NCBI GenBank assembly: GCA_024274695.1
Contig: JAJSAI010000024.1
Location: forward strand, 1 to 25,933
Length of the DNA: 25,933 bases
Direction: 5' to 3'
Source of the DNA: an archaeon
GTDB taxonomy: Archaea > B1Sed10-29 > JAJSAI01
Both the position numbers and the translations under genes were made by a program. Shown here piece by piece: positions 1 through 25,933 of the stretch. Every line of letters starts with the position of its first letter. The first letter of the stretch is position 1. The notes beneath the pieces are model-generated. The model was not told the DNA's origin and made no database searches. It saw nothing but the letters and a program-made list of their open reading frames with translations.

Positions 1-390
1 AAGGAAATGATACAAAAGAACATAAGCATGCTGAAGGCCACCATAGCCTTCTTCGGTCCCGTGGTGGCGGGGATTGTTGTCACGCTTCACGAGATAGTCC
101 AGGGAGCAATAGTCTCCGCAAAACAAGCCCTGCAGTCAGCAAGCCTTGAGTACAATGTTTTCTCCGGTCTCTCCAGTATCGGAGAAAAAACGATATCCGT
201 GCAGGCCATGCAGGCGATAATAGGGATATACATTCTCCTGCTGAGCTTTGTCCTGATAAGGTACGTTACCCTGATAGAGAAGGGTGATGACACGACTGCG
301 TTCGCGCAGAATCTCGCAAGATACATTCCCGTGGTTGTAATTGTTTTCATGCTGACCAGAATGGTCTCAAAAATTGTGATAGGAGGGTGA
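1..390 (+). CDS. Type II secretion system F (TadC/PilC-like) pilus platform membrane protein, 5'-truncated by window edge
   Basis: Frame is open from base 1. Three hydrophobic segments in the arrangement of an archaeal T2SSF C-terminus. Coupled to a run of class III signal peptide genes. Confidence 0.65.
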   Translation, partial: KEMIQKNISMLKATIAFFGPVVAGIVVTLHEIVQGAIVSAKQALQSASLEYNVFSGLSSIGEKTISVQAMQAIIGIYILLLSFVLIRYVTLIEKGDDTTAFAQNLARYIPVVVIVFMLTRMVSKIVIGG

Positions 391-614
391 ATGGAATGAA
401 GGACGCAATCCTTGCAATGAAAACCATGCTTAGAGCAAAAAGAGGAGTTGAGGGACTCCGCCTGAAGTACGCCATAATACTGTTGGTGGCAGCAATAGCT
501 ATAGGGATGGCAGTATACGTGGCGACAACGATGTCTGGAGGAGTTCAGTCAGGAGTCAACCAAATCAATCAGACACTGGCAGAACAGCTGAACAAGAGCC
601 TGAACATATCATGA
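387..614 (+). CDS. Short type IV pilin (class III signal peptide), possibly the major pilin of the left locus
   Basis: KRG/VEGLRLKY followed by hydrophobic helix AIILLVAAIAIGMAVYV. GTGA overlap with the previous gene; exact start uncertain. Confidence 0.75.
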   Translation: MNGMKDAILAMKTMLRAKRGVEGLRLKYAIILLVAAIAIGMAVYVATTMSGGVQSGVNQINQTLAEQLNKSLNIS

Positions 615-1033
615 GGCGGGGAATAGAAGGAACGCCGGTAAGAGTAATGCTGTCAGTATTCCTGATGGCAGTAGTTCTGGTGCTGGCGTTCTACGAGGTG
701 AACGTCTTCAACGAGTTCAACGACAGAAGGCACTTCGTCCAGAGCGTGACCGCACTGGTTAACGGGATGAACTCTCTGGCGAAAGCAAGCGACCCAGGAA
801 GCTTCATGATGGTAAAACTCAACATCCCAGCCAACGCCAGCATAGTCCTTGACAACCAGACAAACAAGATCATAGCAGTGTACGGCCAGGAGAAAACAGA
901 ATACAACGTCACAGGGCGGCTCTTGTGGAGGAGAGAGTACAAGGCAAGCATTGTACAAGTACAGCTATACTACGGCGATCCCGGGCAGGATAAAGAATCC
1001 GACCCCAACATCATCGCGTTCGTTCCAGAGTGA
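611..1033 (+). CDS. Pilin-like protein (class III signal peptide)
   Basis: MRRG/IEGTPVRVMLSVFLMAVVLVL; ATGA overlap; several NxS/T sequons. Confidence 0.8.
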   Translation: MRRGIEGTPVRVMLSVFLMAVVLVLAFYEVNVFNEFNDRRHFVQSVTALVNGMNSLAKASDPGSFMMVKLNIPANASIVLDNQTNKIIAVYGQEKTEYNVTGRLLWRREYKASIVQVQLYYGDPGQDKESDPNIIAFVPE

Positions 1034-1040
1034 CCTGAAA

Positions 1041-1391
1041 ATGAAAGGGTTTATCTCTTGGCTGTCATCCAAAATGGCCGTGCTCCTGTTCGGAGTGGCC
1101 TTGTTCGCGGCCCTGACCAGCCTTTACACTGCATCCTACGAGTACCACAAGCAAGCTCTCATGGCAGGAGACCTTGCGCTAGTGAGAGAGACCATAAGGC
1201 TAATGCCAGAAAACGGGGTTCAGAACATTACCCTGAGCACCAGCCGAACAGTATCAGTCCAGGGCAGTCCCTGCAGGCTGAGGGTAGACCAGGCGGAGAC
1301 CCTCCTGGACTGGGCAGAGTGCCAGAGCTCGGCAGAGTCATCCGATAAGGTGACAGTGATAAAAGAAGGGGGAGTGGTCAGGATTGATTGA
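1041..1391 (+). CDS. Pilin-like protein (class III signal peptide)
   Basis: Start moved from 951 to ATG 1041, just after the previous stop, giving MKG/FISWLSSKMAVLLFGVALF. Confidence 0.7.
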   Translation: MKGFISWLSSKMAVLLFGVALFAALTSLYTASYEYHKQALMAGDLALVRETIRLMPENGVQNITLSTSRTVSVQGSPCRLRVDQAETLLDWAECQSSAESSDKVTVIKEGGVVRID

Positions 1392-1716
1392 CGAGGACAT
1401 TCCAGCACTAATACCCGTCGCGGTCATAATCACCGCCACATTCCTGGCGTTCACTCACGTGATAGTCTCCCAGGCAGTCAACTGGACGAGAGTACAGGAA
1501 AGCCTTGCACTCTACAACACTGCTGACTGGTGCTGGGAACAGCTTGGGGGAGAGTACCGCGGACAGCAGATACCAGTCCCTGAAGGATACTGTGCCGTGG
1601 TGGAAGACGCGGGAGGGAACAAGATCGCGGAAGCAGGAAACTGTCCCGGCAGAACAACCGTGTCTCTGCCCCTCCGCGTGAACGGGGGCATGGGGCGTCT
1701 GGAGGTAAGAAGGTGA
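1384..1716 (+). CDS. Pilin-like / single-TM exported protein
   Basis: TTG start overlapping the previous stop; N-terminal hydrophobic helix; fills the operon gap. No clear basic class III leader. Confidence 0.65.
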   Translation: MIDEDIPALIPVAVIITATFLAFTHVIVSQAVNWTRVQESLALYNTADWCWEQLGGEYRGQQIPVPEGYCAVVEDAGGNKIAEAGNCPGRTTVSLPLRVNGGMGRLEVRR

Positions 1717-2165
1717 TGAAGGGCCAGCTGATGGTGGACGTGCTGATGATGGTGCTCGCGTTTTCGGTAATCCTCCTTGCGGTCACGGGCACAGAATCGT
1801 TTGACACGAGCATGCTCTCTTACAGGCATGATTATTCAGTGAACCAGAAGACCCTCGAAACCGTTCTGGCCATGAACGCCACGCTCAACGGAAAAACAGC
1901 GCGGGTGATAGACTTCCTGGTGACCGGAGAGAACCTGCAGGAGCTCTCCGACTACGTTAACGCGACCCTGTACCAACTCAACAAGGGCGAGAGAAACTAC
2001 ATCCTCTACTCCCCGGGAAGACTATGGGTCTACGACAAGCAACCCACAGTGTGCATGAAACAAGTCCCGGTAGCAAGGCTGGACTACGAGACAAACTCCG
2101 GCGGGAACGTTACTGTCTTGTACGGGAGCTGGCCCGCGTGGATGAAACTACCTGAAACCTGCTAA
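1713..2165 (+). CDS. Minor pilin (class III signal peptide)
   Basis: MKG/QLMVDVLMMVLAFSVILL (Q+1, acidic +5); GTGA overlap. Confidence 0.8.
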   Translation: MMKGQLMVDVLMMVLAFSVILLAVTGTESFDTSMLSYRHDYSVNQKTLETVLAMNATLNGKTARVIDFLVTGENLQELSDYVNATLYQLNKGERNYILYSPGRLWVYDKQPTVCMKQVPVARLDYETNSGGNVTVLYGSWPAWMKLPETC

Positions 2166-2174
2166 GGTGATAGC

Positions 2175-2288
2175 ATGTTCGGGCTTGAAAAAATAGAGAA
2201 AATGGAAAAGCAGATAAAGGAGCTTCAGAGAAGAGTGGAGCTCTTGGAAGAAGAGGTGAAAATCCTCAGGAAGAAGGTAAGAAAATGA
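2175..2288 (+). CDS. 37-aa coiled-coil microprotein (MFGLEKIEKMEKQIKELQRRVELLEEEVKILRKKVRK), absent from the ORF track
   Basis: SD AGGTGA at 2165-2170; ATGA overlap with the next gene at 2285; heptad pattern; exactly fills the 2166-2284 gap. Confidence 0.8.
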   Translation: MFGLEKIEKMEKQIKELQRRVELLEEEVKILRKKVRK

Positions 2289-2704
2289 AGGGATACATGG
2301 TAACCCCCATAGTCTTCATAGCCCTCTTCATGATCGCGGCAGTGATATTCCTTAACCACATAACCCTCAGCGCAGAGTACGAGAAACAGTTCTCCTCAAG
2401 CCTTGTCTCCTCAAGAGCAGGTAACGAGTACTGGAAGAAAATGCTTGCGTGCACCGCCAGAGCTTACGAGACCATAAAAACAGAGTACTCCCCTGACAGG
2501 AGCGTTATGGAGCAGAGGATAGAACAGAGAATACTAGAGCACGACGAGCTCACGGCAGACGTGATACTGGAAAACGCTTCAGGCAAAGTGAAGGTGAGCG
2601 TGACCCCATTAAACTACAAGGTCACAGGCCGGGACCTCGAGTACGACTATACCGGGAGAACATACTCCGCCGTGCTCGGGATAGACTACACGTTCACAGG
2701 GTGA
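2285..2704 (+). CDS. Pilin-like protein (class III signal peptide)
   Basis: MKG/YMVTPIVFIALFMIAAVIF. Confidence 0.75.
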   Translation: MKGYMVTPIVFIALFMIAAVIFLNHITLSAEYEKQFSSSLVSSRAGNEYWKKMLACTARAYETIKTEYSPDRSVMEQRIEQRILEHDELTADVILENASGKVKVSVTPLNYKVTGRDLEYDYTGRTYSAVLGIDYTFTG

Positions 2705-2710
2705 AAAAAC

Positions 2711-3601
2711 ATGAGGGTAAAAGACTCAGACGTACTGCTCTCGCTGGTGAGAAGCCCTCCAACAGAATACCCCTCGCTCAAGATCCTCGCCGCCCGCGCG
2801 GGAGTGTCCGACAAGACCATGGGAAAAATACTCAAGGGAAACAGGCTGGGAGAATTCAGGGTGTGCCTGAACTACCCTCTCCTCAGGATATTCACTATAC
2901 TCGTCTACTGCGAGAGCAGCAGGCCGGTCCCGGAAGAAGAGTTCAAGGACCTTCCCTTCGTAGAAGAAGTTTACATTCCAGACTCTTTCAAGAACGAGTA
3001 CTACATAAAAGCAAAGGTCCCGAAGTACAGCAGGATCTTCAGCGTGCTAAAGCACTTCAGGCAGTCTCTTGACATGGACTACTTTGTCACGAGCATAGCG
3101 TACGAGTACGCGTACGACAACCTAATGCCCCAGGACAGCAAGTACTTTGAAGTCGAGAGGGTGAGGCTGGGAGAAAAAGACTGGAGAATCCTCGCGTCAC
3201 TGAACGAGAACGTTCTCAAAAAGCTCAGCAGAGTGTCCGAAGAGACAGGCATCCCAACGCAGACAGTCAGCTACCGGCTGAACAAGCTGAAAGAACAGAA
3301 CGTCATACTCGGGTACCCCCTCCTCCCGGACATCCGGGCCATGGAAAAAGCAGGGCTTAGGACGTACATTTACCTCGCGAGAAGATGGGACCCTCTTGAC
3401 TTCGGGGAGGAGGTCATCAACATCTCAATGCACAGGTTCCACGCTGGGTACAACCTCGGGGGAATAGCAATAGCCAGGAGCTCTGCGGTCCTAAAGAAAG
3501 GGCTCAGGGGATCCGACAAGGCAGTAGTATACAAGCTCAAGGGAGTGATAAGAGGCAACTGGATAGAGGGAGTGCTGGATGAAAGGTTTAAGGGAAGCTA
3601 A
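2711..3601 (+). CDS. Lrp/AsnC-family transcriptional regulator, double module
   Basis: AsnC-type HTH KDWRILASLNEN...LSRVSEETGIPTQTVSYRLNKLKEQNVILGY, plus an N-terminal degenerate HTH (LKILAARAGVSDKTMGK). Confidence 0.8.
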   Translation: MRVKDSDVLLSLVRSPPTEYPSLKILAARAGVSDKTMGKILKGNRLGEFRVCLNYPLLRIFTILVYCESSRPVPEEEFKDLPFVEEVYIPDSFKNEYYIKAKVPKYSRIFSVLKHFRQSLDMDYFVTSIAYEYAYDNLMPQDSKYFEVERVRLGEKDWRILASLNENVLKKLSRVSEETGIPTQTVSYRLNKLKEQNVILGYPLLPDIRAMEKAGLRTYIYLARRWDPLDFGEEVINISMHRFHAGYNLGGIAIARSSAVLKKGLRGSDKAVVYKLKGVIRGNWIEGVLDERFKGS

Positions 3602-4541
3602 TAGGGTCTTCGGGCTCGTTGGAGAAAAACTCCTACCGGACCTTTCAACCAGGACCCTCTCCGAAACTGCGGGAGAAAAGCTCACGCGAGCCCGTCTCAA
3701 GAAAATCGTGAAAACAACAGGGGCCCTGCGGGTTGTGACAAGCCTTGACCTCATGAAACTCCGGACGCACAACCTTTTCGTCTTCCTCTCTGCCAAGGAC
3801 AAGAGCAGAAAATTCAACCTTTTCAACGAGTTATGCGCCCTTCCCTTCGCCGCGAGGGTCTCGTGCGTGTCAGGGTCTGACGTTGACTTCATAATCCTGT
3901 TCAGGGCGGCCAAGTACAAGCACTTGTCCCAAGTGGTCTACCCCTCTCTTAGAAGGTACAGGGAACTCGTGAGGATAAAAGGAGTTTACCTCGCCCACGT
4001 GCCGTCCTACGACCTCTTGTATGAGTATCCTCCTGATCCCGGGAGGCACGAGAGAACAGACCTTCTTGACTGGAAGATAATAAGCCAGATAAAAGAAGAC
4101 GCGCTGAAGCCATTGAAAGAAATAGCGGACAACGTGGGTGTAAGCGAGCACACGGTAAGAGAAAGAATAAAGAGAATGAAGCAAAGGGGTATAATAAAAG
4201 GTTATATTATCGTGAAGGTGTGGGACAAGTTCCCTCCTGAACAGGTCCCCATAATGAGTATAATAGGGATCGCTGGGAAAGAAAAGAACCTGGATAGTGT
4301 CTTCAGGAGGGTTATGAACGCGCCCGCGTTCAAGCTGTTCGTATACCGTGTGTACGGTAAGTACAACTTCTTGGCAGGGTTCAGGGTTGGGAGCATGCTT
4401 GAACTGCAGTCTCTCCTGAAAAGCCTTTCAGGAGACGGGCTCAGGCTGCTTGATGTTTACATCTTGTTCGACAGAGCGTACCCGAACTGGGCGGAGTCAG
4501 TGGTTAATCACTGGGAACAAGAGAACAGGGCACTGCTTTAG
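3579..4541 (+). CDS. Lrp/AsnC-family transcriptional regulator, double module
   Basis: DLLDWKIISQIKEDALKPLKEIADNVGVSEHTVRERIKRMKQRGIIKGY; two RAM-like segments (VSGSDVDFI, VYGKYNFL). Confidence 0.85.
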   Translation: MKGLREANRVFGLVGEKLLPDLSTRTLSETAGEKLTRARLKKIVKTTGALRVVTSLDLMKLRTHNLFVFLSAKDKSRKFNLFNELCALPFAARVSCVSGSDVDFIILFRAAKYKHLSQVVYPSLRRYRELVRIKGVYLAHVPSYDLLYEYPPDPGRHERTDLLDWKIISQIKEDALKPLKEIADNVGVSEHTVRERIKRMKQRGIIKGYIIVKVWDKFPPEQVPIMSIIGIAGKEKNLDSVFRRVMNAPAFKLFVYRVYGKYNFLAGFRVGSMLELQSLLKSLSGDGLRLLDVYILFDRAYPNWAESVVNHWEQENRALL

Positions 4542-4585
4542 TTGATGTTTTCATGTCACAGGAAACAAAAGAAAAGGAAGAGGGT

Positions 4586-5377
4586 TTATGCGGTCATTAT
4601 CCTGGCTCTTCTTTCGTTCAAGAGTCCTGTAATGTCCTGCGGCGAGGACTGCTCCCATAACAGCTCGTAGTATCCTCTGAGCTCGGCTACCAGGGGAGGG
4701 TCCCTCGTTTCTATCCCACCGACAATGTTCCCTTCAAGGTCCTGCAGGCCCACTATGACAAGGCCGTCTGTTACCATCATCGAGGGCGCTGCTGACACCA
4801 TCGCCCTCGTGTTCGCGTGCGCGAGCAGTGCCAGCGCTTCCGCGCCTGCGTTTTCCAGGCTCTCTGAAGGGAAAAGCACTCTGACTCTCCCGTTCTTTCT
4901 AGCCTTTTTTCCCAGGATCCTTAGGACATTAGGTTTCACCGCTTCTCTCACGGACTCTTCCTCTGAAAAGATCACGCTCACGTTCTCCGCTGACGCGATG
5001 CCCTCGCACAGCCTCTTCTTGAGTTCTCCCTTCCCCCAGAACACTGACGTTGGTCCCTTGCACGCATGCCTCTCCCGAGCATGATGGTCCAGCACGCTGA
5101 GGATCTTCTCCTGTTCCCTCCTCTTTTCTTCCACCAGCATCCTCTTCAGCTCGGCCATGCTGATGCAAGAGTACCTCTTAGGTCTCTCAAAACCAGATGA
5201 CAGGATGCCCCTGTTCTCTAAGGCCTTGAGCACGCTGTAGACCTTGGTGACAGGGATCCCTGCCCTGCTGGCTATTTCTACAGCGGTGGCCTCTTCCCCG
5301 AACTCCAGACAGGCTGAAATGGCCTTGGACTCGTAGAGAGTGAACCCCACCCCCTGCAGTGTTTGCACGAGGTTCAA
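4586..5377 (-). CDS. TrmB-family transcriptional regulator
   Basis: GFTLYESKA...TAVEIASRAGIPVTKVYSVLKALENRG...RPKRY is a TrmB wHTH; PLD-like C-domain; TTG start with GGAGGTG SD (5384-5390). Confidence 0.9.
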   Translation of the reverse strand: MNLVQTLQGVGFTLYESKAISACLEFGEEATAVEIASRAGIPVTKVYSVLKALENRGILSSGFERPKRYSCISMAELKRMLVEEKRREQEKILSVLDHHARERHACKGPTSVFWGKGELKKRLCEGIASAENVSVIFSEEESVREAVKPNVLRILGKKARKNGRVRVLFPSESLENAGAEALALLAHANTRAMVSAAPSMMVTDGLVIVGLQDLEGNIVGGIETRDPPLVAELRGYYELLWEQSSPQDITGLLNERRARIMTA

Positions 5378-5429
5378 ACTCTACACCTCCTTGAAGCCTT
5401 TTTCCCTCCGAGGAGTTTCCACCATGCAC

Positions 5430-5443
5430 ATTTAAATCTTTTC
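5430..5443 (-). promoter_or_regulatory. BRE/TATA promoter of the TrmB gene
   Basis: Minus strand GAAAAG-ATTTAAAT about 55 nt upstream of the start. Confidence 0.5.
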
Positions 5444-5637
5444 TGCAACAAGAGTAAACCGGGAAAAGGTTTTAACCCCTCCAGGTTCCCGACAATAATC
5501 GTGAAATCTGGTCAAAAACGTTGGTTGCCGTGAGCACCTTTTTATACTCCCTGCAGGATAACCTTTTCCCTGCAAGGAGGAGGATGGAAATGATACCAGA
5601 CTTTTGGCCTTGAAAAAACAGGGGGGTGGGAAAGGAT

Positions 5638-5666
5638 GGAGTCCTTCCCGGACTCCCCCTATAAAA
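5638..5666 (+). promoter_or_regulatory. Inverted repeat GGAGTCC-N5-GGACTCC next to TATA box TATAAAA
   Basis: Perfect 7-bp IR at 5638-5656; TATA at 5660-5666, about 25 nt before GTG/ATG 5691/5694 (leaderless spacing). Confidence 0.45.
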
Positions 5667-5693
5667 CCTCACGCTTGTTCTCGGGGATCTGTG

Positions 5694-6650
5694 ATGAAAA
5701 GGAAGGATACTGATCTGAAGTCACGGTTCGCGCTCACGAACTACTGTTTCCTTATTGGCCTTCAGGAGACTGCGGAAGAATATAATGCTGTATCCCCTGA
5801 GCCAGTAGCCCTCGGGCCCGGCGGGCTGTGGGTTTCGGACAACACGCTCAGGTTTTTTGAGGACATGAAAGAATGGGTTGAGGAGAACTTTTCCAGCAGG
5901 AAGAAAATGAACCAGGTCTTCCTTGACTTGTGGGAGAGAATGGCTCGCTTCGCAAGACTTGATTTCCAGGATTACTCTGATTTCTTGGAAAGGTATTCCG
6001 GGCACGAGAAAAGCGTTGCCAGGATGCACGTGCTGGACTGGAGCGCCATGAAAGTCGCGGAAGAGAAGGATTACTTTGGGCTGGACCAGGCTTCTTTCCT
6101 CCTCGCGTCTAATCCTCCTGTGACCCTGACGTCCCAGGAGAGGGCCAGGATCTGGCTGGCCGTGAGAAAAGGGTGGTCCTGCGAGCAGCTTGGCAGGGCG
6201 TTCGGTTGGATGCGCAGGAGCCTGTTGGCAGAGGACATCGTGAAGGCCGGCGAGGCTGTCAAGAGCCTGGCCGCGGACTGGCGGCAGGTCAGGGACAACG
6301 CCCTTAAGAACCAGCAGTTCCTTGATTCCCTTCCGTTGTCCAGGAGGGAGAAGGATTTTTTGGCTAATTTGCAGCTTTTAAGGTATCTTGATTCAGGATA
6401 CCACAAGCACGCTCTTACTGGCAGGTGCGGTGCAAAGAGAGTGCTCCAAGAGGTTGGAGACAGGTTGGGCCTGAAAAGAGAGGACGTGGTCAACCTGTTG
6501 CCAGACGAGGTGGCCCGTGAAAAAATTCCTGAAGACATTGAAAGCAGGAGGAAAGGAGAGTACGTGGTTTATAAACCTGGACGAGGTAACACTGTTTCCG
6601 TGATCTCAAGGGGGTCAAAAGAATGGGAAAAGTTTTCAAGGCCGGAATAG
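5694..6650 (+). CDS. Helical protein resembling the N-terminal region of PEP-utilising mobile-domain proteins
   Basis: C-terminal ...LQEVGDRLGLKREDVVNLLPDEV...IESRRKGEYVVY resembles the segment that usually precedes the phospho-His swivel domain. Start moved to 5691/5694 based on TATA position. Confidence 0.6.
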   Translation: MKRKDTDLKSRFALTNYCFLIGLQETAEEYNAVSPEPVALGPGGLWVSDNTLRFFEDMKEWVEENFSSRKKMNQVFLDLWERMARFARLDFQDYSDFLERYSGHEKSVARMHVLDWSAMKVAEEKDYFGLDQASFLLASNPPVTLTSQERARIWLAVRKGWSCEQLGRAFGWMRRSLLAEDIVKAGEAVKSLAADWRQVRDNALKNQQFLDSLPLSRREKDFLANLQLLRYLDSGYHKHALTGRCGAKRVLQEVGDRLGLKREDVVNLLPDEVAREKIPEDIESRRKGEYVVYKPGRGNTVSVISRGSKEWEKFSRPE

Positions 6651-6919
6651 CATGTCCTGGGAGGGCTTCTGGAAGGATAGTCAAGTCCCCTGAAGAAAGG
6701 GGGATACTGGTCTTAGGAAAGGCTTTTCCTGACCTGGTTCTGAACCCGAGGGTGACAAAAGGCCTGATACTCAAGGAAGGAGGTCTGCTGTCCCATCCTG
6801 CCGTGCTCGCGAGAGAGCACAGGATCCCCTGCGTGGTGTGCCCTGATTTTGACCTGGACCACGGGATCGTGGAACTGGACGCGTTCCACGGAATAATAAG
6901 GGTACTGGAGGAAGAGTGA
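6623..6919 (+). CDS. Stand-alone PEP-utilising enzyme mobile (phosphohistidine swivel) domain
   Basis: GIACPGRASG and EGGLLSHPAVLAREHRIPCVV motifs; SD-like GGGGGT at 6610-6615. Confidence 0.85.
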   Translation: MGKVFKAGIACPGRASGRIVKSPEERGILVLGKAFPDLVLNPRVTKGLILKEGGLLSHPAVLAREHRIPCVVCPDFDLDHGIVELDAFHGIIRVLEEE

Positions 6920-6938
6920 GGAAAAGTGCTGCGGTTTT

Positions 6939-7958
6939 TCACTTCTTCCTCTTCACAACGTAGGTTATGCTGTCCCTGGCGATCTCCTTGACAGGGGACT
7001 CTAGAACGTCTCTTGTGTTCCTCTCGAACGCTTCTAGGGCCTCTTTCATGAACTCTTCCATCTTCTTTTCGGCGTAGGCCACGCTCCCGTACTCGACGAA
7101 CTTTTCTGCCACCCACTCAACTTCCTCGTCTGTCTTGGCTTCTCTTGGCTTAGCGTATATTGCTTTCAGCCGCTCTAGCTCATTCGCGGGAGCGTTCTGG
7201 ACAGCGTGCCATAGTATCAGGGTCTTGACTCCCTCGCGTATGTCGTTCCTAACGCTCTTCCCGAAGGTTTCAGGGTCTGACGTGACGTCAAGAATGTCGT
7301 CCTTCATCTGGAACGCTCTTCCCACGGGCCTTCCGTACTCTGCTATTTTTTCCACGGTCTCAGGGTCTGCTCCTGCTATTATTGCCCCCATCTGCATTGG
7401 CCCGTACACGGAATAATAAGCGCTCTTGGCCTCTATGGACTTGTAGTAGTCTTCTGGAGTGAACTTCGTGATGTCCTTGCTCTCGGTGAGCTTCATGTCA
7501 AGGTACTGTCCTTCCATGGTAACGAGCAGCATGTCATAAAATTTGTCAAGGTACCTTCTCTTGGTCTCTGGATCAAACTGGTCTGCGGCGTCAAACGCGA
7601 TCCTCCACTGGATCATGTGAAGCGCGTCTCCAGCGTTGATAGCGTACTCTGGCCCGTACAGCACGTGCGCGCTTGGCTTGCCTCTCCTCAGGTCAGCCTG
7701 GTCGTACCAGTCGTCGTGCATTAGTATCCAGTCCTCCGAGGACTGCATTGCCGCGGCGGGCAGCACCGCTTTTTCCACGTCTCCCCCGTACAATTCGGTC
7801 CACAGGATCAGGTACGCGGGTCTCTTGTATTTTCCCCTCCTGTCCACGTAGTCCCTGACCATCTTGTAGTGTTCTTTTGGTTCCCTGTCAGGGAGGTACT
7901 CACAGATCTTGTTGTACACTTTGTCAGCGTGTTTGGCAGCGTATTCCACGAAATTCAT
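6939..7958 (-). CDS. Trans-polyprenyl diphosphate synthase (probably short-chain FPP/GGPP)
   Basis: RGKYKRP; FARM HDDWYD...LRRG; EGQYLD; SARM FQMKDDILD; DIREG; GGAGGA SD. Confidence 0.93.
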   Translation of the reverse strand: MNFVEYAAKHADKVYNKICEYLPDREPKEHYKMVRDYVDRRGKYKRPAYLILWTELYGGDVEKAVLPAAAMQSSEDWILMHDDWYDQADLRRGKPSAHVLYGPEYAINAGDALHMIQWRIAFDAADQFDPETKRRYLDKFYDMLLVTMEGQYLDMKLTESKDITKFTPEDYYKSIEAKSAYYSVYGPMQMGAIIAGADPETVEKIAEYGRPVGRAFQMKDDILDVTSDPETFGKSVRNDIREGVKTLILWHAVQNAPANELERLKAIYAKPREAKTDEEVEWVAEKFVEYGSVAYAEKKMEEFMKEALEAFERNTRDVLESPVKEIARDSITYVVKRKK

Positions 7959-7978
7959 TCAGACCATTCCTCCTTTTT

Positions 7979-9064
7979 TCAAACATCTCTTTCTATCAGG
8001 AACCTTGCGAATGCGTGAAGCATTTCTTTCGCCTCGTTCTCAGGGATGTCGTCCTTTATCTCTTCCCAAGCGCTTGACATTATTTCTCTTGCTTTTTGCT
8101 TGGCGTACTCCACGCTCCCGTACTTTTTGATGATCTCGATCGCTTCCCTGATCTTTTCCTTGTCCTTGGTATGCTCGTCAAGAATCTCTGTGAGCCTCTT
8201 CTTGTCCTCCGGGTTTGCCACTTGCAGGGTGTGAATGACCATCAGGCTCCTCTTGCCTTCTGTTATGTCAGATCCAATGTAGTCCGCGGTGAACTGTCCT
8301 TTGCCGCTCGTGGCGGTAAGGTTAAGGATATCATCCTGGATCTGGAACGCCACCCCCACTGCTTCAGCGTACCTTCCTGCTTTTTCCACGAGCGCGTCAT
8401 CTGCTCCCGCGAGTATCGCGGCCAGCTTGGCGCTCAGTCTCGCGAGGGTTCCTGTCTTGAACGCACACATCTGCAGGTAGTTGGCCTCAGTGACGTGCTC
8501 TGAGTTCTTACTGTTCTTGTGCCAGTACAAGTCCATGGCCTGCCCAATGCTTATGTTTATCATTTCCTGGGCGTAAGTGTTATAGATCTTCAGCTTGGTC
8601 TGGTCATCCAGGTAATCCGCGTTCCTCAGGAGCACGATCAGGGGAAGGAAGTACATGGTGTTCCCAAAGTTTATGGCAATGTCTTCTCCGAAGAGAATGT
8701 GGGCTGCCGGCCTCCCTCTCCTGAGATCGCTCTTGTCCTCTATATCATCTATTACTATGGTCCCGTTGTGGATGAGTTCTGGGATCACGACAAAGTCCTT
8801 CACTTTTTCAGGATCTCCTCCAAGGGCTTCAACCAGCATCAGGAACAGGGCGGGCCTCCATCTTTTTCCTCCCCTGTCCAGGAAGTCCCACATGGGCTTT
8901 GCTATCGCCTCGTTCACTGCTTTTATGTCGTACTCGTACCTGGGTTTTCCGCACAGGAACTCAAGCTTTTCCTCATCGTACTCTCTGGGAGCATACTTTT
9001 CAAGCATCTTGTCTATTTCAGGCTTTTTTGCCTTGAGCACGTTTATTATTTCCTTTGGGTCCAT
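7979..9064 (-). CDS. Trans-polyprenyl diphosphate synthase
   Basis: GGKRWRP; FARM IDDIED...LRRG; GQAMD; KT; SARM FQIQDDILN; DITEGKRS; GAGGTG SD. Confidence 0.95.
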   Translation of the reverse strand: MDPKEIINVLKAKKPEIDKMLEKYAPREYDEEKLEFLCGKPRYEYDIKAVNEAIAKPMWDFLDRGGKRWRPALFLMLVEALGGDPEKVKDFVVIPELIHNGTIVIDDIEDKSDLRRGRPAAHILFGEDIAINFGNTMYFLPLIVLLRNADYLDDQTKLKIYNTYAQEMINISIGQAMDLYWHKNSKNSEHVTEANYLQMCAFKTGTLARLSAKLAAILAGADDALVEKAGRYAEAVGVAFQIQDDILNLTATSGKGQFTADYIGSDITEGKRSLMVIHTLQVANPEDKKRLTEILDEHTKDKEKIREAIEIIKKYGSVEYAKQKAREIMSSAWEEIKDDIPENEAKEMLHAFARFLIERDV

Positions 9065-9139
9065 CCAGTGAACACCTCTTGCTGGGTAAAAACTCTTTAC
9101 GTTGACTATAAAAACATTTCCACGGCAACCGACGTTTTT

Positions 9140-10675
9140 TCAGGCTTTTCTCCTGAGTCTCTTGCAGGCGAAGTCAGGGTCAAGGCTTGCCAGGAAAGGG
9201 CCCAGCCTGGGGCCCCTGTCAGCGCCCAGTAAAAGCCTGTAGGCTGTTCTGAAGACCTCTCTCGCGCTCGCCCCTTCCTCTTCAGCGTACTCTCTGATCT
9301 TCTCTTGTAGGAGTGTGCCGTCAGCCCCTTTTTCCACGAGGTCCGCTATCCTTTCCAGCACCCTTGCTTCTTTCTCGGGCACGCTCACGCTAGGCAGTTC
9401 CTCCAGGACCTTGAACCTGAACTGTTCCGGCGCTACCTCGTTAACCCAGTTCCACGCTCTCTCAAGCCTTTCGGCCGCAAGCTTTCTGGACTCTTCCCCC
9501 GCGTCCTTCAGGTGCCCTGTCCTGCGCGTGAGTATCTCCAGGGCCCTTTCCTTGTTCCCGAGCGCCACCTGGATTATGTTAACGCAGACCGAGAACGGGA
9601 CCCTCACAGGCTTTTCTTCAGGCAGTCTTATCACCGCGAGGGAGTACCTTCTCCTCTCGTTATCATCCCCTTCTCCTGAGAAGAACGCTTCTTCCGCCTC
9701 GTCAAAATAGTTGTACGCGTTCAAGATGTCCTGGTCCAACGGCACTTCCAGGGCCTTGTTTATCTTCATGGTGTACAAGTACCTGAGCACCGCGGGCTCA
9801 AAGTACCTGAGGAGCTGCGAGACAGAAACCACGTTCCCAGCGCTGGAACTCATCTTCCCTTTCGCGCCCTTCAGGTAAATGAACTCGTACACTGGGCTTA
9901 TGGGGGGCTCGTGCCCGAAGATCTCTCTTGCTATGAGCACTCCTGTATCCCAGCTCCCCCCTGCAGCGTGGTGGTCTTTTCCCGCTGACTCAAAGTCAAC
10001 ATCATAGTGCGTCCACCTCATGGGCCAGTCAACACGCCACTTCAGCTTTACTATCCCCTTTTTCCTGAAGTCAAACTCTTCCGAGTGCCCGCAAGCGCAC
10101 GAGTACCTTATTCTGTACTCTCCGAGGTACTCTTGTTCCTGCACCTCTTTCCCGCACCTGCTGCAGTACACTACTGTGGGCATCCAGTCCGGAGGGTGGG
10201 GTTCTGACCTGAACCTGTTCAGGATATCCCTTATCCTGTTTCTGTTCTTGAGCGCGGTCTTCACCTCCTCAGCGAACCTGCACTCCACGTACTCCTCGGT
10301 CATGCGGACAACGCTTGCCACTATCCCCATTCTCTCAAGCTCTTCCAGCAAGGGCTCCTCGTAGTGCTCTGCGTAAGACTCGTGGCACCCGTGAGGATCT
10401 GGCACGCGGGACAACGGCATTCCAATGTATTCCCCGTACTCTTTCGGGACGCCCTTCGGGACCTTCCTGAACCTGTCGTAGTCGTCGAACACGAACTGGT
10501 GGACCGCGTTCACCCCTTTTTCTATGAGCGCCCGGTACACCAGGTCCTGGGTCATTATCTCTCTGAAGTTCCCCGCGTGCACGATCCCAGAAGGACTTAT
10601 CCCGGACTCCACAAGGTACTTCTCTTTTTCTTTCCTCCGGATGACCTGTTCAGCGTACTTGTCAGCCCAGTGCAT
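9140..10675 (-). CDS. lysS: Class I lysyl-tRNA synthetase
   Basis: MHWAD; SGISPSGIVHAGNFRE; KLKWRVDWPMRW; GKDH; KMSSS; GPRLGPF. Alternative GTG start at 10684. Confidence 0.97.
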   Translation of the reverse strand: MHWADKYAEQVIRRKEKEKYLVESGISPSGIVHAGNFREIMTQDLVYRALIEKGVNAVHQFVFDDYDRFRKVPKGVPKEYGEYIGMPLSRVPDPHGCHESYAEHYEEPLLEELERMGIVASVVRMTEEYVECRFAEEVKTALKNRNRIRDILNRFRSEPHPPDWMPTVVYCSRCGKEVQEQEYLGEYRIRYSCACGHSEEFDFRKKGIVKLKWRVDWPMRWTHYDVDFESAGKDHHAAGGSWDTGVLIAREIFGHEPPISPVYEFIYLKGAKGKMSSSAGNVVSVSQLLRYFEPAVLRYLYTMKINKALEVPLDQDILNAYNYFDEAEEAFFSGEGDDNERRRYSLAVIRLPEEKPVRVPFSVCVNIIQVALGNKERALEILTRRTGHLKDAGEESRKLAAERLERAWNWVNEVAPEQFRFKVLEELPSVSVPEKEARVLERIADLVEKGADGTLLQEKIREYAEEEGASAREVFRTAYRLLLGADRGPRLGPFLASLDPDFACKRLRRKA

Positions 10676-10680
10676 AAGAA

Positions 10681-11073
10681 TCACTTTCTCCTTTTTTCTG
10701 ACTTTTCAAGCTCTGCCTCAAGCTGCCCGAGCTTTTTGTCCAGCTCGAAGTTCAAGAGCACCAGCGCGTCGTTCCTTTTGACCTCCCGCAGGCTCGGGTT
10801 CACTGCAATGCTCTTCATCTGATTGTACAAGGACTTTATTTCTTCAAGCAGCTTCTCTTCTTGAGGGGTCATGCCTCCCCTGAACTTTATTCTTTCCACT
10901 GCCGCGTGAATCCTGTCCAGGTTCTCGTTGATCGCCTCCTGCAAGGGCTCCTCGTGAATCCTGCGGTATGCTCTGTCCACTGCCTGCGATTCAGAGGCCG
11001 CTCTTGCTCTCCTCCTGGAGACCTCAAGATCTTTTTTCAGGATCCTAAGCTTCCTTTTGGGCATGGTAACCAT
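10681..11073 (-). CDS. Hypothetical charged helical protein
   Basis: 130-aa K/E/R-rich ORF abutting the lysS start; TATA-like TTTTTTAA about 15-20 nt upstream. Confidence 0.7.
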   Translation of the reverse strand: MVTMPKRKLRILKKDLEVSRRRARAASESQAVDRAYRRIHEEPLQEAINENLDRIHAAVERIKFRGGMTPQEEKLLEEIKSLYNQMKSIAVNPSLREVKRNDALVLLNFELDKKLGQLEAELEKSEKRRK

Positions 11074-11095
11074 TACTCAGAACAAGTTAAAAAAC

Positions 11096-11118
11096 TGGCG
11101 GGCCCAGGGGGATCCGAA
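11096..11118 (-). repeat. Duplicated 3' end of tRNA-Lys (att-like), ending in CCA
   Basis: 11098-11118 matches 11321-11341 at 20/21 positions; minus strand reads TTCGGATCCCCCTGGGCCCGCCA then GTTTTTT. Confidence 0.9.
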
Positions 11119-11320
11119 AGGGGAGACACCTGCGGTTTCTCCCTCTACCCTCTTCCCTTTTTGGTTGGAATGAGAAATTGAAGGGAATAGGATAATCGGG
11201 GAATACCAAAAGGGCGTTGCCCTTTTGGATCATCTAGGAACCTTTGGTTCCTGGTATGGAACAGTAGATGCCCCTTACCGGTTCGGATGGGTTGATAAGG
11301 GCGGGGAAGGCGCCCTTATA
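11119..11320. mobile_element. ~200-bp non-coding hairpin-rich insert at the tRNA-Lys 3' end (mini integrated element or remnant)
   Basis: Bounded by the 21-bp direct repeat; at least five inverted repeats; shares modules with 25789-25933; no integrase in the window. Confidence 0.55.
11203..11257. repeat. 55-bp double-hairpin repeat, copy 1
   Basis: ATA-CCAAAAGGGC-GTT-GCCCTTTTGG-ATCAT-CTAGGAACC-TTT-GGTTCCTGG-TAT; homologous to 25859-25913. Confidence 0.9.
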
Positions 11321-11321
11321 G

Positions 11322-11396
11322 CGGGCCCAGGGGGATTCGAACCCCCGACACCCAGGTTAAGAGCCTGGTGCTCTAGCCAGACTGAGCTATGGGCCC
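11322..11396 (-). tRNA. tRNA-Lys (anticodon CTT), CCA not encoded
   Basis: GGGCCCA/TGGGCCC acceptor; CCAGG-CTCTTAA-CCTGG anticodon arm; GGGGG-TTCGAAT-CCCCC T arm. Confidence 0.97.
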
Positions 11397-11461
11397 AGTA
11401 GGACTCCGCGCATACTTTTTATTCCAGCTTGTTTTAAAAAGGTTGCTGGAAGTGGCTGCCT

Positions 11462-11983
11462 ATGGCAAGGGTTACCGTCCTGCGGCTGGGGCACAGGCGG
11501 GAGAGGGACAAGAGGATATCCACGCACGTGGGCCTTGTCGCGAGAGCGTTCGGGGCCAGCGAGATAGTGTACTCAGGAGAAGAGGACGCAAGGCTTTTGG
11601 AGAGCGTGAACAGTGTTGCCCTGGAGTGGGGCGGGCCGTTCAAAGCCGCGTACCAGAAGGAATGGAAGAGGTTTATGAAAAACTTTCAGGGGATAAAGGT
11701 TCACTTGACAATGTACGGGATTCCTTTCCAGGAGAAACTTCCTGAGATAAGGTCTGCGGGGAAGGACGTGCTCGTGGTGGTCGGAGGAGAGAAAGTGCCT
11801 CCCGAGGCGTACCATCTCGCGGACTACAATCTCGCGGTCACGAGCCAGCCGCATTCTGAAGTCGCTGCCCTCGCGGTCTTCTTGTACGAGTACCACGAGC
11901 ACAGGGAGCCTGTTTTCAAGAGCCCACGCAAGATGATAGTCCCTCAGGAGAGGGGAAAGAAGGTTATTGAGAAAAACGGTTAA
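11462..11983 (+). CDS. trm56: tRNA (cytidine(56)-2'-O)-methyltransferase, SPOUT
   Basis: VLRLGHRRERDKRISTHVGLVARAFGA; VHLTMYG; VVGGEKVP; QPHSEVAALAVFL. TATA TTTTAAAA about 23 nt upstream. Confidence 0.96.
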   Translation: MARVTVLRLGHRRERDKRISTHVGLVARAFGASEIVYSGEEDARLLESVNSVALEWGGPFKAAYQKEWKRFMKNFQGIKVHLTMYGIPFQEKLPEIRSAGKDVLVVVGGEKVPPEAYHLADYNLAVTSQPHSEVAALAVFLYEYHEHREPVFKSPRKMIVPQERGKKVIEKNG

Positions 11984-12006
11984 ATACCTGTTGATCGGAA
12001 AAGAGT

Positions 12007-12570
12007 ATGATGCCCAAGCTCAACCTGAACGATCCCCTGGTAAAGGAGTTCATTTCTACTCACGCCGGAGAACAAGGTTACCTGGTTCTCAAGGCCATTG
12101 GAAAGGGCAAGACAGACGAGCAGATCTCCAGAAAGCTCAAGATCCGGGTGAACGACGTCAGGTCAATTCTCAACACTCTGCACTACATGGGCGTGATAAC
12201 CTACACCAAGGTCAGGGACAGGCCGAACTGGTACACGTACACCTGGTTCCTCCGGGAGGAAAGGATAATAGAACTCCTGCGCGAAAGGTACGAGGAGGAA
12301 CTGAAAAAACTGGAGGAAAAGCTTGCTTTTGAGAACACGTACACCTTCTTCAGGTGCGGTAACAAGTGCGAGAAACTTCCTTTCGAGCTCGCGTTCGAGT
12401 ACGATTTCAAGTGTCCTGAGTGTGGGTCTCCCCTGAAAGAGTATGATAACACTCCTGACAAGAGGAAGATAAGAAGGAAAATGAACATGATAAGCAACCT
12501 TCTTTCAAGCATTCAGGACAACGGTTTCGGGAAGAGAAAGTCTGCGGGAAAGAAAAAGAAAGCGCGCTAG
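12007..12570 (+). CDS. tfe: Transcription factor E (TFE alpha)
   Basis: wHTH TDEQIS...VNDVRSILNTL, WYTYTW, Zn ribbon FRCGNKC...FKCPECG; trm56-tfe adjacency is common in archaea. Confidence 0.93.
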   Translation: MMPKLNLNDPLVKEFISTHAGEQGYLVLKAIGKGKTDEQISRKLKIRVNDVRSILNTLHYMGVITYTKVRDRPNWYTYTWFLREERIIELLRERYEEELKKLEEKLAFENTYTFFRCGNKCEKLPFELAFEYDFKCPECGSPLKEYDNTPDKRKIRRKMNMISNLLSSIQDNGFGKRKSAGKKKKAR

Positions 12571-13241
12571 AGGATTTCCCTTATCCTGTGCACTTTTATT
12601 CCTTTCTTTGTTATCTCAAGCGGGTGCACGCTGGTGTCGTGCAGCACGCCCCTCATTTTCCTCACGCTTATTCCCCTTATCACCGTTGAGTCCTTCTGGA
12701 TGAAGTGAAGTAATATCACCCCGTCCAGCACGAACTCCTCAACCCCGAAAGAAGAAATGTTAGGACTGTTGTCAGGAATTTCGGATATCAGCAGGCCCGT
12801 CACTCCCGCGTTCCTGAGAACGTGCCTGAGCTCTATGAGGCTTTTCCTGAAATTGTACTTTGACTCAAAGAACTGGCCCAGCACGCTCAAAGAATCCAGG
12901 ACAAGCCTGCCAGCTCCCAGCTTGTCAATGTTGTCCTCCAGGTCTGACAGGAACGCCTCGAACCTGTACAACTCGCTCTTGATTATGTTGAACTGTCCGG
13001 AGTTCACCCTGTCCTCAAGCTTCCAGTTGAAGACCGACAGGGTGTCAAGCAGGTCTCTCTTGTCAAGCTCGAACGTGTAGTAGATTCCAGGGTCTCTTGA
13101 GCGGTACAAGAACTCTGACGCCAGGAGCACTTTTCCCGCTCCGCAGGGGCCTGACAAGAGTATGCCTGCTCCCTTGGGCATGCCCTCAGGGAGCACTGCA
13201 TCCATCCCCTGTATCCCCGGGTCTATTCTTCCGACAGCCAT
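12567..13241 (-). CDS. Single-domain KaiC/RecA-superfamily ATPase (ArlH/GvpD-like)
   Basis: GMPKG..LLSGPCGAGKV; LVLDSLS; EEFVLDGVILL; VRKMRG. Confidence 0.9.
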   Translation of the reverse strand: MAVGRIDPGIQGMDAVLPEGMPKGAGILLSGPCGAGKVLLASEFLYRSRDPGIYYTFELDKRDLLDTLSVFNWKLEDRVNSGQFNIIKSELYRFEAFLSDLEDNIDKLGAGRLVLDSLSVLGQFFESKYNFRKSLIELRHVLRNAGVTGLLISEIPDNSPNISSFGVEEFVLDGVILLHFIQKDSTVIRGISVRKMRGVLHDTSVHPLEITKKGIKVHRIREIL

Positions 13242-13263
13242 CCTCTAAAGAGAAAGAACCGAG

Positions 13264-13280
13264 AGTATTATAACCTTTCG
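13264..13280 (-). promoter_or_regulatory. BRE/TATA promoter of the KaiC-like gene
   Basis: Minus strand CGAAAGG-TTATAATACT about 25 nt before ATG 13241. Confidence 0.6.
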
Positions 13281-13289
13281 GGTGGCGGG

Positions 13290-13327
13290 AAAAAACAAAA
13301 AGAGGATGAGAGGACTCTTTCCCCTCA
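13290..13327 (-). terminator. Hairpin plus T-tract terminator after the major pilin
   Basis: TGAGGGGA-AAGAG-TCCTCTCA followed by TCCTCTTTTTGTTTTTT. Confidence 0.6.
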
Positions 13328-13339
13328 CGGAAAAGGTTT

Positions 13340-13783
13340 TCAGCTGCACTGTCCGCTTATCTTTCCTGTTTCTACTTTTGTGAGTCCTGAAACAGTTGTC
13401 GTGTACGTTATGTTGAGCTCTGCTGTGAACGCGGTCGCTCCGGTGGGGCAGATGTTGGAGTCAGACAGTGTTACCGTCGCATCGCTTCCCACGCCGAGGT
13501 TGGTTACTACCTCGCTTGCTGTTGATGCTGTGCCGTCTATTGTCACCAGGCTCACGTTAATGTTCCTTAGGGGCTCTCCTGCAACGTTCTGCAGGTACAC
13601 TGACAGGCTCCCTGATGTTGCAGAGTAGTCACTCACTGCTATTCCTCCGCTGAACCCGCTGATTCCTCCTGTCGTGGTCCCGAACACTCCTGACTGCCAC
13701 AGGACAATCCCGACGATTATCACGATCAGGATTGCCCACCCGTAGGTCATCAGGTATTCCATTGCTCCTTGTCCTTTCCTCAT
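13340..13783 (-). CDS. Major type IV pilin (Q+1/E+5 class III signal)
   Basis: MRKG/QGAMEYLMTYGWAILIVIIV; own promoter, SD and terminator. Confidence 0.9.
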   Translation of the reverse strand: MRKGQGAMEYLMTYGWAILIVIIVGIVLWQSGVFGTTTGGISGFSGGIAVSDYSATSGSLSVYLQNVAGEPLRNINVSLVTIDGTASTASEVVTNLGVGSDATVTLSDSNICPTGATAFTAELNITYTTTVSGLTKVETGKISGQCS

Positions 13784-13830
13784 GCTATCACCTTAAACAT
13801 GTTTTGTTTGGATGAAGAAGGAAAACCTGG

Positions 13831-13846
13831 TTTTTAAAGCTTTTTG
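13831..13846 (-). promoter_or_regulatory. BRE/TATA promoter of the major pilin
   Basis: Minus strand CAAAAAG-CTTTAAAAA; SD AGGTGA at 13788-13793. Confidence 0.6.
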
Positions 13847-14881
13847 TCAGGCGAAAAAGGATTTTAGCACGTTGCTGATGCCAGCTTCCGCGATCGTGTA
13901 CACTAGCAGGGTCACGAAAACGAATACCGGAACGTCCGCGAGCCCTGCTTTCTCTTCTCCTTCTCTCAGGACTCCTAGGAGGATGGCGCCGAAGACAGCG
14001 GCTATCGTGAGTATCAGGTACGCGAAGAGCTTTAGGAAGCCGATGTCCACTGCAGGAGCCTGCAGCAGTGTTGGCGCGGTTCCCTTCAGGCCCGCGGGCG
14101 CGGTTATGGCCAGCCCTTGGCTTATCTGCCCAGCGCCTATTTCTGTCCTGATCCCGGTTGTTATGCTCACGAAGTTCACGCTCACCGCGAACAGGACAGG
14201 GGCTGCTATGAGCACGGCCATTATCACGAATACCACGTACATCCCGACGTTAGACCTTATTTCCTCTTCTATCACTTCTCCCATGCGCAGGTCGTGTGCA
14301 GTCTGGTTCAACAGCCCTGAAAGCTCTCCCCCTGACTTCATCCCCTCTGTTAGCAGGCCTATGACCCGTTTCACTCTCTTGGACCTGACCCTGGAAGCGA
14401 ACTTTTCAAGAGTGTCCTCAACAGGTTCTCCTGTTATCGCCTCTTCTCCCATTCTCTTTATCTCATCGCTGAGCACGCCGAACTCGGGTCTTGCTGACAG
14501 GAACAGGGCCTTGTCAGGAGTCATTCCCGCGGTAAGGTTCGCTGCGATAAGCTGGAGGGCGTCAGGCAGGTGCTCTTCTATCTGCTTGGTCCTCTGTTCT
14601 ACCGCGAAGTCAAGCAGGAAAAAGAAGACCCCGTACGCTGTCGCCGAGAATATCAGGAAGAATATTGCTTCCGCGAGCACGGGAACCTTCAGCATTATCC
14701 CGAGCAGGAGGGTGAGCACGAGCCCGATGCCCATGGAGTATGATAACGCAAACCCTGTCCACACTTCAGGGTCCATTTTAAGCCCGGCGTAGGACAGCAT
14801 TTCACCTATTTTTTTAACATGATTTTCCGGGACCAGCCGGGCGAAGGTCATGTAAATTCTTTCCATGGTGTTCATTTTCAA
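13847..14881 (-). CDS. T2SSF family (TadC-like) pilus membrane platform protein
   Basis: IEEHLPDALQLIAANLTAGMTPDKAL...PEFGVLSDEI; MKSGGELSGLL; multiple TMs. Confidence 0.92.
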   Translation of the reverse strand: MKMNTMERIYMTFARLVPENHVKKIGEMLSYAGLKMDPEVWTGFALSYSMGIGLVLTLLLGIMLKVPVLAEAIFFLIFSATAYGVFFFLLDFAVEQRTKQIEEHLPDALQLIAANLTAGMTPDKALFLSARPEFGVLSDEIKRMGEEAITGEPVEDTLEKFASRVRSKRVKRVIGLLTEGMKSGGELSGLLNQTAHDLRMGEVIEEEIRSNVGMYVVFVIMAVLIAAPVLFAVSVNFVSITTGIRTEIGAGQISQGLAITAPAGLKGTAPTLLQAPAVDIGFLKLFAYLILTIAAVFGAILLGVLREGEEKAGLADVPVFVFVTLLVYTIAEAGISNVLKSFFA

Positions 14882-14891
14882 GCATCCTCCT

Positions 14892-15773
14892 TCAGAAGTT
14901 CACCACCGGCCTCTTGTTCTTTATGAATTTTATGAAGAACACCTGGAACACCACGAACAGCACTATTGCTGCGGTGAGGGTGAAATTGCTGATCTTTATG
15001 GCCGCGAAGGACCCGAGCACCAGGAAAAGGGATATGCCCATGGTCGGGAAGACTACCGTGAGCAGCATGTACATCAGCGTCCACGGGCTGAGTTCTTTCC
15101 CGAACTTCCTGAGCCGGGTTATCTCGTCCGCGGTGAACTCCTGCACTAGCTCCTCCAGGGTCTCTCCAATGTCTGCTCCTGTTTTCACGGCGTTGTTAAT
15201 CTGCCATATCGCCCTGCGCAGGTAGGTTGAAGGGTTCCTCATGGCCATGTGCTCCAGCGCTTCAGACTGGCTCACTCCCGCGTTTATCTCGGCAGCGGTT
15301 ATCCTGAACTCCTTTGATATCACCCCGTACTCCGCCTCGCTTATTGACACGAAGGATGTATACAATGGGATCCCTGACTTGACTTGTATCAGCATGTGCC
15401 TGAGCGCGAACAGCAGGTCCCTGTTTATCTCTCCCACCTTCCTCCTAAGGAGCAGGGAGGGGTAAGAGAGTGTCTGCCAGCCTATGAACCCGGCGAACAA
15501 TAGCGCGAGACAGTAACTGGTCCAGTCCATCGGAGATCTTATGGACAGCGAGATAAGGTATAGCACCAGGAGCATTAGCACGAAAGAGTACGCCGTGCTG
15601 AGTATTGTTACGCTCATGTACTCTTCTGGCTCTACCCCCGCGTCTATCTGCACTAGCTCTGCTTTGAGCGATGGCTTGAGCCCAACCAGTTTCCTGCCGA
15701 TGCCCTGGAGGGGTCTTGACAGCCTAACGGCAGTCTTCATGCTCATCGGCAGCAGGGGGACTCTCTTTATCAT
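14892..15773 (-). CDS. T2SSF family (TadB-like) pilus membrane platform protein
   Basis: INRDLLFALRHMLIQVKSGIPL...YGVISKEF; KTGADIGETL; TMs. Confidence 0.92.
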   Translation of the reverse strand: MIKRVPLLPMSMKTAVRLSRPLQGIGRKLVGLKPSLKAELVQIDAGVEPEEYMSVTILSTAYSFVLMLLVLYLISLSIRSPMDWTSYCLALLFAGFIGWQTLSYPSLLLRRKVGEINRDLLFALRHMLIQVKSGIPLYTSFVSISEAEYGVISKEFRITAAEINAGVSQSEALEHMAMRNPSTYLRRAIWQINNAVKTGADIGETLEELVQEFTADEITRLRKFGKELSPWTLMYMLLTVVFPTMGISLFLVLGSFAAIKISNFTLTAAIVLFVVFQVFFIKFIKNKRPVVNF

Positions 15774-17284
15774 TTCAGGTCACTAATGTCCTTGTTTTTG
15801 TCAACCGCATCAAGCACGATGTCCTTGTCCTTGTAATAGTTCGCCATGACAAGGCCCACGTCGTGGATGTCGTTGATCCTCTTGTCAACCATCCACTTTA
15901 GTATCCTCTTCTTTTCCGCGAGATCATCTTCCAGTTCTCTTTCTGTCATTCCCGTGAGCAGGCCTATCTCGCTCCACAGCCTCAGGCTCGTCTTCTCTTG
16001 CACGAACCTGTCCTCTCTCGGCTTCCACCGGTACAGCACCCTGAAGCTCACTCCCGCTTCTGACTCTCTTCCGCCGACAGGAACGACTTCAGCGACTTCA
16101 AACGTTCTCCTGATGCCCAGCCTCCTGTGCCTGTACTGGACTAGCACGAGGTGGAGCGCTTCAAGCAGGCTTTCAGGAATGTTTATGGGGGGAGTGATGA
16201 GCCGTCTCCTGGCCTCGTCAGCCCTGTCTGCGTGCAATGTAGAGTACACGGAGTGCCCTGTGTGCATTGCTTCAAACAGCACCTCCGCCTCTCTCTGCCT
16301 TCTTATCTCTCCGACGATCATACGGTCCGGCCTCATCCTGAGAGAGTTCACCATCAGGTCAAGCATGCTCACCTCCCCCTTGCCCTCTGGATTGGGTTCT
16401 CTGGTTGTCAGGGGGATCCAGTGCAGGTATTTCGGGAGGGAGAGTTCTCTCGTGTCTTCTATGCTTATGATCCTGTGGTTCGGCTGTATGAAGGGAGTGA
16501 TCGCGTTAAGAGTGCTTGTCTTCCCGGAGCCCGTGCCTCCTGCTATGAGCACGTTAAGCTCGTACTGCACGGCCGTCCACACCAGGGAGGCAATGTCCTC
16601 GCTCATGGTGTTGATGGCGATGAAGTCAGTTACCGTCCAAGGTTTCCGGGCGAACTTCCTGATTGTTATGGTGTTACCCTTTGTTGATATGGGGAACAGG
16701 GTCGAGTTGACCCTGTCTCCTGTGATAAGGTGCGCGTCCATCAGCGGCTCTAGGACGGTAACCTGCCTGCCTACTCTCCGTCCTATGAGGTTAGCGTAGT
16801 CAAGAATCTTTTCTTCCGAGGGGACTCTTAGGTTGGTTTTGAGCCACCCGTACTTCCGGTGGTAGACCCACACGGGCTCCACAGAATTGTTTATCACCAC
16901 TTCCTCCAGGGCGTCGTCGTTCAATGGGATCTCTATGTCTCCCAGCCCGAACATCTCGTTGACGAGAAGTCCTGACAGCATCCTCTTCTCTTTCTCGTTT
17001 ATTCCAGGGATCTCTCTTTCCAGGATCCGCATCGCGTTTTCCTTGAACCTTGCCTCAAGCTTTAACGCCACCCGCGGGTCCAGGATCTCGTGCATTTCTA
17101 TTTTGGTCTCGCGGATCAGGCTGACTTTTATCTTGTCAAGCAGCGCGCGCGTCGCGGGTTTTATCTCAGGAGTCGTGACAACGTAAAGGGGAGTGAACTC
17201 TTTTCCTTTGACTATTCTTATGAGCGCTGGGTAGTCCCTGGCGTTAACCTCGTACTCTTCAACCACGATCTCTTTTGAAGCCAT
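15770..17284 (-). CDS. Pilus assembly ATPase (TadA/CpaF/VirB11 family)
   Basis: Walker A GGTGSGKT; SIEDTREL; LRMRPDRMIVGEIR; TGH...STLHA. Confidence 0.96.
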   Translation of the reverse strand: MASKEIVVEEYEVNARDYPALIRIVKGKEFTPLYVVTTPEIKPATRALLDKIKVSLIRETKIEMHEILDPRVALKLEARFKENAMRILEREIPGINEKEKRMLSGLLVNEMFGLGDIEIPLNDDALEEVVINNSVEPVWVYHRKYGWLKTNLRVPSEEKILDYANLIGRRVGRQVTVLEPLMDAHLITGDRVNSTLFPISTKGNTITIRKFARKPWTVTDFIAINTMSEDIASLVWTAVQYELNVLIAGGTGSGKTSTLNAITPFIQPNHRIISIEDTRELSLPKYLHWIPLTTREPNPEGKGEVSMLDLMVNSLRMRPDRMIVGEIRRQREAEVLFEAMHTGHSVYSTLHADRADEARRRLITPPINIPESLLEALHLVLVQYRHRRLGIRRTFEVAEVVPVGGRESEAGVSFRVLYRWKPREDRFVQEKTSLRLWSEIGLLTGMTERELEDDLAEKKRILKWMVDKRINDIHDVGLVMANYYKDKDIVLDAVDKNKDISDLK

Positions 17285-18619
17285 TCACACCACCAAGTAT
17301 GCCAGTATCACTGCCGCGGTCAGCGCCGCGAGCACCACGTAGACTATCTTCCTTTCAGGGGAAACGCTTTTCTTGTGGAACGCCTTCTTCGCTTCCTCGT
17401 ACTCGCTCCTGGCTCTTTCTACCGCACTCTCGCTCTGTTTTATTATCTTGTGAACGCGCCTTATGGTATCGTTCTGCTCGTCAAGCCTGCGCTTCAGGAT
17501 CTTCTGTTTCTCCTTAAGCTCCTGTATGGCTGTTCTCTTCTTGAGCGCGTTCCTGGCCTGTTTCTCGGTTTCGTAGGACGCGAGCACTCTTTCAAGGATC
17601 TCCTGTTCCCTTGACTGGAGCGCCTTTATCTTCTCCCCAACTTCTCCTACTTCCGGAACCTCTTCTTCTATCGCTTTTATTTCTCTTGTCACGTCGTCCA
17701 AGAGCTTGTGCAGTCTTTCAAGTTCCTGCTCTGTTTTCTTGTCCCACTCTCCTTCAGGGAGTTCCGCAAGCCTTTTCTCAAGTTCCTTCTTCTTTTCCAG
17801 CACTCTCCTGAGGTCCTGGGAGACCTCTTTCTCGTATGATACCCATGCCTGCAGGTCCTCTGCCTTTGCCTTCAGTATCTTTGCCTTTGCGCCCCTTGCT
17901 TTCCTGAGGTCTTTCTTGACCTGCTTGAGCTCCTGCTTCATCTCGGATATTACCCTCAGGGACTCTCTGATCATTTCCTCCTCGCGGTCAAGCCTGCCGA
18001 GTTTTTCAAGAACCTCTGACTTTTCCCTGAGACCGAGGAACTCTCTGATGGCCTGTTCAATCTCCTCCTTTTTCTTAAGCAGGGCCGCATGCTTTCTGAC
18101 CTTCTTCTCGTACTTCTTGAGTCCTGCGAGCTCCTCCCTGACAGCGTCAAGTTCCTGCAGGAGTCTTTCAAGTTCAATGTCTGGCTCTGGCCCGAGCTTT
18201 TCCAGTTCCCTGTTTATGCTCTCGTACGCTCTCGCAATCTTTTCGGCCTTTTTCTTGAGTCCCGCGAGTTCCTTCCTCATCCTGCGAAGTTCTTTGAGCA
18301 TTCTGATGTACTCTTTCTTCTTCTGCTTGACAAGGGCCTTCTGCTCCCTTGCCCTGCGCACCCGCGCTCTCTTCTCCTTCTCCTCAACTGTTATGGTCTC
18401 CTCTTCAGAGGGCAGCATTATCACCGGGCTCAGCATCGGGGCGGCGGGGTAGACTATTTTCACGAGCCCCTTCTCCTCCAGGACCTCAGCCCATTCCTCA
18501 ACAACGCTGGGCGGGAGTCCGAGGGCCATTGCAGCGTTCACGCTGGTTATCTTCTTGTTCTTCTGCACGAGCTCGTACAGCTCGTCTATCTTGGTCCTGA
18601 TCTCTTTTCTTACAGGGAT
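17285..18619 (-). CDS. wHTH, long coiled coil and C-terminal TM protein; start uncertain
   Basis: TKIDELYELV...AAMALG...VEEWAEVLEEKGLVKIVYP wHTH-like domain; ~330 aa of heptads; terminal hydrophobic helix. First canonical start is GTG 18568 but the frame stays open to 18634. Confidence 0.75.
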   Translation of the reverse strand: MPVRKEIRTKIDELYELVQKNKKITSVNAAMALGLPPSVVEEWAEVLEEKGLVKIVYPAAPMLSPVIMLPSEEETITVEEKEKRARVRRAREQKALVKQKKKEYIRMLKELRRMRKELAGLKKKAEKIARAYESINRELEKLGPEPDIELERLLQELDAVREELAGLKKYEKKVRKHAALLKKKEEIEQAIREFLGLREKSEVLEKLGRLDREEEMIRESLRVISEMKQELKQVKKDLRKARGAKAKILKAKAEDLQAWVSYEKEVSQDLRRVLEKKKELEKRLAELPEGEWDKKTEQELERLHKLLDDVTREIKAIEEEVPEVGEVGEKIKALQSREQEILERVLASYETEKQARNALKKRTAIQELKEKQKILKRRLDEQNDTIRRVHKIIKQSESAVERARSEYEEAKKAFHKKSVSPERKIVYVVLAALTAAVILAYLVV

Positions 18620-19665
18620 CTTACCACCCTCAGATTAGTCCCCTTAAACGCAGCGAATCCGGGGACATCGTGAGCGATCACATTATCCCCTGTGACGTTC
18701 ACAGTAATCAGGAAAACTTTGTTGTTTAAAAAAGTGGCTGACCCGCTCGCCCGCGGCTTTTCTCCTGAGAAATCCGTCGTGCCCGACAGGTAGTAGTAGT
18801 CATAGGAGGAATCATTCCCGTTATCGCAGACTATCAGGTAGTACGTCACTCCCCCGAGCACAATGCTCCCGTAGTGCTTTGCCAGGCCGAAAGAAGAGGG
18901 GTAGTCAGGTTCTGTGTACCCAGGGTTTGACGTGCTGGAAGTGCTTCCCAGGGTCCTGGGCCCGCTCAGCACCAGTTCTCCCGGGGTACCGAAGGTCTGG
19001 TTTACAGTGATCTCGCCGGAGTATCCTGAATAGTCTACGGTCAGTTCCGTCTGCGAATAGTTTACTACTATCCTGCCGTCAGGATAGGTCAGGTTCAGTT
19101 GGCATGATCCGGAGACCAGCGCGTTGTACTGGCATCCTCCAGAGTTGATGATGATCCTCTTGCCAGAGCCTTCCGTGCAGTCCTCTGACAGAGAGCAGGA
19201 CACGCTGCCCGTCCGGTACGAGTAGTTCAGGAAGCCTGAGATCCTGATGACCCTGCTTGAAAAGTTTGACTGGTAAGAAGAGTTCTCGGACCACAGGAAA
19301 AGAGTTCCGGTGGAGCCCAGCTGGCCTGTGTCGGGAGTGGCGTTCGCGCCGATCTCCTGGTACCCTCTCGTGATGTCCTGCTGGAGCAACAGCATTATCC
19401 TGGTAGCGTTCCTGTCTGACAGGGTTTCTGTGACAGTGCAGGCTCCTCGCCCGCATTCCCAGGACACGCGCGAGAGTGTCCTCAGGTCCTGGGAGACTGA
19501 CTCTCCTATCCTGCTCAAGCTAGCTCCAGAAACCGGCTTCCATGACTGTGTTTCGGTCATGCTCATGAGGAGGTACAGCATTGTGACTGACAAGAGCACC
19601 AGCATTGCGGCCATTATGGAGTACACGAACCCCCTACCACGAAAAGACCTTGACGGTTCCAACAT
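18610..19665 (-). CDS. Large minor pilin-like protein
   Basis: RGRG/FVYSIMAAMLVLL; S/G/T-rich exported domain with Cys pairs and sequons. Confidence 0.75.
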   Translation of the reverse strand: MLEPSRSFRGRGFVYSIMAAMLVLLSVTMLYLLMSMTETQSWKPVSGASLSRIGESVSQDLRTLSRVSWECGRGACTVTETLSDRNATRIMLLLQQDITRGYQEIGANATPDTGQLGSTGTLFLWSENSSYQSNFSSRVIRISGFLNYSYRTGSVSCSLSEDCTEGSGKRIIINSGGCQYNALVSGSCQLNLTYPDGRIVVNYSQTELTVDYSGYSGEITVNQTFGTPGELVLSGPRTLGSTSSTSNPGYTEPDYPSSFGLAKHYGSIVLGGVTYYLIVCDNGNDSSYDYYYLSGTTDFSGEKPRASGSATFLNNKVFLITVNVTGDNVIAHDVPGFAAFKGTNLRVVRSL

Positions 19666-20074
19666 AATCACCGTAAGCGAATGTCACTGTTGCGGTGGCC
19701 ACGGTGTCCGTAGGCCCCGGCCACCTGTTAGCGGGCCAACTCGCCCGCACGCTCCCCACTTGGCCCGTCTCGTTGTAAACCCTGACCTCAGCGCTCAGGG
19801 CAGTCTGGCTTCCTCCAACGTTCCTGAGCAAGCTCCTTAGCCTGCTCCTGGCCCTGTTGACTCTCCCGTCCAGGACGCTTGACACCACGTCCTGGAACAG
19901 GGGGTGGTGTTTCACTGTTCCCGCCACGCTCTCCAGGTAATAGTGCTGATCGTACTGGTACAGTCTGGAGTACGGCATGTTCTCGGTCAGCGCGGTCAGT
20001 ACAGTGAACGCCGCCACCACCAGCAGCAGCGCGACCACAGCGTCAGCCGAGAACACAAAACCCTTTAGTACCAT
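19634..20074 (-). CDS. Minor pilin
   Basis: MVLKG/FVFSADAVVALLLVV. Confidence 0.85.
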   Translation of the reverse strand: MVLKGFVFSADAVVALLLVVAAFTVLTALTENMPYSRLYQYDQHYYLESVAGTVKHHPLFQDVVSSVLDGRVNRARSRLRSLLRNVGGSQTALSAEVRVYNETGQVGSVRASWPANRWPGPTDTVATATVTFAYGDYVGTVKVFSW

Positions 20075-20499
20075 ACTCTCAGCCTCATGGTGACCGTTTC
20101 CCCTTCAAGCACTCCCTTCCTCTCGCTCGTGACCGTAGGAGAGCCTTCCCTCGCGGGAAGCCCGTTGGTCTTGTTCAACACCACCCCAGAAACCTGGACC
20201 ACGTTCCCAAGGCCGTCTGTGACAGACAACTCGTACCCAGACCAGATGTTGTACTCTCCTGTCAGGTTAGTGCTGTTGAACAACAGGACAAGCCTGTCCC
20301 TGTTGAACACGCTGTCAGAACTTGTGTTATGATAAATCATGTTAATAGCGTGGTACGCTTCTCTCTCCAGCAGGGAGTATGCCGCGGACGCGGAGTACCT
20401 GTAGCTGAGGCTGTCAATCGCATAGTACGCGATTCCCAGCATTACGAAGAACAGGGCGAGGGACGCTACCAGATCAGAACTGAACACCTGCCCCCTCAT
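20065..20499 (-). CDS. Minor pilin
   Basis: MRG/QVFSSDLVASLALFFVML. Confidence 0.85.
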   Translation of the reverse strand: MRGQVFSSDLVASLALFFVMLGIAYYAIDSLSYRYSASAAYSLLEREAYHAINMIYHNTSSDSVFNRDRLVLLFNSTNLTGEYNIWSGYELSVTDGLGNVVQVSGVVLNKTNGLPAREGSPTVTSERKGVLEGETVTMRLRVWY

Positions 20500-20894
20500 T
20501 TTACTATCACCCTGCCCCCCTGGTTTTCCACGGTCTGGTTGCCCCCGTAGTTCCAGCCAAGCACTTCAACGTTCCCAGTGCACAAGGGGCTTGACGCGAA
20601 CATCTCCCCTGACTCAACAGTAACTGTCTTCTGCTCAGGAGAAAAGAACACAGTGTAGTTCAGGCCAGCGATCTTTTCCGGCAGGAAGAAAACACTCTGG
20701 TACCCCGGCAGGGATACTGCAGCAGTGTTTATCTCCATCGCGATCGCGTCAGCCTGCTTCTGCAGTTCCTCCTGCCTCCAGGCTGTCTTGAACTCAGCCT
20801 GTTTGGCCAGGAAGAACCCTGAGTATATTGTAAGCACTAGGAGCAAGAACATGGCAATGTACAGGAACTCCAGGCTCACCTGCGCTTTATTCAC
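20496..20894 (-). CDS. Minor pilin
   Basis: MNKA/QVSLEFLYIAMFLLLV. Confidence 0.87.
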   Translation of the reverse strand: MNKAQVSLEFLYIAMFLLLVLTIYSGFFLAKQAEFKTAWRQEELQKQADAIAMEINTAAVSLPGYQSVFFLPEKIAGLNYTVFFSPEQKTVTVESGEMFASSPLCTGNVEVLGWNYGGNQTVENQGGRVIVK

Positions 20895-23575
20895 CCGGAC
20901 ACCACCATGGGCACTGTCTCAACGTACGACTGTCTTATCATGGCTCCCACTGGCTTGTCAGCAGTCAGGTTGAACAAGTTTCCTGGGTCATAGCCTGCCA
21001 CCACCTGGTACCTGGAAACGTTGTACGTGCTGCTCCCAACGGTCACAGTAGTATTGTCCTGCAGCCCCAGTATCATGTAGTAGAACCCGCTGTACTGCAG
21101 GGGGAACATGAGCCTCTTTGAGGTCCCTGACGGCAGCACGAGCGGTGATGTTCCGTCAGCATACCATGCTATAACAGACCCTGCCAGGGGAGAGTCTGAG
21201 ATAACCTCAACCGAGGCGAACGGGTTGTCCGGGAAGGACGCGGTCACCCCGCAGGCGGTGGTGAGAGTGTCAATATCCGTGGTAAAGCTTCCCTTGGCAG
21301 GGATTACGGTGTTGTACCTGCATTCTATGTTCTGGCAGACAGAGTACCCGCTCCCGAGATCCTGGCACTCTCCGTAGTTTGCTGGCCTGACTATCAGCGT
21401 CACGTTGGCGTTCCCGAGAGGAGAGGACAAGAGGATGTTAGACCCCCACTTCTCGTACAACGGGGCGTACGCGTGCGTGAACAGGGACTCTTCAGAGTAT
21501 ATCACCGCGTTCTCCCCGTCGGGCTTCGCGTACGCGTGGCCCGAACCAGAGTACTCTATCTCAACAAGACCGTTTGTCACGGCAACGTACCTGCTGACAC
21601 TGCCGTTGTCCGCGAGGGCTCCCGAGTAAGTGCTCCTCTGGCCCCCGTTGGAGTAGTACGACGTGATCGTGTACGCTCCCCCCTGGTCCGCTGAAAGCAG
21701 GTAGTAGTCTGACGCGTACCCTGAAGCGTACCACTTCTTTCCTGAAGAAACATAGCCCATGGTGAAGGACTGCCATATGGGCGCCAGGGAAAGCGCGACA
21801 CTATTGTTACACTCTACCACTATCTTCCGCGGGTAATAACTCCATCCCGCGAAGGAGCTCACCTGCAGTGCCGTGACCCCTGAAACCGTTGCCGTGGTGG
21901 TGGCAGGAGTTCCCCCGGACGACCTGTACGCGGTTATGTTGCAGGACGCGGTCCCGTTGGCAGGGGCTAGCACCAGCACCGTGCTCCCGCTCTCGGCAGT
22001 AGCGTAAATCGTCTTCCCCGTAGAGAGAGTTCCCGATTCTGCCGGCGCGGCCCTTACCTCAAACGCCTTCTCTGCCTGCAGGTTCCACACCTGGTCTGCC
22101 ACGCGCACGGTCCAGTTGCCCGTGGGATCATCGGTCGTGATATTGTATGATCCGAGGAACCTCGTCTGGTTTGAGACAAAGTGCTGTTTTTGTGTTCCTG
22201 AAGAGTCCACAAGGTAGAGGTCGTACGTTGAAGTCCCGTTGGTCATGTTAACCTCGTAGTAGACCGTGCTGGGGCAGTTGTAGAACAGGGGGGCGTTCAC
22301 GCTCACGGTCTTCGGGGCCAGCGAGGGCCGTATCGTGTCAGTGTAAAAGAATGCTCCGGCAAAGCTTTTCCTTGCCCTTGAGGAGCTTGTTTCAAGCTCT
22401 GTTATCTGAATCCACGCGCTCCCGTCCCAGAGTTCTGCGTTCAGGTCGTACCCGTCATCCGTTATCAGGGCCATTACCCTGTTGGAATTAGGGTCAGGGT
22501 ACAGTTCTATCTCTCTTGGGTCCGTTGTCCCTGTGAGCATTGGCGCTTCAGCGCTCCATGTGCTCCCGTCCCACGTTCTGTAGTACGCGGGGTCAATGTT
22601 CCGTCTCCCGTAAACAACTACAGCCTTTTCAATGGTATAGTACGCTAGCCCGAAGTCAGGCCTCCAGCTCGCTTCAATGTTGGTGTTCAGCTCAGTGTTA
22701 GCTCCCCACTTGCTTCCGTCCCACGGCTGGCAGTTGATATCACTCGCGGCATCAAGAGAACAGAACATCATCCCTTCTCCTGCCGGCGCGGCCCTCAGTT
22801 TTATCCACCTCGGCCACGCTCCCACGCTGTTCAGGCTGGCCTGGGCGCTCCATGTGCTCCCGTCCCACACCCTGTATTTCGGGATGTTGTTCGCCTCTCC
22901 CCAGACGACTACAGCATGTCCTGTGTCGTGCTCGAAGGCAACGTCAAAATCCTGGTACCAGTAGTACCCAGTGCTGCCGAGCAGTACAGGAGAGCTCCAT
23001 CCCGTTCCGTCCCATGTCTGCGCGTACAGGTTGTAGTTAGCGTCCAAGGAGACCGCGACCGCCCTCGTGCTGTTGTACACCTCCAGGCGAACCCAGTAAA
23101 TGCTGGAGGAAGGAAGAGGGTTGAGGGACTGCTGGCTTCCCAGCGTGCTCGTGCCGGAGTCCCACACCCTGTACTTTAGGGTGCTCGTGCCGTCATAGTA
23201 TACTATCATCGCATTGCCAGTGTCGTTAAAGTACGCGATGTCAAACGGCCGGTACGTTGTGGCAACACCCGGCCCTCCGAGCAGCATCGGACCCTCCCAT
23301 CCTGTCCCGTTGAAAAAGTACAGCACGAGAACACCGTTCCCATTGTAGAACCCGAGCAAGGCCTCCTTGTATTCCGGGCTGGTCTTCAGGACCTTCCAGT
23401 AGTTGTTGCTGGCTCCCGCGTCAGGAAGGCTCTGTTCCGCGCCCCACGTGTTATCCCACACACGGTACCTGGGAACAGTCGCCGCTCCAGAGTCATAGTA
23501 AGACGCCACGAAAGACGCGGAATAGGATAATCCTAGCAGGACTGCCAGCACAGCAAGCGTTACACTCAAGCGCAT
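20891..23575 (-). CDS. 894-aa secreted protein with WDGxxW beta-propeller repeats; candidate pilus adhesin
   Basis: Sec-type signal peptide; eight ~50-aa repeats; beta-rich C-terminal domains; embedded in the minor pilin operon. Confidence 0.75.
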   Translation of the reverse strand: MRLSVTLAVLAVLLGLSYSASFVASYYDSGAATVPRYRVWDNTWGAEQSLPDAGASNNYWKVLKTSPEYKEALLGFYNGNGVLVLYFFNGTGWEGPMLLGGPGVATTYRPFDIAYFNDTGNAMIVYYDGTSTLKYRVWDSGTSTLGSQQSLNPLPSSSIYWVRLEVYNSTRAVAVSLDANYNLYAQTWDGTGWSSPVLLGSTGYYWYQDFDVAFEHDTGHAVVVWGEANNIPKYRVWDGSTWSAQASLNSVGAWPRWIKLRAAPAGEGMMFCSLDAASDINCQPWDGSKWGANTELNTNIEASWRPDFGLAYYTIEKAVVVYGRRNIDPAYYRTWDGSTWSAEAPMLTGTTDPREIELYPDPNSNRVMALITDDGYDLNAELWDGSAWIQITELETSSSRARKSFAGAFFYTDTIRPSLAPKTVSVNAPLFYNCPSTVYYEVNMTNGTSTYDLYLVDSSGTQKQHFVSNQTRFLGSYNITTDDPTGNWTVRVADQVWNLQAEKAFEVRAAPAESGTLSTGKTIYATAESGSTVLVLAPANGTASCNITAYRSSGGTPATTTATVSGVTALQVSSFAGWSYYPRKIVVECNNSVALSLAPIWQSFTMGYVSSGKKWYASGYASDYYLLSADQGGAYTITSYYSNGGQRSTYSGALADNGSVSRYVAVTNGLVEIEYSGSGHAYAKPDGENAVIYSEESLFTHAYAPLYEKWGSNILLSSPLGNANVTLIVRPANYGECQDLGSGYSVCQNIECRYNTVIPAKGSFTTDIDTLTTACGVTASFPDNPFASVEVISDSPLAGSVIAWYADGTSPLVLPSGTSKRLMFPLQYSGFYYMILGLQDNTTVTVGSSTYNVSRYQVVAGYDPGNLFNLTADKPVGAMIRQSYVETVPMVVSG

Positions 23576-24642
23576 TCTCTCACCTCAAAGGAGGTTGTTC
23601 TCACATCGGTCGAGTCGTTCAGTTCTACGAGGTACGTTCCTGGAACGAGATTGTTCGTGACGAGATAGTACTGCACGTTCCCCGAGGAATCCGTTTGAAC
23701 GTCCTTAGGGAATCCGGTCAAGGGAGTTCCTCCGACGGAGACGTTCAGGGTGACAATACTGTTAGGATCCCATCCGCTGCCAGTGATGTTGACTATCTTG
23801 CCCTGGTAGAACACGTCCCACGGCACGGTATAGCCAGGGTCCTTGTACGTCTGCACGGTGTACACCGGGCGCGTGTAGTTCCCTGTCACTATCGTGGAAT
23901 TGTAAACGTTAACCTCTACCTCAAGGTACTCGGTAGCATTAGCCCCTGAAACAACTATCGTCGCATAGTGTATTCGAGGAGAAGCGTTGTAGGGGACTGC
24001 AACGGTCGCGTTAAAGTACTCCCTGCCCTGAGAGAGTATGACCGCGGTCGCGTTAGACAACGTGACCCAAGAGCCCACCTCTCCCGTCACGTTCATGGTA
24101 ATCCCCACGCTCCCGTCAAGATAGTTTGACACCGAGTACTGGAATGTGCTGGTGTTTCCTGCGGGAACGCTCAGGTACTGGTAGTGGGGGTCAACCACTA
24201 TGGAGAGATAAGGTGTTATGATAACGTACCCATCGTCAGACATATAGACATTGAAAACGTAGACCCCCGGGCCGTCGGGCCACGAGCCCCTGAGCCTGGC
24301 GTTGGTCGTCTTCCACACGTCATTGTATCCTGAGCTTGTTTCTACACGCAGGTTTATCTCCCTCTCGCTAGCCCCGGCGCCCGCCCACGCGGGCTTTCCT
24401 ATGTACGACTCGTTCCATACCACTCCTGCAGGAACCGTTCCCCTCACTCTAGCTATTGACCCTGGGCCCTGCGCGTAAACGTACTCTGCCGCGCTGGCCA
24501 GGTCGTTAACGAGCTTCCTGGCCTGCACGAGGGTGGTGTCCGTCTGAGACGTTTTCAGCGCGGTCCAGACGAAAGGCAACAGCAAGAGTCCTGCGAACGC
24601 GAGCACGAGCAGTAGCTCTATCGCAGCCTGCCCTCTTCTCAT
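23566..24642 (-). CDS. Large minor pilin with Ig-like extensions
   Basis: MRRG/QAAIELLLVLAFAGLLLLP...LASAAEYVYAQGPGS; start moved to ATG 24642; many sequons. Confidence 0.87.
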   Translation of the reverse strand: MRRGQAAIELLLVLAFAGLLLLPFVWTALKTSQTDTTLVQARKLVNDLASAAEYVYAQGPGSIARVRGTVPAGVVWNESYIGKPAWAGAGASEREINLRVETSSGYNDVWKTTNARLRGSWPDGPGVYVFNVYMSDDGYVIITPYLSIVVDPHYQYLSVPAGNTSTFQYSVSNYLDGSVGITMNVTGEVGSWVTLSNATAVILSQGREYFNATVAVPYNASPRIHYATIVVSGANATEYLEVEVNVYNSTIVTGNYTRPVYTVQTYKDPGYTVPWDVFYQGKIVNITGSGWDPNSIVTLNVSVGGTPLTGFPKDVQTDSSGNVQYYLVTNNLVPGTYLVELNDSTDVRTTSFEVRECA

Positions 24643-24662
24643 GCTAGAACAAAAGAAGGGCA

Positions 24663-24672
24663 AGTATTATAA
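24663..24672 (-). promoter_or_regulatory. TATA box of the pilus operon
   Basis: TTATAATACT about 23 nt before ATG 24642. Confidence 0.55.
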
Positions 24673-24757
24673 GGATTACCTTTCCGCTCCGAGTGAACTG
24701 CCAGGCAGGCTCGTGAGAGAACCTATTTATTCCAACGGTTCGGAAAAAGTAGTGGCC

Positions 24758-24897
24758 GCGGGGGTGCCCTAGCCTGGTCCATGGGGCCGGACTTAAGAAA
24801 CCCTTTTCCGCTGGGCGCGCGAAAGCGTTTACGGGAAAAGGGGTTGGAGGCATCCGGTGGCTTAGTGCCATCACGGGTTCAAATCCCGTCCCCCGCA
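24758..24897 (+). tRNA. tRNA-Leu (anticodon TAA) with a 54-nt intron at 37/38 (24798-24851)
   Basis: GCGGGGG/CCCCCGC acceptor, A73; CCGGA-CTTAAG|A-TCCGG after splicing; variable arm TGGC/GCCA; ACGGG-TTCAAAT-CCCGT. Confidence 0.95.
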
Positions 24898-24909
24898 CTC
24901 GCTCTAACT

Positions 24910-25722
24910 TCAGCGGCGTTTTCCCTTTCCCCTCTTCCTTATCTCCTCGCCTATCCTCAGTTTTTCAAGGTCACGCTTCCGCTGGGCAGCGAGCCTGGCC
25001 CTGGACATTTCTCCTGCCTTTTGAAGGGATGCGAGCGTTGCCTCCTGCACGGTAAGAGTATGGACTGCATTGAGCGCTTTTTCTGTCAGGCTCCGTTCCC
25101 TTTCCATGAGCTCTTTTATTCTCTTCTTGTCTTTCTCTGTTGCTGTTCCCGTTTTGACTTTTTTCATGAGCCCTGCAACCTCTCTCATTATCTGCTCTCT
25201 TTCTTCTTTCAGTCTCGGGAGCTCGGACCTCAGCTCGGACATTTTTTCAAGGATCCCCTGCCGTGTTTCCTCAATCTTTTCCGGAGAGAACACTGCTCCC
25301 AGGTATCCTGCGGATGCCTTAACGTTCCCAGTCGCTCCGGAGTTTATCTCGTTCATCCTGATGGTCAGCAGTCCCATCCTGATATCCCTTTCTGTCCTGC
25401 TTAGCCTGCCCTCTTCAGCCATCCTCGCCAGCCGGGTCCTCTCCTTCGCGATCTCCTGGGCCGTCCTGAACCTGCCGTATTCTTTTTCCAGTTCACGGGT
25501 TATCCTCTTCCTTAGGCTTGCTATCCTCTGCTCTTGCTCCCGTATCAAACGCTCCTTCTCTTCAATCTGCCGCTCCAGCGCAAGGTCCTCAACGCCTTCC
25601 TCTAGCGCCTGCCTGGTGAGCTCCATGAACTGTTTGCTCATGGCAGTCTCCGTTCTCTCCTGCTCCTCCTTCAAGCGGTTCAGTTCCTTGAACAATTCTT
25701 CAAGCTTTTCCTTTTCTGCCAT
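24910..25722 (-). CDS. Hypothetical coiled-coil protein with basic C-terminal tail
   Basis: 270-aa E/K/R-rich heptad-patterned ORF; converges on tRNA-Leu. Confidence 0.75.
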   Translation of the reverse strand: MAEKEKLEELFKELNRLKEEQERTETAMSKQFMELTRQALEEGVEDLALERQIEEKERLIREQEQRIASLRKRITRELEKEYGRFRTAQEIAKERTRLARMAEEGRLSRTERDIRMGLLTIRMNEINSGATGNVKASAGYLGAVFSPEKIEETRQGILEKMSELRSELPRLKEEREQIMREVAGLMKKVKTGTATEKDKKRIKELMERERSLTEKALNAVHTLTVQEATLASLQKAGEMSRARLAAQRKRDLEKLRIGEEIRKRGKGKRR

Positions 25723-25858
25723 GCTCTTATTATTGTTGAACCCTTTTATCCCTTTGGCAGAGGAAGGAACCCAGAAGCAGAGATGAAAAACAGTAGGTGC
25801 CCCTTATTCGGGTGAGGAGGGTAAAGAAAAATTTAGAAGGGAAAGGGGTAATAGGGGA

Positions 25859-25913
25859 ATACCAAAAGGCGAAGCCTTTTGGATTATCCAAGAACCCAGG
25901 GGGTTCTTGGTAT
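25859..25913. repeat. 55-bp double-hairpin repeat, copy 2
   Basis: ATA-CCAAAAGGC-GAA-GCCTTTTGG-ATTAT-CCAAGAACCC-AGG-GGGTTCTTGG-TAT; homologous to 11203-11257, with flank similarity extending about 30 bp 5'. Confidence 0.9.
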
Positions 25914-25933
25914 AAAACCGTAGGTTGTCCCTA

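What the first reader, a model, noticed from the sequence alone, without database searches (positions are those of the whole stretch)
11203..11257. Dispersed 55-bp double-hairpin/cloverleaf element with covariation (second copy 25859-25913)
Seen: both copies are exactly 55 bp. Arm 1 is one pair longer and arm 2 one pair shorter in copy 1. Arm 2 shows a compensatory G-C to A-T change and T-G to C-G, and the loops differ but are always 3 nt. Because CCAA/TTGG recurs, it can refold as a four-way junction (outer ATACCA(A)/(T)TGGTAT, middle TTGGA-TTA-TCCAA in copy 2). Copy 2 contains GCGAAGC. Known: GNA-triloop hairpins such as d(GCGAAGC) are exceptionally stable in ssDNA, and hairpins are substrates of HUH/Y1 enzymes (REP-RAYT, IS200/605). 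Inference: a structure-selected REP-like ssDNA element or switchable ncRNA family; I recognise no known match.
Basis: partly seen in the sequence, partly recalled or inferred. Interest (0 to 1): 0.85.

Follow-up and report, generated by a model that had tools for sequence, protein, structure and literature searches.

The report
Double-hairpin repeat in tRNA-linked cassettes
A 55-base stretch that folds into two hairpins is one of seven copies of a small repeat that, in this tiny archaeon, is found only inside a tRNA intron and in insertions just behind tRNA genes, so it shows at sequence level how such genes pick up extra DNA.

Summary
Both 55-nt copies exist at the stated coordinates and fold as two adjacent 9-10-bp hairpins (z about -6.3). 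The assembly holds seven copies in five tRNA-linked elements. Pairing is kept through double changes: 97.6% of cells paired, 10 of 22 pairs, 0 of 500 shuffles.

The element is not dispersed. Every copy sits at one fixed site inside a ~40-nt hairpin unit that I call U. U, with or without the double hairpin, forms the core of long tRNA introns. It also forms insertions at tRNA 3' ends that are bounded by direct repeats of the T-loop-to-discriminator segment.

A same-genus genome lacks the double hairpin at all five orthologous loci. Two metagenome contigs skip the 223-nt insert.

No Y1 HUH transposase, reverse transcriptase or Rfam match was found.

Best reading: a lineage-specific selfish palindromic module nested in mobile tRNA-intron-type cassettes. 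It is transcribed passively and removed during tRNA maturation. How it moves is inferred, not shown.

This scan had already noted similar hairpin modules in other Micrarchaeota genomes. I found no paper describing them.

The parts
11203..11257 (-). Double hairpin (DH), copy 1. It lies in the sense of the neighbouring tRNA gene, on the minus strand.
   Evidence: 89.4 bits, E 3.8e-20 on the minus strand against 24.9 bits on the plus strand
11258..11274 (-). Left half of host unit U, read in tRNA sense, directly upstream of DH copy 1.
   Evidence: Read. Homologous flanks appear.
11180..11202 (-). Right half of host unit U, directly downstream of DH copy 1 in tRNA sense.
   Evidence: family D16, 88% identical to 25836-25869
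11120..11159 (+). A second U unit without a double hairpin (empty), inverted relative to the first. Together they form the two arms of the insert.
   Evidence: exact match to both half patterns, 2-nt gap; folds as a small hairpin, -14 kcal/mol, z -2.25; arms pair in the 241-nt fold
11096..11118 (-). Distal copy of the tRNA T-loop-to-discriminator segment, followed by CCA. It is the ancestral 3' end of the gene and is orthologous to the 3' exon in the same-genus genome.
   Evidence: pattern match at 11118-11098; alignment with G001 continues through CCA, the T-run and the flank
11089..11094 (-). Run of six T on the tRNA strand, the likely archaeal terminator of the tRNA transcription unit. It is conserved in G001.
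   Evidence: That it acts as a terminator is inferred.
11295..11319 (-). A separate 9-bp trailer hairpin directly after the tRNA 3' end. It is a second repeat family that follows several tRNA genes.
   Evidence: -12.5 kcal/mol, z -3.77; copies after tRNA-Pro(GGG), after tRNA-Ala(GGC) and on C7; copies in G001
11321..11396 (-). tRNA-Lys(CTT) gene. Its last 21 nt (11321-11341) are the proximal copy of the direct repeat.
11098..11320 (-). The whole 223-nt insert E1 (one repeat copy plus body). It is absent from two metagenome contigs. In G001 an unrelated ~80-nt T-loop intron occupies the place.
   Evidence: joints 11097->11321 and 11112->11336, each skipping 223
25859..25913 (-). Double hairpin, copy 2, in the 3' trailer of tRNA-Lys(TTT). 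That gene lies on the adjoining contig C22.
   Evidence: contig adjacency
25914..25931 (-). Left half of U next to copy 2.
   Evidence: identical to the empty U in the tRNA-Arg(TCG) intron on C9
25836..25858 (-). Right half of U next to copy 2.
25790..25803 (-). Truncated further copy of the U left half, with no double hairpin and no right half.
   Evidence: Read (compare C26:47351-47369).

Best explanation
The 55-nt double hairpin is a lineage-specific palindromic module. It is nested at one fixed site in the 3' side of the loop of an older ~40-nt hairpin unit, U.

U, with or without the module, is the building block of two kinds of tRNA-linked DNA in this small DPANN archaeon. Earlier notes of the scan call it Micrarchaeota; I did not test that label.
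(i) Long bulge-helix-bulge introns of tRNA genes.
(ii) Inserts of 64 to about 290 nt at the 3' ends of tRNA genes, bounded by direct repeats of the T-loop-to-discriminator segment.

These cassettes multiplied at the DNA level after this lineage split from its congener. They are transcribed passively as part of pre-tRNAs. They are then removed by the splicing endonuclease (intron copy) or by 3'-end processing (trailer copies), so they cost the cell little.

Shown: copy number, fixed nesting site, one filled/empty pair, absence at orthologous loci, and compensatory change.

Inferred:
- The inserts spread between tRNA genes by recombination or gene conversion through the ~21-nt tRNA-end homology that flanks them.
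- The hairpin complementarity is kept because propagation or tolerance needs a compact self-paired form (ssDNA/cruciform or RNA).
- The double hairpin itself has no cellular function.
For: 1. There are seven copies, all tRNA-linked: four tRNA 3' inserts or trailers (Lys-CTT, Lys-TTT, Arg-TCT with two copies, Arg-CCG with two copies) and the 105-nt 37/38 intron of tRNA-Pro(CGG).

2. All copies sit at the same junction of U. Five further U units in the genome are empty (window 11120-11159, C26:47229, C32:2469, C22:10147, C9 intron). The empty U in the tRNA-Arg(TCG) intron is identical over 18 nt on one side and 23 nt on the other to the filled U of copy 2. The junction is exact except for one ambiguous T.

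3. In same-genus G001, 5 of 5 orthologous loci lack the module. tRNA-Pro(CGG) is intronless there (74 nt against 179 nt). tRNA-Lys(TTT), Arg(CCG) and Arg(TCT) have plain flanks. tRNA-Lys(CTT) has a different ~80-nt intron at 59/60 with the same 3' exon, CCA and T-run. The model finds no match in G001, although G001 has empty U units.

4. One contig in each of two runs from two studies skips exactly 223 nt at the Lys(CTT) insert.

5. Covariation: 97.6% of cells paired against 88.0% when shuffled; 10 of 22 pairs have changes on both sides; 0 of 500 shuffles reach this; slid controls give 28-57% paired.

6. Orientation is not fixed. One copy is inverted, in the inverted U arm at C26:46702-46777. 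The related copy in G008 lies antisense inside a tRNA D-loop intron.

7. The direct repeats follow the local tRNA. Lys-type and Arg(TCT)-type T-stems each occur in both copies of their repeats. A different acceptor occurs in both copies at C22:10134. The repeat at Arg(CCG) is a hybrid.
Against: - No enzyme that could move it was found. There is one tyrosine recombinase of housekeeping size on another contig. There is no Y1 HUH, no TnpB above cut-off and no RT. The assembly is 91% complete, and repeats break it.
- Only one filled/empty pair with identical flanks exists, so it could be a precise loss rather than a gain.
- Each U variant carries its own double-hairpin variant. That fits copying of the composite unit as well as, or better than, independent movement of the 55 nt.
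- Six of seven copies have the same orientation relative to the tRNA, which would also fit an RNA-level role.
- A related U-plus-double-hairpin in another family of the order suggests the composite is old. If so, its absence from G001 could be loss.
- The covariation set has only six distinct sequences from one genome. Two of the ten double changes come from a one-pair register shift (pairs 48-59 and 50-57).
- The metagenome joints were laid at 80% likeness, with one contig each.
Confidence: 0.6

Rival explanations
1. REP/REPIN- or IS200/IS605-type element. The two hairpins are recognised in single-stranded DNA by a Y1 HUH transposase acting in trans, which cuts and pastes the 55 nt without target duplication.
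For: - Two stable hairpins with short terminal inverted repeats.
- A filled/empty junction with no target duplication beyond one ambiguous T.
- Insertion in the loop region of another hairpin.
Against: - No PF01797 match in the own genome (0 of 1; the control search hit 6 of 14 reference genomes).
- The only TnpB-like signal is below cut-off (20.4 bits against 26.3).
- Only seven copies, none in ordinary intergenic DNA.
- Double-hairpin variants co-vary with their host U variants.
Confidence: 0.12
2. Functional RNA structure. The double hairpin is a cis-acting part of pre-tRNA transcripts (stabiliser, processing or termination signal) or of a stable or circular intron RNA.
For: - Six of seven copies lie in tRNA sense.
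- No T-run interrupts the insert before the conserved T6 after the distal CCA, so it is probably co-transcribed (inference).
- Compensatory changes keep both helices.
- A splicing endonuclease gene is present.
Against: - Absent at 5 of 5 orthologous loci in the congener, and 0 matches in 59 of 60 other relatives searched.
- One inverted copy in G000, and an antisense copy in G008.
- No Rfam match.
- By eye there is no conserved C/D-box or K-turn-like motif in the spacer across variants.
- Wobble pairs do not favour one strand: two favour the plus strand and one the minus strand.
Confidence: 0.13
3. Scars of tRNA-integrating plasmids or viruses. The inserts are decayed ends of integrase-mediated integrations. 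The direct repeats are attL/attR, and the double hairpin is an arm-type or origin structure next to attP.
For: - Direct repeats covering the T-loop to the 3' end of tRNA genes are what integrative elements leave. This is established knowledge; see the Sugahara 2012 abstract and passages of PMC4090602.
- All distal repeats start at the same T-loop position.
- Low-GC DNA lies just beyond the distal repeat at tRNA-Arg(CCG).
Against: - No integrase next to any copy. The low-GC neighbour encodes radical-SAM/SPASM fragments.
- Only one tyrosine recombinase in the genome, on C4.
- The same U unit forms the core of three canonical-position introns with no repeats.
- One element family would need a different attP for each of at least three kinds of tRNA end.
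- No match to the double hairpin or to U in viral contigs: 1 chance hit lacking the first hairpin, and 0 hits.
Confidence: 0.1

Closest known systems
Transposing tRNA introns of Thermoproteales (Fujishima et al. 2010, Mol Biol Evol 27:2233). I saw this only as cited in passages of PMC4090602 and PMC3239211.
   Same: - Near-identical sequence blocks occur in introns of non-orthologous tRNA genes. Here U is in the introns of Pro-CGG, Pro-TGG and Arg-TCG, and in Thr-CGT of G001.
- Intron presence or absence differs between close relatives.
- The mechanism is unknown.
   Different: - Here the shared block also occurs outside introns, in repeat-flanked inserts at tRNA 3' ends.
- The block carries a nested 55-nt double hairpin.
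- The host is a DPANN archaeon, not a crenarchaeon.
Non-canonical 59/60 and 53/54 T-loop introns of Ca. Micrarchaeum (ARMAN-2), cut by the epsilon-2 endonuclease (PMC3239211, passages)
   Same: - The congener's tRNA-Lys(CTT) has an intron exactly at 59/60. By my hand reading its geometry is 4+3 nt on each side.
- The insert in this window occupies the same place between the T-loop and the 3' exon.
   Different: - The window's insert begins with a second full copy of the 3' exon, so no splicing is needed.
- By my hand reading its 3' junction lacks a 3-nt bulge.
Bacterial REP/BIME/REPIN repeats mobilised by RAYT Y1 transposases (recalled, not from a call)
   Same: Short imperfect palindromes occurring as doublets. 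Hairpin pairing is conserved through compensatory change. They are non-coding and lineage-specific.
   Different: - No RAYT/Y1 gene.
- Seven copies, not hundreds.
- Never in ordinary intergenic DNA.
- The two hairpins are tandem, not an inverted REP pair.
Integration of mobile elements into archaeal tRNA genes as a route to intron gain (Sugahara et al. 2012, PMC3293823, abstract only)
   Same: Duplicated tRNA fragments flank inserted DNA, and intron-bearing and intron-free forms of one tRNA gene exist among close relatives.
   Different: That case involves a 1.8-kb element with a recombinase gene. Here the inserts are 64 to about 290 nt, non-coding, and made of hairpin units.
MITEs and IS200/IS605-derived palindrome-associated elements (recalled)
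   Same: Tiny non-autonomous DNA with terminal inverted repeats and hairpins, inserted without (IS200/605) or with (MITE) target duplication.
   Different: No parent IS in the genome. At 55 nt it is far below usual MITE size. A single nesting site inside another repeat.

Membership tests
REP/REPIN-RAYT system | A cognate Y1 HUH (RAYT) gene in the genome | tested here: not met
   PF01797: 0 matches in the own genome (91% complete). The control search hit 6 of 14 reference genomes.
REP/REPIN-RAYT system | Many copies dispersed in extragenic DNA | tested here: not met
   Seven copies, all inside tRNA-linked cassettes. A scan for hairpins with the same closing pairs found none elsewhere.
IS200/IS605-derived miniature element | Insertion without target-site duplication | tested here: inconclusive
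   One filled/empty pair with identical flanks shows no duplication beyond one ambiguous T. One pair only, and the direction (gain or loss) is unknown.
IS200/IS605-derived miniature element | TnpA (Y1) and/or TnpB partner | tested here: not met
   One search gives 0 matches. One search gives one match at 20.4 bits, below the 26.3-bit cut-off.
MITE | Terminal inverted repeats plus a target-site duplication of fixed length | tested here: not met
   Short terminal inverted repeats are present, but no duplication at the filled/empty junction.
Archaeal bulge-helix-bulge tRNA intron (applies to the tRNA-Pro(CGG) copy) | Removal of the insert restores a canonical tRNA | tested here: met
   G000 gene is 179 nt and the G001 ortholog 74 nt. 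The sequences are collinear outside a 105-nt block at 37/38.
Archaeal bulge-helix-bulge tRNA intron (applies to the tRNA-Pro(CGG) copy) | 3-4-3 bulge-helix-bulge motif at the exon-intron junctions | tested here: inconclusive
   By hand on the sequence, loop positions 32-35 can pair 4 of 4 with the four intron bases that precede the last two. No tool scored the motif. The cleavage geometry is partly recalled and partly from PMC3239211 passages.
Archaeal bulge-helix-bulge tRNA intron (applies to the tRNA-Pro(CGG) copy) | Splicing endonuclease encoded | tested here: met
   PF01974 match on C23:7541-7801, 110.6 bits against a cut-off of 27.
Archaeal bulge-helix-bulge intron (the 55 nt itself as a nested intron) | Bulge-helix-bulge motif at the borders of the 55 nt | tested here: not met
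   By hand, there is no exon-exon helix next to the junction, and the four-base central helix does not pair.
Transposing tRNA-intron families | The same sequence block in introns of non-orthologous tRNA genes | tested here: met
   U is in the introns of tRNA-Pro(CGG), Pro(TGG) and Arg(TCG) of G000 and Thr(CGT) of G001.
Integrase-type integrative element (att scars) | Integrase gene within or beside the element | tested here: not met
   One PF00589 match in the genome, on C4, not near any copy. Neighbours of the copies have no integrase domain.
Any Rfam family | Match at or near the gathering score | tested here: not met
   Only tRNA passes. At E <= 1, nothing credible overlaps 11203-11257.

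The most novel reading that the evidence does not exclude
U cassettes and their nested hairpin modules are the physical vehicles by which these archaea gain tRNA introns.

The same non-coding hairpin DNA is copied into tRNA genes through short homology with tRNA loops and ends. It survives as an intron where the insertion happens to form a bulge-helix-bulge motif (37/38, 59/60). Where it does not, it survives as a repeat-flanked 3' insert.

The three states of tRNA-Lys(CTT) would then be snapshots of this process: no insert, a 59/60 intron, and a 223-nt insert with a duplicated 3' exon. The hairpins would promote the DNA breaks or template switches that drive copying.
Probability: 0.3. Interest if true: 0.8.

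Novelty: new variant of a known kind. Interest (0 to 1): 0.55.

Why it matters
How archaeal tRNA introns arrive is still open. A 2026 preprint on Asgard tRNA introns concludes that 'how they arrive remains open' (abstract). A 2014 review calls the mechanism of intron transposition unknown (passage).

In this genome, one small genome and its congener show the same hairpin unit in three settings:
- as an intron core;
- as a recently gained (or recently lost in the congener) 105-nt intron;
- as repeat-flanked inserts at tRNA 3' ends.

A nested double hairpin marks the youngest copies. That gives concrete substrates for splicing assays and for population-level tests of insertion.

The 55-nt element on its own is probably a passenger with no cellular function.

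Tried and rejected
1. Genome contigs pattern scan (after a format error). The pattern was too loose.

2. Metagenome contigs pattern scan. It gave 10 loci. The model matched only the second hairpin, which the pattern itself specified. I accepted none as a true double hairpin.

3. Viral-contig scans. One hit lacked the first hairpin. There were 0 hits for the U motif.

4. Sequencing runs. No RNA holder was listed, and all 13 rows held small shares. Nothing can be said about expression or habitat.

5. The 55 nt as a nested bulge-helix-bulge intron. Rejected by hand (no motif at its borders).

6. C/D-box or K-turn reading of the spacer. One variant resembles a C box, but the motif is not kept in the other variants (by eye).

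7. The 223-nt insert as a spliced 59/60 intron. Undecided. By hand, the four-base helix can form but abuts the exon without a 3-nt bulge. A register in the palindromic acceptor segment is possible on paper but competes with the acceptor stem.

8. Regex catalogue of U units. It found only 4 of the roughly 12 units that I listed by eye, so the filled/empty tally is partly manual.

I read the coordinates by hand.

10. ISfinder is not available here. Supplements of the cited papers were not opened.

Full report
OBSERVATION

Each folds into two adjacent hairpins of 9-10 pairs with 3-nt loops. The energies are -28.5 and -28.4 kcal/mol, the z-scores -6.33 and -6.28, and 0 of 200 shuffles fold as well.

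The similarity also runs into both flanks. Copy 2 sits in a 129-146-nt repeat shared by four contig ends.

WHERE THE WINDOW LIES

The window is a whole contig (C19) of an 825-kb, 32-contig assembly that is 91% complete. Earlier notes of this scan call the organism a DPANN archaeon of the Micrarchaeota. I did not test that label.

COPIES

A covariance model from five copies finds nine top-strand matches at E <= 1.6e-11 in the genome. Four of them are at contig ends. The overlaps are identical, and the same-genus genome G001 is syntenic. Together these join C19 to C22 and C26 to C27, which leaves seven genomic copies:
- one behind tRNA-Lys(CTT), in the window;
- one behind tRNA-Lys(TTT), at the window end plus C22;
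- two behind tRNA-Arg(TCT);
- two behind tRNA-Arg(CCG), one of them inverted;
- one inside a 105-nt intron at 37/38 of a tRNA-Pro(CGG) gene that ARAGORN missed.

Six of the seven lie in the sense of the tRNA.

THE HOST UNIT

Every copy sits at the same junction inside a ~40-nt unit, U. U folds on its own as a small hairpin. The double hairpin lies on the 3' side of its loop, so the filled unit can form a closing stem with branches.

At least five U units in the genome are empty. The empty U in the intron of tRNA-Arg(TCG) on C9 is identical to the flanks of copy 2 over 18 nt and 23 nt. The junction is exact apart from one ambiguous T. This is the only clean filled/empty pair, and it shows no target duplication.

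Each U variant carries its own double-hairpin variant. So most copies probably arose by copying the composite unit.

THE 3' INSERTS

In the window, the tRNA-Lys(CTT) gene (11321-11396, minus strand) is followed by these parts in order:
- a separate trailer hairpin (11295-11319);
- U with the double hairpin (11180-11274);
- an inverted empty U (11120-11159);
- a second copy of the tRNA's last 21 nt with one mismatch (11098-11118), running into CCA and a run of six T.

In G001 the orthologous gene has the same 3' exon, CCA, T-run and flank. There the 3' exon is separated from the T-loop by an unrelated ~80-nt intron at 59/60. That position is documented for Ca. Micrarchaeum and is cut in vitro by its endonuclease (PMC3239211, passages).

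Two metagenome contigs, one in each of two runs from two studies, join the tRNA directly to the flank and skip exactly 223 nt. This is weak support, because the contigs were laid at 80% likeness.

So the same gene exists in three states.

Repeat-flanked inserts built on U occur at other tRNA genes as well:
- A matched 21-nt repeat at tRNA-Arg(TCT).
- A hybrid repeat at tRNA-Arg(CCG), where the distal copy carries the Arg(TCT)-type T-stem.
- A perfect 20-nt repeat of a quite different acceptor at C22:10134. Its counterpart in G001 has a 29-nt repeat that runs into the downstream T-run.

All distal repeats start at the first base of the T-loop.

COMPARISON WITH THE CONGENER

G001 lacks the double hairpin at all five orthologous loci:
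- tRNA-Pro(CGG) is intronless, 74 nt against 179 nt.
- tRNA-Lys(TTT), Arg(CCG) and Arg(TCT) have plain 3' flanks.
- tRNA-Lys(CTT) is as described above.

The model has no match in G001. G001 does have empty U units, one in a tRNA-Thr(CGT) intron and one in a repeat-flanked insert.

DISTRIBUTION

The model matches 2 of 61 genomes among relatives and 2 of 18 in the order. In both counts these are the own genome and G008, which belongs to another family. G008 has two copies of a unit with U-like flanks and two hairpins, one of which resembles the second hairpin here. One of these copies lies antisense inside a tRNA D-loop intron.

STRUCTURE CONSERVATION

I used six distinct variants and a hand-written structure of 22 pairs. 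In that structure the first helix extends by three pairs into the flank and spacer.
- 97.6% of cells pair, against 88.0% when shuffled.
- 10 pairs have changes on both sides.
- 0 of 500 shuffles reach the observed values.
- Slid controls drop to 28-57% paired.

Two of the ten double changes reflect a one-pair register shift. All six sequences come from one genome. Wobble pairs and mismatches do not single out a strand.

ENZYMES AND KNOWN FAMILIES

- One tyrosine recombinase, on another contig.
- No Y1 HUH.
- No TnpB above cut-off.
- No RT.
- A splicing endonuclease is present.
- Neighbouring genes are class I LysRS, aTrm56 and, on C26, radical-SAM fragments in low-GC DNA. None is an integrase.
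- No Rfam family matches.
- No viral contig carries the element.

HOW IT MOST LIKELY WORKS

Shown: a lineage-specific, structure-conserving module nested in a repeat unit that populates tRNA introns and tRNA 3' inserts.

Inferred:
- The inserts carry tRNA-end homology on both sides. Recombination or gene conversion can therefore copy them into other tRNA genes that share that end. This would explain the matched and hybrid repeats, the restriction of four inserts to tRNA genes with the same acceptor 3' strand, and the lack of a transposase.
- The cassettes persist in introns and trailers because a 0.8-Mb genome has few other places where extra DNA is harmless, and because tRNA maturation removes them.
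- The hairpins are kept because the selfish unit must stay compact, or because hairpin or cruciform DNA promotes its copying.

KNOWN AND NEW

The closest described phenomenon is intron transposition in Thermoproteales, together with the integration model of tRNA gene disruption. Small palindromic repeats such as REP are the closest formal analogue.

Five full-text searches found no paper describing hairpin repeat modules shared by tRNA introns and tRNA-end inserts in DPANN archaea. The library lacks most subscription journals, and I opened no supplements.

This scan had already noted comparable modules in at least eight other findings on other genomes. My results agree with those notes but were obtained independently, on this genome and its congener.

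LIMITS

- No expression data.
- One genome supplies almost all copies.
- The catalogue of U units and the bulge-helix-bulge readings are partly manual.
- The assembly breaks in these repeats.
- The direction of the single filled/empty difference is unknown.

Noticed in passing
window 11295-11319; also G000 C32:44760-44795, C24:38365-38387, C7:19186-19220; G001 loci L144, L145, L146: A second hairpin family (9-bp stem, 7-nt loop) sits directly after the 3' end of several tRNA genes (Lys-CTT, Pro-GGG, Ala-GGC). It is shared with the same-genus genome, once in tandem. It could be a conserved tRNA trailer or terminator structure, or another mobile hairpin.
   Followed up: partly
G000 C32:9170-9348, C32:2427-2600, C9:13045-13229, C22 and C27 contig ends, C12:~21449-21580: Several tRNA genes with long or non-canonical introns are missed by ARAGORN: Pro-CGG (105 nt), Pro-TGG, Arg-TCG, Lys-TTT with a D-loop intron, and Arg-TCT. 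The genome's tRNA count of 31 is therefore an underestimate.
   Followed up: partly
window 11098-11118 and 11321-11341; G000 C22, C26, C27: The four tRNA genes that carry the double-hairpin inserts share an acceptor 3' strand whose core six bases are self-complementary. The proximal and distal repeat copies can therefore pair with each other (the 8-bp helix in the fold).
   Followed up: no
window 9140-11073 and 11462-11983: tRNA-Lys(CTT) lies between a class I lysyl-tRNA synthetase gene (with a small upstream ORF that has no Pfam match) and an aTrm56 tRNA methyltransferase gene.
   Followed up: no
window 22551-22881: Three ~37-nt direct repeats spaced 150 and 144 nt apart lie inside the 894-aa ORF (20891-23575, minus strand). 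They suggest internal protein repeats of about 50 residues.
   Followed up: no
G000 C26:45000-46700: About 1.7 kb of low-GC DNA (about 38% against 52%) lies just beyond the distal repeat of the tRNA-Arg(CCG) insert. It encodes what look like two pieces of a radical-SAM/SPASM protein. G001 has a different gene at this place.
   Followed up: partly
G001 C5:12205-12410 against G000 C26:47170-47205: By eye, a small open frame of about 70 codons lies between two tRNA genes in G001. It has no counterpart in G000, where the double-hairpin insert ends.
   Followed up: no
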